Source of the DNA: a virus | Lineage: Duplodnaviria > Caudoviricetes | DNA: 59,893 bases | Virus record (IMG/VR): IMGVR_UViG_3300028595_000001 | Coordinates: 1-59,893 of that record | Direction: 5' to 3' (one strand) | Part shown: positions 1 to 59,893 of the stretch, one piece after another | Position numbering within the stretch: the stretch's first letter is position 1 | How the letters are laid out: every line of letters starts with the position of its first letter | Notes under the pieces: model-generated | The model's database searches: none | The model's input: only the letters and a program-made list of their open reading frames with translations | Told to the model about the DNA's origin: nothing | Translations under genes and position numbers: made by a program

Positions 1-127
1 CAGTACATGAACGGCAAAATGGGTCGCGCTCTTGGCTTGGATTGGTACATGAGCCAGAACGTGAAGCAGTTGACCCGTGGGACCAGAACGACCGGCCTCG
101 TTGGGACTACCGTCTCCGCCCAAGGCG
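1..127. repeat. Terminal direct repeat (circular assembly overlap), copy 1
   Basis: Bases 1-127 are identical to 59767-59893, and the coat ORF reads through the junction in frame. Confidence 0.97.
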
Positions 128-630
128 CGACTACCCTCGTGCTTGATACCATCGGCGTTGATGGCGGCACCTATGTCGCTGGCGATGTTTTTACGGTTAG
201 CGGTGTTTACAAGGTAAACCCCGAAACCAAGGAAACAACCGGTGCGTTACAGCAGTTTGTAGTCACTACTGCTGCTACTGCTGTTGGCGATGATGCCACC
301 CTGACTGTTTCTCCCGCTATGTACACGACTGGTGCGAAACAGAACATTGACGCCTTCCCCGTTGACGGCGCTACGGTAACTATGGTTGGTACGGCTTCCA
401 CTGCGTATCCCGAAAACCTGGTTTTCCATCCTGAAGCTTATACGTTTGCTACCGCTAACCTTGAGATGCCGAGTGACGTTTCCTTTAAGTCCCAGATGGC
501 TCAGGACGGCATTAACATTCGTATCCTGCGTCAGTATGACATTAACTCAGCGAACTACCCGATGCGACTCGATGTATTCTTTGGCTTTTTGGCTCAAAGA
601 CCGGAGTTTGGATGCAGGGTGATCGGCTGA
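1..630 (+). CDS. Major capsid protein, P22 gp5-like, C-terminal part (gene starts at 59197; ~399 aa)
   Basis: In-frame continuation of 59197-59893; motifs ENLVFHPEAYTFATANL and RLDVFFG; follows portal and scaffold. Confidence 0.92.
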   Translation, partial: QYMNGKMGRALGLDWYMSQNVKQLTRGTRTTGLVGTTVSAQGATTLVLDTIGVDGGTYVAGDVFTVSGVYKVNPETKETTGALQQFVVTTAATAVGDDATLTVSPAMYTTGAKQNIDAFPVDGATVTMVGTASTAYPENLVFHPEAYTFATANLEMPSDVSFKSQMAQDGINIRILRQYDINSANYPMRLDVFFGFLAQRPEFGCRVIG

Positions 631-640
631 TAGTTTAACC

Positions 641-658
641 GCCCCGGTTCGCCGGGGC
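641..658 (+). terminator. GC hairpin with UUCG loop after coat gene (terminator or stabilising hairpin)
   Basis: gccccgg-ttcg-ccggggc; no U-tract follows. Confidence 0.55.
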
Positions 659-677
659 TACCACAAGGAGTGAAGTA

Positions 678-932
678 ATGGCAGATTATGATGTTATCGG
701 AACCAACCGACCGGATGGGTGCCAGATTGGTACTGCGTCCACTGAAAAAGTTGGCTTTTTCGGCACGACCCCGTGCGACCAGCCTGCGAGTTCCAATCAG
801 GCGGCTGTAACGGCGATCACCACCACCCATTCTACCACGACTATCGCGGCTGTTGTTGCAGCGAACACCACGCTGCTTAATCAGATTCGGACCGACCTTG
901 TTGAGCTTGGTCTGATTAAGGGCGCGGCGTAA
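678..932 (+). CDS. Small Thr-rich virion (head decoration/fibre-like) protein
   Basis: AAGGAG RBS; directly after coat; C-terminal LLNQIRTDLVELGLIKG resembles head-fibre oligomerisation helices. Confidence 0.7.
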   Translation: MADYDVIGTNRPDGCQIGTASTEKVGFFGTTPCDQPASSNQAAVTAITTTHSTTTIAAVVAANTTLLNQIRTDLVELGLIKGAA

Positions 933-943
933 GGAGGTAGGTT

Positions 944-1144
944 ATGGCAGGTGGAGCAAACAAACACTATCTGTGGGAACTCGCGCAGAATCCGTTTTCC
1001 AGTTCCAGTCAGGCTGCGGTGACGGCGATTACGACTACCCACTCGACTACCACGATTGCGGCTGTAGTGGCTGCAAACACGGTCCTTTTAAACCAGATTC
1101 GCACTGACCTTATTGCGGCTGGTATTATCAAAGGGGCTGCGTGA
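944..1144 (+). CDS. Paralog of 678-932, Thr-rich virion protein
   Basis: AAGGAGG RBS; last ~47 aa nearly identical to those of the upstream protein. Confidence 0.75.
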   Translation: MAGGANKHYLWELAQNPFSSSSQAAVTAITTTHSTTTIAAVVAANTVLLNQIRTDLIAAGIIKGAA

Positions 1145-1154
1145 TCTAACCTTA

Positions 1155-1184
1155 ACGGGGGTCTTCGGACCCCCACGTGGTTTT
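1155..1184 (+). terminator. Intrinsic terminator-like hairpin
   Basis: gggggtc-ttcg-gaccccc followed by acgtggtttt. Confidence 0.6.
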
Positions 1185-2441
1185 ATGAAAATTCTTAAAT
1201 CGAGCGGTGCGTTTGGTGGCAAGCCGACAAGGGTTTTTATTGCCATACCAACAACAAGCGATATTTCCGCAGAGACAGTCTATTCTCTATTCGGCGCGAA
1301 AGAAGAACTACTTAAAAACGGGATTGGTTCAGAACTGGCGATATGCGCTTATGACTGTCATGTTGACGACCAAAGAAACTCGCTTGTTCAGGAGTTCCTT
1401 GAATCAAAGTGTGACACTTTTGTGTTTATAGATTCTGATGTTCACTTTGACCCTGAAGACTTGGTCAAGTTGGTCAAATATGACAGGGACGTTGTGGCTG
1501 GAGTCTACCCCAAAAAGTCGGAAGATCCTGAATTTCCAGTAAGATTTCTTGGTGGAGAGTTGTGGACCGACCAAGACGGGCTGATGGAAGTTGCGTCTGT
1601 TCCAACCGGCTTTTTGAAGATAAAGCGCAAGGTATTGGAACTACTGTATATTTCCGTACCAAAATACGCAAGCCGGTTTGACGTAAACCGGAAGATTAAG
1701 ACCCCACTCATTTTTGAAAGAAGACTTGACGGTAACATAAGGTGGGGCGGCGACTACGAGTTCTGTCAAAAGTGGAAAAAAACCGGCGGGAAAATTTATG
1801 TGGACCCGTGTATGCGGTTTGGTCACATTGGGTCTGCTGAATATTTTGGTTCGCTTGCCTACCACTTGAGAGAAAAAAATGGGCTTGTTGACCAGCACAT
1901 TGTCAGTTTGATTAAAAAAATTGAAAACGGAAATTGCGACACAAACAATTTTTGCGACCTTAGCGAACACTGGAACAACAAGTGGACCCCAACCATACCG
2001 ATGCTTGGCATGGTGGCAGAACTTTCCAGAGAAGCCACCGGTAACATTCTTGAGATTGGGTCTGGACTTACCACACTAATCCTCGGCGCATCTGGCAAAA
2101 AGGTTACTTCCCTTGAACACCATCCAGAATGGATTTCAAGGATGAACGGGCTTCTAAAGCAGTGCGGATACGGGAACGTAGAACTTTTGGAACGACCAGT
2201 TATTAACGGCTGGTACGACTATGACATAAAAGAAAAATACTCAATGATTTTAATCGACGGTCCTCCACAAGCGTTGAGCGACCGTACAAAAGTTGTTGAT
2301 AAAATAGAAGAAGTTGATGATGGGTGCATTTTTATTGTTGATGACGTTGACCAAAAACTCGACATGACACCAGCGTTGTCAGAAAAATTTGGCATAAACT
2401 TTTTACGGTTCGGACGGTTCGCCGTTGGGAGAAAAACATGA
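1185..2441 (+). CDS. GT-A glycosyltransferase fused to class I SAM methyltransferase
   Basis: N-terminal FVFIDSD (DxD), VAGVYPKK, GFLKIKR, GGDYEFC; C-terminal ILEIGSGLTT, SLEH, LIDGP, IVDD. ATG at 1185 preferred. Confidence 0.85.
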   Translation: MKILKSSGAFGGKPTRVFIAIPTTSDISAETVYSLFGAKEELLKNGIGSELAICAYDCHVDDQRNSLVQEFLESKCDTFVFIDSDVHFDPEDLVKLVKYDRDVVAGVYPKKSEDPEFPVRFLGGELWTDQDGLMEVASVPTGFLKIKRKVLELLYISVPKYASRFDVNRKIKTPLIFERRLDGNIRWGGDYEFCQKWKKTGGKIYVDPCMRFGHIGSAEYFGSLAYHLREKNGLVDQHIVSLIKKIENGNCDTNNFCDLSEHWNNKWTPTIPMLGMVAELSREATGNILEIGSGLTTLILGASGKKVTSLEHHPEWISRMNGLLKQCGYGNVELLERPVINGWYDYDIKEKYSMILIDGPPQALSDRTKVVDKIEEVDDGCIFIVDDVDQKLDMTPALSEKFGINFLRFGRFAVGRKT

Positions 2442-2746
2442 TTAACGACCATAGACAATGGCTTTACAAAGGCAGCGATGGAAAAATCTTTGAGCGCGGC
2501 GAAGTTATTCCAGAGGGTTGGTTTGACGCCCCGAACGCAAAAGAATGGAACAAAATGCCCGTTCAGCCGAAAATGAAAAACACAATGGTTTGGGATGACA
2601 CGCCTGATGTCGCCCCCGTCGAACTTGACGCGCCAGTAAGTGACGATGCACCTGAAATTCTTTACTGCGCTGAGTGCGATAAAGAGTACAAGGACAAGCG
2701 TTGGTACGATAAACACATGGCCGAAAAACACGGTGGGGCTGAATAA
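2438..2746 (+). CDS. Hypothetical protein with C-terminal C2H2 zinc finger
   Basis: CAEC-x12-H-x4-H; overlaps both neighbours' start/stop codons. Confidence 0.75.
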   Translation: MINDHRQWLYKGSDGKIFERGEVIPEGWFDAPNAKEWNKMPVQPKMKNTMVWDDTPDVAPVELDAPVSDDAPEILYCAECDKEYKDKRWYDKHMAEKHGGAE

Positions 2747-3480
2747 TGTCTACTATCGGGACAATTGTGCAAGCGGCTGGTCGCAAGATCGGTCTTGCCG
2801 ATATGGAAGTCGAAGAAATTGTTGACGGCATCAGTGCGTTAAACATGATGTTGAGCCAATGGCAAGCGATACCAAGCCTAAAAAACGCGATAACCAGAGA
2901 GAATTTCAACATTACAAACGGAACGGCGTCTTATACTGTTGGTTCTGGGGCAACCGTGGATACTACCTGGCCCGGTAGAATTAAAGCGGCTTTTCTTCGT
3001 GATGACGACAACGTAGATACGCCACTCGCTGTTTTTTCAGCGGAGGAATATGCCTATACTGGCCAGAAGTCAGAAACGCAAAAACCAGCCGCACTATATT
3101 ACGAAAGGACGTACCCGAACGGAACTTTCTTTTTTTGGCCCACTCCCGATGATACATACGCTGTTCACATCTGGTCACATAAAATATTTACCACTTATTC
3201 AGCCACAACGGATAGCCTGGCACTCCCGCCAGAGTACGAACCTGCGATAATTTTCAATCTTGCTATAGAAATGGCACCAGAATATAAAAAAGAGCCGTCT
3301 GGTGTTGTCGTGGCTAGAGCACAATCAACGCTGAGATCACTAAAAAATATGAACAGCCACCCAGTTCCCCAAGCGAACACAAATGTTGTTTGCCGTGGAG
3401 GGACTTCTTCTAAGGGTGATTTTAATATAGACTATTCTGCTCGTGTTGGTTACGCAACACTGCCGTTTGTTTTGAGGTAA
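2746..3480 (+). CDS. Head-tail adaptor / head completion protein (P22 gp4-like position)
   Basis: LNMMLSQW, FWPTPD, AIIFNLAIEMAPEY motifs; position in operon. Confidence 0.75.
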   Translation: MSTIGTIVQAAGRKIGLADMEVEEIVDGISALNMMLSQWQAIPSLKNAITRENFNITNGTASYTVGSGATVDTTWPGRIKAAFLRDDDNVDTPLAVFSAEEYAYTGQKSETQKPAALYYERTYPNGTFFFWPTPDDTYAVHIWSHKIFTTYSATTDSLALPPEYEPAIIFNLAIEMAPEYKKEPSGVVVARAQSTLRSLKNMNSHPVPQANTNVVCRGGTSSKGDFNIDYSARVGYATLPFVLR

Positions 3481-3492
3481 AAAGGGAAAAAA

Positions 3493-5505
3493 ATGGGCGA
3501 TTCAATTTATTCTCCGGTCATGCAGGTTTTCGATAGCGACGGCAACCCAGGCGTTGGGTATAAACTTTATACTTATGAATCTGGTACAACAACTCCGAAG
3601 GTTGTTTATACTGATGAAGCGTGTACTGTGCCAGCCGCCAACCCCGTTGTCTTTGATTCAAGGGGCGAAGCAACAATTTATTACGCCGACGAATACAAGT
3701 TCGTTCTTAAAACTGACGAAGATGTTACGGTTTGGACTGTTGATGGAGTTGGGACCGCAGCAACATCATCAAGTTCAACGACATACTCATATTATCCCGA
3801 CCCAGACGAAACAGACCAGGGCGTAACCGCTTCTGGAACTGGGGATACTATTTATGATATTATAACAGAGGTTGGCACATCTGAGGTCGCCAACATTGTT
3901 TTACGACACGACGGAAGTGCAAACACCACCGATTATACGTTAGACACAAATATTGACCTAACATCATACCCGCTGGTCTTCATAGAAATACAGCCCGGAG
4001 CAAGACTTGTAAGGACTACCGGAGATGAACTCTTAACCGTAGATACGCCAAACAACATTGTAGCGTCTAAAAACCAACAAATTACTGCGGTGAGCATGAT
4101 TCGTTTTAATGGATCTGGTTCTGTGCCTGTTGAATGGTTCGGAAGTGGGACAAGCGCCACTCAATTTGCGGTTAGTTCTTTGTTGGGCGGCGGAACAGTA
4201 GAATTAAACAATGGAACATACACATCTGTTAAGGTTACAATTACAACAGACATAACATTGTTAATAAAACAAGCAGCGACTTTAAAACTTGCCGATAGTA
4301 CGGACGACTCGCTTGTTTACGTTAATGGGGCGAACAGGTTTGATTTAATAGGAACTGGAATTATAGACGGAAACAAGGATAATAATAGCACATCAAACGG
4401 AACCATTGAAGTTAATGCAACCGATATAGTCAACATCGGATATGTGACGATAAAAGATTCTGATGGAGATGCTGTAAAAATTACGACTGCTACGAATGGA
4501 ACGATAACGCCGATCATTACGGATGCTGATGGGTCAGGTGTTTATACGGTTGATTGCGATAATTTAGACATTAGGCCAGACATTGACACATGCGAACACA
4601 ACGGGGTTATAGTTGTACCAAGCACGAAAAATTGTAGCAATATTAGGGTCGGAGGATACATTAAAAGTCCCGCTCAGACCGGAACGCCGTATGTCGGAGT
4701 TTATTTTAACTCAGGCGACACATATTACGTTGAGAACAGCTTTATAAGTTCTATTGTCGAAGACGCTGGTTATATAGGAATTTATCCTGGTGGAGACTTC
4801 AACACCATTACAGACGGAGCCAGAGTAAATGGTGCTGGGAAAGTAACAAGCGCCAGCGGATACGGAATATGGGTGCATGACTCAGCCCACATTACCATTG
4901 GTTCTGTAGTTGTCAGCAACGGGGAAAACACTGGAATTTTGGTCAACAAAGCCCATAATGTTACCATAACGGGAGCATTGTCATACCGGAACGCTAACGC
5001 TGGTTTTTGGTTTGATTATGACACAAACGCAACTGGAAGACACCAAACTACAGATACCAACAAGGCCACCACATGCGTTGGTTGCATGGCTATCGAAAAC
5101 AGCTATGGAAGCGTCGGAACATGGCCTGGATTTTATATAGATGGATATAGAAATTTGACCCTAAGCGGTTGCCAAGCGCATGATTACCAAGGAACTCAAT
5201 CACAGGGCCGTGGCGTTGTAGCGGCCACCAATGCAACCACAGCTAACATATCTATAATCGGGTGCGATTTTTCAGACAATGTTTCAGGGAACGGGATAAA
5301 CGTGGCAAGGGGCTATTTGTCGCAGTGTTTTGGGAATACACCAAATGACGGAACCTTTATTACTTTGGATGATGATGACTGGGACGATCAACCGGTTATA
5401 ATCGGAAGTTATTACCTATGGGTTGATAGTACGGGCGATCTAAGAATCAAAAGCAGTGCTCCTTCAAGCGATACCGATGGGACAATTGTTGGGACACAAT
5501 CATAA
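3493..5505 (+). CDS. Tailspike with virion-binding N-terminus and right-handed beta-helix
   Basis: N-terminal YTYESGTTTPK...NPVVFDSRG; beta-helix-like repeats; C-terminal YLWVDSTGDLRIKSSAPSSDTDG motif. Confidence 0.8.
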   Translation: MGDSIYSPVMQVFDSDGNPGVGYKLYTYESGTTTPKVVYTDEACTVPAANPVVFDSRGEATIYYADEYKFVLKTDEDVTVWTVDGVGTAATSSSSTTYSYYPDPDETDQGVTASGTGDTIYDIITEVGTSEVANIVLRHDGSANTTDYTLDTNIDLTSYPLVFIEIQPGARLVRTTGDELLTVDTPNNIVASKNQQITAVSMIRFNGSGSVPVEWFGSGTSATQFAVSSLLGGGTVELNNGTYTSVKVTITTDITLLIKQAATLKLADSTDDSLVYVNGANRFDLIGTGIIDGNKDNNSTSNGTIEVNATDIVNIGYVTIKDSDGDAVKITTATNGTITPIITDADGSGVYTVDCDNLDIRPDIDTCEHNGVIVVPSTKNCSNIRVGGYIKSPAQTGTPYVGVYFNSGDTYYVENSFISSIVEDAGYIGIYPGGDFNTITDGARVNGAGKVTSASGYGIWVHDSAHITIGSVVVSNGENTGILVNKAHNVTITGALSYRNANAGFWFDYDTNATGRHQTTDTNKATTCVGCMAIENSYGSVGTWPGFYIDGYRNLTLSGCQAHDYQGTQSQGRGVVAATNATTANISIIGCDFSDNVSGNGINVARGYLSQCFGNTPNDGTFITLDDDDWDDQPVIIGSYYLWVDSTGDLRIKSSAPSSDTDGTIVGTQS

Positions 5506-6843
5506 TGAAAATACCTTTCATTAGCGGCGAAGGACCGGACGGATATTTGCCGATAAACTTGTATTTTTCACCCCGCAAAATATATGGGCGTGACGCACTT
5601 GTTGGCAGACCTGGATTGCTTGAGTTCTGTGACCTTGGATCATCTGCGAAAGTACGGGCAATGGCAGAAAGTCGCGGCATGGGTTTTGTTGTTAGCGGCA
5701 GCGGTTTGTATAAAGTAACTCCGTTCGGTGGTAGCACACTTATTGGAACGCTTGACTATAGCTCTGGGAACGCTTGGATTGAAAGCAACGGAGAACAGGT
5801 GTGCGTGGTAGAAAACAACCGTTGTTATATTTATGAGGATGAAACCCTTAGTGACGTTGAAAACGACGACCTGCCTTTTTCACCTGCATCGCTTGCATAT
5901 GAGGGGGGGTATTTTCTTTCACACGATGCAAACTCAGAAAACTTTTATGAATCTGATTTGTATGATGGAAGCTCTTGGAACGGTGTAGAGTATGCCATCA
6001 CTTCAGTAAAAAAAGATTATTTGTCATCATTGTATGCGGTTAATGGACAAGTTTATGCGATGGGGCATGAGTCTGGTGAAGTTTACTACAACTCTGGGGG
6101 AAGTGATTTTGCGTTTTCAAAAATACAGGGTGGTAACATACCGTGCGGAATTCTTGCAGAAAAAAGTGGCGCGGTTTTTCTTAACAGCTTGGTGGCCTTG
6201 GACAATACTGGCGTTGTTGTTCAGCTTTCTGCCAACCCGATTAAACTAAGTAACGAGCATGTAGATCGTGAGATCGCGTCAATGACAACAGCTAAAGACG
6301 CGAATAGCTTTATGTTTTCAATGAGTGGTCACACGTTTTATGTGATTACTTTCCCGACCGGAAACAAGACTTTTGTTTACGACATGGTGTTCAAGCATTG
6401 GTACGAATGGAGAACGGGAACCGGAAGGTGGCGTCCAAACTGCTACATGAAACTCGACAAAAAGCATCTAGCCGGAGACTACGCAAACGGAAAAATATAT
6501 GAGTTAAGCGAGACTACATATTCAGATGACGGTGATGAAATAATCAGACAGCGAGCCATGCCGGTGCAGAAGGGGTCAGAGCTTGTTACTTTTTCTTCTT
6601 TTGAGTTGGAACAAGAAGGCGGGGTTGGAATTTCTACCGGACAGGGCTCTGATCCGCAAGCCGTACTGGAAGTTTCTGTTGATAAGGGCAAAACGTGGGG
6701 AAACGAAAAATGGCGCGATATTGGAAAAGCCGGTAAATATAAGCAGCGTTTGATTTGGAGAAGGCTTGGAAGGCACAGAGATTTCACGCCAAGAGTGACG
6801 GTTTCTGACCCTGTTAGGACTGTTTGGACGGGAGCGTACTTGA

Positions 6844-6857
<14 letters not shown>
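5505..6857 (+). CDS. Tail hub / packaged DNA stabilisation protein (P22 gp10-like)
   Basis: [11 protein letters not shown]...TFVYD...W, GDY.NGKIY, GVG...GQGSDPQ, GKTWGNE, WRRLG motifs. Confidence 0.9.
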
Positions 6858-8034
<1,177 letters not shown>

Positions 8035-8035
8035 A

Positions 8036-8899
8036 ATGATTTCAGCTTCAATGATAGTTAAAAACGAAGAGGCCATGCTTGGTGCGTGTCTTGCGTCTAT
8101 CAAGGGACTGGACGAAATTGTCATACTCGATACGGGGTCTACCGACAAAACTGTTGAAATAGCTAAGAAATACACCAGCAAGGTTTATGCCGACGAGTAC
8201 AAGTGGAACGACGATTTTGCCGAAGCGAGAAACCTGTCGCTGTCTAAATGCCACGGCGACTGGATTTTTATCATCGACGCTGACGAAAAGCTGATTAGCC
8301 CGGTTGACCAGTTATATGAAGATGTAAGCAAACACTCAGATGAACACATTATTAACATAAATGTTAACGGCAACAAAACGTCCATGCTGGCACCGAGGTT
8401 GTTTAAAAACAACACGGGGATAGTGTGGAAGGGTGCCATTCATAACTACTTGAGCGTGACAGGTAATGCTGTTGGTAAAAGCGTTATTGAGTACGGGTAC
8501 AGCCCTACCCACAAAAAAGACCCAGACCGTACAATCAGGATTTTGAGGAAAGAACTGGAGAAAAACCCGAAGCTTGTCCGTGAGAGATACTATCTTGCCA
8601 GAGAACACTATTATCGAAAAAACTGGACGGCAGCAATTGCCTGGTTTGATTCGTATCTTTCCGTTGCGTGGTGGGCGCCTGAATGGGCTGACGCATGGGT
8701 TCTGAAGGCTGTTTGCCATAAAAACATAGGGCAGTTCAATCAGGCAAAAGATTGTTGTTTAGAAGCAATAAAAATAAACGCTGATTTTAAACAGGCGTTA
8801 AAGCTGATGGCGGAGTTGTCCGGCCCAAAGAACAAAAAAAAATGGCTTGATTATGCAAAGATGTCTAATAATAACGATGTTTTATTTATAAGGGCTTAG
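8036..8899 (+). CDS. GT2 glycosyltransferase with TPR-like C-terminus
   Basis: ISASMIVKNEE, DTGSTD, DFAEARN, IIDADE, WKGAIH; helical repeats at the C-terminus. Confidence 0.92.
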   Translation: MISASMIVKNEEAMLGACLASIKGLDEIVILDTGSTDKTVEIAKKYTSKVYADEYKWNDDFAEARNLSLSKCHGDWIFIIDADEKLISPVDQLYEDVSKHSDEHIININVNGNKTSMLAPRLFKNNTGIVWKGAIHNYLSVTGNAVGKSVIEYGYSPTHKKDPDRTIRILRKELEKNPKLVRERYYLAREHYYRKNWTAAIAWFDSYLSVAWWAPEWADAWVLKAVCHKNIGQFNQAKDCCLEAIKINADFKQALKLMAELSGPKNKKKWLDYAKMSNNNDVLFIRA

Positions 8900-8948
8900 T
8901 TGTTTTATAAACAAGCTGCTGGTTTAATGGAAACGTAAGGAGTTCGGC

Positions 8949-9764
8949 ATGGGATTTTTTGACAAAATTTTAAAACCTGTTCTTGGGGGTGCTGCTGGGT
9001 TTTTGGTGAGTGGTGGCAATCCTATTGGGGCAATAATGGGCGCGGGGCTTGGCGCAAGCATGAACGCAACCGATGCCCAGACTGAAGCAGCGCGAAACGC
9101 ATCCAATACACAAATGCAGTCTGCAAGAGAAGCCAATGCACTCCAAAAGTATATGTACGACACAACCCGTGCTGATACACAGCCGTTCAGAGATATAGAA
9201 CTTCAGGGCGCGAACATTGGCATCAACGCTATGGACCAGCTTTACGATAAAGCAATGGCTGGCCCTGGGGATTTTAAGGCAAGCGATGCGTATAAATGGA
9301 ACCTAAGCCAAGGAATAAACGCGCTTGATAAAAGTGCCGTTGCTGGCGGAAGATCCAGAAATGCCGACACCATGAGGTTTGCATCTGGTCTTGCTTCTAA
9401 TGAGCAAGATAATTTTTTGCGCCGTTATTACGACTCACTTAACCCGTTGCAGTCTTTGGCAAGGGTACAGACAGGATATAATAATGCCTTAAACTCTGCC
9501 GGTCAGAATTACGCTGGCAATTCCGGCACTAACTTGAGGTATGCTGGCGATGCCGCCGCACAAGGATTGCTTGCCGGTGGGCAGGCCGAGGCCCAAAAAT
9601 GGAATATGCTTGGCGCTGCCCCCATGAACGCAATGGCAGCGTACAATATGTACCAGCAGCCCAATCAGGTACCTTATTCTTACGGCAACGCCCTTGGCTA
9701 TGCCGCAGCGCCGACAGGACCATTTCATATGGGTCAGTTTAAAACCACAGCCTACGGGATGTAA
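8949..9764 (+). CDS. DNA ejection/pilot protein (P22 gp7-like)
   Basis: Gly/Ala-rich hydrophobic N-terminus; QKYMYDTTRADTQPF; position after tail genes. Confidence 0.8.
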   Translation: MGFFDKILKPVLGGAAGFLVSGGNPIGAIMGAGLGASMNATDAQTEAARNASNTQMQSAREANALQKYMYDTTRADTQPFRDIELQGANIGINAMDQLYDKAMAGPGDFKASDAYKWNLSQGINALDKSAVAGGRSRNADTMRFASGLASNEQDNFLRRYYDSLNPLQSLARVQTGYNNALNSAGQNYAGNSGTNLRYAGDAAAQGLLAGGQAEAQKWNMLGAAPMNAMAAYNMYQQPNQVPYSYGNALGYAAAPTGPFHMGQFKTTAYGM

Positions 9765-9767
9765 AAA

Positions 9768-11195
9768 ATGGTAAATTACAACGCTTTCAACGTAGACCCG
9801 AACCAATACCAGCAGCAGGCAATGGGAAACTTTTCCAATGCTATGCAGATTCGCAACCAAAATCAACAGGCGGCGGACAGGAACGCTTTGTATAAGCAGC
9901 AACAGGCTGACCTACAGGAGCAACGGAAGGCGCAGAACGCTTTTGAGGCGCAACGGGTTGGAGAGTTGCAAAAAAGAACTGTTTTACAACAGCAACAGCT
10001 TGAACAAGAAAAGAAACAAGATCAGTACCGTAGGTGGGGCAAAGGGATAGAAATAGCTTTGCAACAAAAAACGACAGATGGGGCCAATGCTGCATTGAGA
10101 AACATCGCTCCTGTTCTTGGCTTAGAAGACGTAGAAAGTTTTTCATTTACAAATGTAAACCCAACACAATCAACGGGCGTTATTAAAACATCACAGGGCG
10201 ATGTTGAGATAACAGCGCCGACCGAAAATTTTTTTCCTGTAGTCGAAAAGATGACCACCGATCCGACGTTGGCAAACAATCCTGAATTGATGGGTAAGTT
10301 TTTGGCGGACAATGGCGCTTCGTTGAAACCATACACAGCAAAAGAAAAAGACGATGGATTTACGTTGGGTGAGGGACAGATAAGATATGATAAAAACGGA
10401 AACATTATAGCAAAAGGAACTCCCAAAAAAGACAAAGAAGAATCAACAAAGCCTATTTACGATAGGAATGTAGAGTTGGCCCTTGCTGCAAACAATATCC
10501 AAAAAACCAAAACTGGTGGTTACGAACAATTGGGATTTAACATAGACGGAGAAGAAACGTGGGTTCCAGCGTCAAAAGAAAACGCGCAATGGGCTGCAAA
10601 AACAGAAAGAGAACAAAGATATTATACATCCCAGGTTTTAAAATTTAAGAAAGAACTTGAAAAAAAATACAATGATACAATTAGTTATGAAGACGCTGGC
10701 TATGAATTTGAACAAAGAAGGGCAGAAGAAAGAGCAAAAAGAGCGGCTCGCGATGCTGCCTTTAAAAAAAGTTCGGCGGACGAACAAAGGTTTAAGCGTA
10801 TAGACAGGGGCGGTCCTCAAAAAAACAAACAAAAATTTGACCCAGAAGGAAACGGTTACGACATGGAGTCTGCGAAAGCAGCCGGTCTTAAGCCAGATTC
10901 TACGGGCCACTGGCCGTCAAGAGATCCAAAAACAGGGCTTCTTTTAAAGGGTCGTGGCCATAAAACGTGGAAAAAAACAATAGCTGCTGAAAAAGCTGCT
11001 GGATACGAAGTATATAAAGGGGATGATGGTAGATACTATTCTCGTAAAAAGAAAAAAGATATGTGGGAAAACTACCAAGAAGAGAGCAAAAATGCCTTTA
11101 AAGGTGCGGGTTTGCCTGAATCTTTAATGCAAGACCTCCCCAAAAAGAATGTAATGTCAGGAATGCCAAAACCGTACAACGCGAGATTTCGATGA
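9768..11195 (+). CDS. DNA ejection protein (gp20-like position)
   Basis: Gln-rich coiled N-terminus; FTLGEGQIRYD motif; lies between gp7-like and giant protein. Confidence 0.65.
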   Translation: MVNYNAFNVDPNQYQQQAMGNFSNAMQIRNQNQQAADRNALYKQQQADLQEQRKAQNAFEAQRVGELQKRTVLQQQQLEQEKKQDQYRRWGKGIEIALQQKTTDGANAALRNIAPVLGLEDVESFSFTNVNPTQSTGVIKTSQGDVEITAPTENFFPVVEKMTTDPTLANNPELMGKFLADNGASLKPYTAKEKDDGFTLGEGQIRYDKNGNIIAKGTPKKDKEESTKPIYDRNVELALAANNIQKTKTGGYEQLGFNIDGEETWVPASKENAQWAAKTEREQRYYTSQVLKFKKELEKKYNDTISYEDAGYEFEQRRAEERAKRAARDAAFKKSSADEQRFKRIDRGGPQKNKQKFDPEGNGYDMESAKAAGLKPDSTGHWPSRDPKTGLLLKGRGHKTWKKTIAAEKAAGYEVYKGDDGRYYSRKKKKDMWENYQEESKNAFKGAGLPESLMQDLPKKNVMSGMPKPYNARFR

Positions 11196-14100
11196 CTAAT
11201 TGGTCAAAAACATTTGATTATTTAGACAGGAAGGAAATTTTTCCGCTTCCTGAACAACCGTTAGTAAACCAGCCGAAGCCAGTTGAACCAGACGACAAGT
11301 CTGAGTTTGGCAAAGGTTGGAAAGCCGGATTGTATCAAACCGCTGCCGTTGCTCCTGCTGTTGTTTCAATGGCGGGAAAAGCTGTTGGTGCTGATTCCGT
11401 TGCTGAGTGGGGCGCAGAAAAAGCTGGCGGTTTGATGGAAAAAGCGTCTGAGTATGAGGGTGAAACTTCTTTTGAAGAACTAATTGACAGCCCAACATTA
11501 GAGGGTGCAACCAATTGGTTTTTGCACACGGCAGGAACGGTTGCTCCATCTATGATTATTGGCATGACGGGCGCTGGCATTGGCGCAAAAGCGTTGGGTG
11601 GTTTGGCCTTAAAGAAAATGTCAAAATCTTTAATTGCCAACAAAGCCAAGGGACTTGTGGCTGAGGGGGTTGCGAAAGACGTTGCTGTCAAGCTGGCAGC
11701 AAAACAGCTTGCTTCAAAAGCCGTTAAATACGGCGCTGCGGCTGGAATTGTTGCAACAACGGCACCACAAGAAGCCGCCCACAATTTTATGGCTGACGTT
11801 GAGCAGCACGGTATTGAGAACGCTTCTCCAGGCAAGGCAGCATTAACAGGAACAGCCGCTGGCCTTGTGGAGCTTGGTTTTGGTGGTGGTCATTTACGCC
11901 TTATTAATAAGGTGTTGGGGGTTAAGGCCGGAAAGGTTGCTACCAAAGAACTGAGTAAGCTTGCCAAAATAGGCAAAGTTGGTGATGAATACCGTCTTGT
12001 TCGGATGCTAAAAGAAGCCGTTATTCAGGGTGGCGGCGAAGGATTACAGGAACTAACCCAAGAAGAACTATCTATCCTGAACGAAATCTGGACCGGCGAA
12101 GACCAATCCTTTTTTGAAAAAAAGAACCTGCTGCGCGCTGGCGAATCGTTTGCTGCTGGTGCTGTCATGGGTGTTCCTACTGGTGGTGTGACGGGTGTGT
12201 TCAGCAAAGCTTCGGTTGATAATAGCGGTGATACCACAGGAGAGGGCGATACAGGCACAAAAGTTAAGGGGCGCACCATTGACCTTGGAGACATCCCCGG
12301 CCCTGACGAATACGCCCGTATGGAAGCGTCCATGGGTGAAGACAGGGGGACAAGGACACTTGATGTTTATAAACAATCTCGCGGGAAAACCGTACCGAAC
12401 AGAAACCCAATTCAAGCAGAAATAGAACGACGCAAAGAAGAACAATATTGGAAGGACGAAGAAACAAAAATTAAATCCCAGCGCAGAGATGCTGGAATGG
12501 ATAGAAAAGACCCCAAACAGCAAGCATTGGAGGAAGCATGGCAAAAGGACAATGTAACGGAACCGGTCAAGGCAACGGAAATGGCTGCAAGAACCCAAGC
12601 CCCTGCTGCGGAAGCAACCGCAAAGGTAACGGAAATTGCGGAAAGCCCCAAGGAAAGGGCCGCAATAAGTGACAAAACGCCCCGTAAAGCAAAAGAAGGT
12701 CAAGGCGTTAAGAAACCACTGGTACAAAAAGTCGCACCGGAAAAGGCAGCGGAGGTAAAAGTTGGAGGTGTCGCCGTTACGTATAACCCCACAATTTCAA
12801 GGGTTGACAAAAACCGAGGGAATGGCGCGGCGGGTGTTGTTTTAATGGAAGAATCAGGACTCTCTACAGAACTTCCTGTGAGCAAGGGTGACGATATATT
12901 ATATAGGGGCATGTCTAAGGCTGAATATGAAAACGTAATTGAAACAGGGAAAATAGCGTCACACGGAAAAGGTGACTTTGTTCACGTGGGACACGAAGGT
13001 CAGACATCTTTCGTGGATGACCCCGTTGTCGCTGGCATGTTCGCTCATGGAGGTAGCCCCCGTGCTGGTGGAAAACCGTCTGTCAATGAACCAGCATATA
13101 TAATCGGCGTGAAGACAAATGCGCCTAAAACTAAAAGGCCATACCAGTATGGAGTCAAGGAAGCCACGGAATACGGTGTTGCTGGAGAAATTAGTGCTTC
13201 GGAGATTGTGAGCGTTACTGAATCAAACATGTATGCGATTGCTGATAACATTACTATCGACATGCCGATGGCAGAGCGCATCGGCATCGGGTACAGGGCA
13301 TTAAAACACAAGATCGCATCGAAAGAAGGTCAAGGCGTTAAGAAACCGTTGGTACAAAGTGTCTCATATAAAGCGTCAAAGAAAGTAGATTCAGCCGCTG
13401 ATGTCTTTAACACGGGTTCCTCGTCTTTTGGAGGCGGAATAAATAGCGTTACTTCTAGTGTCAAGAAGCTTGGCAATATTAGAAATAGACTCGCCTCTCT
13501 TAATCATAGTTTTAGCGACCTTGATGTCAAAACTAAGAGGAATGTGCAGTCTATTATGGTCGATGCGCTTCATCAGCCTGAGGTTAGAAATGCGGTTATC
13601 AAGTCTATCCCCGTTAATGTGGTGGACGACTTCATCTCTTTTGCCGGAATTTTAAATGGACCTGCCGATATGTTCTTCCATAACGGCGATGTGCTCCTTG
13701 ACCCTAACATTATTAATACAAAAAACTCTATACCCACTGGAGTTTATAGTGCCAGTTCTTTGCTGGATGGCATAGCACGCCTGACTACATCACAAAAAGA
13801 GACGGAAGTAAAGACCAAAACACAAAAAGCCACACCCGAAAAGGCAGCGAAGATAGGTGTTGACAAAGCGTGGGTTAAATTAGCAGAAAAACACGGAATA
13901 AAAAAACCATCTGATGCAGAAATAAAAAGACGCAACGACGAACTGATTGAAAAAAAGCGTGAGTTTGAGAGGAAACGGACAAAAGCTGCACCGAAGGCGA
14001 CAAAGACCAAACTCGCTACCGACCGCCGTCAACACCCATTAGACCCCGGCGGCGCACAGTACACCGATAAGAAACGCCGCAACCCACTGTTTCCAAGAAG

Positions 14101-17100
14101 CAAGAAGCCTGACCGCCGTCAAAACATTACTATGGCTAAACAGGTAGCGGCAGAGTTCAAGCGCATGGGTTTCGGTTCACGGGTGAACGGTGACAGCGTG
14201 CGTGTGTCAACCCCCACCGGAAACATTGCCATAAACATCGCTGACAGCGTGGTGGGAGACGATAGCGCAACGATAAGGATGGCATACGGTAAGGAAGCCA
14301 AGCCGGGGGAGAAAGTCGTAGGATCGTACTTTGACGGTGAAATTAAGCTGAAGCGCAACAAGGCTGACAGGTTTATTCTTAGCCACGAACTTTTTCACCA
14401 CATGAAAGCTGCTGGCCTGTTCACGGCGGCTGAAGAAAAAATCCTGTCACGCAAGGGGAGTGAGGAAGCACAGGCAAGATGGGTTGAGCGTCAGTTGAGA
14501 AACCGTGGCAAACAGAGCAGTGTGGTAAGAAAACTAATTAAGAAAATAGCCGACTTTTTGGACGCCTTGGCTAACGTGTTTGTGCGAACTGAGCGAGGGG
14601 TTTTGCGGGATGTGGAGTCGGGCAGAATCTTAAAAAGGAGCGACCCCAAGAATATCAGCGGCCCTCTTACGAAGAACGACATCAGGAAGCCTTCTGCCAA
14701 AGGGGTTGTGCCACCCCCTGCGAATAAAAGCCTCTCTAATGGAATTGGGGTGGCGGTTAAAAATCTTTCCAAGTCTTTTGTACCCGATACCGGCGTCCTT
14801 AAGCCTTTTAGCAGTCTTGATGTCGTAGGCCAAAGGGATGTGCTTGCGATGATGCGCACTATCCTTAAGGACAGAAAGGTTCTCGATTCTGTTGTCCGCC
14901 TTGTCCCCATTGATGTGGTGAACATGCTCAGTGGGAAGAAGATTTCTCCCAAGGTTTTGCTCGACAACCCATCTATGCTCGTAGACTTGCTTCCCACCGA
15001 CCCTAACGACCTTATACCCAGCGGCGTTCGTGCCGTTGATATACTTGCCCCTGTTAGCGCAATCAACGCTGCAAAAGTAGTTTTTGGAACTTCTGTGGTA
15101 CATGTATCGTCTAAAGAAATTCTTTCCGCAATTGGAACAGACAAGATCGGGCATGACAGCCTCCTTTCAATTGTCGATAAAATACCACACCCAAATGAAT
15201 ATGTCAACCAACTTTTTAACGAGGATGCCGCTGAGATTAACGAGCATATTCAGTACGCCACGGCGGTAGAGGGGGAACAATACACATTACCCTTGACCAA
15301 CATGGATAAAGCCAAGTCTGTTTTTAATCGCAAGTTCAACGATGCAATGTACTGGATTGTTGATAAAAATTATTCCATCGACGTAACACAGAAAAAACTT
15401 GGCGAACTGACAGATAAAATCAACGTGTTCTTGAAGGAAACGCAACGACCGAAGATTACCGCTGCGAAAGTAGAAAAGTTCTGGGAAGACGAGGTTCAGC
15501 CGCTTATTAAAAAGATGGCAAGGTACGGCGTAAACGTGGAAGACCTTGAACTGTATTCCCACGCCAAGCACGTTATTGGTGACAACCTCAACCAACTTCT
15601 TAGGGAGCGCAACGCTAAAATTCAGGTTGAAGAAATCATTGGCGTTCTCGATAAAAAAGAATCTAAAGCCGTTGAAGCATCCGTTAAGGGCGTGAAGGCA
15701 CCCGCCGATTGGTTGAAGCATCTTGAAGAAATATTTGACGCACACAAAAACAACGAAGACGTTCAGATGCTTAAAGCGAAATGGGATAAGTTCGCTGAAA
15801 AGCCATCTGGAATGACAGACAAAGATGCTAAAGCTGTTCTAAAACAATATGAGGGCGACGAAAAAATAGAAGAACTCCGCAAGATGATGCTGAACATCAA
15901 CAAGGGAAGACTTGACCTTCTTTTCGATGCGGGGCAAATCCCCAAAGAAGAATATGACAGAATTGTAAAAAAATACAAGTATTACGTTCCCCTGTATCGT
16001 GAAGGCTACGACGACTCTATGTTCGGAACGACAAGGGGGCTGAAACCTTCTGGGCGACAGGTAAAAGTTCGTGGCGGTTCTACAAGGAACGTGGTCAATA
16101 TCTTTGCGAACACGGTTGCCAATTATGAGAAGGCAATCAACATATCTGAAAAGGCTGTGTCTCAAAGGGCGTTGTACGGGCTTGCCAAGGCCAACATTGG
16201 TTCTGAAACGCTCACCATAAGACCCGTTAAAAAGTCTCCCCGCACGGACAAGAATGGAAATATTAGAATGTATCCAAACTTGTTTGAAGTCGAGCCAAAC
16301 GAGATGCGGATTATGGTAGACGGCAAGCAGTATCTTATAGAGGTAAACAAAGACGACAAAGACGCAATGTTGATGATGCGGACGCTCAAGGCAGATGACG
16401 GCATGAACGGTCCAATTGTCAACTTTCTTGCCAGAATAAACAGGTTCCTTGCGAGAATAAATACTACATGGTCGCCTGAGTTTATTATATCCAACTTCTT
16501 GCGAGACTTTGGAACGGCGAACATCAATATAAGGGACACCGGGGTAAAAGGGGAAAATATGTTCTCCGGTGCCAGAAAAGCCATTGTTGCGATACTTGCG
16601 GTAGAACGTGGTAAACGAAAAGGCACAGACCTTGAAAAGATGTATGATCGTTTTAAAGCGGCTGGTGGGAAGATCGGTTGGGCAGATGTTCACGGTTCGG
16701 TTGAAAATCTATCCAAAAAAATAACCAGAGAAATTGAGATGCAGTCGGGTAAGCGTCCGACAAGGGCTGCGATTAAAGGGTGGCTGGAATTAATCGACAA
16801 CGCGAATACGGCAATTGAAAACGGTATTAGGCTTCACACGTTCAAGCTTGCTACAGAACAGGGGAAGACTGACGAACGTGCAGCGCAGATAGCGTCAGAC
16901 CTAACGGTAGACTTTACCAAGAAGGGTGCGGCTGGACCCGTTATAAACTCTTTATATTTGTTCGCCAATGCTGGTATACAGGGTTCCTATCGTATCTTAA
17001 GAGCAAGCATCAAGTCTCGTTCGGTTCAGAAAGTGCTGGCGGGTATTGTCGGAACAAGTTTTGTCGTTGGAATTTTAAACTCAATGGCGGGTGAAGACGA

Positions 17101-18019
17101 AGACGGGGAAGACTATTTCAACAAAATTGACGACTTCGTGCGCGAACGGAATATGATTTTTATGATCCCAGGCACGAAAGGAAAATACGCCAAAATACCA
17201 GCACCTTGGGGATACAATTTGTTTTGGAATATTGGATCTGAACTTTCTCGCGCAGTTACAAAAGAAAATTTCAGTGCCATGTCAAGTGCCGGAAGGCTGA
17301 TATCTATTGCGGCTGGTGCGTTTAACCCCGTTCAGTCGGGGACGTTATTGCAAACACTCTCACCGACCGTGGCAGATCCGTTCGTCATGGTTTCCGAAAA
17401 CAAGAATTGGTTTGGTGGCGATTTAATGCCAGCAGTTAATAAGTTTGAGAGGGTTCCTACACCGGATTCGCAAAGATATTGGAAGTCGGCAAGTTCTGGT
17501 TCAAAATGGGTTGCTGGAGCATTAAACAAACTAACCCGTGGCGACAAAATCAAGTCTGGCGCAATAGACGTATCACCAGAAACGCTTGATCTTATCTTGG
17601 ACACCGCTGGTGGGTCAGCACTTCGGTTTTTCAAAGATTCAATCGGTGTTCCTCTCGCCAAAATTCGTGGTGAAGAAATAGAAGCGCATAAAATACCATT
17701 TTACAGAAGGGTTGCTGGGGATCAACCAGCGTGGGCGAACTCAAGAATATATTATGAAAACATTGAGAATGTTTTAATCGCGAAGGAAAGGCTGAAAGCC
17801 TACAAGGGAACTGTCCAATACAAGAATGTGTTGATTGCCACGAAAGACCTGAGAAAGATGATGCCCCTTGCTGAACAAAGCGAAAAGAGACTCAGGAAGT
17901 TAAGAAAATCATTGAAGGCGGCTGAAGTATCTGGCGATAAAGACCGCGTTGAAACAATCAAAAAAAGAATGAACGCTGTATATAACCGATTTAACAAGTT
18001 TTACAACAAGGAGAAATGA
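11192..18019 (+). CDS. Giant injected polyvalent protein (gp16-like position): ART-like domain, HExxH metallopeptidase-like domain, LPD38-like C-terminus
   Basis: 2275 aa open frame; EGLQELTQE ejection-protein motif; LYRG..TSF..E ART pattern; SHELFHH; LTVDFTKKG...LYLFANAGIQG, KIPAPWGY, NKNWFG. Confidence 0.85.
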   Translation: MTNWSKTFDYLDRKEIFPLPEQPLVNQPKPVEPDDKSEFGKGWKAGLYQTAAVAPAVVSMAGKAVGADSVAEWGAEKAGGLMEKASEYEGETSFEELIDSPTLEGATNWFLHTAGTVAPSMIIGMTGAGIGAKALGGLALKKMSKSLIANKAKGLVAEGVAKDVAVKLAAKQLASKAVKYGAAAGIVATTAPQEAAHNFMADVEQHGIENASPGKAALTGTAAGLVELGFGGGHLRLINKVLGVKAGKVATKELSKLAKIGKVGDEYRLVRMLKEAVIQGGGEGLQELTQEELSILNEIWTGEDQSFFEKKNLLRAGESFAAGAVMGVPTGGVTGVFSKASVDNSGDTTGEGDTGTKVKGRTIDLGDIPGPDEYARMEASMGEDRGTRTLDVYKQSRGKTVPNRNPIQAEIERRKEEQYWKDEETKIKSQRRDAGMDRKDPKQQALEEAWQKDNVTEPVKATEMAARTQAPAAEATAKVTEIAESPKERAAISDKTPRKAKEGQGVKKPLVQKVAPEKAAEVKVGGVAVTYNPTISRVDKNRGNGAAGVVLMEESGLSTELPVSKGDDILYRGMSKAEYENVIETGKIASHGKGDFVHVGHEGQTSFVDDPVVAGMFAHGGSPRAGGKPSVNEPAYIIGVKTNAPKTKRPYQYGVKEATEYGVAGEISASEIVSVTESNMYAIADNITIDMPMAERIGIGYRALKHKIASKEGQGVKKPLVQSVSYKASKKVDSAADVFNTGSSSFGGGINSVTSSVKKLGNIRNRLASLNHSFSDLDVKTKRNVQSIMVDALHQPEVRNAVIKSIPVNVVDDFISFAGILNGPADMFFHNGDVLLDPNIINTKNSIPTGVYSASSLLDGIARLTTSQKETEVKTKTQKATPEKAAKIGVDKAWVKLAEKHGIKKPSDAEIKRRNDELIEKKREFERKRTKAAPKATKTKLATDRRQHPLDPGGAQYTDKKRRNPLFPRSKKPDRRQNITMAKQVAAEFKRMGFGSRVNGDSVRVSTPTGNIAINIADSVVGDDSATIRMAYGKEAKPGEKVVGSYFDGEIKLKRNKADRFILSHELFHHMKAAGLFTAAEEKILSRKGSEEAQARWVERQLRNRGKQSSVVRKLIKKIADFLDALANVFVRTERGVLRDVESGRILKRSDPKNISGPLTKNDIRKPSAKGVVPPPANKSLSNGIGVAVKNLSKSFVPDTGVLKPFSSLDVVGQRDVLAMMRTILKDRKVLDSVVRLVPIDVVNMLSGKKISPKVLLDNPSMLVDLLPTDPNDLIPSGVRAVDILAPVSAINAAKVVFGTSVVHVSSKEILSAIGTDKIGHDSLLSIVDKIPHPNEYVNQLFNEDAAEINEHIQYATAVEGEQYTLPLTNMDKAKSVFNRKFNDAMYWIVDKNYSIDVTQKKLGELTDKINVFLKETQRPKITAAKVEKFWEDEVQPLIKKMARYGVNVEDLELYSHAKHVIGDNLNQLLRERNAKIQVEEIIGVLDKKESKAVEASVKGVKAPADWLKHLEEIFDAHKNNEDVQMLKAKWDKFAEKPSGMTDKDAKAVLKQYEGDEKIEELRKMMLNINKGRLDLLFDAGQIPKEEYDRIVKKYKYYVPLYREGYDDSMFGTTRGLKPSGRQVKVRGGSTRNVVNIFANTVANYEKAINISEKAVSQRALYGLAKANIGSETLTIRPVKKSPRTDKNGNIRMYPNLFEVEPNEMRIMVDGKQYLIEVNKDDKDAMLMMRTLKADDGMNGPIVNFLARINRFLARINTTWSPEFIISNFLRDFGTANINIRDTGVKGENMFSGARKAIVAILAVERGKRKGTDLEKMYDRFKAAGGKIGWADVHGSVENLSKKITREIEMQSGKRPTRAAIKGWLELIDNANTAIENGIRLHTFKLATEQGKTDERAAQIASDLTVDFTKKGAAGPVINSLYLFANAGIQGSYRILRASIKSRSVQKVLAGIVGTSFVVGILNSMAGEDEDGEDYFNKIDDFVRERNMIFMIPGTKGKYAKIPAPWGYNLFWNIGSELSRAVTKENFSAMSSAGRLISIAAGAFNPVQSGTLLQTLSPTVADPFVMVSENKNWFGGDLMPAVNKFERVPTPDSQRYWKSASSGSKWVAGALNKLTRGDKIKSGAIDVSPETLDLILDTAGGSALRFFKDSIGVPLAKIRGEEIEAHKIPFYRRVAGDQPAWANSRIYYENIENVLIAKERLKAYKGTVQYKNVLIATKDLRKMMPLAEQSEKRLRKLRKSLKAAEVSGDKDRVETIKKRMNAVYNRFNKFYNKEK
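13391..13789 (-). pseudogene. Decayed antisense HNH endonuclease nested in giant ORF
   Basis: Minus-strand translation CSQAC...GYRVF...KEHIAVMEEHIGRSI*NSGKRDEVVHHINGDRLDNRISNL...HIPLSFDIKVAK; internal TAA at 13652-13654; no start codon for the full-length frame (TGA at 13790-13792). Confidence 0.85.
14630..15154 (-). CDS. HNH homing endonuclease nested antisense in giant ORF
   Basis: CSNC/FCSVDC zinc motif, YEHRWVVEQNLGRNL, HVHHINGDKADNRIENL, C-terminal HTH-like segment; own RBS and promoter. Confidence 0.92.
   Translation of the reverse strand: MPDLVCSNCGKNFFRRYMYHRSSKNYFCSVDCANRGKYINGTNAAGYKVVRVGGKQVYEHRWVVEQNLGRNLLPTEHVHHINGDKADNRIENLSVLKDSAHHRKHIPLAYDIKTAKRLKDAGIGYKRLGKIFNRHPNSIREAFIRRGWHNPFGRRLPDVVLRKRAADILGVAPF
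15160..15207 (-). promoter_or_regulatory. Sigma70 promoter plus Shine-Dalgarno for the nested HNH gene
   Basis: Minus strand reads TTGACA-17nt-(TGG)TATTTT ... AAAGGAGG-5nt-ATG. Confidence 0.85.
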
Positions 18020-18020
18020 T

Positions 18021-18422
18021 ATGGCTGGCAGTGCAACAATTGTATCAAACAAACTTAACGGCATGTGGAGAACGATTGTATGGAGATGGACTTCCGATGC
18101 TTCTGGCGATGTCAGTGGCGTAGGTTCTTTGGCCATTCCCGGTGGGTCGGTGAACACGATTCTTTCCGTACCTGATTCTGGTGTTACCCCTGACTTTGAT
18201 CTTGTTATTACTGGAAAAATTTTTCTTGATAACGGCGCAACTGTTTCCGTTGCCGATTTGTTAAATGGTGTCGGTACGGACCTATCCAATTCAACGAATG
18301 GTGAAGCGATAAACGTAAACGTGACCTACCCGCTTCCGTACAATGTTGAAATCGCTCCGGTTATTTCTGGCGCAGGTAGCGCAACATCTGGGTACCTGTT
18401 TTTGTTCATATGGCAAGAATAA
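18021..18422 (+). CDS. Hypothetical virion-associated beta protein
   Basis: AAGGAG RBS; in late operon; WTSDASG motif. Confidence 0.6.
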   Translation: MAGSATIVSNKLNGMWRTIVWRWTSDASGDVSGVGSLAIPGGSVNTILSVPDSGVTPDFDLVITGKIFLDNGATVSVADLLNGVGTDLSNSTNGEAINVNVTYPLPYNVEIAPVISGAGSATSGYLFLFIWQE

Positions 18423-18835
18423 TGAAACATACCGAATTAAACGCATTGCTCAAAAAGCATGACTTGGGTGACAGCTTTCTTGAAAAAAACCTTTTGTTTG
18501 ACATGGATTTTTCAAGAATTAAGTCTAAAAAATTGCAACACCCGGTAATGTACGCCGACAATAAAACCGCCTGGTACTGGACGGACCCTAAAAAATACTA
18601 CCTTCTTGCCGACTGTAACAGGTTCCATTTTATGTGGCTGGGACATTTTCAGGAATGGTGTACGCAGCACGGTATTTCCAGCCCGGCAATCGGAAGGGCG
18701 TATGGGTTTTGGGAGGGAAAAAACCACAATTGGGCGTGGGTTGTCGTTGACGACGAGCTTGTTTTCTTCAATTGGGGCCAGGAAGTGAAACCATCTGAAG
18801 TAAACTACGATGGAAAAGGAAGCGTAGCGGTATGA
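18422..18835 (+). CDS. Possible papain/transglutaminase-like peptidase
   Basis: DCNRF ... NHNWAWVV resembles the DCDDF...HAWN catalytic pattern. Confidence 0.45.
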   Translation: MKHTELNALLKKHDLGDSFLEKNLLFDMDFSRIKSKKLQHPVMYADNKTAWYWTDPKKYYLLADCNRFHFMWLGHFQEWCTQHGISSPAIGRAYGFWEGKNHNWAWVVVDDELVFFNWGQEVKPSEVNYDGKGSVAV

Positions 18836-19491
18836 AAAAAACAATAGCAATATTATGGGTGCTATTCATCACTGTTGCGGTTGGGTATCAGTATTATGAC
18901 GGATACGACACGACCGGCACCAAGTCTGCCTTGAATCTAAACAAGAGCACAGGAGACACAATAACCTCAAGCGATTTTGGTGCAATTGACTTGGCTGTTA
19001 CCGACAACGATACCCGCATTGACACCATTGAGGGGCAAACAGGGATTGTGTTTTCTGACAATGACGGCACATACACCGACATGAGCGCGATTAGTTCAAC
19101 CGAGCTTGGTTATTTAGATGGTGTAGCGGGGGCCATTTGGCACGTAAGCAATGACGGGTCTGGTTCAGGGCTGGACGCAGACACCGTAGATGGATATAAC
19201 GCGGTGAGAATTATCGCCAGCGGAACAGCGGCAATGGGGACCAGCGAGATTGCCTCCGGTGCCTGCGCGACAGTTGTAACCGAAACCGCGTCAGGGGTGG
19301 CGACAACCGATGTTGTTAATTGGGGGTTCAACGCTGATGTAACCAGCACCACGGGTTATAACCCTTCTACGGGCGTGTTGGTTATTTACGCATACCCAAC
19401 AGCAAACAATGTTAATTTTAAAGTTTGCAATCTCACAGACGGTGCGATTACACCCGCAGCAGTTACATTGAACTGGGACGTCATGCGATGA
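18832..19491 (+). CDS. Fibre-like protein with N-terminal signal peptide
   Basis: MKKTIAILWVLFITVAVG; NDGSGSGLDADTVDG fibre junction motif. Confidence 0.7.
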   Translation: MKKTIAILWVLFITVAVGYQYYDGYDTTGTKSALNLNKSTGDTITSSDFGAIDLAVTDNDTRIDTIEGQTGIVFSDNDGTYTDMSAISSTELGYLDGVAGAIWHVSNDGSGSGLDADTVDGYNAVRIIASGTAAMGTSEIASGACATVVTETASGVATTDVVNWGFNADVTSTTGYNPSTGVLVIYAYPTANNVNFKVCNLTDGAITPAAVTLNWDVMR

Positions 19492-22400
19492 TTAAATACT
19501 TTTGCGTATTTTTATTTATTTGTCCATCCATCGTGTTAGCCAGTCATGGGATGCTCCCTTATCCTGGGTTCATTTATGATGTTTCTGTAGGCGGTGATAC
19601 GACTCCACCAACAGTCACAACGGCCACAATAGACAATGATGCAGGATCACCCGTAACAATTACTTATGACACAGCAACCGACCATGCGGACGATGCGTCG
19701 GCTGGATCAACTATTACCATATCGGTTACGGTTGGGTCTAATAATAATCGTGTTTTGGTTGTCGGTGTGGGTGCGGAGGAAACAGACAACACCATCGATG
19801 GAAATTTAGTAGTTAATAGCGTTACTTACGATGGAGAAGCTTTAACTGAGATTGATTGGGTCGAATACAAAACAGACGAAGACTGGGTGGGATTGTATTA
19901 TATTCTTGCTCCTTCCACCGGTGCCAATAATGTCGTTGTTACTTTCAACGAAAGTTGTAGGGCAACGGTCGGCGCAATCAGCCTTTACAATGTGGCACAG
20001 CAAGCGCCGGAGGCAAGCAACTCAACAACAGGAAGCAGTTCTCCAACGTCTTTGTCATTGACAACAATCACCGATAATGCGTGGGTTACCGATGTTATAT
20101 CTGTCAACTCATCCAGCGCATCCATAGCTGAAAACGCAGGGCAAACAGAAAGATACGACGGCAAGAATTATCAACGGTTGGCAGGATCGACAAAGCCTGT
20201 TGTTTCTGCCGGAGCGACGACAACCGGGTCAATACTAACTGGATATGTAAATGGTTGGGGCATGATTTCTGCGGCATTTACGCCGTTCATCAATTCGTCA
20301 ACGTCAACCCTAACATTAAATTTTAACGAGAACGTATCTCAAAGCACAAATTGGGCCAACGCCGAAATATTGGTCGATTGCAGTGTAACCGGGAATGATC
20401 TTGGCAGCACATATCAATCTGGCGATGGAACACCACAGCATGTGTTTGAGATTGATTCGGGGATAACCGCAGAGGATGTTTGCTATTTAAATTTTGATGA
20501 AAATTCAACCGGGGACGTTCTCGTAGACGATTCAGACAACGACCTTGCCGCAATCACCGGGACAGACAAACTAATCACCAATCTTTTTGCAGGAGCACCG
20601 GACACGGTAGCTCCATCAATTACCAGTGTCGTGATAACCGGTGACGCATTAATGGTGTATACTGATGAGGTTGTTGTGGAGGGTGCAGAAACGATAGTCG
20701 GTGAGTTCCTTGTCGACATGTCTACGACAGGCAACGGTATCGCTTGCACCTATGTGTCTGGGTGGGGAACCCAAGCTCTTTTATTTTCCACCGCAATCCC
20801 AGCGGTACACGGGGAAACTGTTTACCTCCGATTTGACATTGATAGTTCTGGCGACATTGTAGAGGACGCGGCAGAGAACGACCTTGCCCCGATAACCGGT
20901 ACAAGTCAGATAGTAACAAATGCTACCGCAGAGGGCGACGAATACGATCGGGTATTTTATGTCACACAAAGCGGTGCTGGGAGTATGACCGGCAGTTCGC
21001 TAAACAATGCCATGTCAGCCAGCATGTTCAATGCTTTAGGATCTGCCGGTTTTGAAGACTACGAGAATATGGTTTTTTATTGTAGCGGGCCAATTCCCAC
21101 GATATTAGTTATCGATATAAACGGTACGTCTAACGGCCACGTTACGCTTGACGGATACGAAACGGGCGATTGTGATCCGAAAAACTCATACTGTAGCGGT
21201 GCTGCAACGCTAACGCAGATTGACCTTAGTAATGGAGATGATTGGATAATTATTCGTGACTTTAATTTCGTGCCAGTCACGGGTTATCAGACAAGCAGCG
21301 GCACTGGTGTTGGGGTGATTCGGTCAACGTATTCAGAGGGTGTCGAGAATCAAGGGATCGAAATACGCAACTGCGCTTTTGGCCATACTGGCAATGGTGG
21401 CGCGAGTGTTTATTTGCAAAATAGGTTGAGCGATTTTGTCATTGATAACAACTACTGGTACAACACGTTTGACGCCGTAGCGCGACCAAACCTAACCATT
21501 GACTCTGCTTACAAAGGTAGGATTACAAACAATAAAACCTATGGAGGCATGGGGGCTGTCTGGTATACGCCAAAACGCGGGACGTTTGAGAAAGTCGTTC
21601 ACGCATACAACTATATCGAATCCCCATATGAGGAGGGTTACTCTTTTGACCTAGCTCCAGACGGAACAGCAACGACCGGATATAGGGAATATGCGACCGT
21701 TAGCGGCAGCACATCAACAACTGTTACGCTATCCGGTACTGGATACCCTGATTACACGGACGGCCAGTATTATATGTACTTTGCAACCGGAGATTTAAAG
21801 GGTCGAATTGCGAAAATAACAGGTCAGGATGACGACGAGTTTACACTTGATACGACAAATGGTGATTTTGACTTTTCGGATGTAAGCAACGGCGATGGTG
21901 CTTTTATTTACCTCATCTATCGGCACAACTATGTCGCCTATAATACATCAAAAGATGTGCGCTATGGCAACGCGTCGATTCTTTTTTATGGCAATTCGTT
22001 TGAAAACTGGATCGAATACAATACGGTTATAAGCTCCGATGATGCCACCAGGATTGAGCTTAGAACAATCGAGGGCGTTGAGGCACACGATGATAGCGCC
22101 ACTGGTGTTTGCGGGACAGTTGTTGCAGGGGCAAACCTGATTAAAAATAATTCAATGTCAACCACTTGCTCATGGGGCGATAGTTGCAAGGCGTCTGGAG
22201 TCAGTGCGTTTGTTTATGACATCAATCTTTGCGGCACATCCCCCGTGGTTGACGCTTATTACAACACGGTTATAGACAACACAATAGACTCATCTTCTGG
22301 GAACTCTTACGAAACCCTGAAAATGACAGATCAGTATTATTATGCGTCTGGAAACGAAGATTCAAGCAGCAATCCAACGACCATTATAAATACTGGTGAC

Positions 22401-22733
22401 TACGAAAACAGTGCGACATGGAAGGTTTACTGGCCGTACATCACAGACATACCCACAATAAACGGTACGAGCTTAACCTTTACTGCGAGTGAAACATTAA
22501 GTTTTGCGAATTATGAAACTGGGGATATGTGGCTTGAAAACGCTGACGGAGATAAAATTTACCTTGCTTACACGAGTGGCACGACAAGCATTACTATGAC
22601 TGCCGCGTCAGCAGTAAGCAACGGCGAAACATGGTATTTGTGGTTCATCGCGGACGATGACACCATAGAAGATTCGGACGGTGTAGACATGCCAACATTC
22701 GGTTATAAAACCGTAACCAATAATACACCTTAA
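19488..22733 (+). CDS. Large acidic signal-peptide protein with Ig-like repeats and beta-helix
   Basis: ATGA overlap at 19488; MIKYFCVFLFICPSIVLA; DTTPPTV/DTVAPSI repeats; FYVTQSGAG beta-helix start. Confidence 0.75.
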   Translation: MIKYFCVFLFICPSIVLASHGMLPYPGFIYDVSVGGDTTPPTVTTATIDNDAGSPVTITYDTATDHADDASAGSTITISVTVGSNNNRVLVVGVGAEETDNTIDGNLVVNSVTYDGEALTEIDWVEYKTDEDWVGLYYILAPSTGANNVVVTFNESCRATVGAISLYNVAQQAPEASNSTTGSSSPTSLSLTTITDNAWVTDVISVNSSSASIAENAGQTERYDGKNYQRLAGSTKPVVSAGATTTGSILTGYVNGWGMISAAFTPFINSSTSTLTLNFNENVSQSTNWANAEILVDCSVTGNDLGSTYQSGDGTPQHVFEIDSGITAEDVCYLNFDENSTGDVLVDDSDNDLAAITGTDKLITNLFAGAPDTVAPSITSVVITGDALMVYTDEVVVEGAETIVGEFLVDMSTTGNGIACTYVSGWGTQALLFSTAIPAVHGETVYLRFDIDSSGDIVEDAAENDLAPITGTSQIVTNATAEGDEYDRVFYVTQSGAGSMTGSSLNNAMSASMFNALGSAGFEDYENMVFYCSGPIPTILVIDINGTSNGHVTLDGYETGDCDPKNSYCSGAATLTQIDLSNGDDWIIIRDFNFVPVTGYQTSSGTGVGVIRSTYSEGVENQGIEIRNCAFGHTGNGGASVYLQNRLSDFVIDNNYWYNTFDAVARPNLTIDSAYKGRITNNKTYGGMGAVWYTPKRGTFEKVVHAYNYIESPYEEGYSFDLAPDGTATTGYREYATVSGSTSTTVTLSGTGYPDYTDGQYYMYFATGDLKGRIAKITGQDDDEFTLDTTNGDFDFSDVSNGDGAFIYLIYRHNYVAYNTSKDVRYGNASILFYGNSFENWIEYNTVISSDDATRIELRTIEGVEAHDDSATGVCGTVVAGANLIKNNSMSTTCSWGDSCKASGVSAFVYDINLCGTSPVVDAYYNTVIDNTIDSSSGNSYETLKMTDQYYYASGNEDSSSNPTTIINTGDYENSATWKVYWPYITDIPTINGTSLTFTASETLSFANYETGDMWLENADGDKIYLAYTSGTTSITMTAASAVSNGETWYLWFIADDDTIEDSDGVDMPTFGYKTVTNNTP

Positions 22734-22745
22734 AGGAAAAAACAC

Positions 22746-23531
22746 ATGAAAAAATTGGTTGCAGTACTCTTAATTGGCTTGTTTTTTACCGGATGCGCTG
22801 GTTATTCAGAAAGAGGCGCAGCAGGGCCACTAGTAGCACCATCCCCGTGCAGATGGACATCTAACGGTATTGAGTGCGACGGCAACCGGGACGGGACTGC
22901 CGATCTGCTTATTAATAAATCGGATGGGACGGTGGAGATTAACGGGGCTGTGGCTACTGGCGTTGATCTTGACGCACTTACTAACGGGGATGATATACGG
23001 ATAAGCACCACCACCGACGCCCATGAGTTTTGTATTCAAGCGCACAACGGTACTGGTTGGGTTGACATATTGTGCTTCGTCAACGATTCCGGTGGCTCTC
23101 CAGAAGTGCAGCTGCAAAGTGGGGCGGTATTGTCTGGGCTTGGTTTGATGAGTCCAGATGGCGTTTTGCCACAGGTATTAGATGACAGCGAATATTCAGA
23201 CACTGCTGACACCGATTATGTGCTAACGAGAACAGAAGTTGCTGGCAACATATTAACAAATAAAGGCGAGGCAGGTGCATCGACATACACTTTCCCTGCA
23301 TTGTCCACCATTGAGGGTAGTACTGGCATATTTAATATTGAAGCAGCACAAAATGTCTCTATTTGCCCTAACGGATCTGAACAATTTTACTTGAACAAAA
23401 CACAAATGGCTGCATCAGAATGTATTGTTAACGAGGCAGCAACGATTGGTGAATCTATTACTTGGTATTGTACTGAAACAGCTTGTTTCTTTAAATCCGA
23501 TGATGCAGATTTTGAGGAAGACACTCCATGA
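22746..23531 (+). CDS. Predicted lipoprotein
   Basis: MKKLVAVLLIGLFFTG-C lipobox-like sequence. Confidence 0.7.
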   Translation: MKKLVAVLLIGLFFTGCAGYSERGAAGPLVAPSPCRWTSNGIECDGNRDGTADLLINKSDGTVEINGAVATGVDLDALTNGDDIRISTTTDAHEFCIQAHNGTGWVDILCFVNDSGGSPEVQLQSGAVLSGLGLMSPDGVLPQVLDDSEYSDTADTDYVLTRTEVAGNILTNKGEAGASTYTFPALSTIEGSTGIFNIEAAQNVSICPNGSEQFYLNKTQMAASECIVNEAATIGESITWYCTETACFFKSDDADFEEDTP

Positions 23532-24238
23532 GAATTATATTAGTTCTTTTAATTTTGGTTTTTGCTTCAGATGCGTTTGGCATGATGCCGTCAGTTGCAC
23601 ATAATGTGGGATCTATCGGCTGCCCCTCAGATGCTACCTTAGTTTTTGAGGATAGTTTTGAATCTCCGTGGGAGCCAGGTGTGGATACTGGAAACTGGAC
23701 AACAGTTAATTCGAATACTGAGATAGAGTCAACTATTGTTAAGTATGGCGCTCAATCACAAAAATCTAACGCCTCTGGTGAATATTCATTAAAGTCTGGT
23801 CTTACAACAACAAGTGAATTTTGGTTTGATGCGTGGATATACCCAGATGACTTGTCAGCTTATTTTTACATGATGAATGTTGGTGATTCATCAAACTATG
23901 TTAGAGTGAGAATAGCCACAGACGGAAGTGTGCTAATCTATAACGACTCTACTTCAGTTGCTGACACTGGGGTAAATATATCTGCGGATCAATGGTATCA
24001 CATTTTCGCGCATGTTATATTGACAACTGACGGTAGTGAAACTGCGGAAGTAGCTGTTAACCAACAAGTTTCTTTTGATTCATGGGACGTAAGCATCTCC
24101 AATGCTACGTTCACAGTTACAACACCTGACAGGTTTCTTTTGGGTTTAACTTATGTTGGAGGAGGAGGCACGCCCGTTGTTTATACAGATAAAGGCAGAA
24201 TATTCTCTGGAGGTAATATGCCATGCGCGTGGAAATAA
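23528..24238 (+). CDS. Signal-peptide protein, ConA/LamG-like lectin fold
   Basis: Signal peptide; VFEDSFE, FDAWIYP, ADQWYHI motifs. Confidence 0.7.
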   Translation: MRIILVLLILVFASDAFGMMPSVAHNVGSIGCPSDATLVFEDSFESPWEPGVDTGNWTTVNSNTEIESTIVKYGAQSQKSNASGEYSLKSGLTTTSEFWFDAWIYPDDLSAYFYMMNVGDSSNYVRVRIATDGSVLIYNDSTSVADTGVNISADQWYHIFAHVILTTDGSETAEVAVNQQVSFDSWDVSISNATFTVTTPDRFLLGLTYVGGGGTPVVYTDKGRIFSGGNMPCAWK

Positions 24239-25599
24239 TTTTTGTTTATATAGCTCTTTTATGCTTGCCCCTTAATGTTGTTTTAGCTGCTGATTATTAT
24301 GTCGATAAAAACCACGGCAGCGCTAGCGATTCAAACGATGGAACATCGGAGAGTTTGCCGTGGTTGACCATTAACAAAGCTGCGACCACATTAACCGCTG
24401 GTGATACTGTTTATGTCAAAGATGGAGAATATAATGAGGCGGTTGTTATAAGCAATTCGGGGTCAGTTGGTTCTCCTATTACATTTAAGAATTATCCTGG
24501 TCACAGTCCTGTAATAGATGGTACTGATGTAGTGATATCCAGTAATTATGCACTCATATATGCTAACAGTAAAGACTATATAATAATAGACGGTTTTGAA
24601 TTTAGAGACTCAGACGAGAATTGTTTAAATATGTGGAGGTGCGACGAGTTTATTATAAGAAATAACCTTATACATAGTAATGATGTGAATGGACGTGACT
24701 GTGTGCTCGCCGGTTACAGCGAAGGAGGATTGATAGAAAACAACGAGGTATACGATTGTGGCGGGAACGCTATAAATATATCAAGCACCACCGATGTCGT
24801 TGTTAAAAGCAACTACATACATGATAATCCTAATCATACCGGTGTTAATATATTTCCGGTTACAACTGATTCACAGGTAGATTTTTCAGGGAATAATGTT
24901 TTTTATAATAAAATTACAGGGTGCACTAGCGGGATTTACTCTAGACATCAAACAAACAACATAATTGCTTTTAATTTAATTTATGATAACGATGTTAGCA
25001 ATGCGTCCGGTATTTATTTTCATCACACGGATGGTGACGAAACTACCACAACAGCAAACACTAAAGTATATAACAATACAATAGTCAACAACGACAATTA
25101 CGGGATTGAGGTTGAACAACACCATAATTTAGATATAAAAAACAATATTATATACGGTTCTACTGTTGCCATGTCTTTTGAAAGTGGGTCCACCACAGGA
25201 CACACAATTGATTATAATCTATATACTGCGTCGTCTAATTTTAGATGGGGATCGGGCGACAATATAAATTTCGCGACATGGAAAACCAACAGTAGCCAAG
25301 ATGCAAATTCAAGCGAAGATGATCCTCTTTTTAATTCTAACTATTATATAACTAATGGATCGCCTGCAATAAACAACGGAGACAATCAATATTCAGACGG
25401 CGACGGGAATCAATTTGATCTTGGTGGTTTTTTGGTTTGGGATGATGACGTTGACGCTGTGTCTGGATATTGGGTCGATGGTGTGGATATGGGCGCATAT
25501 GCTTACATTGCCAACGTGATTATATCAGGATCTAATAAAGTGTCTGGTGGTGGAACAGGGACGCTTTTAAACGGTACAGGAACAATAACAGGACAATGA
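24223..25599 (+). CDS. Signal-peptide right-handed beta-helix protein (pectate-lyase-like)
   Basis: ADYYVD...SDSNDGTSESLPWLTINKAA...AGDTVYVKDGEY; Asn-rich NNxI repeats; GSPAINNG, DMGAY. Confidence 0.85.
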   Translation: MRVEIIFVYIALLCLPLNVVLAADYYVDKNHGSASDSNDGTSESLPWLTINKAATTLTAGDTVYVKDGEYNEAVVISNSGSVGSPITFKNYPGHSPVIDGTDVVISSNYALIYANSKDYIIIDGFEFRDSDENCLNMWRCDEFIIRNNLIHSNDVNGRDCVLAGYSEGGLIENNEVYDCGGNAINISSTTDVVVKSNYIHDNPNHTGVNIFPVTTDSQVDFSGNNVFYNKITGCTSGIYSRHQTNNIIAFNLIYDNDVSNASGIYFHHTDGDETTTTANTKVYNNTIVNNDNYGIEVEQHHNLDIKNNIIYGSTVAMSFESGSTTGHTIDYNLYTASSNFRWGSGDNINFATWKTNSSQDANSSEDDPLFNSNYYITNGSPAINNGDNQYSDGDGNQFDLGGFLVWDDDVDAVSGYWVDGVDMGAYAYIANVIISGSNKVSGGGTGTLLNGTGTITGQ

Positions 25600-25880
25600 C
25601 ACACAACCCAATAAAACCGTTTCTCGACAAAATACCACCAGAGCTTCGACCAATGCTTGAAGCTTTGATGATTGAGCAACAAAATACGCGCGAAATGATT
25701 TGTAAAAAGGTTGAAGACAAGGTGGACGAAATCAAGCACCACTGCACCGATCAATCGTTAGCGTGCAACAGAAAGTTTTTGCCCAAGATCCAAGCATACG
25801 TGCTGGCAGGGGTAATTATTGGTTTACTGGTTGGCCTTGGGCTATTGGAAATTGACGCTGTTGCGGGACTTTTGAAATAA
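25596..25880 (+). CDS. Small membrane protein (holin-like candidate)
   Basis: Coiled N-terminus and one C-terminal TM helix at the end of the late operon. Confidence 0.5.
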   Translation: MTHNPIKPFLDKIPPELRPMLEALMIEQQNTREMICKKVEDKVDEIKHHCTDQSLACNRKFLPKIQAYVLAGVIIGLLVGLGLLEIDAVAGLLK

Positions 25881-25894
25881 AAAGGGAGAGATTG

Positions 25895-26047
25895 ATGGAA
25901 AAATGGATGGAAATAATTAAAGATTTGTTGGACGACCACAACGTAATTCTTTATGCACTATTTATCCTTGCCTGCATTTACCCAGGCGAAGCAAAACCGA
26001 TAATTGCCGGTATGCTTGGCTTCTGGGCAAAGGGCAAGGTTTCATAG
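25895..26047 (+). CDS. 50-aa membrane protein, holin candidate
   Basis: GGGAG RBS; MEKWMEII...VILYALFILACIY..PIIAGMLGFWAKGKVS (two hydrophobic stretches); below ORF-track cutoff. Confidence 0.5.
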   Translation: MEKWMEIIKDLLDDHNVILYALFILACIYPGEAKPIIAGMLGFWAKGKVS

Positions 26048-26062
26048 CTTGCCCACTTGACA

Positions 26063-26355
26063 ATTCAGTCAAGCGGCCTGTTTTAGTCAACTACATATTG
26101 GTTCAAGACAGTTCATATTAAAATGCATTTTTTTACCGTACATCCATGTTTTGCACGTGCAATAATGACTGTTGTGTATTTTAGTGATAATCAATTCGAT
26201 GCCGCCCATATCTCCACGGGTCTTAACCTTTTGACCAACATAAAACTTATTCTTACAGTCGTTTGATAGTGACCATTTCATTCTTGATTCTTCTTTTTTA
26301 GGAACTATCATATTCCCCCCTTTTCTATTCAGTCAAGCGGCCTGTTTTAGTCAAC
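26063..26355. repeat. 29-bp perfect direct repeat (26063-26091, 26327-26355)
   Basis: attcagtcaagcggcctgttttagtcaac twice, bracketing ORF 26087-26311. Confidence 0.95.
26087..26311 (-). CDS. Hypothetical SH3-like small protein
   Basis: GGGGGG RBS; FYVGQKVKTRG pattern. Confidence 0.6.
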   Translation of the reverse strand: MIVPKKEESRMKWSLSNDCKNKFYVGQKVKTRGDMGGIELIITKIHNSHYCTCKTWMYGKKMHFNMNCLEPICS

Positions 26356-26709
26356 CGGCGGTTTGGTTAAAGCCTTAACCGACTCAAGGACTTCTAATGT
26401 TTGCTTGTACCAGTTTATTTTATTCAGTTCTGTCGCTATCGCCCGACGCTTTTTATTGATATTGATTTCACGTTCCAATTCGTCGTTGTGCATTACAAGG
26501 TGTTGACGATTCCAAACATCCCCGCCAGGAACAAAACCATCGCTTTTTCTAAAACGGTACTCATATTTTCCATTGGGCGATGCTACAATAATGAGCGTCT
26601 TTGTGGTGCGCTTAACCAAAGCGACTCCTTTACTGCCCCCATACCCGCCATGATTTATAATAACCTTATCCCCCGCCTTTAGTTCTTTTAGCCATTCCGT
26701 GTTAAACAT
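26347..26709 (-). CDS. Hypothetical beta-barrel protein
   Basis: GGAG RBS; LKAGDKV..VKRTTKT..RFRKSDG pattern common in phage early genes. Confidence 0.7.
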   Translation of the reverse strand: MFNTEWLKELKAGDKVIINHGGYGGSKGVALVKRTTKTLIIVASPNGKYEYRFRKSDGFVPGGDVWNRQHLVMHNDELEREININKKRRAIATELNKINWYKQTLEVLESVKALTKPPVD

Positions 26710-26905
26710 TTTCTCCCCTTTCTTTATACATACCTATGGCCAGCCTTGCCCATCGTCGCATATCATAGGCGTCTTCTTCAGTAATCGGGCCTTGGATGTC
26801 AATTTTTTTGAGCCATTTACGATACCATCGGATTTCTTCTCTCATCGCACTCATTTCATCTGTAACCCGCTGGCTTGTGGTTCTTTTGTTGTCTTTCATC
26901 CCCAT
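26702..26905 (-). CDS. Hypothetical protein
   Basis: GGGGG RBS; packed in leftward operon. Confidence 0.55.
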   Translation of the reverse strand: MGMKDNKRTTSQRVTDEMSAMREEIRWYRKWLKKIDIQGPITEEDAYDMRRWARLAIGMYKERGENV

Positions 26906-26915
26906 GTTTCCCCCT

Positions 26916-27545
26916 TTACGCTGCTTTAAGGCGTTCAACCATCGTATACATATCTGCAATAAACACATCGGCTTTTTCGTTCAAGTCTGCGCCGGTCACA
27001 TGCTCAATCTTTTTGTTGATTGGTTTTTCGTCCCTGTAAACTCGACGAATTAACGGCGCGTTGCCCTGGTCAACATCTTCTGGGCAATAATCAATGCAGT
27101 CGCACCATTCTCTATCGCACACCCACAGCCCCCACTGGACTTGCCTGCGAAGACTAATATCCATTGTTTCAAAATGCTTTCTGACAAACACGGCGGGAGT
27201 ACGGACTTTGATTTCGATCATTCCGTTTTCACCAACGAGTCCATCAGCGCTGTAGTGTTTGTGCTTGTGGCAGCGGACTAATCCGACCTGTTTAGTCCTT
27301 ACGCTGTTCAGGATTTCATAGTAGGTTCTGGCGTGCGGCTCAAACTCATGCCCACGGTCTGCGTGTTGGAATTTAAAGCTGGCCGCAGGCACACCGGTTC
27401 TCAATTCCCCCACGAAATCATACAGCAAGTCCTGTCGACCTTTTTTACCGGGGGCAATCTTACCAATAGCACTACCCCCTATTGAACATAGACGAGACAA
27501 AAACCATTCTGGAGTTCCTTGCTCCCCATATATTATTTCATACAT
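26916..27545 (-). CDS. YqaJ/lambda-exonuclease-like recombination nuclease
   Basis: EQGTPEWF..R, RGHEFEP.AR, SADGLV, IEIK, QVQWGLWV.DREWCD. Confidence 0.92.
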   Translation of the reverse strand: MYEIIYGEQGTPEWFLSRLCSIGGSAIGKIAPGKKGRQDLLYDFVGELRTGVPAASFKFQHADRGHEFEPHARTYYEILNSVRTKQVGLVRCHKHKHYSADGLVGENGMIEIKVRTPAVFVRKHFETMDISLRRQVQWGLWVCDREWCDCIDYCPEDVDQGNAPLIRRVYRDEKPINKKIEHVTGADLNEKADVFIADMYTMVERLKAA

Positions 27546-28167
27546 CTGGATACCTTTTTACAGAATAGCACAACCCAATTGTATTTGATTTTTTTCTAAG
27601 ACCACACCATGAATAAATTGTTGGAGCAGACACTTCAAAAAAACTTGCCGCCTTGCTACAAGAATCAAATCGTTTGCCGAAAATAAACCACCAACGACTA
27701 TTTGTTTTATTACGATTGTTTTCCGCAACAGTTGTAAAACAACAATTTTCTGGGTTATAAGGACCGTTGGTGTCAATTCTTTCTATTGTTAGTCCTTCTT
27801 CGTATCCATTTTTTAAAGCCCAGTCTTTGAAGGTTTGGTAATCATCCCATTCGTTGCAGAAAGTTACTCCACGGCCACCATACCTACTAAAGTCTTTGCT
27901 TGTTTTTGTTCTACAACGGTATCGGAAGTTTCGCCACAAGGCATACAGCTTAGTTAAGTGGTCGCCATGGATTTTAGTAGCTCCCCCGTTTCCTTTTTTT
28001 CTTAAACAACCACACGACTTTGTTTTCCCGCTCCTAATTCTGGAACCGTCTTTAACCACGATATTTCCGCAATCACACAAACATTCCCACTGTCGTTTGC
28101 CTTTATATGAAGAAACAAACAACATCCCAAACTTTCTACCAGCAATGTCTATTGGATACGCAGGCAA
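27538..28167 (-). CDS. Free-standing HNH-type homing endonuclease
   Basis: WECLCDCG, TKSCGC, YGGRGV, LTIERIDTNGPYNPENC. Confidence 0.88.
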   Translation of the reverse strand: MPAYPIDIAGRKFGMLFVSSYKGKRQWECLCDCGNIVVKDGSRIRSGKTKSCGCLRKKGNGGATKIHGDHLTKLYALWRNFRYRCRTKTSKDFSRYGGRGVTFCNEWDDYQTFKDWALKNGYEEGLTIERIDTNGPYNPENCCFTTVAENNRNKTNSRWWFIFGKRFDSCSKAASFFEVSAPTIYSWCGLRKKSNTIGLCYSVKRYPDV

Positions 28168-28177
28168 AACAAACCTC

Positions 28178-28774
28178 CTATGAGTCCTCCTCCCCAGGTT
28201 GCCGCATCATATCAATCTTTCGATTCAACAAGCCCGTTAGTTTCTTATAGTTCCTTCTGGGGATGGTTTCCATTGATTGAGCTTCGGCCACCCGTAGGAA
28301 AGCCGGTAGGTCGTCAACCACTTCATCGACAATTGCCTTCATTGCGACCAAATTATCACCATCAACATATTCATTTGTTTCGACTTCACTTGGAGGTAAA
28401 TCTTCCCCCGCATAAATATACAATCCGATCCCAGTGGCGATAGCGATAGCCTTCACAAGACACCGTTGGATCGACGTGTTGATGTCAAACGGGTTGGGGT
28501 CTGCAATCGGTTTGTTCTGGTTATTCAGAACAGGATGCACCTGTTCAAAATAAATCTTTTCTTCACCAACATCTGGCCAAACAATTACAGATACAAAGGC
28601 ACCCATGTCAGTCTTTTGGTATGGAAGATGGTCAAACCGAACAATTGTCCACTTGCCATTCGGACACGCCTTTCGGAACTCACTAACAGCGAACGGCCAC
28701 GACAGGTAGTTAAACCTGCCCTTCTTTTCAACCCTATCGGTTACATTGGTTTTTTCAAGTTCTGCAAAATTCAT
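28178..28774 (-). CDS. Single-strand annealing protein, Sak3/DUF1071-like
   Basis: YLSWPFA, PVLNNQNKPI, FDINTSIQRCLVKAIA, GIGLYIYAGEDLP. Confidence 0.92.
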   Translation of the reverse strand: MNFAELEKTNVTDRVEKKGRFNYLSWPFAVSEFRKACPNGKWTIVRFDHLPYQKTDMGAFVSVIVWPDVGEEKIYFEQVHPVLNNQNKPIADPNPFDINTSIQRCLVKAIAIATGIGLYIYAGEDLPPSEVETNEYVDGDNLVAMKAIVDEVVDDLPAFLRVAEAQSMETIPRRNYKKLTGLLNRKIDMMRQPGEEDS

Positions 28775-28783
28775 ATCCCCTCC

Positions 28784-30104
28784 TTAGTCAACTACATCAA
28801 TATTAAGCGCATTAATAAAATCTTCGGCAAGACACATTCCGTCGCACTCAACTCCATCATAGAATACGGTTTGACTCGCAGCAAAATCATTAACCTGCAT
28901 AAACTCATACAGCACCATTGCAAGATAACAAACCCTGTCTTCATATGGTTCTTGTGTCCTCATTTTTCCCCCCTTCGATACCCACCACCCGGCATCCATC
29001 GACGGCCAGTGAGTTCGTGAAATTTCTCTTGGTACGATTCGTGGTTTTCGTGGGAATTTTCTAAATCGTCCAGCAGTATTGAGAAACAGGAATAGCAAAT
29101 CCCCACATCATCGTCCATTGGTGCATCACATGTGCCGCACTTATACATGCCCCCTCCTTTTATTAATCATTAGCCCAACGCTTTAAACAAACAGGACAAA
29201 AATAGTCATGCCAATAATAATCATCCCCCGGAATTTTCTTTTTATTAACATGCTTACATTTATTTTGATGTTTGCGAAGCTCGTCTTCAAGTTCTTTTAT
29301 TTGCGCTTTAAGACGATGGGCTTTATACTTCGGGTTAAATTCTGGAAACTTAGTATATGATTTTAACTTCATACCAACCCCTCATTCTTCCGGTGTAAAC
29401 CAACCGCAAGACAAACCGTCAGAATCATCAAAAAACAATTCCTCTAAAATCTCGTCCGGTGTTATCTCGCACCCACCATCTATCAACCTGCGGTGGATAC
29501 AAACCTCACAATCCCGCCATGTCAAGTCAGCGATGCTCATCCCCACCCCCTTGTCTATCCATTAATGCATCTCTGCGGCACTCGTACAAATACTCTGCGC
29601 GATCTGCCGCCCATTCTGCGAACTGACGCTTGATGTCTGCCGATATTTCCTGTTCAAGAAAAACCTCAAATTCAAGCCAATCCACTTCATTACCGGCCTT
29701 ATCCTTGACCATGTAGATATTGATTTGTTCGGGGAATCGTGGCTCATGCCACCCATCCCCGCAGGGCGGCTCGTATTCATACTCAACCACCACTGGCTTA
29801 TCGTCTATTTCGGTTGTGTATTCCGGCATTTCCATCCTCCCCGGCAGATAGCCATGTGTAGGTCGTTTTTAGCCTGTATGACGGCATCAATGATGCTGCG
29901 CGACTCAGCACACGCATTTCCAGCAGAACGGTCTATCACAGAACTGACAGCGTGGATTAAACTGGAATAATACGTTTGGCGCGATGTTCTGGTTGGCGTT
30001 CTTTTGTCAAGCTTAACTTTGAACCCGTCCCGCCACTCAGTTAGCGTCCAACAACCGGGGGTATAATCAAGGTCAAAATCGTCGTTTATTTTAATCATTT
30101 TCAC
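28784..30104 (-). CDS. Run of small hypothetical early genes (28784-28963, 28960-29148, 29163-29372, 29527-29835, 29805-30104)
   Basis: Tightly packed minus-strand ORFs with G-rich RBSs; several CxxC motifs. Confidence 0.6.
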
Positions 30105-30124
30105 ATCCCCTTTTTTTTAGAATC

Positions 30125-30194
30125 CCCACCGGCCTGCCACGTGTTGGAAATGCGACCCCGCATTTGTGGCCCGGTTCATCCGGGGGCCGGTGGG
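30125..30194 (-). ncRNA. Multi-stem structured RNA in leader of leftward operon
   Basis: Outer stem cccaccggcc/ggccggtggg enclosing gccac/gtggc, aatgcg/cgcatt and cccgg/ccggg stems. Confidence 0.55.
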
Positions 30195-30202
30195 TTGATT
30201 AC

Positions 30203-30322
30203 ATAATACACGATTGGTTTTAGATGTCAAGGATTATTTTCGCTCTGAAACAATTATTTTTGCGGCGGTCCAATATTTTATTGAATTTTCTATTGACATT
30301 ATTTTCAAAATGTGAATAGTAT
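30203..30322. promoter_or_regulatory. Divergent sigma70 promoter pair
   Basis: Minus TTGACA (30230-30225)-16nt-TATTAT; plus TTGACA (30293-30298)-18nt-TAGTAT. Confidence 0.7.
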
Positions 30323-30330
30323 ATAGAACC

Positions 30331-30558
30331 ATGCAAACCAAACCATACAAAATCAACGGCATAAACAGGCTCGCAAAAGACAACGGGCTAAATCCATCAA
30401 CACTCCACAATATCCTATACGGAAACCGTGGGGCATCAAACAAGGCCATCAGGCGGTTGGTTTCAATCTTCCCTGCAACTGATGAGGCTATGTGGGTCAA
30501 CGGCGACCGTGATGCTTTGGTTAAGGCGTTGGGGCTGAAAAAGGTTTTTTATGTTTAA
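30331..30558 (+). CDS. Cro-like HTH regulator
   Basis: INRLAKDNGLNPSTLHNILYGNR; first gene of rightward operon; no RBS, near-leaderless. Confidence 0.8.
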   Translation: MQTKPYKINGINRLAKDNGLNPSTLHNILYGNRGASNKAIRRLVSIFPATDEAMWVNGDRDALVKALGLKKVFYV

Positions 30559-30736
30559 TGAAACAGAACGGGCCATACTTAAATCATATTACAATATGAT
30601 TCGTAGATGTTACAATCCAAAATGCGGCGGTTCAACTTACAAAGGGAGGCATCTGAAGAACAATGAGCGTTTTAAATATCGAAGATTTTCGCTCCCATCT
30701 TTCAGGAAGAATCAGGTGTGTTTCATGCCACTATGA
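30551..30736 (+). pseudogene. Truncated HNH endonuclease N-terminal fragment
   Basis: SYYNMIRRCYNPK...YKGR resembles the N-terminal motif of the 27538-type family; catalytic part absent. Confidence 0.5.
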
Positions 30737-30956
30737 ATGGGTCGGCGTATGCCCTATTGACCCAGACGGGAATGCCCCGTGTCTTGAATGTCCTAATTGC
30801 GGGGTTATGCAGGGGTTTTTTATGCACCCCATATGCGCCGCTGAAGATAAATTGGCGTGGCGGTGTAAGTGTTCGGGTGAAACCTTCATGCTCACGCCAG
30901 ATGGTGCGCTTTGTATTCGATGCGGGTTGCACCATAAATGGGACGATATATTTTAA
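30663..30956 (+). CDS. Cys-rich zinc-ribbon protein
   Basis: GGAGG upstream; three CxxC pairs plus one CxC. Confidence 0.7.
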   Translation: MSVLNIEDFRSHLSGRIRCVSCHYEWVGVCPIDPDGNAPCLECPNCGVMQGFFMHPICAAEDKLAWRCKCSGETFMLTPDGALCIRCGLHHKWDDIF

Positions 30957-30976
30957 GAGTTTAATAGGGGGGAATA

Positions 30977-31162
30977 ATGGGTACTGACCGGTGGCATACG
31001 ACAAAACAAGAGTTGCGTTTCATCAAAAGCTTATATGAAAAGCGCAATGTCAAAGCCTTAGAGGGCTACGTCAAGACCGCAGCAGACCGACAATGGGACA
31101 ACGCGGTTGACGGCTTTGACTGTCTGGTGGCGGCAGAGGCGTATCTTGAGAGGCTTAAATAA
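30977..31162 (+). CDS. Hypothetical protein
   Basis: GGGGGG RBS. Confidence 0.6.
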   Translation: MGTDRWHTTKQELRFIKSLYEKRNVKALEGYVKTAADRQWDNAVDGFDCLVAAEAYLERLK

Positions 31163-31194
31163 TTTATGGCGCGGTGGCGGCAGAGGGTAGAAGA

Positions 31195-31575
31195 ATGAGC
31201 AACCCAATACAAAATGGCTTAATTGCTGAACAGAAATTTATTTTACAGGCCCTTAAGAATGGGTGGGTTTTGTCCCGACCGTTGTTAGGCGTAGAAAAAT
31301 ATGATTTTATTGCAGACTACAACGGGAAACTACGCAGGGTTCAAGTAAAATTGGCTTATATCGATGAAAAAAATAGGAACGTGGTTTGTATTAGAGGATG
31401 TCATGGCCGTACTTGTAAAAAGAAACCGACACACCTTGAATCAGATATTTTAGTGGTTGTGTGTTTTGGTGATTTTTACATTATACCAACCAAAACAATA
31501 AGTCATATAAAATCGAATATTTGTGTGTCTAACAATGGAAAATACAAGGGCTTTTTAAATAATTGGAGTTTTTAA
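31195..31575 (+). CDS. PD-(D/E)XK homing-type endonuclease (I-Ssp6803I-like family)
   Basis: GLIAE..F, KYDFIAD, RVQVK, DILVVV motifs. Confidence 0.85.
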   Translation: MSNPIQNGLIAEQKFILQALKNGWVLSRPLLGVEKYDFIADYNGKLRRVQVKLAYIDEKNRNVVCIRGCHGRTCKKKPTHLESDILVVVCFGDFYIIPTKTISHIKSNICVSNNGKYKGFLNNWSF

Positions 31576-31610
31576 CGATTCCCTGCTCGCGCCAACCGAA
31601 AGGATGGTAT

Positions 31611-32657
31611 ATGAAACTAAAACTACAAGGTGTAAACTGGACCAACGATTCAATAGAATTTAAAGTCCCACACGAAATAATGGAGCGAGCGGAATGGTCT
31701 GGTGGTGAAGCAGAGGTTGATTTACCTGCGATTAGTAATGTCGGTAGGAACACACTAAAGTGCCATTGCGACCCGCACGACAGAGTCCATTATGGGTGCC
31801 ATTGTGGGTATTGGGACTCTAAACACGACTAACGATTATGGCGCGGTGGCGGCAAAAGCCGTGGCAAGTCCAAAAGGAAGGCCGTCTGGTACGAGCGGGG
31901 TAGTGTTTGACATACGAAGCACAATTAAAGCGATGGACTCTTTATTATGTAATCGCGCCTGTCAGTAAGTCATAAGCCAGACCGCCGCGCCAACCCTTGA
32001 AAGGAAAGTTATGTTTGCAGGATATAAGAAAATAGCTACAACAAAAGTAATTCGGATAAGGCATGAAGTTTCGTACAAAATCGGTTTTTCCGCACAGTCA
32101 ATTAAAAATTCATTATCTAACGTACCCGATGTTGCACATTTAGAAGATATAAGTGACGGTGACGATGTTGAGACGTTGATATTTTTAGAAGAAAAACCAG
32201 ACAAAGACGGTCCAAGCGATTGGTAGCCTACCCACGCCAACCCATGAGAGGAAGAAAAATGAAGGAAGTGTTCCGCAATATAGGTATTGGCTGGTGGGTC
32301 TTGAGCGGTCTCTTCGCTATTCGTTCTGGGCCAGATTGGGTGATAGCAACAACCTTTCTTCTTGGGGCTGGTTTTTGTCTGTTTTCGGCATTATTTAAGG
32401 ATTAACCCGCGCCAACAGAAAAGGATGAGCAGATGAAAACATCAATAGTAGTGCTCGCGTTTTTTATTGGCGTCCTATTACAAATTTTATACCCAAGCGA
32501 ATATTACAACGTAGATACCACCGCCCCAACCCTAGATTTCGTGGAAATTAGCGAATCAGGAGACTTTGATATAGACTACGATGAAGACTTTATTTTTGAT
32601 TGTGCTGACGATTTCTCGTGGCCCAGAAGGGCAATAGTAATCCGATCACGTATATAG
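31611..32657 (+). CDS. Small hypothetical genes (31611-31832, 32011-32226, 32259-32405 membrane, 32433-32657 signal-anchored)
   Basis: Each has an AAGGA/GAGGA RBS. Confidence 0.55.
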
Positions 32658-32991
32658 CGGGAATGGCGCTTGACACCCAACCCGTAGTATAGTATATAAC
32701 AGATACAAAGGACATCCAGAATGAAGACGGCACGCTTCATAATTAAATCTTTAAAATTAGAAAAAGTCCCAGGACAACACAAACGCCCGTTTGTGGGGGG
32801 TGCCGCCCTGTTCTGGGGCTTTTTGTGCTTTTAAAGGATACTATTATGAAACAAGGCCGGATCGATTATTTAATCTATCACATAGACAGATTAATTGAAC
32901 AATACGACACCATCATTAAATACACAAATGATGTTGATACGATTGTCGAATATCTAAATTGCCATGTTGAATGGCTGGTTGGTAAATAGGC

Positions 32992-33741
32992 ATGAATAGA
33001 GGCTACATAGCAATTTGGCGAAAAATCCAAGACCATCCATTCTATAAAGAACCTAGGGAGTTTTCTAAATACGAAGCTTGGTTGGATTTGCTGATGGAGG
33101 CTCAACATAATAAAGAACCAAGGGAGGTTATTTTAGGCATGAATGTATTGACATGCCATTATGGAGAAACCCTTAAATCCATAAAAACATGGTCGAGCCG
33201 ATGGATGTGGACAAGGTCAAAAGTGTTTCGCTTCTTAAAACTGCTAAAAAAGATGAACCAAATCCGATACACAAGCGAAAAGATAACGACACGGATTAAG
33301 ATAATAAATTATGAGTGTTACGACCCAAGGCGAAACGCAGATGAAACGCAGATGAAACGCAAGCGAAACGATCATGAAACAGTTGCGAACACAGACAAGA
33401 ATGTAAAGAATAATAATACCCCCCCTACCCCCCTTTCAATGGGAACCATATATTCAAAGTCATTTTTAGATTGGTACGAATTATATCCAGAAAAAAAAGG
33501 CAAGGGGGCGGCTTATAGATCCTGGCAAAAAATTGGGAAGAAGGGGATTGTCACACCGAATGAATTAATGGCCGCTATTGCAGCCCAGGTTAAGGCCAAT
33601 CATTTCCGAGGGCGGGACGGCCAGGATTACATACCCAATCCATCAACGTGGCTTAATCAAAACCGATGGGAAGACGAGATAAAAAATAATAAAGCTCAAT
33701 CAAACACATTGCCTGAAGTCATGGAGAATCCATATGGATGA
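32992..33741 (+). CDS. Replication initiator (lambda O-like)
   Basis: GYIAIWRKI, AWLDLLMEA winged-helix N-terminus; internal iterons; YPEKKGK and YIPNPSTWLNQNRWEDE; precedes helicase. Confidence 0.88.
   Translation: MNRGYIAIWRKIQDHPFYKEPREFSKYEAWLDLLMEAQHNKEPREVILGMNVLTCHYGETLKSIKTWSSRWMWTRSKVFRFLKLLKKMNQIRYTSEKITTRIKIINYECYDPRRNADETQMKRKRNDHETVANTDKNVKNNNTPPTPLSMGTIYSKSFLDWYELYPEKKGKGAAYRSWQKIGKKGIVTPNELMAAIAAQVKANHFRGRDGQDYIPNPSTWLNQNRWEDEIKNNKAQSNTLPEVMENPYG
33332..33386. repeat. Iterons, probable replication origin
   Basis: Five 11-bp units: gaaacgcagat x2, gaaacgcaagc, gaaacgatcat, gaaacagttgc. Confidence 0.8.
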
Positions 33742-35056
33742 CCTACACAAACTGCCGCCTCAATCCATCGAAACCGAGGAATCCGTACTGGCCTACTGTT
33801 TGCTTCACGATCCGGCAGACGCTATAGAGTCCTTGTTACCAGACCACTTCTACAAAACAGCCAACAAAACAATATTTGAAGCAATGTCAGAGCTTTACTC
33901 ACAAAATGAACCAATAGACATTGCGTTGTTGGTAAATCATTTAAGGGGGAAAGGAGATTTAGAACAGATTGGGGGTGCAACATATTTATCGAAGCTTATG
34001 GATACAGTACCCGCATCATCAAATATCTTTTATCACATTAAAATAATTAGGGATAAGGCAATAAAGCGAAGATTAATAGAAACGGTCAACCAGATTTCCA
34101 ACCAATGTTTTGAAGACCATGAATCCGTTGAAACCATCCTTGACCGGTCACAAAGGGACATCCTGGCGATTGATTACAAGCAAGACAGGGATGCAAAGCC
34201 TGTTTGCGAAATATTGGACGATGTAATTAGCCGAATAGAGGAAAGATCAACAGGAGGTCCAACAGGAATTAAAAGCGGGATAAGTCGCATTGATTTATTG
34301 CTTGGTGGTTTTCAACCCGGCGACTCAATTATTTTGGCAGGCAGGCCATCGATGGGTAAAACGAGCCTTGCCCTAAATTTTATCAATTACGCTTCGGTTG
34401 ATTGTAACATACCATCCGCGATTTTTTCGCTGGAAATGGCGAAGGGGCCGTTGGTGCAACGCTTATTGTCAATGGATGGACGGGTTGATGGTGGAAAATT
34501 CCTAAACAATATGTTCGTTTCCGACGATTGGGACCGGATAACCGATGCCGCCGGTAGAATAGCCGAGGCTCCGATTTACATCGATGATAGGTCTGGTTTG
34601 AGCTACATGGAGGTTAGTCGGTCACTCCGAAAATTGGTCAAAAAACATGGCGTTGAAATAGCGGTGATTGATTATTTACAACTTATGACCGGAGATAGAA
34701 AAGAGGGTCGAACCAGGGAAATCGGATCAATTAGCCGGGCGATAAAAGGCATGGCTAAGGAAAACGGCATACCCATTATTGCTATTTGCCAGCTTTCCAG
34801 GGGGTGCGAACAAAGGGCAGACAAAAGGCCGATGTTGTCCGATTTGCGAGACTCAGGGGAGATTGAACAGGATGCCGATGTTGTCATGTTCATTTATCGG
34901 GATGAAGTTTATTACCCTCAATCTGACAAAAAGGGAACAGCAGAAATATTAATCCGAAAACACCGCAACGGTGCGATAGGTCAAGTAACAATGTCATTTT
35001 TAAAGTCCTATCAAAGGTTTGAGCAGTTGGAAGAAAGATATGGTGATTATTCTTAA
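33734..35056 (+). CDS. dnaB: Replicative DNA helicase
   Basis: PPQSIETE, AGRPSMGKT, FSLEM, IDYLQL, QLSR, DLRDSGEIEQDAD, KHRNG. Confidence 0.98.
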   Translation: MDDLHKLPPQSIETEESVLAYCLLHDPADAIESLLPDHFYKTANKTIFEAMSELYSQNEPIDIALLVNHLRGKGDLEQIGGATYLSKLMDTVPASSNIFYHIKIIRDKAIKRRLIETVNQISNQCFEDHESVETILDRSQRDILAIDYKQDRDAKPVCEILDDVISRIEERSTGGPTGIKSGISRIDLLLGGFQPGDSIILAGRPSMGKTSLALNFINYASVDCNIPSAIFSLEMAKGPLVQRLLSMDGRVDGGKFLNNMFVSDDWDRITDAAGRIAEAPIYIDDRSGLSYMEVSRSLRKLVKKHGVEIAVIDYLQLMTGDRKEGRTREIGSISRAIKGMAKENGIPIIAICQLSRGCEQRADKRPMLSDLRDSGEIEQDADVVMFIYRDEVYYPQSDKKGTAEILIRKHRNGAIGQVTMSFLKSYQRFEQLEERYGDYS

Positions 35057-35071
35057 CCAAAGGGGGTTAAA

Positions 35072-35959
35072 ATGAAAATCGTGTATTGGAGTATCGTTTG
35101 GTTAGTCATTGTTCTTTTTGGCATTGGTGTTGCTTTGGTATCTGCATGTGACGATTGTATCCCGATTCCTTCTAACATCGTGGTTAATCGTAATACATAC
35201 CACACAGACAACAGCGTCAAGAACGACTCAAGGTCTAACTCGTCAGCAATCTCATTTTCCGATTCGTATTCGGACTCACTGTCATTATCAGACGCGGAGG
35301 CATCCGGCGGTGATGCCCAATCCATTGTTGAAATTACAGACCACTCTCAAACAACAAACATTGATCGTCGCTATGTTAATCCTGGCAATATTCCAATCCC
35401 AACAGTGCCGGGATTTTATGCACAGCCTACCGTTGACCCAAGTTTTAGGCCGATGCAGGATATGTACGACATCTATGGCGATCCTTTTAAAATTACTGAA
35501 GGGGCGTTGGAGAGACTCGCAAAAGACGGCAAGGTGGATGTTAATTTTTTGGTCACTCGCGGACAGGACGAGGTTGCGAGGGTTTACACCGGCCACAAAC
35601 AGTGGAAATGGTTATGGGTTGGAAGTAAGCCGTATCATGGGTTGAGCGTGACCGCAATGGTAGACGGAAAGGCAGAAAGTGGGGAAACAAATTCCATGCA
35701 GGTTTTCGGTGAAATGGGATTGGCCGCACTCAAGGACGGTAATAATTGGTTGGTGATAACCCGTGAGAACCATCACCGCAGAGTTGAGGGTAGCGGGTGG
35801 GGCGTTGGGCTATACACCGCTGGCGGTCTGAATAGCTCCAATGGCCAGCAGTCGATTACTCCTGGCGGCGGCACCGGTTACGCGAGTTCAAAAACAGGGA
35901 CACAGGATTTGCCGTGGATACACGGCTATGCAGGGTGTTTACCGATGGTGATACATTAA
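35072..35959 (+). CDS. Exported or membrane-anchored hypothetical protein
   Basis: Hydrophobic N-terminus, Ser-rich linker, Gly-rich C-terminal strands. Confidence 0.65.
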   Translation: MKIVYWSIVWLVIVLFGIGVALVSACDDCIPIPSNIVVNRNTYHTDNSVKNDSRSNSSAISFSDSYSDSLSLSDAEASGGDAQSIVEITDHSQTTNIDRRYVNPGNIPIPTVPGFYAQPTVDPSFRPMQDMYDIYGDPFKITEGALERLAKDGKVDVNFLVTRGQDEVARVYTGHKQWKWLWVGSKPYHGLSVTAMVDGKAESGETNSMQVFGEMGLAALKDGNNWLVITRENHHRRVEGSGWGVGLYTAGGLNSSNGQQSITPGGGTGYASSKTGTQDLPWIHGYAGCLPMVIH

Positions 35960-36016
35960 TAGGGGGTTTGCCGATGGCAACCATAGCAGCCAAGATAATT
36001 AATGGGGGACAAAGAC

Positions 36017-36991
36017 ATGAGTAACTATGACATCTGGAAGGATTTAATCGCGGAAGCCTTTGAAGACCAGGGTATAATTGCCACAAAGGAACAAATACAA
36101 GGCGTTGCTGATTGGGTGGATGGAACGCATGAAAATTGGTCAACATATTCAGGTTCAGAACATATACCAAATCCACTGAGTGCGGAAATAGACAATTTAA
36201 AAAAAGAAATCTCTCGGTTACGTGATGAAAGAGACAAGGCTAATGAAGACTTCCGTAAAAATGTGGCGATGAGGCGGAATGTAAATCCCTGTGATGTAAC
36301 CCTTGAAGGTAATGGTCATGCCACCTATCGTCCCTAACCAACAAACAACTAAGTGACCGCGATCAAATGAGAAAGGTCTTGGGTTTAATAGAAAGGATGT
36401 GATGCCATGCGATAACCAACACCGGGCAAGGCCCGAACGCTTTTGGAGCGCAACCAATCGGACTAGGCAGTGCCAGACCCCCAAACATCAGGGCGCGGGG
36501 GTCTGGTAAACACAAAAAAATGGGGGGGATATGGAAAAAATTATTATGGAAGATGATATAGAAGACGAAGAAAGATATTGTTACCGATGCGACAATCAAG
36601 GAACCATCTTGATTTGTCCCGATGATATGTGTCAGGGACTTGGTTATTGTATACACGGTGATGGTGAAATCGTTTGTCCTGATTGTAAAGGGACGCGCAT
36701 ATAAGCACGGCGGGAAAAAATTTTAAACGCTTTGACGGGGTCTGGCAAACAAAAGGAGAAACGATGGAAAATTGGTTCATTGATATAACCGTAGGTAAGG
36801 TTTCATTGTCGATTGGCGATAATTGGGTTTCAGGCTCGCCCAGTGAAGATATAGACGAAGTAAAACATGAAATCTTCGCAGTTATGGATCATGTTTATGC
36901 CTTTATTGGTGATGGGCCGCTTTGTTCTCAATGTGAACAGCCTCTAGACTGTCCTAATTGCCAAGGCGAGGCGATGGTAATTGGGCGGTAA
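36017..36991 (+). CDS. Hypothetical genes (36017-36337, 36531-36704 Cys-rich, 36764-36991)
   Basis: RBS-preceded ORFs in operon direction. Confidence 0.55.
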
Positions 36992-37028
36992 AGCTAACGG
37001 GGCCGGGCAAACACAAGGAGAGAATCAA

Positions 37029-37367
37029 ATGGAATGGAAATCAGAGTGGATTTCTTTTAACGAGTTGGCGCAGGAAGTTAATCAAACCGCAATTGAAAAG
37101 GGTTGGTGGGAGGGAGAGCGAAACGAAGGCGAATTGATTGCTTTAATGCACTCCGAATTATCTGAGGCGCTTGAAGCGTTGCGCCACGGTAATCCACCTG
37201 ATGATAAAATACCGGAATTTTCAGGAGTTGAGGCCGAACTCGCAGATGTTATTATCCGAATTATGGATATGGCAGCGGCGAAAAATTATCGCGTTGGTGA
37301 CGCTGTACTTGCTAAAATTAAACACAATAAGGGACGCGCATATAAGCACGGCGGGAAGAAATTTTAA
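37029..37367 (+). CDS. MazG-like NTP pyrophosphohydrolase
   Basis: ALMHSELSEALE, EAELADVIIRIMD, RAYKHGGKKF. Confidence 0.9.
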   Translation: MEWKSEWISFNELAQEVNQTAIEKGWWEGERNEGELIALMHSELSEALEALRHGNPPDDKIPEFSGVEAELADVIIRIMDMAAAKNYRVGDAVLAKIKHNKGRAYKHGGKKF

Positions 37368-37541
37368 AAGGAGAAACGATGTATTGTCCATATTGCAAAA
37401 AACGAATCCGATTGAAACAAGAATATCTTTCTCAATACTGGATTGCCAAGTGCAATTGTGCCGAGGAATCACATAAACTGCGGGAGTGGGCAGAGAAAAG
37501 GCTTTTAAAGGCGGCTTACCAGAAATCGAAGGAGGGGGAAG

Positions 37542-38012
37542 ATGAATTACATCGGGGTTGATCCAGGCATGACCGGCGCGATTGCGATTATATCTGGTGA
37601 TTTTATTGAAGTTGGTGATTTTGGAAACATGGATGGACTACGGTTATTAACCGGCGCTGTCATGGGGACCAAAGGGTGTTATGCGTTGGTCGAAAAAGTC
37701 CATTCTATGCCGAAACAAGGGGTTAGTACAACATTTAAGTTTGGCAAAGCGACAGGCCGTGCTATCGGTTGGCTTGAGGCGCTTGGAATCCCATATGAAG
37801 AAATAACCCCAACCAAATGGCGTAAGCGTGTATTTGACTCAGGTATAAAAACGGGTGACAATAAAGCTGATAGCCTCACCATGGCACGAAAACTTTTCCC
37901 GAGTATATTGGGTAGGCTTAAACGAAAAAAGGACCACAATCGAGCCGAGGCGCTTTTAATCGCTGAGGCTTGCCGGAGGGGGAACCATGTTTGTAATAAC
38001 CGCAAAAGCTAA
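37542..38012 (+). CDS. RuvC-like Holliday junction resolvase
   Basis: IGVDPGMTG, VEKV, QGVSTTFKFG, P.KW, AEALLIA. Confidence 0.9.
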   Translation: MNYIGVDPGMTGAIAIISGDFIEVGDFGNMDGLRLLTGAVMGTKGCYALVEKVHSMPKQGVSTTFKFGKATGRAIGWLEALGIPYEEITPTKWRKRVFDSGIKTGDNKADSLTMARKLFPSILGRLKRKKDHNRAEALLIAEACRRGNHVCNNRKS

Positions 38013-38577
38013 AACGGTCAAAGATTCAAACAAGTACGATGGTGTTGGCGTATGGACTGACGGTATCGGCATTTACTCTGACAATGACGAGTTTTGTGCG
38101 TACCGGCTTGTTGATGGTGTATGGTATAGAGTGACGATTGAAAAGCTTAAGGGGAACCATGAACAACCCTGAAAACTTTGAGTATGGTGGTCATTGCACA
38201 GTATGTGGCAAAATAGTTGACTATAACTATATGGGTTCTTGCCAAGAGTGTGGGGGTGCATTCCATTGGTCTGAGTGCGGTGGTTGGGGTGAAAGCGGTT
38301 GTTTATGCGATGATTGCAAGGAGGATGTTCAATCCCGTGCTTTTGATGTATGGTGGGATGACATTTCAGTGGACCGTTTTTTTTTAAAAAAGGGGGGAAT
38401 CTCCATGCGCGAGTCAGAAAAAATAAGAGCGGAGATACAAGAAAGCTTGCGAAACCTACTGGCATCCCGCCATTTAACCAACAGCATCATGGCCCGGATA
38501 GATGCCCTGGTGTTGGTGACGATCATGGAGCGCACCGGACGGGAAGACGGTGATATTGTCATGGGGAGTCATGGGCG

Positions 38578-39024
38578 ATGAGCCATCAAACAACATTTAA
38601 TCCGCACGATAAAATAGGGCCAGTGTGGACTTGGTTACAGTCTATTTGGCCGCTTTTGCGCAACCGCAGCCACACGATTGAGATCAAGGAGTACAGCCCA
38701 GGCCGGTCAAACACAATCAACGCATATTATTGGAAGATAGTCATACCGGCATACATGACAGCTATGGGAATACCGGACAGCGCAAGTGGAAGAGACTACA
38801 TGCATTATGACGTATTAGGGCGGGAATTGAGACAAATACCAGACCCATATCGTCCTAAACTTAACAATACACACAAGACCATGACCCAACAAACCAGCAC
38901 CATGACCGGCAGCGAGTTTTGGAAATATCTTAATAAATGTAAATACTTGTTTCAGCATTATTTTGATTATGTTTATCCATCACCGATAAACGCAGGGTAC
39001 GACCCGAAGGAATGGGACAGATGA
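38578..39024 (+). CDS. NinB-like protein
   Basis: RSNTINAYYW, QTSTMTGSEFWKYL. Confidence 0.7.
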   Translation: MSHQTTFNPHDKIGPVWTWLQSIWPLLRNRSHTIEIKEYSPGRSNTINAYYWKIVIPAYMTAMGIPDSASGRDYMHYDVLGRELRQIPDPYRPKLNNTHKTMTQQTSTMTGSEFWKYLNKCKYLFQHYFDYVYPSPINAGYDPKEWDR

Positions 39025-39454
39025 AACTTAACATAGATCCAAAGCCATCAGAAGAATATAACTGGTGGTACTGCGGTAAGTGCGGGGCAAAAAGCATAGG
39101 TGAACAATCGGCGCGAGAGTGCTGCGCCCCATCACCGGAAAAGCCAGGACAGCACAGCCGGGACAACAAAAAACCGTATAAACCCGCACCAGTTCCTAAC
39201 GATGTTTGGCCATAGGAGGAATAATGAGACCATGTGATTGTGTGTCAGAGCAAGAGGTGAAAAACCTTACAGAGCAGGGAGTTGCGTTTAATGACAAAGC
39301 GATAACTGTATCACCATTGTCGGTTATTTTGGTAAGTGGTTCATGTACGATAAGAATACCAATGAAGGTTTTTCAGGTATTTGCAGAATGGTATCTAAAG
39401 GACCAGAAATAATGCCTAAATACAAGCCAACCAACTCAAATAATAAGAGGGGCC

Positions 39455-39808
39455 ATGTATAGAAAAAACACATCATATGGTGCTCAGCAACGATATATGG
39501 TGATTCAGGTTCAGAAACCATGGCGGTCAACGAAATATCGTAAATGGATCGCAAGTGAACCATGCTGTATTTGCGGCACAACCGAGGGTGTTCACGGGCA
39601 TCACGAATCTTTCGGCCTGCGGGCGAAGGGCATGGGAACAAAATACCCGGACGTTCAAATGTTGCCGATGTGCGACGGAGAGTGTCACCGGCAACGCACG
39701 GATTGGCAGGGTAAATGGTACGATTTTTATTTTGAACACAATGTCAATCCCGTGAGGGTGGCGTTTGGTTGTATTAACCGGTATTTGCAGGAGAGGGGGA
39801 TTAAATGA
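39455..39808 (+). CDS. DUF968/HNH-like nuclease
   Basis: RSTKYRKWIASEPCCICG, HH, GMGTK..D...PMC..ECH. Confidence 0.8.
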   Translation: MYRKNTSYGAQQRYMVIQVQKPWRSTKYRKWIASEPCCICGTTEGVHGHHESFGLRAKGMGTKYPDVQMLPMCDGECHRQRTDWQGKWYDFYFEHNVNPVRVAFGCINRYLQERGIK

Positions 39809-40652
39809 TAGAAGCCCTATGCCGCCGAGATTGTGTCCACATCAAAGAAGATAAAAACGAATGCCGTCTACTCCCAGATTGCCCAATACGCATACCAACC
39901 CTGATGTCGCCGGAAGACCAGCGCAATAGAAACATAGAAAAAAAATATATTAAGTACGACAAATGTGTATTCCCTATGTGCCGGTCAAAAATGCGTATCA
40001 ACGGTTATTGCGCCTTTCACAACGAAGTTGTAACCAACCGTCGAGAGCTGGGTTGGCCTGACGAAATGCTGCACTATCCGATTAAGCCTCACAAGTGTAA
40101 AATGGAGGGTTGTGACAACGAAACCGACAAAAATGTGTGTTATGCGCATCGCAAAACTATTAGAAACCGGACGAAAGCGGGAGTATCAGAAGATAAGATG
40201 TACCTGAAAACGATACGAACAAGAAAAGTGATGCCGTCAAAAAAATGTGAGGTATGTGGGCAAATGTACGAGAAAAAACCGAACGTGAGTATCAAAATTT
40301 TTCAAAAACGCCGTTTTTGTAGTCCCGAATGCTCCCAAGCGGCACAGCGGGGGGCGGAAGTGTCAGCCCGATAATTATGCCGAATAAAGAAAGATGCGAA
40401 ATGAAAGCCGAAAAAGGGGAGTGCTACCACTGCAAGCAGCCAGCACTGCCTGGATACAGGCTATGTGCATGGCATCACGAGAGCAACTTAAAGGCGAGCA
40501 GACGGTATGCCAAAAATCATCCAGAAAAAATAAAGTCGAAAAAAAAGAAACAGCAGAAAAAAATGAAAACAGAGCATCGGTGTCTTTGGTGCTATAATAT
40601 ATTGCTGGACGGCATGGGGTCAATGTGTCCTAACTGCATGGATAGGGGATAA
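39805..40652 (+). CDS. Two Cys/His-rich zinc-binding proteins (39805-40374, 40377-40652)
   Basis: Multiple CxxC and CxxH motifs; RFCSPEC. Confidence 0.6.
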
Positions 40653-40656
40653 AACA

Positions 40657-41514
40657 ATGGAATTTATTTCAAGACCTGTTCCATCAAACTTTAATATCTT
40701 TTTTTTCGGTGATTTACACATCGGCACTAAGCTTTTTTACGCTAAAGGTGTGTCGCAATTTCTGGAAGACTTGAACGGCGAGCATGATGGGTGCAAAAAC
40801 AACGTAGCGATTGGCATGGGTGACTACATAGAAGCAATTGACCATACAGACCGTAGATTTGATGTGGATTCCATTGATCTGAAAAAAATCCGGCCTCAAC
40901 AGCAGATAGAACATTTCATTAGACTGTTTGAGCCAGTTAAAGACAAGATAGCCTGTTTGCTAATCGGGAACCACGAATGGACGCTGTTAAAATATTATGA
41001 TTATGCACAATCAGCGGCACACCACTTGGGTGTCCCATACGGCACATACTCGTCAGTCGTTACATTTAAACGTAAGAAAAAAAACAAGCATATTTTAAAA
41101 GTCTATGTGAATCATGGATCAGGGTCTATCAACTCCATTGCCGACGATCCAGAAAGAGTAGAGGCCAATCTGAATTTAAGCTTGAAGCGCAAATTGAAAA
41201 ATAAGGCCGGGGATACCGCGATAATGGGCATGGGGCATACCCATAAGATACTTGTTGCAAGACCGAAAACCAAGTTGTATCTGACATCCAACGGTAGGGA
41301 ACTGGAACAGCACTACACCAAGAGTGAACAGACGGCCCAATACATACACCCAGACCATCGATGGTATATTAATACAGGATCATTTGTCCGGTCACAAATG
41401 CTTGGTATATCAGGGTACGCTGAAAGAGCAATGTACGATCCGCTTGAACTGGGTTATTGTGTTGCAAAGATTCGGGATAGAAAAATAGTTGGTGTTGATA
41501 AGGTGTTTGTATAA
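40657..41514 (+). CDS. Calcineurin-like metallophosphoesterase
   Basis: GDLHIG, MGD, GNHE, HG, MGHTH, NTGSF. Confidence 0.92.
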   Translation: MEFISRPVPSNFNIFFFGDLHIGTKLFYAKGVSQFLEDLNGEHDGCKNNVAIGMGDYIEAIDHTDRRFDVDSIDLKKIRPQQQIEHFIRLFEPVKDKIACLLIGNHEWTLLKYYDYAQSAAHHLGVPYGTYSSVVTFKRKKKNKHILKVYVNHGSGSINSIADDPERVEANLNLSLKRKLKNKAGDTAIMGMGHTHKILVARPKTKLYLTSNGRELEQHYTKSEQTAQYIHPDHRWYINTGSFVRSQMLGISGYAERAMYDPLELGYCVAKIRDRKIVGVDKVFV

Positions 41515-41542
41515 AAACAGAACAGCATAAAAGGAGAATGGT

Positions 41543-41863
41543 ATGAAATCAATTTATTTGGCATGTCCATACTGGCATGAAGACCCAGAGGTTAGAGAGG
41601 AAAGATATGTAAAAGTTAATAAACAAGCTGGTCTTTACATGAAAGAGGGGCTTATTGTTTTTTCCCCAATAAGCCACAGCCACCCAATAAGCCTCACGAT
41701 GGATAATCAAGACCATTCTTTTTGGCTTGAGCAGGATTACTATTGGCTTGACAAGTGTGATGAGTTGTGGGTGTTTACTTTGCCAGGATGGGAGGTTTCT
41801 TTTGGTGTTTCAAAGGAGATTAAAAGGGCTAAAAGTACCGGCAAGACAGTGAGGTTTGTATGA
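41543..41863 (+). CDS. DUF1937 / nucleoside deoxyribosyltransferase-like protein
   Basis: IYLACPY, FSPISHSH, CDELWV, GWEVS.GV.KEI. Confidence 0.85.
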   Translation: MKSIYLACPYWHEDPEVREERYVKVNKQAGLYMKEGLIVFSPISHSHPISLTMDNQDHSFWLEQDYYWLDKCDELWVFTLPGWEVSFGVSKEIKRAKSTGKTVRFV

Positions 41864-43317
41864 TGACAAATACAGATTGGTGGGATTGTTGGTGTCGATA
41901 AGGTGTTTGTATAAGAAAAGCCGCCCGAAGACGGCTTGATTGGTGGGATGGTTGGTGGGTTATTGTGGTTTGTTCGCCTTTTAGAAAAAATTGTCTTCAG
42001 CTTCACTCAGTTTTCGGGACCGGTGAAGCATCAAAATCCACTCAATGCAGTTGTTTCGGCTCCGGTTGTCCTTTTTGGCTTGCTCATCAATCCATTTCAA
42101 TAGTTTTTCCTCGATACGAATTGAAACTGGTACTTTCATCTTGCCCCCTTTTGTTGAAAATTCGAAGTTTAACTGCTAATCTTCAAGGATGTTTCCGTCA
42201 ATCGGGTAGAAATTAACCAGTTTCATACGGAAATTTTCGACGGCTTTCACAACCGCATCTTCCAAATGGCCGATGTTGGCATACGTCAGTTGTACCGTGG
42301 CGTTTCCATCCGACAGCGTAGCTCGCCACCGAATTCCCGGGAATAAATCATTAATGGTTTCAAACTGTTCCGATAATGTTGGCATGGCGTCCCCCTTGCT
42401 TTGTGTTGTTTTCAAATACAGCGTACACCAGTTGTAATTATGATGTCAAGCAAAAACTTCAGATAAAGGTTGTTTTTTTATTTAATAGGTGATACAGGTA
42501 AATTATGAGAGGGTCAGACTATTATTTTGCATATGGTCGTTATCATCCGGTGATAAACAAAACAGCGACCGCAGCCATAGTAATTGCGATCATTATTTTA
42601 TTTGGTATTACTTTTATTACCCGCTCAATCGAAAAGGCGTGCATGAGGGGATTAAGGAAATTAGGTTTTATTGAGCCATAGGTGGGGCATGAAGGTGTCC
42701 ATTGAATATCATGGCAAGGACATCACGGTATCCTGCGAGGATGGCCGCAAAGTCACGATACACCCAGGCGACCTAACCGACTATGGAGACAATATACACC
42801 GAAGATTACAGGATGTTAAGGCACTAATCGAAGGGACCTGCTCGCTGATGTGTAAAGATGACGGCTAAAATAATAAAACTGATCGATGGTGACATATGTA
42901 TTGAGTGCAAAAAATGTGGCAGTCAAACATGGTATGCGATAGTTGACCCCGATAGCCATCAAGATTTAATCAGGCTTGAGTGTAGCACCCAAGACTGCCC
43001 CGCAACCATACCATTTGATTTGTAAGATGATATTGAACTGATATTAGATGATTGATCCGCATAACATACCAATCAGCGGTTACATTACATTAGGTATTTT
43101 TTGGTATTTAATTAGCCTGTGGGTTGTGTGGACGGTTATGAACAAGCTGTTTAAAACAGCACTAAAATCATACGAGGCGTTAGACAACTATAAGAGGCAG
43201 CACCGTGTTTGACGACCTAATCATGTGGGCAGCATGGATTATGGTAATAGCAACCGTGGCGGTTTATTTGCTGGTGCTTATATGGTAAGCGGGCAACCCA
43301 TGTTGGGGGGTGTAAAA

Positions 43318-43520
43318 TGATAATCGTAAGAATAACAGATCAAGAGCAATGGGAGGCTCCGTTAGAGGAGGCTTTTAGGCGAAAACTTATCCGTATTGGG
43401 TTTCAATTCCCGATTACGGGGGGAATATCGGGATGGTCAAAAAACTACAGTGACTTTTCGGTCGGCGTTCTTTTCCAGCCATCACGAAAAGATTTGCTGT
43501 TTAAACGGTTTGATCTATGA
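43318..43520 (+). CDS. Hypothetical protein, paralog of 54124-54324
   Basis: Shared GF.xPITG and VLFxPSRxDL motifs. Confidence 0.6.
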
Positions 43521-43954
43521 AAGCAGACATCCCCAAAGTACCTTATAGACATATGTGGCACTTACTGCGGCTCAACGCCGACAATAAGTATTTATCAGAC
43601 CGGTATTTTCGATCATTGGCAAGAAAGGCCGTTGCAGCAGTTGACCAAAAGATCAAACAGGCAAAGGCGTATAATGAACCCCGATCTTGACGTAAGCGTA
43701 CACGCCCAATGGATTTGGAAAAGTCCGGCAAAGGACAAGTACGAGCAAATATTGCGGGATCACGCCCAAGCGATGCTGCTGGTGGCGGCGTATGCGAGCA
43801 CGGGCAGGGTTCGTCAGTTGGTGAAATCTGAATTAAGCAAGCAGAACGATGGATAGTTGGTGGGAAATCATAATCTTGTTTGTCGGTATAGCGGCGTTTT
43901 TTATCCCGGTGTACTTACATTACAAGGCTTACCACTGAGTTGCTAAAAACAAGA

Positions 43955-43978
43955 CAAGCCCCCGTTGACGAGGGCTTG
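43955..43978. terminator. Bidirectional terminator between convergent operons
   Basis: caagccc-ccgttgacga-gggcttg hairpin, A-rich upstream and T-containing downstream. Confidence 0.6.
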
Positions 43979-44196
43979 GTCTTTGGTAAATTGGCGCTAA
44001 TCGTTTTTCCGATGGTCAAAAATTCTATATGCGCCACCTCTTTCACGACAATGAGTAGGACTGATTAAAAAATCATAGTGCTCACGGTTTATTGACATCA
44101 TTAACGGCTCATCAATGCAGTAAGTATCCCTTTCTTTTTTTGAGTCAAACAAGTGGATGCCACCGCCACGGCCTGTATCTAAAGCGTAAAATGTTT

Positions 44197-44361
44197 TCAT
44201 AATCCCCCCTTTTTATCTGCATGTAACTCCATGCCCTCAAGGCAAGCCCTGGTCATGGGCTTAGGCGTTTCGTCTAATTCCATGAGTTCAAGGTTACGGC
44301 GTTGGAACCGTAGGTACAGGTCCAGCGGTATTCGTATTGTTAGTGTCTTGTAATCTTTCAT
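44197..44361 (-). CDS. Ribbon-helix-helix regulator
   Basis: KTLTIRIPLDLYLRF. Confidence 0.65.
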   Translation of the reverse strand: MKDYKTLTIRIPLDLYLRFQRRNLELMELDETPKPMTRACLEGMELHADKKGGL

Positions 44362-44609
44362 AATTCCCCCCTTAAAGCCCCCTTGCGGGGGCATGTTCTT
44401 TGATAATTTGGGTTTATTACCATCTTTTTCCGTTTTTATAAATTTTTATTGATGTCGCGTTTTTATTCACGAGTTTGTTTATAAATTCGCAGGCATCTGA
44501 ACCATAGTGAAATGTTCGCTCATAGTTTTTGCCACCTATCGACCACTTAACCTTAAATTTTCCACACATAATTCCCCCCTTAAAGCCCCCTTTCTGGGGC
44601 GGTTGATGG

Positions 44610-45062
44610 TTATAGTAAACCGGCAATTTCCATCGCCAGCGTATCGTAGCTGTCAGACGTTCTGCGGTTAGCGGTAAAAAATAGTTCTCTGCCGTCTGTG
44701 AGCTTGGCGCGTGCATAATGGGCGGTAATATTGCTTGTAAGCTTTTCGCACATTCTAAAAATGTTAATTCCCTTCACCGTCATCCACTTTTCCGGCGGTA
44801 GCACGTTTAAAGCATAGTCCCATTTTTTTTCCGGTATTTTTTCCCATGCCCCGATGTATTGGGCATCACAAGCGGCGTCTATTTGCTTAAGTGCATCATC
44901 AAAAGGGATACAGACAAACCCTGGTCCCTTCTTTTCAAGGTATTCAACAACTGTGTAGTTCTCCCCGTTCTCCCTGCCGTATCCTGTGAAGTCGCAATAT
45001 CCATTTGTCACAGTGGTCTGTATTTGTGTATCGCCTGTTTTGTATATTACGAGTTGATTCAT
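44610..45062 (-). CDS. DUF1419-like protein
   Basis: WDYALNVLPP.KW...FRMCEKLTSNIT; GGGG RBS before 45062. Confidence 0.6.
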   Translation of the reverse strand: MNQLVIYKTGDTQIQTTVTNGYCDFTGYGRENGENYTVVEYLEKKGPGFVCIPFDDALKQIDAACDAQYIGAWEKIPEKKWDYALNVLPPEKWMTVKGINIFRMCEKLTSNITAHYARAKLTDGRELFFTANRRTSDSYDTLAMEIAGLL

Positions 45063-45547
45063 GGTGTCCCCCTTATTAGATGTTAGAACTGGTTTGAATC
45101 TTTTTCCAAATTGTGTACTAACCAAGAGACATCTTCTTTTTTAACCCGCAACCGCTTACCATGCTTGATGACACCAATCACAATGATTTCACGGTTTTTG
45201 TTGATCTGCAAAGAAGACACATGGTCTTTGCCCTGTTTAATGCTGATAAACTCTGCGGACATAATATCCCCCTTTATAGATTAATGGTTATCGGTTTTTC
45301 GGTATCCATCTTAGTGGCTTTTTTATCAAGCCACCAGGCATGGGCCCTATTATATCCATCTAAATGACCCGCATTGTATCCGGTTTGACATCCGGCGATA
45401 TATGCGGCTGTGATGATTGAACAGAATAGGATTATTTTGATTGCTTTTTTCATAATTTTATTCCCAATTTTCCGGCAAATCTCCGTTAGCCATATAAAGC
45501 ATGCAATCTTCTTGGCTCGACCGGAGTCAAGCCTCATGGTTTGGCTG

Positions 45548-46147
45548 CTAAGCATTGACAAGTTTACCGGTTTTCACGCTATAAACAGGGTACGGCGCTT
45601 TTCCACTTTCAAACCAATCATGGCCGAAACAATAACCACGATTATTTTCATGGGATATTCCATCAACTACATACTCTCTAATTTGTTCCTTGATGTCTAA
45701 AGGGTTCATCAAGTAAACTGCACCCGGAGCGCAAGGTGAGCAAAACTGGGCATATGTAAAGTACGGGCTTTTCATAATAAAAATATCGCAATCATCTTGT
45801 GATTGATGTGCCTCGTACCCATCGCCTACGTAATAAAAACAGATAGGATCTTCGGGCCAAATGTCAGGGTTGTTACTATCGACGCCTTTTTCGCAATGAA
45901 CGCAAAAATACTCGTCAATTACTTCGTTGCCTTCGTTGTCTTGCATTGGGCCACCCTCAAAACTGAAATCGGCTGTTTCATCGATCTCATTGAAGCAATC
46001 AGGGCAAAACGGTTTTCCGTACTCGCCCTCGCTTTCATCATACCAAGCTTGGCCGACTTCGTTGGCAGGGATAACCCCATAACGAAAATTACCGTCTGTG
46101 TTTGTCTTGCCCAAACCGTAATCAATGCCCGCATAATCTGTTTTCAT
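45548..46147 (-). CDS. Acidic Cys-containing early protein
   Basis: AAAGGA RBS; CPDC, CVHC, FCSPCAPGA. Confidence 0.7.
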   Translation of the reverse strand: MKTDYAGIDYGLGKTNTDGNFRYGVIPANEVGQAWYDESEGEYGKPFCPDCFNEIDETADFSFEGGPMQDNEGNEVIDEYFCVHCEKGVDSNNPDIWPEDPICFYYVGDGYEAHQSQDDCDIFIMKSPYFTYAQFCSPCAPGAVYLMNPLDIKEQIREYVVDGISHENNRGYCFGHDWFESGKAPYPVYSVKTGKLVNA

Positions 46148-46194
46148 GGTTTAATCCTTTCTATACAATAAGCTTGTGCCTCATGGTTTGGCTG

Positions 46195-47040
46195 CTAATC
46201 GTTAAATGTAACTCCTAAAATATAGTCGGTTGATTTTTGGGCTTGAGCGGCTGCATGGACTAACCATTTCTTGTTGTTCTTAAGCCTTTTCATCCAATTT
46301 TTGATATAGGCGGCAGAATTATCAATCGTTTTGTTCTCAATTCCGGTTTTGCCGCAAAGAAACGCCGCGCCCATTTCGGCGACTAACTCTTCCTTGCTAT
46401 AGTCTTTAGTTCCGAACCGGTGGCTTGTTTTTTCTTTCGTGTGTCGGCCTAATCGGCCATCATGCCCGGTTGAATGTGTCAATTCATGGAAAAGTGTGCT
46501 ATAGTACTTTTCAGCGTCGATAAAGTGACCACGGTCCGGCATACCGATAGAATCAGTCGATGGCCGATAAAATGCACCCGTTTGACCGTGCTCCACTTTC
46601 GGCTTGTTGGGCATACCAGCTACAAGTTTTTCACAAGCTTCGATAGCTGGTATGTCTTTCAGTTCTGGCTTAGGGTAATCAATATCATCGCATTGAACAG
46701 CATTGAAAACCGTATAATACCGGAGGATAGGAAACCGCTTTATGCTTCCGTCTTGATCCTCTTTGTCTATCCACTTCCAAAAAATAACCGGTGTCCCTTT
46801 TTCACCCTTGCGAACGGAGCCTTTAAGTTTTTTGGCTTGTTTATAGGTCAGCCAATAAGGACAAGCAAAACCTTGCACTGCCAGCATAAAAGGATTAATC
46901 CCCCTGTACGGCTTCTTTGAAACCAGGTTTTGCGGATCAATGCCGCTACCAGCCCATGGTTTCTGCCATGGTAAAAGGTTGTCTTTTTCAACCGCTTGTT
47001 CGATACGATCAAAGATCATTTCATAGATTTTTTGGCTCAT
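46195..47040 (-). CDS. ardC: ArdC-like ssDNA-binding antirestriction protein with zincin domain
   Basis: PWQKPW, YRGIN, WLTYKQA, VRKGEKG, YTVFN, AFYRP..D.I.MP, HELTHSTGH, EELVAEMG. Confidence 0.93.
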   Translation of the reverse strand: MSQKIYEMIFDRIEQAVEKDNLLPWQKPWAGSGIDPQNLVSKKPYRGINPFMLAVQGFACPYWLTYKQAKKLKGSVRKGEKGTPVIFWKWIDKEDQDGSIKRFPILRYYTVFNAVQCDDIDYPKPELKDIPAIEACEKLVAGMPNKPKVEHGQTGAFYRPSTDSIGMPDRGHFIDAEKYYSTLFHELTHSTGHDGRLGRHTKEKTSHRFGTKDYSKEELVAEMGAAFLCGKTGIENKTIDNSAAYIKNWMKRLKNNKKWLVHAAAQAQKSTDYILGVTFND

Positions 47041-47056
47041 GGTTTAATCCTTTCTA

Positions 47057-48126
47057 TTAAAGTTTATGAAAAATCCATCCACTGTAAAAATTACTTGGTT
47101 TGCCTTCGTCTTGAACAAATTCAACCTTGCAGCGGGATTTTAACCAATTGGTATTCGGAAAGGTATAATGAGGTTTTCCAGTAACCTTAATATTGACCGC
47201 AAAAACAACCCCTTCGTGCTTTCCAGAGGTCAAATAAAATTGACAACCCGGAAATTCACTGTCCCGATAGTCTGTTCCTTCTTGCAATGTCCCAAAAGTC
47301 GGCCAGCCATCCGGTTGAACAGTGTTCCCTATTTCTGGAATATGCTTTGTTTGGCTTACTATCATGTCATGTCCTTTCTATATAGTTCTGATACCCATCA
47401 ATATATCTTTGGCGCTATCCAATTCTAACCAGGCTTCATGTAACTGATCATCACGGTTTGCGGCTAATTGGTTAGTTGAAATATTAAACCGATCATCGTT
47501 GTCTGCAATCTTATCGTCAATCAAACTCATCATTTTTTCGATGTTTTTTATTGTTTGGGCCAATCCTTTAATTTTCATGGTTTTCTCCGTGTTTTATGGT
47601 TAACAAACAAGCCAATTGGTTCAAATGTTTTGGCCTGCGACAATACGACGGCAGAAGGTCCGGTCGCAGAATTCACGAGTATAAGCTTGCTCGAAGTGGG
47701 GGTTGCTTTTTTCGGCCCTGATGTGCTCGCATACAGCGCGGAAAGATACAACAGGAAATGGATGTCCTTCACCGTATCCCATGTTATATATAATGTGTCG
47801 GTGTGTTTTAGCTTCAACGGCGTTGTGTGTAAAAATACCTGGAAAGTCTTTCATTCCTTCATTGTATTGGCGTTTAATAATGTCAAATGCTAACTTATAA
47901 GCATCTCTGTTATAGTCCATTTGGTTTCCCTCCCCTATCTATAAGAAACGGTTGAAAGTTTAACACGATAGTTATGCTTATAATCAGAGCAAAACACAAT
48001 GGCCTCGTCACCGACTACACCAGCCAAAAGCCCGGCAATGATTTTAACGCCATTGGGAGACGGTGCCTTAATCCATCGGCAGTTTAACGGCCGCTCCATC
48101 AGTCTGATTGCAAAATCCTTTTCCAT
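47057..48126 (-). CDS. Small early genes (47057-47365, 47378-47578, 47621-47920, 47935-48126)
   Basis: Each preceded by a GGAG/AAAGGA RBS. Confidence 0.65.
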
Positions 48127-48156
48127 GAGTTCCTCCGTGTTTTATGGTTTGATTAA

Positions 48157-48185
48157 ACAATATACACATACAAAACGGTTTGCAA
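48157..48185 (-). promoter_or_regulatory. Putative promoter of leftward ArdC operon
   Basis: TTGCAA-17nt-TATTGT on the minus strand, upstream of 48126. Confidence 0.5.
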
Positions 48186-48836
48186 GTGCCAAAAAACCGG
48201 AAAATGGCGGGTTATTGGAGATTAGGGGAAGATAAGAGGATAAAACAAAAAAGATCATATATTAGCGCACAATAGCTATAGCGTGTTGACTTTATCGAAA
48301 AAAGTTGATAAAAAAACGTATGGTTTTAAAGTGGGGTAAGATATGAGTTTATGGGATAGTGACTTGACGCTACAGGTCCAGCGGCTGGCAGATAAGACTG
48401 AAGAGCTGATCGATGTAATTCAATCGCTAATCATTCTATTGCAAGAACAGCGGCAAGAGCTATCAGATAAGCATGGAAGTAATGCAGCCTAAATTGACGA
48501 TAGACATCAATGCCCGATGGGATTGGCCATCACCTGCCGTTACTCCAGAAGAGCTGAAACGGCGAGACACCGCCGAACACATATTAAATATGGCAGTAGA
48601 CAGCCAAAGGGATTATATAAGCGACGTGATAGCGATGGAATGTATCAAACTGTATGCCGACTATGAAACAATTTAAGCTAAATTCATATCAACGGCGCAT
48701 CGTGGGCGTAATCGAATCGGGTGAACACTTGTCAATCATGACAGGCAGAAAACACGGCCGAACGTACTGCAATCAAATCATACAGGATATGGAACGGTTC
48801 ATCGATCAGTTGTGTAAGGACCATAAAAACTAAACA

Positions 48837-49283
48837 ATGCCACGCCGACCTGTAGGACAACCCCCAGCATACAACGACACAATAGCCCGTAAAATATGCG
48901 ACCGACTATCCGCTGGTGAATCCCTTACTGCAATATGTAAAGACCCTAAAATGCCGTCAACAAGTATGGTTTTTCGATGGCTTCGGGATGAAAGATACTC
49001 TAAGTTCAGGGATTGGTACACGCGCGCGAGGGATGACCAGGCGGAACTTGGTTTCGAGGAAATAGCGGAAATATGCAAGCTTGTCAGGTCTGGCGACCTT
49101 GATCCAAATGCCGCACGGGTCGAAATAGACGCGATCAAGTGGCGGTTGGGCAAGCTAAGGCCCTCAAAATACAGCGATAAGATACAGATTGATCAAGATA
49201 CCAACATCACGATTGAAGTCCTTAATTATGCTAACCGCAAGGCAATCCCCGTGTCTGGCAGCGCCACCCCTATAGATGAATAG
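48837..49283 (+). CDS. terS: Terminase small subunit (Sf6-like)
   Basis: ICDRLSAGESLTAIC..MPS..VFRWL..F..Y.RAR; ID.IKW.LGKL.P.KY.DK. Confidence 0.9.
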   Translation: MPRRPVGQPPAYNDTIARKICDRLSAGESLTAICKDPKMPSTSMVFRWLRDERYSKFRDWYTRARDDQAELGFEEIAEICKLVRSGDLDPNAARVEIDAIKWRLGKLRPSKYSDKIQIDQDTNITIEVLNYANRKAIPVSGSATPIDE

Positions 49284-49747
49284 CCATTCAATAAAAGTAG
49301 CTACATTGTATCCGCAACGTCTGATAAGGTATAGTAGGTAAACATCAGACAATTGTAACCCTCCGTTATTCCTTCCGATATTAAAACAGCACAAATTATC
49401 AATTTACATTGAGATTATCATCCATTTTAGACACAGATATTGATGGCATTACAAGCTAATCAGGTCCCAACTGAGCCGCCATTCAGCCGGAGCCGTGCCC
49501 CAGGCCAGCTACAGGCAGACCAGCCATCGAGGACCGGGGGGGCTACAATGAACGGTACCATACCCCCTCCCACTAATATTATAAGTCCCAACCCACAAAC
49601 CAACCCAAGGGGGGGGCATATATACGAGATTAGCCACGCCGAAACCCGGATTCTGGAAATTTTTTAGAAAAAAAGTGGGGAAGGGGTTGACACAAAATTA
49701 TACTTATGTTAATTCTCTCGTAGGAAAAGATTAACAAACTGGTCAAA

Positions 49748-49918
49748 ATGGACAAAAAAGAGCTAAAAGAGGTACTGATTCGGTTAGGTTGGACACAGGC
49801 GGAGCTTGCTCGACGGGTTGGCAAGAGTCAAGTTTCGGTAAGTCGTTGGCGGCGTGTTCCTGGTTGTGTAGTTGCGTATTTAAGGTTGTACGAGTCTGTA
49901 TCGGATGCGCTTGAGTGA
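49748..49918 (+). CDS. Small XRE-type HTH protein
   Basis: LGWTQAELARRVGKSQVSVSRW; TTGACA at 49688 upstream; below ORF-track cutoff. Confidence 0.75.
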   Translation: MDKKELKEVLIRLGWTQAELARRVGKSQVSVSRWRRVPGCVVAYLRLYESVSDALE

Positions 49919-50117
49919 TTTTTGTCAATAGGGCGAAGTCTAACTGGGAGGCTTTAAGATAAGGGGGGACAATGAAAGCACGAAAAGAAAAATACACAAA
50001 AGAAGAAATGGAAGATAAGCTTATAGAATATATTAACAAGTGGATGGAGGAAAAGGGTATTGTTGGTGTCAGGTGGAAGAAACGGGTTCGTAACGAGTCC
50101 ATTACGAGGGGGGAAAA

Positions 50118-51064
50118 GTGAAAACACCAAAAGAAAAGTACATGAACGATCCTGAATACAACTATTTAGTTTGCACGTTAGAACAACTTATTGAACAGGC
50201 ACGTTTCACACCGTCTGAGTTAAGAGAGGCATGTATTCTGGCCTGTATAAATTATGAAATGAGGCATGTTCGTGAACACAACATCGACCCGCGAGTTGAC
50301 CAAGCATTTAGGGTTCTTGACGAGTTTATTATGAGGGGGAAAAATGGCAGACATGGTTGAAAAATATATTGATAATTGGCGAAAAGAGCAAGCTGCATTG
50401 TCAGATGAGCAACGCAGGCAGGCAGAGGTAAGCTGGGAAAATCTAGAATTAAGGACACAAGACCACTTTACTGCCGACAAGTGGACTGACGCCGAAATGA
50501 AAAAGTTTGTGCAAGGCCAGCATACACTTGAGCCTGACACTACAACCGCCACTGTGAGTGGGATGGACGGTGTTGTTTTTCATGTTCCGAAAGATTTTGG
50601 CAGTCGCCGGAAAGAACTGACAATGGCCGATCTTCGACGCGACTGTTTCCCCAAGGAATACACATGGTGGACGAGGCAACCCGACGATCCTCCGCAAGAG
50701 GACAAGTTCCGCGATTTGTTGTCTGAGGTTATGCCGAAGAAGTCTGAGTCTGCTATTTGCTTTGACAAAGAAGCTGACCTACCATCTGTTTTAGATGATG
50801 TTTCAGCAAGAATATATTATTACGCTGGGAACACGCTTCCAAAAAGCTATTTTGAAGAAACGTGACAGGGGTGGTGGAATGAACTGGATAAGCGTGAGGG
50901 ACAAAACCCCAGAGAGGGAAAAAGATGTTCTGTTGTTTGACGGGCAAGAAATGATAGTTGGTGCTTTTAACGGGCTTGATTTTTGTGAAAACTATTCTGA
51001 CTATGATATAATGGTCTTTGCAACCCACTGGATGCCGCTACCCGAACCACCAGAGGCGACATGA
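50118..51064 (+). CDS. Hypotheticals (50118-50360, 50344-50865) and DUF551-like protein (50879-51064)
   Basis: WISVRDKTP...THWMPLPEPP is the DUF551 signature. Confidence 0.7.
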
Positions 51065-51316
51065 AGCTCTGCCCGAACTGCAAAAACAAGCTTGAGTTAC
51101 AGGTGACCACTCTTGGGTTGACGGTTGGGTGGTGTAAAAATTGTAGGCAATATTATTCTGCACACATTAAACCACCGGAGGCCAAATGAACCTCTGCCCG
51201 TTCTGCAACTGTGATGTACGTCCGTGGCAGGTAGGCTTTTGCCACAGAGACTTGGTTTACCACCGGCCTTGCTGGGACGTATTTTTAATTCTGGTCTTAT
51301 TGAACGAGGGGGAATT

Positions 51317-51730
51317 GTGAAGACCATCGTTCTGGTCCTGTTGTTATTGCCGTGCTGTGCTTTCGCTGGCGATGTTGTCGTTGGTTACGCGCCATTCTGT
51401 TATCATTTCAGCGGTGCGGAGGACATGAACGAGCGGAACAACCACGCATTTCTTTTGTCGGTCAACCAATGGTTCGGCATGACATTTCGCAACAGCCATT
51501 ATAATCGGTCGTATTCGGTCGGGTACGAGTTTATGACTCCCAAAATACGATTTGGCGGGGATGTGTTTTTGAGAGGGACGCTTCCGGCTGGCTTGGTGTA
51601 TGGCTACGGTGGGATAAAGCCAGCGGCGGCGGGTGTTGTTGAGGTTGGGCGTGGCAGGGGCAGTGTTAAGATGATGTTTATTCCTGTTGACGGTGGTGTG
51701 GCGAGTGCCATGTTTTGTTGGCGGTTTTAG
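51317..51730 (+). CDS. Small outer-membrane beta-barrel, PagP-like family
   Basis: GTG start with GAGGGGG RBS; signal peptide; YHF..NERN, FRNSH...SYSVGY, GLVYGY; C-terminal Phe. Confidence 0.6.
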   Translation: MKTIVLVLLLLPCCAFAGDVVVGYAPFCYHFSGAEDMNERNNHAFLLSVNQWFGMTFRNSHYNRSYSVGYEFMTPKIRFGGDVFLRGTLPAGLVYGYGGIKPAAAGVVEVGRGRGSVKMMFIPVDGGVASAMFCWRF

Positions 51731-51949
51731 GGGGACACGTATGAAACTTGTCTGTATAGACGGGCCATGTATCGGTAAAATTGTGTCAACGGAAAAAACT
51801 ATACGAGGTTTTGACATTGCGGTTAGAGAGGTTGGCCCACTTAAGTTTTTTGAAAATGAGCGGGTAAGGGAATTAATGGCACCCAAAGATTATATATACC
51901 GAATTGATAGCAAAAATAAGCGGTTTTGGCTTTATTATGTAGGGAAAGC

Positions 51950-52735
51950 ATGAAACTTTACCATTCTCCGCTAATGGAGTTCCACGGTAAACGAGCCTTG
52001 GACAACTTTGATTTTGAGTTGTACGATCCCGCCAAGGATAATGACGAACCGACTCAGTTCTGGCTGTACTCTTTTGAAGACCACCAGTTGATGCGTAACC
52101 ATCGTGGATACAAGTGCGTGTTTTGGCACGGTATTGACGTTTTATTCTTGTTGCAAAACAAGGAAAGGTTGCTTGACAAGTTTTTAGAGGCCAGTCCTGT
52201 GTGCGCTTGCCACAACCATGTTCAGCAGAACTACTTGGCCGAAATGGGGATTTACGCCAAAGTTCGCCCGTGGTTTATCAACGACATTAAAAAGTATAAA
52301 AAACAAAAGAACCTGGCCAAAAAGGTGTATATGTCATCCCATGTAGGCCGTGAACAAGAGTACGGTGAGCCAATGATAAACGCCGTAGCCTGCGCCATGC
52401 CGGATTGGGAGTTCCATATTTTTGGCACGGAACCAACCTTTCCTTTCAACGAAAATGTGTTTTATCACGGGCAGGTTCCTGAAGATGAAATGGACGCTCT
52501 TACCAACGACCACGCAGCAACGATCAGGTGGAAGCCGTATGACGGGTTTGCCCAGACGACGATGAAGGCGATTTTGAGGGGGCAACTTGCAATAACGAAG
52601 ATTCCTTACAGCTGCTGTTATCATGCTGACGGGGTTGAAGACATTATTAGGATTCTTAACGACTACAAGTTACATTTAAGAACTATTTTACCTGACCCTG
52701 GCCTTAACATTTTTGATTGGATGGGGGGATTATGA
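51950..52735 (+). CDS. GT-B (GT4-like) glycosyltransferase
   Basis: FWHGIDV, PDWEFHIFG, NVFYHGQVP, DGF...MKAILRG. Confidence 0.75.
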   Translation: MKLYHSPLMEFHGKRALDNFDFELYDPAKDNDEPTQFWLYSFEDHQLMRNHRGYKCVFWHGIDVLFLLQNKERLLDKFLEASPVCACHNHVQQNYLAEMGIYAKVRPWFINDIKKYKKQKNLAKKVYMSSHVGREQEYGEPMINAVACAMPDWEFHIFGTEPTFPFNENVFYHGQVPEDEMDALTNDHAATIRWKPYDGFAQTTMKAILRGQLAITKIPYSCCYHADGVEDIIRILNDYKLHLRTILPDPGLNIFDWMGGL

Positions 52736-53955
52736 ACGAGTGTTGTGAATTTACAATACAAATGAATAAAGAAATGTGTGGTAATACCAGCAGTTTTAAA
52801 CCATCAAAATTTTGTCCACAGTGCGGCACTAAAATCGACTCAATAAAATACAAGGGCAAAACAGTATATATTGTTGGGAACAATGTGTATAAAAATAAAC
52901 GTGAACCAGTTTACTGTATTTCTTGCGAACATTTCCGTGACGATGAATATAACTGGCGCAGTCAAAAATACGAAGACGGTGGTGAAGAATGGGAAATGGT
53001 CGGTGCTTGTTGGGCAGATGAAAACAGAAAAGCGAACTGGAAGTCTGAGGAAGGTGCAAGAAACAAACTACCATGCAACATAAATGCCAATAATGACTGC
53101 CCTTGGTATAAAAACAAGTATTGGGGGGATTAATTATGTCGGAAATTAACAATTTTTCGTCAGAAAGCAGAATAAACGAATCTTTAGTAGAGCAATCAAA
53201 GCACATTGTTAGGACAGAAATTCTATATGCGACAAACAAAATACGGAACGAACTTTTAGAACGGATAAGGGCGCTGGAACAAAAGGTTGGCAGAGAGGGC
53301 AAAAAAACGAATTCAGTTTTCTGTCAACATTGTTTTTACAGGTGCGCTAACGAGACATTTCAGTATTGCGTTTACCCAGACAATATTGTTGTTGGAAACT
53401 ACGGAATAGACTCAAGGCGACCGGCACGAACGATAAACACAAACCACGACTGTGGGTGGTATAAAAAAAGGATTGGGGAATGACAATACACAGGGAGTTA
53501 ATGAAAATATCCAAGGGTCGCACATTTATAACGACAGACATGGTGAAAGAAGCGGAGGACGAGTTCAATAAAACGTGTCTAACTGATCTTGAACGGAGAT
53601 ATTTTAATTTTTCAAAGGGATTGCTACCTCAGCAACAGTACTTTAGACAGAATCAAATCCAAGCCATGCAAAATCAATACCAACATCAAGGGTTGGCCGC
53701 TTTCGGTACAAACTATTACGAATTTTTTTTAGGTCAAGTTATTGGAAACGTATTGGGTTCTGTGTATGGTCGATGTCGTTGTTGCGGAAGATAGGCAGGG
53801 TTTACTGTTCTGAATGTGCTAACTACGTTCAGGGCAAGTGTCGAGCGCCGAAGAATATGGGAACATGGTACGACCGCCTTACTCCGAGGCGATCACCGTC
53901 AGAAATAAACAAGAATAATAAGTGTAGGTGGTATAAGGATAAATCATGGACCTAA
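52732..53955 (+). CDS. Small genes, three sharing a Cys module (52732-53133, 53136-53483, 53773-53955), plus 53480-53794
   Basis: V[YF]CxxC...C...P..IN.N..C.WYK motif repeated. Confidence 0.7.
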
Positions 53956-54579
53956 GTGATTCAATTGGCGTGTTTTGTGATCTTGAGACAGGAGAGCCAG
54001 TATCAATTTTGTTTCGGGACGAACAATACGGGCTTGTTGCTGTTTCTGCGCATCGTTGGTTTTCAATCAATAAGCATGGTAAAAAAACAGAAATAGAACC
54101 GTTGCCCATTGAAAGGTGGTATCGTGATAAAAATAAAATTTGACGAGCGTTTGCTAAACGGCAATTTCCTCCGTTCGTTGGGCCAGGAACTACGCAATTT
54201 AGGTTTCCGTCCACCGATTACGGGTGAAATTGTTAGTTACGAAAGGGATTTTTTAAACTTGGAGTTGCTTGTTTTGTTCCGGCCATCTAGGCGAGACTTG
54301 ATCTGGAAGGAGTTTATTTTGTGAATGTGAACAAATCAGACAATCCATTTTACCACAACTATGTCTTTTCTAAATTTGATTTGAATAGACACAGGATAAA
54401 GTGGTGGGAATATCCATTTTTGTTGTTTTGTAAAACTTATGTTCAATTTTCAGATGGTTATGCGTTTTTCTTTAAGTATGGATTGGGTGGAAGATATTTT
54501 TTAATGAAGGTTGAGAGGCTACCTGACTCATAAGCATAAAAGGTTTTTTAACATTTTCGTAATAAATTGTAAATATACC

Positions 54580-54608
54580 TTGCAATTTTGTTATTTTTGT
54601 GCCATAAT
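54580..54608 (+). promoter_or_regulatory. Putative promoter upstream of tRNA and packaging/head operon
   Basis: TTGCAA-17nt-(TGC)CATAAT after an AT-rich stretch. Confidence 0.6.
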
Positions 54609-54623
54609 GATTGCCAAGGTAAA

Positions 54624-54758
54624 ATGTTAAAGAAATTAATTACAATTTTGTCAGATTTGGTAGCTCGAAAATTTACGGGTTGTGTTGAAATTCATTTCTC
54701 TGAAGGCGTTGTTTGTCGTTTGGATGAGAGGCGCAACAGGACCAAAGAGGTAAGGTAG
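54624..54758 (+). CDS. 44-aa protein, DUF2292-like
   Basis: AAGG RBS; KFTGCVEIHFSEG.V. Confidence 0.5.
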   Translation: MLKKLITILSDLVARKFTGCVEIHFSEGVVCRLDERRNRTKEVR

Positions 54759-54814
54759 CAATGAGAGATTCGGCGGTATTTTATTATAGTTCATCGTCCG
54801 TTAATTGAATAAAC

Positions 54815-54900
54815 GGAGGGTACCGCTGAATGGTCGGCAACCGGTCTTGAAAACCGGGGCGTGGTAAAACATGGGCGTTCGATTCGTCTACCCTCCGCCA
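54815..54900 (+). tRNA. tRNA-Ser(UGA), atypical (8/4-compatible) cloverleaf
   Basis: ccggt-CTTGAAA-accgg anticodon arm, long variable arm, TTCGATT T-loop, G discriminator, encoded CCA. Confidence 0.92.
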
Positions 54901-54950
54901 AAACGGTATGGTGGCCGAAATAGGGCATAACTCAGACCGAAAGGTATCTG

Positions 54951-54996
54951 AAACCCGAATTATCTGCGAGAAATCGTGGGTGGTTCGGGTTTTTGC
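54951..54996 (+). terminator. Long hairpin with U-tract immediately before terL
   Basis: aaacccgaattatctgcga-gaaa-tcgtgggtggttcgggttt followed by ttgcgttt. Confidence 0.6.
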
Positions 54997-55000
54997 GTTT

Positions 55001-56377
55001 ATGACGACCATACAGATTCCGAATAATTGGATGCCACGCGACTACCAAATGAACGTGTGGGACTACTTGGAAGGTGGCGGTAAACGCGCAGTCTCAGTTT
55101 GGCACCGTCGCGCTGGGAAAGATGATGTCTGCCTGCATTGGGGAGCCAAGGCAACTGTTTTACGGCCAGCGACTTACTGGCACATGCTTCCAGAGGCGTC
55201 ACAGGCGAGAAAGGCAATTTGGGATGCAGTAAACCCCCATACTGGGATCAGGCGAATTGATGAAGCGTTCCCTAAGGGGTTTAGGGACACTACCCGCGAA
55301 CAGGAAATGATGATTCGGACAAAGACCGGATCGACTTGGCAGGTGGTCGGCTCTGATAACTTCAACAGCTTGGTCGGTTCCCCCCCTGCCGGAGTTGTGT
55401 TTTCAGAGTGGCCCCTGTCAAATCCTGACGCTTGGGCATATCTCAGGCCGATTTTGGCAGAAAACGGTGGGTGGGCGTTGTTTGTTTATACGCCGCGTGG
55501 TCCGAATCATGGCAAAACCACCTATGAGTTTGCCCTGAAAGAAAAAGATTGGTTCGCTGAACTGCTTACTGCCGACAAAACGGGGGTTTTTACAGAGAAA
55601 CAGCTTGAAACTGAAAAACGGGAGTACATTTCTCAATACGGCGTTTCAAGAGGTCTTGCCCTGTTCAACCAGGAATATATGTGTTCTTGGGACCCAGCGT
55701 TTACGGGCAAGGCGGTTTATCCAGAGTTCGACAGAGAAACCCATGTTTCCAAGGTTCCGCTGCTTCCCATTGTTACAAAGGGGATTGAGAACGGACATAC
55801 AACAGTCATTAGAGGATGGGACCACACAGGACTTCACCCGGCGTGTGTGGCCACATATTTGATGGGAAATCAATGGCTTGTGTTCAAAGAGTTTTGGGAA
55901 GAAGACCTTGGCATTGAGGATTTCGGGGATCTTGTGAAAATTTGGTGCGCCCAAAATCTTCCACCGGACACAACCTATACTGATATTGGCGACCCTGCTG
56001 GAAACAAAACGCGGGACGCAACCAAACAAACTCCCGCTGACTATGTAAGGAAGCATTGTGGCATAAACATTCGTCCCGGCATACAGACGTTCAAGATTCG
56101 CAGGGAGTCTGTTGCTAATCGCCTTAACAGGCGGGGTGGGTTCTTGATGGACCCAACAGAGTGCTCGTTGCTGCTTTCAGGTTTCTTGGGTGGGTACGGG
56201 TATCCTGAGATTGGTCATTCCGGTGTTTTCAAGGACACTATATCTGGAAGTCACAAGGATAAGTATTGCGATGTGCATGACGCCCTTCAGTACCCGGCAA
56301 CAAAAATATTCGGTCCTTCTCGTCCGCAACGGATTGAGATGCCGCCACCGCAGCCTTCAGGATGGATGAGCTTGTGA
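55001..56377 (+). CDS. terL: Terminase large subunit
   Basis: PRDYQ, WHRRAGKD (Walker A variant), VVFSE, YTPRGPN, QEYMCS; RNase H-like GWD, GDPAG, HDALQY. Confidence 0.95.
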   Translation: MTTIQIPNNWMPRDYQMNVWDYLEGGGKRAVSVWHRRAGKDDVCLHWGAKATVLRPATYWHMLPEASQARKAIWDAVNPHTGIRRIDEAFPKGFRDTTREQEMMIRTKTGSTWQVVGSDNFNSLVGSPPAGVVFSEWPLSNPDAWAYLRPILAENGGWALFVYTPRGPNHGKTTYEFALKEKDWFAELLTADKTGVFTEKQLETEKREYISQYGVSRGLALFNQEYMCSWDPAFTGKAVYPEFDRETHVSKVPLLPIVTKGIENGHTTVIRGWDHTGLHPACVATYLMGNQWLVFKEFWEEDLGIEDFGDLVKIWCAQNLPPDTTYTDIGDPAGNKTRDATKQTPADYVRKHCGINIRPGIQTFKIRRESVANRLNRRGGFLMDPTECSLLLSGFLGGYGYPEIGHSGVFKDTISGSHKDKYCDVHDALQYPATKIFGPSRPQRIEMPPPQPSGWMSL

Positions 56378-58329
56378 AAAAAGAAAAAGACGAACTTTTA
56401 AAGAAGGCAAGGTTGAGGTTTAAAGACTCTGAGTCTGCCGAGCAGGAGAATCGTGAACTGTTCGACAGGGACACCGCTTTTGAAAATGGCGAACAATGGA
56501 CAGACGAAGACAAGTCTGAACGGATAGGCCGCCCCTGCATTGTTATTAATAAAGTGGCAGGCGCAGTTAAACAAATCACGGGCGAGGCAAGAAAGAACCG
56601 TCCAAGAATTAAAGTAAGACCCGTTGACCAAAACGGTGATTTTGCGATTGCCGAGGTTTATACGGCGCTGATTAGAAACATCGAGAACATCAGTGACGCA
56701 GAATCGGCGTATGACGCTGGTTACGAGAACGCTGTCCGTGGCGGTTATGGTTATTGGCGTGTTGTAACCGATTATTCTGACGACACGACATTTGACCAGG
56801 ACATTCGCATAGAACGAATAGTCAACCCAAACTCAGTTTATTATGACCAATCATCCATTCGTTCCGATTACTCCGATGCAAAATACGCCTTCATCGTTGA
56901 TGTCATGCACGAAGACAAATTTAAAGAAGAATTCCCGAAAGCCCAACTTGCCAGCTTTGAGTCAAGCAAGGGAGAGGAAGAATCCGGTTGGTTTGCTGAC
57001 AATACCGTTAGGGTTGCCGAATATTTTTACAAAGTAAAGGCAGAGAAAGAAGTTTTTCTTTTAGCCAACGGGAAAACAGTAGAGATAGAAAACCCTAAAA
57101 TTGTTGAGCAATTTGTTGAAGACCATGAGATTGGTGCAAGGATTGCCAAAACCGTTAGCGGAGACAACCTGTCTGAACCACAAGAATTTAAGCGCAGCCG
57201 CAAGGTTAAGTACGAAAAGGTCATGTGGTGCAAGATGAACGGGCAGGAAATTCTTGAAGGGCCAAACGAATGGCCCGGTAAATACATACCGATTATTTGT
57301 TGCAGTGGCGAGGAAGTTTGGATTCAAGGGAAAAGGGTATTTCGCTCTACCGTAAGACACGCCATTGATGCTCAACGACTTTACAACTGGTCGCGATCTA
57401 ACACAGTGGAAACATTGGCAATGGCTCCAAAACAGCCATACCACGTCACTCCAGAGGAAATTGAAGGTCACGAACGACAATGGCAGGAAGCTCATAGAAA
57501 GCCACAAGCTTATCGTTTGTTCAACGAAGTTGGTCTGGGTAGGCCACAGCCGTCAGCCCCGTCAATTCCGAATACGGGTGCATACCGTGAGGCAATGGTT
57601 TCGTCTGACGATATTAAGTCTACCACGGGAATCTTTGACGCATCCCTTGGTGCAAGCGGCAACGAAACTTCTGGCAGGGCGATTGCCGCAAGACAGCAAC
57701 AGGGCAACGTAGCAACTTACGTTTTTATAGATAACCAGGCAAGGGCGATTAAATACACCGCTCAAATTCTTGTCGATTTAATTCCCAAAATTTACGACAC
57801 ACAGCGGGTTGTCAGGCTTTTAAACGAAGACGGTGCTGTTGGTTGGCTCCAGATTAACTACGAAGACCCTGTTACCGGTGAGATCGTTAATGATATTTCG
57901 GTGGGAAGGTATGACATCACCTTTGATGTTGGTCCGAATTATCTTACCAAGAGAATTGAGGCCGCTGATGGTATGACAAAACTTGCTCAAACGGCACCAT
58001 ACGCTGCTCCTGTTTTGATACCAAAAATAGCCAAAAATCTTGATTGGCCGGGTGCTGAAGGATTGGGAGACGAATTAAAAGAGATAGCTCAACCCCAACC
58101 GAACCCGGAGGAACAAGCAAGAATTAAAGCCGAGGTTGACAAGCTTGCGTTGGAGGTTGAGGCAAAAAAAATAGATTTTCAGATTAAACAAATCGGTCTT
58201 GAAGAAAAGAAGCTTGATTACGACAAGACACTTCTTGAACTACAAGGAAAGGGTTTAGAACTGAAGGGCAAGGATCTGGATAACACCAAGAAATTTATTG
58301 ACATCCAGACACCACATAAAACTGGGTAA
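56362..58329 (+). CDS. Portal protein (P22 gp1-like)
   Basis: GEQW...RPC..INK, GGYGYWRV, WPGKYIPI, DAQRLYN, SGRAIAARQQQG, IPKIYDT.R. Confidence 0.95.
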   Translation: MDELVKKEKDELLKKARLRFKDSESAEQENRELFDRDTAFENGEQWTDEDKSERIGRPCIVINKVAGAVKQITGEARKNRPRIKVRPVDQNGDFAIAEVYTALIRNIENISDAESAYDAGYENAVRGGYGYWRVVTDYSDDTTFDQDIRIERIVNPNSVYYDQSSIRSDYSDAKYAFIVDVMHEDKFKEEFPKAQLASFESSKGEEESGWFADNTVRVAEYFYKVKAEKEVFLLANGKTVEIENPKIVEQFVEDHEIGARIAKTVSGDNLSEPQEFKRSRKVKYEKVMWCKMNGQEILEGPNEWPGKYIPIICCSGEEVWIQGKRVFRSTVRHAIDAQRLYNWSRSNTVETLAMAPKQPYHVTPEEIEGHERQWQEAHRKPQAYRLFNEVGLGRPQPSAPSIPNTGAYREAMVSSDDIKSTTGIFDASLGASGNETSGRAIAARQQQGNVATYVFIDNQARAIKYTAQILVDLIPKIYDTQRVVRLLNEDGAVGWLQINYEDPVTGEIVNDISVGRYDITFDVGPNYLTKRIEAADGMTKLAQTAPYAAPVLIPKIAKNLDWPGAEGLGDELKEIAQPQPNPEEQARIKAEVDKLALEVEAKKIDFQIKQIGLEEKKLDYDKTLLELQGKGLELKGKDLDNTKKFIDIQTPHKTG

Positions 58330-58374
58330 AACCAGGCACACTTTCACTGCTTTATGCAGGCATAGGAGGAACCG

Positions 58375-59184
58375 ATGGAGACTGAAAACGCAATGGCGGA
58401 AGAAGTCGAGGAAGAATTTACTGAGGAAACTCAGGCAGATGAAGAAGAAATTACTGATGAAGATCAGGCACCAAAAGCGGAGGAAGACGAGGAACCCCCT
58501 TGGTTTAAAAAGCGGTTCGACAAGATTACCTACCAGCGCGAGCAGGAAAGGCGCGACAAAGAGGCCGCATTAGCAAAGGCCCAAGAGTTAGCCGAGGAAA
58601 AAATAAGGCTGGCTGAAGAACTGGAAAAGGTAAAGTCCGAACGGCTGAAAACAGAGGGAAGACCAAAGCTTGAAGACTTTGAGACTGACGAAGATTTTTA
58701 TGATGCGCTGACAGATTGGAAGCTTGAGCAGCGTGATGTCAAAGCCAAAGAACTTCGGGCCAAGGAGAACGAAACAAAAACTCGTCAACAGCAAGAGGCC
58801 GAGTTTGCTGAAAAGGTGGCGAACACCAATAAAAGCGGGAAAGAAAAATACAAGGATTACGAACAGGTTGTTTTTTCTTTGCCCGGCGATGTGATGAGCA
58901 ACGAAATGGCGCAAGCTCTTTTTGAAACCGACGCTCCCGAAGATATCGCATACCACCTTGGGAAAAATCCAACAGAGGCCGCAAAAATCGCAAAGCTGTC
59001 TCCGCTGAAAAAAGCGATTGCCCTTGGAAAAATTGAAGCAAGATTGTCAAATAAAAAAACTACAAATGCTCCCCCGCCGATTAGCCCGGTCAAGGGGAAA
59101 TCTTCAAGCACTTTCGATCCTGACAAGTTGCTTGCGGAAAACCCAAATGAGTGGATCAGGTTGCGGAACGAGGGGAAGATATAA
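58375..59184 (+). CDS. Scaffolding protein
   Basis: Acidic N-terminus, coiled coil, IAYHLGKNP, APPPISPV; lies between portal and coat. Confidence 0.9.
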   Translation: METENAMAEEVEEEFTEETQADEEEITDEDQAPKAEEDEEPPWFKKRFDKITYQREQERRDKEAALAKAQELAEEKIRLAEELEKVKSERLKTEGRPKLEDFETDEDFYDALTDWKLEQRDVKAKELRAKENETKTRQQQEAEFAEKVANTNKSGKEKYKDYEQVVFSLPGDVMSNEMAQALFETDAPEDIAYHLGKNPTEAAKIAKLSPLKKAIALGKIEARLSNKKTTNAPPPISPVKGKSSSTFDPDKLLAENPNEWIRLRNEGKI

Positions 59185-59196
59185 GGAATAGGAAAA

Positions 59197-59893
59197 ATGT
59201 CTAGTACTCTTTTAGGACCGTCTGCAATTACCGCGGAAAGCCTCCGCGTGTTGCATAACAACCTGGCGTTTGTCGGAAATATTGACAAACAACATGACAA
59301 AGAAACCGAGTTCGGTGGTCAGAAACGTGGGTCCACCCTGCGTATCCGTCTGCCCAACCAATACACCGTTCGTGAAACCTGGGGTATTAACGCTCAGGAC
59401 CAGAGCGAATCCAGCGTTTCGTTGGTGATCGGCACAATTCGTGGTGTTGACATGAACTTTTCCGACGCTGAGTTGGCTCTTGACATCAATGAGTTTTCTC
59501 GTCGGTTCATTCAACCGGCCATGTCCGTTCTGGCTTCCAAGATTGACCACTACTGTTATGGTAAAGCTGTTGAGGCTACTTACAACCTGGTCGGAACAGC
59601 TGGTACCGCCCCGTCTACTGTTAATACATGGATGGGCGCTCACCAGAAGCTAAACGAGTCTGTTGCTCCAATTAATCCTCGTATCGCTGTTGTGAACCCC
59701 GCTGCTGAAGCTGCTACCATTGACGGGCTGAAGGCGTTGTTCAACAACTCCACGGAAATTGGCAAACAGTACATGAACGGCAAAATGGGTCGCGCTCTTG
59801 GCTTGGATTGGTACATGAGCCAGAACGTGAAGCAGTTGACCCGTGGGACCAGAACGACCGGCCTCGTTGGGACTACCGTCTCCGCCCAAGGCG
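59197..59893 (+). CDS. Major capsid protein, N-terminal part (continues at window start)
   Basis: AGGA RBS; MSSTLLGPSAITAESLRVLHNNLAF...GSTLRIRLP; open to the window end, in frame with ORF 7-630. Confidence 0.92.
   Translation, partial: MSSTLLGPSAITAESLRVLHNNLAFVGNIDKQHDKETEFGGQKRGSTLRIRLPNQYTVRETWGINAQDQSESSVSLVIGTIRGVDMNFSDAELALDINEFSRRFIQPAMSVLASKIDHYCYGKAVEATYNLVGTAGTAPSTVNTWMGAHQKLNESVAPINPRIAVVNPAAEAATIDGLKALFNNSTEIGKQYMNGKMGRALGLDWYMSQNVKQLTRGTRTTGLVGTTVSAQG
59767..59893. repeat. Terminal direct repeat, copy 2
   Basis: Identical to 1-127. Confidence 0.97.

What the first reader, a model, noticed from the sequence alone, without database searches (positions are those of the whole stretch)
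13358..13822. Second, decayed antisense HNH copy in the same gene, plus-strand frame preserved
Seen: minus strand 13789-13391 is clearly homologous to the intact HNH (GYRVF/GYKVV, KEH/YEH, HHINGDRLDNRISNL, HIPLSFDIKVAK/HIPLAYDIKTAK) in the same register, but has a TAA at 13652-13654 and lacks its N-terminus and start. The plus frame stays open (VIKSIPVNVVDD vs VVRLVPIDVVNM). Inference: the gene was invaded repeatedly; the nuclease dies while its antisense peptide remains in the virion protein, a route to new protein sequence. This argues the intact copy is not a one-off.
Basis: partly seen in the sequence, partly recalled or inferred. Interest (0 to 1): 0.85.

Follow-up and report, generated by a model that had tools for sequence, protein, structure and literature searches.

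The report
Antisense homing nucleases inside giant phage gene
A giant phage protein gene carries two selfish HNH nuclease genes written backwards on its opposite strand, one intact and one broken, while the giant gene still reads straight through them, and the same arrangement turns up in many other phages.

Summary
On the minus strand, 13391-13789 is a true HNH_3 endonuclease homologue of the intact minus-strand HNH gene at 14630-15154 (38% identity, E 2e-27). It has an in-frame TAA at 13652-13654, a TGA at 13790-13792, and no N-terminus, start or expression signals. Both copies are antisense and codon-aligned to the 2275-aa plus-strand polyvalent-protein ORF (11192-18019), which stays open through both. 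Each copy lies in an in-frame insert at a module junction: 468 nt splitting a duplicated linker, and 576 nt that is essentially a promoter + Shine-Dalgarno + ORF cassette. Chance openness has P about 0.003 per copy. In a tree the two copies fall in different HNH sublineages, so they are separate invasions. The arrangement is general. HNH relatives lie antisense, codon-aligned and stop-free inside open frames of 543-3477 aa in 14 of 86 viral loci, 5 of 80 metagenome loci and 7 of 80 genome loci, and these include the best hits in every collection. A profile of the antisense peptide finds 3683 protein-cluster representatives; 126 of the top 150 are at least 1000 aa. I found no paper describing this way of carrying a homing endonuclease gene. 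Not tested: reads at the TAA, expression, and nuclease activity.

The parts
11192..18019 (+). Giant polyvalent-protein ORF (2275 aa) in the structural/ejection gene block. It stays open through both antisense HNH inserts.
   Evidence: ORF; Pfam LPD38, E 1.5e-36, residues 1975-2170; C-terminal part matches giant PHROGs including a DarB-like family; neighbours are connector, tail fibre and DNA-ejection genes.
12692..12764 (+). Uninterrupted copy of the linker (translated ...KEGQGVKKPLVQKVAPEKAAEVKVG...). It serves as an internal 'empty site' for insert 2.
12737..13354 (+). Module between the two linker copies, possibly ADP-ribosyltransferase-like (weak evidence).
   Evidence: Pfam TreTu_C, E 0.0027, 18.7 bits, below the 27-bit cut-off. 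The R/S/E-type motif reading is from recall, not from a call.
13322..13366 (+). Left half of the second linker copy (89% identical to 12692-12736).
13355..13822 (.). Insert 2: 468 nt (156 codons, in frame) that splits the second linker copy. The junction can slide within a roughly 13-nt stretch present at both ends (13354-13366 and 13822-13834).
   Evidence: Codon-usage log-ratio of plus versus minus frame is 0.185 for the insert and 0.08 for the HNH part, against 0.40 +/- 0.10 in other genes.
13391..13789 (-). Decayed HNH_3 homing-endonuclease gene. It lacks the first 27 residues, the start, the Shine-Dalgarno and the promoter. The HH..N..N core and the C-terminal helix-turn-helix-like region are retained.
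13652..13654 (-). In-frame TAA inside the Pfam HNH_3 match. It reads as a TTA Leu codon in the plus frame.
   Evidence: Not checked in reads.
13822..13862 (+). Right half of the second linker copy (80% identical to 12724-12764).
13862..14635 (+). HExxH module between the two inserts (zincin-like peptidase of polyvalent proteins, by motif). It is conserved in relatives L011, L013, L014 and L015.
   Evidence: No Pfam family reached threshold. The MPTase reading follows passages of PMC5512222.
14636..15211 (.). Insert 1: 576 nt (192 codons, in frame). It sits between the end of the HExxH module and the conserved C-terminal region, in a slot where relatives carry other modules.
   Evidence: homology with L014 and L011 stops and resumes at these points; a contig in run X1 diverges just before 15215; codon log-ratio 0.04.
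14630..15154 (-). Intact HNH_3 homing-endonuclease ORF (174 aa): zinc-ribbon-like N-terminus, HNH core and helix-turn-helix-like C-terminus. Its stop codon lies in the conserved host flank.
15155..15207 (-). Expression signals of the intact HNH: AAAGGAGG at 15167-15160, 5 nt before the ATG, and TTGACA-17-TATTTT with an upstream TG at 15207-15179.
   Evidence: consensus matches only; the region as a whole has no more promoter-like sites than shuffled sequence.
15212..18016 (+). Conserved C-terminal region of the giant protein, including LPD38.

Best explanation
The window is a complete phage genome of about 60 kb. Its giant, modular polyvalent-protein gene has been invaded twice, independently, by free-standing HNH_3 homing endonuclease genes. 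Both lie on the opposite strand with their codons exactly aligned to the host codons. In that register the nuclease's ATG reads as His in the host frame, and its stop codons read as Leu or Ser. The nuclease only has to avoid TTA, CTA and TCA codons for the host protein to be translated straight through the insert as an extra 150-190 residues of poorly structured peptide between modules. The copy at 14630-15154 is an intact cassette with its own promoter-like site and strong Shine-Dalgarno. It is most likely an active, mobile nuclease. The copy at 13391-13789 has lost its 5' end and gained a nonsense codon, so the nuclease is dead. Its antisense peptide persists because any frameshift or plus-strand stop would truncate the host protein. 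SHOWN: homology of the two copies, their register, the in-frame insert boundaries, the non-random absence of stops, separate phylogenetic placement, and recurrence of the arrangement in many other phage giant genes. INFERRED: that the plus frame is actually translated through the inserts, that the intact nuclease is expressed and cuts insert-free alleles, and that the leftover peptide is raw material for new protein sequence.
For: Homology and family.

Register and chance: P(no antisense stop) is 0.0036 and 0.0027, and the intact copy uses CTT for 11 of 12 Leu codons against 30% genome-wide.

Insert 2 interrupts a linker that exists uninterrupted 630 nt upstream; its length is 468 nt, or 156 codons. 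Insert 1 is 576 nt and is bounded exactly by loss and return of homology with relatives L014 and L011. Seven relatives of the giant gene (L009-L015) lack both HNH copies.

Expression signals.

The HNH frame is the mainly selected one. Its third codon position is the least conserved in every identity bin. The plus-versus-minus codon-usage log-ratio falls to 0.04 and 0.08 in the inserts, against 0.40 +/- 0.10 in 43 reference windows.

Separate invasions: the intact copy sits in a 99/98 clade with L016-L020 that excludes the decayed copy.

Generality: 14 of 86 viral loci, 5 of 80 metagenome loci and 7 of 80 genome loci have the HNH inside a codon-aligned antisense open frame of at least 500 aa. 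Embedded copies have 0.0 stops per 100 codons in that frame, against 7.05 and 3.5 in the other two antisense frames. Sixty-four free-standing relatives have 3.21 in that frame. A profile of the antisense peptide gives 3683, 545 and 102 representatives at E 1e-3, 1e-10 and 1e-30, and 126 of the top 150 are at least 1000 aa. All three sampled giants carry polyvalent-protein domains, though P0003's only hit (ART-PolyVal, 22.1 bits) is below Pfam's 31.2-bit cut-off. L023 carries two intact antisense HNHs in one giant ORF.

No intron or intein: Rfam gives 0 hits at E<=1 over 11000-18200, and the plus peptides have no credible Pfam family and no Hint/intein family (only two sub-threshold hits at E 0.076 and 0.14, on insert 2).
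Against: There is no direct evidence that the plus frame is translated through the inserts, that the HNH is transcribed, or that it cleaves DNA. No RNA run was available.

The promoter-like site is a consensus match only. The region has no more such sites than shuffled sequence (2 found, 2.6 expected).

The TAA rests on one metagenome assembly and could not be checked in reads.

Insert 1 has no true empty-site allele. Relatives carry other modules in that slot, so it could have arrived by module replacement rather than simple insertion.

A relative (L009) tolerates a sense-strand homing endonuclease that splits the giant gene in two, so an open frame is not strictly required in this gene family.

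Deep nodes of the HNH tree are weak, and the decayed copy's own placement has no starred support.

The surveys were seeded with HNH motifs, which biases them toward intact nucleases. The antisense-peptide profile also matches short antisense stretches of free-standing HNH genes, so the weaker database hits may be miscalled ORFs.

The extra third-position identity among embedded pairs (0.384 against 0.335 in the 35-45% bin) comes from non-independent pairs and is confounded by GC content (0.534 against 0.432).
Confidence: 0.78

Rival explanations
1. A single invasion was followed by duplication within the gene. One HNH-containing segment was copied inside the giant gene and the two copies then diverged, so the gene was invaded once.
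For: Both copies are in one gene, in the same orientation and the same codon register. The gene contains internal repeats, the duplicated linker. Deep tree nodes are weakly supported.
Against: The copies are only 38% identical, whereas the intact one is 53-58% identical to HNHs in other phages (L016, L017, L176). A 99/98 clade joins the intact copy to L016-L020 and excludes the decayed one. The flanks of the two inserts are unrelated, a linker in one case and the end of the HExxH module in the other.
Confidence: 0.08
2. Both nucleases are relics. The plus-strand peptide is now the only functional product, and the 'intact' minus ORF is open only because it is young or because codon alignment protects it. 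No homing is going on.
For: There are no expression or activity data. Selection on the plus frame forbids frameshifts, which also protects the minus frame. In some hosts TTA, CTA and TCA are rare enough that an open HNH frame is not very surprising (P0 up to 0.48).
Against: Full-length HNH frames with catalytic motifs are open in all 26 embedded loci examined, and the product of the per-locus chance values is 10^-43.7. That figure is partly circular, because ORF length was defined by the open stretch. A strong Shine-Dalgarno lies 5 nt from the ATG, and similar sites occur in L022, L023, L029 and L033. HNH third codon positions are the least conserved. The plus peptide has low predicted order (pLDDT 50.5), looks atypical to a language model, and has strand-neutral codon usage.
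Confidence: 0.1
3. The inserts are removed before the mature protein forms, as introns with antisense endonuclease genes or as intein-like elements. On this view the plus-strand peptide is never part of the virion protein.
For: Antisense homing endonuclease genes are known inside nuclear group I introns (PMC9548176, title and abstract seen in the listing). Homing endonucleases usually live in introns or inteins.
Against: There are no Rfam intron matches at E<=1, and no Hint/intein family in the plus peptides. If the insert were spliced out of the RNA there would be no selection for an open plus frame, yet embedded copies have zero stops in exactly that frame. Insert lengths are multiples of three.
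Confidence: 0.03
4. Artefact or chance. The similarity or the open frame is coincidental, or the orientation is an assembly error.
For: The sequence is a single metagenome-assembled genome, and no reads covered the inserts.
Against: Pairwise E is 2e-27, and both copies pass Pfam thresholds. The same arrangement occurs in 26 independent contigs from three collections.
Confidence: 0.01

Closest known systems
Free-standing phage homing endonuclease genes that insert into and split essential genes (mobE in Aeromonas phage Aeh1 nrdA, mobA in T4 gene 39/60, the seg-like gene in phage 25 gene 43; review PMC2988022, passages read)
   Same: It is an intron-less, intein-less HNH-type endonuclease gene with its own expression signals. 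It sits inside a large phage gene next to conserved sequence, and it is present in some relatives and absent in others. A relative here (L009) shows exactly this splitting type.
   Different: In those cases the nuclease gene lies between two separate coding pieces and the host protein is made as two polypeptides. Here the nuclease gene is on the opposite strand, codon-aligned, and the host frame stays open, so one continuous host protein is predicted.
Intron- and intein-encoded homing endonucleases, including antisense endonuclease genes in nuclear group I introns (PMC9548176, listing and abstract only)
   Same: A selfish nuclease gene is placed inside a host gene in a way that spares host function. 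Antisense orientation of the nuclease gene has a precedent.
   Different: No self-splicing RNA or protein element was detected. Tolerance comes from reading the antisense strand as protein, which puts a dual-coding constraint on the nuclease gene.
Antisense overlapping (dual-coding) genes and overprinting in viruses (PMC8227390, PMC8903798; listings and abstracts only)
   Same: One DNA stretch encodes two proteins on opposite strands, and the sequence evolves under two sets of constraints.
   Different: Overprinting creates a new ORF inside an old gene. Here an old, mobile gene arrives ready-made, and it is the host's reading of it that is new.
Polyvalent proteins of phages and conjugative elements (Iyer et al. 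2017, PMC5512222; passages read)
   Same: The host gene fits: it is giant and modular, carries LPD38 (reported there as phage-type only), has an HExxH peptidase-like module, and lies among late/virion genes. Other hosts of the antisense peptide carry ART-PolyVal, LPD3, LPD39 and PBECR1.
   Different: A term search of that paper's main text found 0 uses of 'homing', 'antisense', 'opposite strand' or 'intein'. Its supplementary files could not be seen.
T4 gene 60 translational bypass element linked to a mobile endonuclease (bioRxiv 10.1101/2022.08.31.505936, abstract only)
   Same: It is another way for a mobile insert inside a phage coding region to be tolerated at the level of translation.
   Different: There, ribosomes skip a 50-nt gap. 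Here ribosomes are predicted to translate the whole insert.

Membership tests
HNH_3 (PF13392) homing endonuclease | Profile match above the curated threshold | tested here: met
   the intact copy scores 41.0 bits and the decayed copy (TAA read as X) 42.5 bits, against a cut-off of 24.8; 13 of the 14 PHROG families matched are annotated as HNH endonuclease (one is of unknown function).
HNH_3 (PF13392) homing endonuclease | Conserved His/Asn/His catalytic core (motif names are from recall) | tested here: met
   H79, H80, N82, D84, N88, N92, H101 and H105 of the intact copy are invariant between the two copies. The same HHIN core occurs in the embedded relatives.
HNH_3 (PF13392) homing endonuclease | Complete ORF with start codon and ribosome-binding site | tested here: met
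   Met for 14630-15154. NOT met for 13391-13789, which has the TAA at 13652-13654, lacks the first 27 residues and has no start.
HNH_3 (PF13392) homing endonuclease | Presence/absence polymorphism among related host genes (mobility) | tested here: met
   0 of 7 relatives of the giant gene (L009-L015) carry either copy. Close HNH relatives sit in mostly unrelated giant genes or are free-standing (L018).
HNH_3 (PF13392) homing endonuclease | Site-specific cleavage of the insert-free allele and gene conversion | not testable with these tools
   Needs a cleavage assay and co-infection crosses.
Polyvalent protein (Iyer et al. 2017) | Very large multidomain protein carrying family-specific LPD domains, in a phage late/virion context | tested here: met
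   2275 aa with LPD38 at E 1.5e-36. Neighbours are connector, tail fibre and DNA-ejection genes, and there is a DarB-like PHROG match.
Polyvalent protein (Iyer et al. 2017) | Zincin-like MPTase and ART effector modules | tested here: inconclusive
   An HExxH motif is present and the module is conserved in relatives, but no Pfam family matched. For ART there is only a sub-threshold TreTu_C hit (E 0.0027).
Group I/II intron carrying an endonuclease gene | Recognisable intron RNA structure, with no need for an open host frame | tested here: not met
   0 Rfam matches at E<=1 over 11000-18200. The host frame is non-randomly open.
Intein | Hint/splicing domain in the host-frame peptide | tested here: not met
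   No Hint/intein family for either plus-strand insert peptide at E<=1. Insert 1 has no hits. Insert 2 has only sub-threshold hits to DASH_Dam1 and dCache_1_like. The AF2 model has low confidence.

The most novel reading that the evidence does not exclude
A widespread and, as far as my searches show, undescribed way of life for homing endonucleases. A subfamily of zinc-ribbon/HNH/helix-turn-helix nucleases lives antisense and codon-aligned inside the giant ejected polyvalent-protein genes of many phage lineages, tolerated because the host translates the antisense strand as linker peptide. The nuclease gene evolves under a dual-coding rule (no TTA, CTA or TCA). When the nuclease dies, as in 13391-13789, the leftover 150-190 residues remain as new sequence in the host protein. 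Nuclease cuts at module junctions may also help drive the module shuffling typical of polyvalent proteins.
Probability: 0.5. Interest if true: 0.88.

Novelty: new variant of a known kind. Interest (0 to 1): 0.8.

Why it matters
Homing endonuclease genes are thought to survive inside genes in three ways: hiding in self-splicing introns, hiding in inteins, or splitting the host gene. This locus and its many relatives suggest a fourth way, which is to sit backwards in exact codon register so that the host simply reads through.

If that is right, three things follow:
- Hundreds to thousands of annotated giant phage proteins contain unrecognised segments that are the mirror image of a nuclease gene, and the nuclease genes themselves are missed by gene callers.
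- These loci are a natural, replicated system of long antisense dual coding, in which selection on two strands can be measured.
- There is a concrete, datable path by which selfish DNA becomes new protein sequence. The decayed copy studied here is the stage after nuclease death.

It also gives testable candidates for site-specific nucleases that target phage effector genes.

Tried and rejected
Group I/II intron: the Rfam scan of 11000-18200 at E<=1 gave 0 matches. Rejected, also because the host frame is selectively open.

Intein or known domain in the plus peptides: there were no meaningful Pfam or PHROG hits.

Other antisense genes in the giant ORF: six further minus-strand ORFs of 152-284 aa gave no Pfam family. 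They are treated as spurious.

Reads at the TAA: one run (X1) was listed with 0.07 of the words, and no RNA holder was listed. When laid, it left 13169-13650 and 14615-15096 uncovered, so the stop codon, population variants and expression could not be assessed.

Close relatives in isolated phages: megablast of the gene against GenBank phages found no match. tblastn of the plus-strand insert peptide found no match, so no cultured example was identified.

An intact close relative of the decayed copy: an exact-word scan of metagenome contigs found none. A profile scan found at best 42% identity.

Solved structures: single-sequence search gave 0 hits. A profile search matched only the helix-turn-helix-like C-terminus and, weakly, zinc-finger-like proteins.

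The language-model atlas gave no usable hit, with recognition score 1229.

A conserved distance between the HNH and a C-terminal motif across hosts could not be measured, because the motifs were not conserved.

The probability that HNH frames are open by chance is partly circular, because ORF length was defined by the open stretch. I use it only as a rough figure.

Literature: five searches and term searches in two papers found no description of antisense-nested, read-through homing endonuclease genes. Subscription journals and supplementary files were not searchable.
Full report
WHAT IS THERE. The window is a complete viral genome of 59,893 bp with direct terminal repeats. A plus-strand ORF of 2275 aa runs from 11192 to 18019. 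It lies downstream of connector, tail-fibre and DNA-ejection genes. Its C-terminus carries Pfam LPD38 (E 1.5e-36) and matches giant PHROG families, one of them annotated as DarB-like. This makes it a phage-type polyvalent protein in the sense of Iyer et al. 2017 (PMC5512222, passages read).

On the minus strand inside this ORF lie two HNH_3 endonuclease genes, and a six-frame search finds no others in the genome.
- The copy at 14630-15154 is an intact 174-aa ORF. AAAGGAGG sits 5 nt upstream of its ATG, and there is a TTGACA-17-TATTTT promoter-like site at 15207-15179.

The minus-strand translation shows the quoted motifs. It has a TAA at 13652-13654 and a TGA at 13790-13792 just upstream of the homologous part. 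BLASTP against the intact copy gives 38% identity over 125 residues, E 2e-27. Both copies pass the Pfam HNH_3 threshold. The alignment begins at residue 28 of the intact protein, so half of the zinc-ribbon-like N-terminus, the start codon and the upstream signals are missing. The plus-frame peptides are also similar, but less so (31% over 89 aa, E 4e-6). Both HNH frames are exactly codon-aligned with the plus frame. In that register, plus-strand stops correspond to TTA, CTA or TCA codons in the nuclease. Given each HNH protein sequence and this genome's synonymous usage, the chance of having none is 0.0036 and 0.0027. The intact copy uses CTT for 11 of its 12 leucines, against 30% genome-wide.

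THE INSERTS HAVE DEFINED, IN-FRAME BOUNDARIES.
- Insert 2. A 73-nt linker (12692-12764) occurs intact once and a second time split. Its left half is at 13322-13366 (89% identity) and its right half at 13822-13862 (80%). About 13 nt are shared by both ends. The decayed HNH therefore sits in a 468-nt, 156-codon insert, with a paralogous empty site in the same gene.
- Insert 1. Homology with the closest relatives found stops after residue 1148 (nt 14635) and resumes at residue 1341 (nt 15212). Those relatives are L014 (67-70% identity in the flanking regions) and L011. This defines a 576-nt, 192-codon insert that is almost exactly the promoter-to-stop cassette. The HNH stop codon itself lies in the conserved host flank. 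In that slot L014 and L011 carry other protein modules, and a contig from the one available sequencing run diverges just before 15215.
- None of seven relatives of the giant gene (L009-L015) has either HNH.

WHICH STRAND IS THE NATIVE CODING STRAND OF THE INSERTS. The log-ratio of plus-frame to codon-aligned minus-frame codon usage is 0.40 +/- 0.10 in 43 reference windows from other genes (minimum 0.167). It drops to 0.04 in insert 1 and 0.08 in the HNH part of insert 2, the lowest values along the gene. Across pairs of HNH relatives, the third codon position of the HNH frame, which is the first position of the host frame, is always the least conserved. The plus-frame peptide of insert 1 was folded with a 16-sequence alignment. 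It gives mean pLDDT 50.5 and pTM 0.28, with only a short helical stretch above 70. It matches no Pfam or PHROG family and scores low on a language-model recognition measure. So the nuclease frame carries the evolved information, and the host frame is kept open but looks like filler. At equal HNH identity, embedded pairs do show slightly higher antisense-peptide identity than free-standing pairs (0.262 against 0.212 in the 35-45% bin). The pairs are not independent and GC content differs, so I treat this as weak.

TWO INVASIONS, NOT A DUPLICATION. The tree has 72 HNH sequences; 16 of the 88 were dropped for being shorter than 95 aa. In it the intact copy lies in a 99/98-supported clade with L016, L017, L018, L019 and L020, all from other phage contigs. 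The decayed copy lies elsewhere, nearest to L040 and L022, without strong support. The embedded state is clustered on the tree (8 changes against a shuffled mean of 13.6; 0 of 500 shuffles as low). It is not a single clade, however, and L018, close to embedded L017, is free-standing with three antisense stops.

THE ARRANGEMENT IS GENERAL.
- Viral contigs. Among 86 loci encoding HNH relatives, 14 have the HNH inside a codon-aligned antisense open frame of 543-3477 aa, often running to the end of the fetched locus. These 14 include 10 of the 14 best hits.
- Stop counts, after removing identical sequences. The 14 embedded copies have 0.0 stops per 100 codons in that frame but 7.05 and 3.5 in the other two antisense frames. 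The 64 free-standing copies have 3.21, 5.09 and 4.86.
- Independent collections. Embedded cases are 5 of 80 metagenome loci and 7 of 80 species-representative genome loci. They include the three best metagenome hits and the six best genome hits, the latter from MAGs labelled Phycisphaerales, Burkholderiales, Smithella, Opitutia, Desulfuromonadaceae and Bathyarchaeia.
- State of the embedded nucleases. They are full-length, and most have start codons. Four loci (L022, L023, L029, L033) also have Shine-Dalgarno-like sites.
- Host genes. The host giant ORFs are mostly unrelated to each other outside the insert. Several share the conserved C-terminal region, and in L097 and L023 the insert lies directly upstream of it, as it does here.
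- Multiple copies. L023 has two intact antisense HNHs in one giant ORF.
- Protein database. A profile of 16 antisense peptides searched against 1.84 billion cluster representatives gave 3683 hits at E<=1e-3, 545 at 1e-10 and 102 at 1e-30. Of the best 150, 126 are at least 1000 aa and 88 at least 2000 aa, with a median of 2215 aa. Five of them have two copies. Three sampled giants carry ART-PolyVal, LPD38, LPD39, LPD3 and PBECR1; P0003's only hit is sub-threshold.
- Caveat. The same profile also matches short antisense stretches of free-standing HNH genes at E 1e-6 to 1e-19, so the weaker hits cannot be taken at face value.

MECHANISM PROPOSED. A free-standing HNH homing endonuclease cassette inserts, or is copied by repair, into a linker or module junction of a giant modular gene. 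In the antisense, codon-aligned register the nuclease keeps its own start, stop and promoter. In the host frame, ATG reads as His and the three stop codons read as Leu, Leu and Ser. Only inserts that are a multiple of three and free of TTA, CTA and TCA leave the host protein continuous, and those are the ones seen. Polyvalent proteins are strings of semi-independent modules, and Iyer et al. predict that some are cut apart by their own peptidase domains. An extra, poorly ordered 150-190 residues between modules is therefore plausibly harmless.

Once a nuclease loses function, frameshifts remain forbidden by the host frame. Decay then shows only as nonsense codons and in-frame deletions, which is exactly the state of 13391-13789. 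It has one internal stop in 132 codons where about 4.5 would be expected at host codon frequencies (33.6 per 1000). Its codon usage is still strand-neutral. Both points suggest the nuclease died fairly recently. Steps not shown: translation through the inserts, transcription of the nuclease, cleavage specificity and homing.

COMPARISON WITH WHAT IS KNOWN. The known arrangements are intron-encoded, intein-encoded, intergenic free-standing and gene-splitting free-standing endonucleases (PMC2988022, passages). A relative here, L009, shows the gene-splitting type: a sense-strand ORF matching PHROG 314 'homing endonuclease' (E 1.3e-11) divides its giant gene into ORFs of 1006 and 1447 aa. Antisense endonuclease genes are reported inside nuclear group I introns (PMC9548176, abstract only). 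I found no report of an antisense endonuclease gene that is read through as host protein. This rests on five full-text searches. In addition, the polyvalent-protein paper's main text contains no 'homing', 'antisense', 'opposite strand' or 'intein'. Its supplements and the subscription literature were not searchable.

VERDICT. The finding is one instance of a much broader and apparently undescribed arrangement. I rate it a new variant of a known kind (homing endonuclease genes), with high interest.

Noticed in passing
L009:7767-8378 (+), between ORFs 4798-7815 and 8357-12697: In a relative with 62% identity in the C-terminal region, the giant gene is split into two ORFs by a sense-strand gene matching PHROG 314 'homing endonuclease' (E 1.3e-11). 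No Pfam family matched. So the same gene family is also invaded in the classical gene-splitting way.
   Followed up: partly
L023:5001-5678 and about 6099-6690 (+ in locus orientation): Two different, apparently intact HNH genes lie antisense inside one 2792-aa open frame of another phage contig. Double occupancy is therefore not unique to the window.
   Followed up: partly
window 12692-12764, 13322-13366 and 13822-13862: A linker (translated KEGQGVKKPLVQKVAPEKAAE...) is repeated on both sides of a module of about 200 aa. L011 has analogous repeated linkers around its modules. Such repeats could serve as recombination sites for module exchange and as nuclease targets.
   Followed up: partly
window 14636-15211 compared with L014:6625-7641 and L011:9248-9832: The slot between the HExxH module and the conserved C-terminal region holds a different module in each relative (about 330 aa in L014, about 195 aa in L011). 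It is a hot spot for module replacement.
   Followed up: partly
L028:3112-6567 (+) overlapping the HNH ORF 4944-5579 (+): A 1152-aa open frame on the same strand, but in another frame, spans a free-standing HNH relative. I did not work out whether it is real or a by-product of base composition.
   Followed up: no
L181 (contig of a MAG labelled Bathyarchaeia archaeon): An embedded HNH lies in a 2776-aa antisense open frame on a 71.6-kb contig binned as an archaeon. It may be a mis-binned phage contig or an archaeal virus.
   Followed up: no
window 13702-13699 region, minus strand (AAGGAG 12 nt upstream of the ATG in ...AVMEEHIG...): Nine codons before the TAA, the decayed copy has an in-frame ATG preceded by AAGGAG at a long spacing. 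If the TAA were a sequencing error, a truncated protein of about 96 aa containing only the HNH core could be made.
   Followed up: no
window 8036-8899 (+): An ORF among the structural genes matches a PHROG annotated as beta-1,4-glycosyltransferase (E 1.5e-37).
   Followed up: no

What the first reader, a model, noticed from the sequence alone, without database searches (positions are those of the whole stretch)
14630..15207. Intact HNH endonuclease gene with its own promoter hidden antisense and in-frame inside a giant virion gene
Seen: a 174-aa minus-strand ORF with zinc motif, YEHR..E..LGR.L, HHINGDKADNRIENL and an HTH-like tail lies wholly inside the unbroken 2275-aa ORF, in exact codon-for-codon antisense register. 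It has TTGACA-17-TATTTT (extended -10) and AAAGGAGG-5-ATG, which the plus strand reads as SLLSIVDKIPHPNEYVN. Known: homing endonucleases normally spare host genes by sitting in introns or inteins or between genes; I see no intron or intein hallmarks here. Inference: a splicing-free strategy in which the element's reverse strand is stop-free and is simply translated as a ~190-aa tolerated insert between domains of a polyvalent ejection protein.
Basis: partly seen in the sequence, partly recalled or inferred. Interest (0 to 1): 0.93.

Follow-up and report, generated by a model that had tools for sequence, protein, structure and literature searches.

The report
Antisense read-through HNH homing endonuclease cassette
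A selfish HNH nuclease gene with its own promoter sits backwards, codon for codon, inside a giant phage virion-protein gene whose reading frame stays open through it, and the same trick recurs in many other phages.

Summary
A 174-aa HNH_3 endonuclease ORF (14630-15154, minus) with a Shine-Dalgarno site and a TTGACA-17-TATTTT promoter lies codon for codon antisense inside the unbroken 2275-aa LPD38 polyvalent-protein ORF (11192-18019). The cassette is 576 nt (192 codons, aa 1150-1341). It occupies a module-swap site: one relative has a 16-aa linker there and others carry unrelated domains. The HNH gene uses none of the three codons (TTA, CTA, TCA) that read as stops on the host strand (P about 0.003-0.007 by chance). 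A second, decayed HNH copy (13415-13792) has 4 stops on its own strand, yet the host frame through it is open. There is no intron or intein signature. The arrangement recurs: 15 further DNA loci carry an intact HNH antisense inside ORFs of 667-3504 codons, and all 11 that were Pfam-scanned are polyvalent proteins. The host-strand reading matches 182 protein clusters, mostly giant proteins. Free-standing HNH relatives do carry antisense stops. The splicing-free principle is already published for a homologous HNH, but in a same-strand alternate frame (ShiLan domain, PMC11855218). This antisense form is therefore a new variant. Translation, transcription and cleavage are untested.

The parts
11192..18019 (+). 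Host gene: unbroken 2275-aa polyvalent protein ORF (P0002). It lies in the structural and ejection gene block.
   Evidence: Searches give the ORF. LPD38 matches at E 1.5e-36. phrog_14770, phrog_616 and phrog_10691 match aa 1399-2274. Neighbours include head closure Hc3, a tail fibre and a 'DNA ejection' phrog_598 protein.
14630..15154 (-). Intact HNH_3 endonuclease gene (P0001, 174 aa, stop included). It has an N-terminal zinc ribbon, an HNH core and an HTH-like tail. It is codon for codon antisense to the host ORF.
   Evidence: The register is shown. Residues H79, H80, N82, N88, N92 and H101 are invariant in 7 homologues. No 100% match to it was returned by the search of the 5.8-billion-protein collection.
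15160..15167 (-). Shine-Dalgarno sequence AAAGGAGG, 5 nt before the ATG.
15179..15207 (-). Sigma-70-like promoter TTGACA-17-TATTTT with TGn. The host strand reads it as KIPHPNEYVN.
   Evidence: 10 of 12 positions, TG present. TTGnnn-16/17-TATTT(T/C) stands upstream of the HNH start in L003-L006 as well; I read this by eye from the upstream sequences printed. KIPxP(N/S)E is conserved in the host-strand reading of other giant proteins.
14639..15214 (.). The whole cassette: 576 nt = 192 codons (host aa 1150-1341). It has 0 stops in the host frame.
   Evidence: The left edge follows the conserved ESGRILKR. The right edge precedes FNEDAAEINEHIQYAT. Contigs of relatives diverge at 14619 and 15215 (loose ends).
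13367..13834 (.). Second, older in-frame insert of 468 nt (156 codons). It holds a decayed antisense HNH copy at 13415-13792 (-).
   Evidence: The copy is 39% identical to P0001 residues 27-148, with TGA and TAA inside the match. Over the 468 nt there are 4 stops in the HNH register and 0 in the host frame. The zinc ribbon, start codon and promoter are gone.
12692..12764 (+). Uninterrupted copy of the linker (KEGQGVKKPLVQKVAPEKAAEV). It serves as an internal 'empty site' for the decayed insert.
   Evidence: Repeat families D2 and D3.
13322..13366 (+). Left half of the interrupted linker copy.
   Evidence: D2: 89% identical to 12692-12736.
13822..13862 (+). Right half of the interrupted linker copy.
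   Evidence: D3: 80% identical to 12724-12764. About 13 nt are shared by both halves.
17114..17701 (+). LPD38 domain (aa 1975-2170) inside the conserved C-terminal module. This module can be made only if translation passes through the cassette.
   Evidence: All 356 phage-record tblastn matches fall in the <60% identity band, none covers 80% or more of the query, and the 30 listed rows align only to aa 1381-2272.

Best explanation
The element is a selfish HNH_3 homing-endonuclease cassette made of a promoter, a Shine-Dalgarno site and a 174-aa ORF. It sits on the strand opposite to a giant polyvalent virion-protein gene, in the one register (codon for codon) where its own stop reads as Leu or Ser on the host strand. 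In that register, host-strand stops are avoided simply by never using the synonymous codons TTA, CTA and TCA. The cassette is 192 codons long, in frame and stop-free on the host strand. Ribosomes translating the giant mRNA therefore read straight through and add a 192-aa insert between the HExxH-containing module and the conserved C-terminal LPD38 module. No splicing is needed. The endonuclease is made from its own antisense transcript. It presumably cuts cassette-free alleles in co-infecting relatives so that repair copies the cassette in.

Shown here: the anatomy, the homology, the presence/absence polymorphism, the recurrence, the stop avoidance and a decayed copy.

Inferred: antisense transcription, translation of the insert into virion protein, nuclease activity and its target, and homing.

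The window's copy probably came from a copy in the usual ART-like-domain site whose domain halves were later lost. A relative, P0005, carries that domain at exactly this position.
For: 1. **Anatomy.** It is confirmed.

2. **Presence and absence at one site**.
   - P0003 (98.7% identical over aa 930-2275, from another contig) has the cassette.
   - P0004 (93-95% identical flanks) and P0009 carry an ART-PolyVal-type domain there.
   - P0005, P0006 and P0007 carry 334-614 other residues there.
   - P0008 has only 16 residues between the same conserved flanks.

3. **No splicing apparatus.**
   - Rfam gives 0 matches at E <= 1 over 11000-18200.
   - Pfam finds only LPD38 in the host protein.
   - The cassette ends at the HNH stop and just beyond the -35 box.

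4. **Stop avoidance.**
   - 0 of 19 Leu and Ser codons are TTA, CTA or TCA; P = 0.003-0.007.
   - The same holds in L003-L008, with per-locus P of 0.26, 0.10, 0.019, 0.012 and 0.16; L007 was not testable.

5. **Recurrence.**
   - 15 further loci hold a stop-free HNH antisense inside open frames of 667-3504 codons: L003-6, L008, L014, L016, L017, L026, L028-30, L033 and L036. A 16th, L007, is cut by its contig end.
   - All 11 host ORFs that were Pfam-scanned are polyvalent proteins, with domains such as ART-PolyVal, InPase, LPD1, LPD5, LPD38, LPD39, RadC and MuF_C.
   - All 5 HNH ORFs scanned score HNH_3 above the cut-off.
   - phmmer of the host-strand reading finds 182 clusters at E <= 1e-3. 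Of the 153 fetched proteins that match it in a local phmmer, 120 are 1000 aa or longer.

6. **Natural control.** I classified the best 80 of 312 HNH relatives in IMG/VR.
   - 12 are antisense-embedded.
   - 7 are embedded out of frame on the same strand.
   - 1 is in frame in a long ORF.
   - 9 are antisense-open over the match only.
   - 51 are free-standing or other, with antisense stops. These include close relatives at 46-52% identity (L021-L025).

7. **The HNH is under selection.**
   - Mean pairwise identity among 8 copies is 0.50 in the HNH frame and 0.38 in the host frame.
   - The catalytic residues are invariant.
   - The promoter is conserved.

8. **The host frame is under selection.** The decayed copy has 4 stops in its own register and 0 in the host frame.

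9. **Published precedent.** A homologous HNH (ShiLan; 38.6% identity, E 3e-15) is described as an unspliced read-through insertion (PMC11855218).
Against: - There is no expression, proteomic or cleavage evidence of any kind. The one RNA-library contig that could be laid lies outside the HNH (14386-14595), and contigs cannot show strand.
- A test for amino-acid-level selection on the host-strand reading was not specific. The excess of shared synonymous codons in the HNH region (0.588 against 0.435 permuted, z 10.9) is matched by single-coding host flanks (0.536 against 0.390, z 7.9). Only stop avoidance is shown.
- The loci are related by descent and some fetched loci duplicate one contig, so the per-locus probabilities are not independent.
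- The window's site is not the site used by the closest relatives. Arrival by module recombination rather than endonuclease-driven homing is therefore equally possible.
- The promoter match alone is within chance expectation.
Confidence: 0.75

Rival explanations
1. The host-strand reading is not a passive passenger. It has become a folded helical domain with a use of its own in the polyvalent protein, and that use maintains the segment. The HNH persists alongside it or is on its way out.
For: AlphaFold2 with only 8 aligned sequences gives mean pLDDT 68 and pTM 0.65. It predicts an all-helical core at residues 60-150 with pLDDT 85-90. The module is found in 182 protein clusters. The decayed copy keeps the host frame open after the HNH has died.
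Against: The HNH frame is consistently the better conserved (0.50 against 0.38). Synonymous-site conservation is no higher than in the flanks. 0 of 65 Foldseek PDB matches reach E <= 0.001; the best is 1.6. Relatives do without the module at this site. HNH ORFs are intact in every locus examined.
Confidence: 0.12
2. The HNH is a domesticated phage gene, for example a nuclease for host DNA degradation, packaging or superinfection exclusion, or its antisense transcript regulates the giant gene. It is not a mobile homing element.
For: It has its own conserved promoter. The ORFs are intact at 35-66% identity across many phages.
Against: Distribution is patchy among near-identical phages: P0003 has it, P0004 does not. 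A decayed paralogue lies in the same gene. The clade also has free-standing and same-strand embedded members. It is not next to a terminase. Its homologue, the ShiLan domain, is reported to spread as a selfish element (PMC11855218, section 4.3 read).
Confidence: 0.08
3. The segment is removed by RNA or protein splicing, by ribosomal bypass or by proteolysis. Its open host frame is then incidental.
For: Polyvalent proteins are thought to be processed into units (PMC5512222, passage seen), so proteolytic excision of the insert after translation is possible.
Against: There are 0 Rfam matches and no Hint or intein domain. An antisense nuclease cannot be part of an intein. There is no sequence outside the HNH transcription unit to form a ribozyme. 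An incidental open frame has P of about 0.003-0.007 here and would have to recur in 15 other loci.
Confidence: 0.04
4. The arrangement is an assembly artefact, or the giant ORF is a dead gene.
For: The window is a metagenome-assembled virus record. Short public contigs did not cover 14840-15067, which is no evidence either way.
Against: An independent contig encodes P0003 with the same cassette at 98.7% identity. The architecture recurs in 15 loci from other samples. The C-terminal module is conserved with hundreds of phages.
Confidence: 0.01

Closest known systems
ShiLan domain and other 'hidden' out-of-frame HNH insertion elements in mycobacteriophage DNA methylases (Arsenault, Gosselin & Gogarten 2025, PMC11855218; abstract, sections 1.3 and 4, figure legends and tables read)
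   Same: An HNH gene lies inside an insertion that the host frame reads through without stops. No intron or intein could be detected. Distribution among close relatives is patchy. The nuclease itself is a homologue: tblastn of P0001 hits ShiLan, Bipolar, Filuzino and others at 38-41% identity, E about 1e-15. In Bipolar the match starts 761 nt (= 2 mod 3) into the methylase CDS on the same strand.
   Different: There the HNH is in the third frame of the same strand. It has no promoter or RBS of its own, and its translation is unexplained. The host is a non-essential methylase. Here the HNH is antisense and codon for codon, has its own promoter and Shine-Dalgarno site, and lies in a giant virion polyvalent protein. 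The paper's text contains none of 'antisense', 'reverse', 'opposite', 'complement' or 'polyvalent'. Its supplementary repository could not be seen.
Free-standing phage HNH homing endonucleases (I-HmuI or T4 Mob type; recalled, not tested here)
   Same: They share the HNH nuclease plus DNA-binding tail, their own promoter and a sporadic distribution. Free-standing members of this same clade exist (51 of 80 loci).
   Different: Free-standing genes sit between genes. This one sits inside a coding sequence without splitting it.
Intron- and intein-borne homing endonucleases, including antisense endonuclease genes in nuclear rDNA group I introns (PMC9548176, search listing and abstract only)
   Same: The host gene stays functional despite an insertion at a conserved site. 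In the rDNA cases the endonuclease gene is on the opposite strand.
   Different: Those depend on RNA or protein splicing. Here nothing is spliced, and the host tolerates the extra peptide.
Antisense overlapping genes ('shadow ORFs') in bacteria and phages (for example PMC8850804, listing and abstract only)
   Same: Two proteins are encoded by the same triplets on opposite strands in the -1 register.
   Different: Those arise by overprinting a new ORF on an old gene. Here an old, widespread gene family was inserted, and the 'new' reading is the host's.
Rickettsia palindromic elements translated in frame inside host proteins (recalled from memory; no call)
   Same: Selfish DNA is tolerated as an in-frame peptide insert.
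   Different: Those elements are short, non-coding repeats. They do not encode a nuclease on the other strand.

Membership tests
HNH_3 endonuclease (PF13392) | Profile match above Pfam's gathering score | tested here: met
   41 bits against 24.8, E 1.4e-10, residues 58-103. 14 PHROG families match, 13 of them annotated HNH endonuclease, the best at 3e-17.
HNH_3 endonuclease (PF13392) | Catalytic His/Asn/His residues and zinc-binding cysteines present | tested here: met
   H79, H80, N82, N88, N92 and H101 are invariant in 7 homologues. C6-x2-C9 and C28-x3-C32 are present. Which residue does what is recalled, not tested.
Homing endonuclease gene (mobile element) | Presence/absence polymorphism at one site among close relatives | tested here: met
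   P0003 has the cassette. P0004, P0005, P0006, P0007 and P0009 carry other modules, and P0008 carries a 16-aa linker.
Homing endonuclease gene (mobile element) | Enzyme cleaves the cassette-free allele and is copied in by repair | not testable with these tools
   This needs a cleavage assay and co-infection crosses.
Homing endonuclease gene (mobile element) | Recurrent insertion at one conserved target sequence | tested here: inconclusive
   L003-6, L016 and 11 database proteins share one site in an ART-like domain, with 4 empty alleles. The two copies in the window sit in other, linker sites.
Group I/II intron | Ribozyme core detectable, with sequence outside the ORF to form it | tested here: not met
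   0 Rfam matches at E <= 1 over 11000-18200, both strands. The cassette holds only the HNH ORF, its Shine-Dalgarno site and its promoter.
Intein | Hint splicing domain in the host frame, with the nuclease in the same frame | tested here: not met
   Pfam finds only LPD38 in P0002 at E <= 0.01. The nuclease is on the opposite strand.
ShiLan-type hidden HNH insertion | Host frame open through an unspliced insertion that hides a homologous HNH | tested here: met
   PMC11855218.
ShiLan-type hidden HNH insertion | HNH in an alternate frame of the same strand; host gene a DNA methylase | tested here: not met
   Here the HNH is on the opposite strand in register 0. The host is an LPD38 polyvalent protein.
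Phage polyvalent protein (host gene) | Giant multidomain protein with LPD-type domains in a phage structural block | tested here: met
   LPD38 at E 1.5e-36. Relatives carry ART-PolyVal, DUF3990 and RadC. The structural neighbours are shown. [quoted passage not shown]
Overprinted antisense overlapping gene | The antisense ORF is evolutionarily novel, born within an older gene | tested here: not met
   The antisense ORF belongs to an old, widespread family (HNH_3) and is absent from relatives' alleles.

The most novel reading that the evidence does not exclude
A lineage of HNH homing endonucleases has specialised on the giant polyvalent (ejected) proteins of phages by becoming a true two-strand coding cassette. 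One strand makes the nuclease from its own promoter. The other strand is kept stop-free and has turned into a compact, novel all-helical domain that the host protein carries. On this reading a selfish gene's complement is a recurrent source of new protein domains, present in more than a hundred giant-protein clusters and invisible to gene callers.
Probability: 0.3. Interest if true: 0.9.

Novelty: new variant of a known kind. Interest (0 to 1): 0.78.

Why it matters
The finding shows a third way, besides introns and inteins, for a homing endonuclease to live inside an essential gene: be translated through on the other strand. The codon-for-codon antisense register explains why this is cheap. 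Only three synonymous codons must be avoided, and the element keeps its own start, stop and promoter.

Such genes are systematically missed by annotation. A search of the 5.8-billion-protein collection returned no 100% match to this HNH. A segment of many 'giant phage proteins' is then the mirror image of a nuclease gene rather than a designed domain. This bears on domain annotation of polyvalent proteins, on how new protein sequence arises, and on reading presence/absence patterns in phage structural genes.

It also gives a concrete test for the open question raised by the ShiLan paper, namely how hidden nucleases are expressed. Here the answer is visible in the sequence: a conserved antisense promoter.

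Tried and rejected
- **Close relatives by DNA or peptide.** Megablast of the giant gene against 50,697 phage records found no match. A peptide-pattern scan of IMG/VR with P0002 found no relative.
- **Alignment A1.** It was too divergent for a collection scan (an error), so a 4-sequence alignment A2 was used.
- **Codon-position differences.** Minus-strand positions 1, 2 and 3 differ at 0.45, 0.325 and 0.54. This is suggestive only.
- **Synonymous-codon permutation test.** The first run timed out and was rerun. Its signal (z about 16 for host-frame identity) is not specific, because single-coding flanks show the same excess. It is rejected as evidence for amino-acid-level selection on the host strand.
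- **Public runs.** Only small shares of the words (0.05-0.12) were held, and all runs are kept as contigs. There is no cover over 14840-15067, and the single RNA-library contig lies at 14386-14595. Nothing can be said about expression, strand or habitat. Only the loose ends at 14619 and 15215 were used, as weak support for the junctions.
- **Structure.** The AlphaFold2 model of the host-strand reading rests on 8 sequences. Foldseek against the PDB gave 0 of 65 matches at E <= 0.001. The fold is neither confirmed nor assigned.
- **Separate initiation of the C-terminal module.** I saw no GGAGG-like motif in the 20 nt printed before any of the 5 in-frame start candidates in 15208-15500.
- **Literature.** Searches found no description of an antisense HNH read through by a host gene. 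One search found the same-strand ShiLan case. Iyer et al. 2017 (PMC5512222) contains no 'homing', 'intein', 'antisense' or 'opposite strand'.
Full report
**1.

The window is a complete 59,893-bp virus record with direct terminal repeats. ORF 11192-18019 (+) encodes 2275 aa, and ORF 14630-15154 (-) encodes 174 aa. Because 14630-11192 = 3x1146, the two strands use the same triplets. The HNH stop TAA is the host's Leu1147 codon TTA.

The minus-strand protein matches Pfam HNH_3 (41 bits, cut-off 24.8) and 14 PHROG families, 13 of them annotated HNH endonuclease, down to 3e-17. The host protein matches LPD38 (E 1.5e-36) and three PHROGs of giant phage proteins over aa 1399-2274.

AAAGGAGG-5-ATG and TTGACA-17-TATTTT (with TGn) are at the stated places. 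One promoter-like match is not by itself above chance.

Neighbouring genes match head closure protein Hc3, a tail fibre and a 'DNA ejection' family. The 'virion or ejection protein' label is therefore a reasonable inference.

**2. Boundaries, and what relatives have there**

A search of 5.8 billion proteins found relatives of the giant protein, and I aligned them.

- P0003, from another contig, is 98.7% identical over aa 930-2275 and includes the insert.
- P0004 (93-95% identical flanks) and P0009 carry an ART-PolyVal-type domain between the same flanks.
- P0005, P0006 and P0007 carry 334-614 other residues.
- P0008 carries only 16 residues.

The conserved flanks are ...ESGRILKR on the left and ...(F)NEDAAEINEHIQYATAVEGEQ on the right. 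The cassette is therefore 14639-15214, which is 576 nt or 192 codons (aa 1150-1341). It runs from the HNH stop to a few bases beyond the -35 box. The last two HNH codons and its stop overlie the recipient's L-K-R.

Short public contigs of relatives diverge from the window at 14619 and 15215. The latter reads ...KHNYVV|FNED, like the end of P0005's module. This is weak support only.

**3. Not an intron, not an intein**

Rfam gives no match at E <= 1 on either strand over 11000-18200. Pfam shows no Hint domain. The nuclease is on the wrong strand for an intein, and no sequence is left over to build a ribozyme.

**4. The open host frame is not chance**

The HNH gene has 12 Leu codons (11 of them CTT) and 7 Ser codons. 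None is TTA, CTA or TCA, the only codons that read as stops in this register. With the genome's usage (26% of Leu and 26% of Ser codons are of these kinds) P = 0.003. With the host ORF's own usage P = 0.007.

**5. A second, dead copy in the same gene**

tblastn of P0001 on the genome finds a 39%-identical copy at 13415-13792 (-) with TGA and TAA inside the match. It lacks the zinc ribbon, start codon and promoter.

It lies in a 468-nt (156-codon) in-frame insert that splits a copy of a linker. That linker is uninterrupted 630 nt upstream (12692-12764 against 13322-13366 plus 13822-13862). The HNH register there has 4 stops and the host frame has none. So the nuclease decayed while the host frame stayed open, as expected if the host frame is what selection protects once the element is fixed.

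**6. The arrangement recurs widely**

phmmer of the host-strand reading (window 14633-15226) against 1.84 billion cluster representatives gave 182 hits at E <= 1e-3, 27 at <= 1e-10 and 10 at <= 1e-30. Of the 153 fetched proteins that match it in a local phmmer, 90 are 2000 aa or longer, 30 are 1000-1999 aa, 18 are 350-999 aa and 15 are under 350 aa. The match is internal.

DNA was obtained for 15 further loci where both strands can be read.

- These are L003-L006 and L008 (metagenomes), L014 (IMG/VR), L016 (a Phycisphaerales MAG contig) and L017, L026, L028, L029, L030, L033 and L036 (IMG/VR). L007 is cut by its contig end.
- In each, a stop-free HNH lies antisense and codon for codon inside an open frame of 667-3504 codons.
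- For the loci the register is a consequence of how they were searched. The length of the enclosing frame is not.
- All 11 host frames that I scanned are polyvalent proteins, with domains such as ART-PolyVal, InPase, MuF_C, RadC, LPD1, LPD5, LPD38, LPD39 and helicase or methylase modules.
- All 5 HNH ORFs scanned pass HNH_3.
- Upstream of the HNH start in L003-L006 stands TTGnnn-16/17-TATTT(T/C), which I read by eye from the sequences printed. In L004-L006 it is so close to the ATG that the mRNA would be nearly leaderless.

**7. An unbiased family sample gives a natural control**

I scanned IMG/VR with an alignment of the HNH proteins themselves (A3). This is blind to the other strand. It gave 312 relatives, and I classified the best 80.

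| Class | Loci of 80 |
|---|---|
| Antisense-embedded in long frames | 12 |
| Embedded out of frame on the same strand (ShiLan type; includes the Bipolar and OwlsT2W records) | 7 |
| In frame in a long ORF | 1 |
| Antisense-open over the match only | 9 |
| Free-standing or other, with antisense stops | 51 |

The last class includes close relatives at 46-52% identity. For example, L021 has a 164-codon HNH and an antisense frame open for only 36 codons. In L022 the HNH lies between a 1371-codon opposite-strand ORF and smaller ones, which is possibly a host gene that was split.

Several loci are duplicates of one contig (L018 = L004, L019 = L005, L020 = L006, L027 = L014, L038 = L008) or near-duplicates. 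The counts are therefore rows, not independent events. The point stands: stop-free complements are a property of embedded copies, not of the family.

**8. Which strand is selected**

Among 8 copies, mean pairwise identity is 0.50 in the HNH frame and 0.38 in the host frame. The catalytic residues are invariant. The nuclease is therefore the primary target of selection.

A permutation test seemed to show extra conservation of synonymous sites (z about 16). The same excess appears in single-coding flanks, so I do not count it. For the host strand only stop avoidance is demonstrated.

AlphaFold2 with 8 sequences predicts an all-helical core (pLDDT 85-90 over residues 60-150, mean 68) with no PDB counterpart (best Foldseek E 1.6). 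This keeps open the bolder reading that the mirror peptide is a real domain.

**9. Usual site and history**

In L003-L006, L016 and 11 database proteins the cassette sits at one place inside an ART-like domain. The left flank is FHG(T/S)PH..DKFS..KIGTGEGAQAYG.G.Y.A...YR..LS and the right flank is G.LY.VE..P...E.L.WDKPLSEQ. The two motifs are then 200-216 residues apart. Four cassette-free alleles have 109-114 residues there.

The window's copy lacks these flanks. However, P0005 carries just such a domain at the window's site, and the window keeps the tail FNEDAAEINEH that matches the end of P0005's module. I infer that the cassette entered that domain and the domain halves were later lost. Direct entry into a linker, as the dead copy suggests, is the alternative.

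**10. What is known**

The polyvalent-protein survey (PMC5512222) does not mention homing, inteins or antisense genes.

The closest precedent is the ShiLan domain (PMC11855218; abstract, sections 1.3 and 4, legends and tables read). It is an unspliced insertion in mycobacteriophage methylases that hides an HNH in the third frame of the same strand. Its means of translation is unexplained. P0001 is a homologue of that HNH (38-41% identity, E about 1e-15), and I confirmed the same-strand, out-of-frame geometry in phage Bipolar.

The paper does not contain the words antisense, reverse, opposite or polyvalent. Five further searches found no antisense case. So the principle (read-through instead of splicing) is published. 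The antisense codon-for-codon form, its own promoter, the link to polyvalent proteins and its breadth appear to be new.

**11. Verdict**

The feature is real, is not chance and was correctly interpreted. It is a new variant of a recently described kind. What is missing is any direct evidence of transcription, translation through the insert, or cleavage.

Noticed in passing
window 13503-13530 (-): A strong promoter-like site, TTGACA-16-TATGAT (11 of 12 positions), lies inside the decayed HNH copy and points antisense to the giant gene.
   Followed up: no
window 14491-15207 (-): A third frame is open across the cassette. It is a 238-aa TTG-started ORF in a different minus-strand frame from the HNH, with 0 stops over 14639-15214. 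Three of the six frames are therefore stop-free here.
   Followed up: no
window 15839-16693 (-): A 284-aa antisense ORF lies in the same codon-for-codon register inside the conserved C-terminal module. It belongs to the longest stop-free antisense run of the gene, 289 codons. No homology search was done on it.
   Followed up: no
window 14384-14401 (+), aa 1065-1070: An HExxH-like motif (HELFHH) lies in the module just upstream of the cassette. That module (aa ~941-1151) is conserved in relatives P0004-P0010, P0013 and P0015. It may be a metallopeptidase, but Pfam gives no hit.
   Followed up: no
window 12692-13366 (+), aa ~501-725: A segment of about 200 aa is bracketed by two copies of the KEGQGVKKPLVQ linker 630 nt apart. 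It is absent from the 98.6%-identical P0003. This looks like another swappable module, with the linkers as recombination sites.
   Followed up: partly
L031, L042, L043, L048, L058, L069, L081 (IMG/VR); L009 (phage Bipolar), L010 (Cylindrospermopsis phage Cr-LKS3): Seven of the 80 HNH relatives are embedded out of frame on the same strand inside ORFs of 427-699 codons. In Bipolar and Cr-LKS3 the host is an N6_N4 methylase split into two stretches. If Cr-LKS3 is of the same kind (strand confirmed, frame not checked), the ShiLan-type arrangement would extend beyond mycobacteriophages.
   Followed up: partly
L022 4890-5486 (+) and flanking ORFs: A 48%-identical HNH sits antisense between a 1371-codon ORF and smaller ORFs on the opposite strand. 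The antisense frame is not open through it. This may be a case where insertion split or killed the host gene.
   Followed up: no
window 14630-15154 (-): A search of the 5.8-billion-protein collection returned no 100% match to the HNH ORF. Only 21 homologues at E <= 1e-5 were found, and several of the closest are on contigs of about 1-1.4 kb. Gene callers appear to suppress such nested genes.
   Followed up: partly
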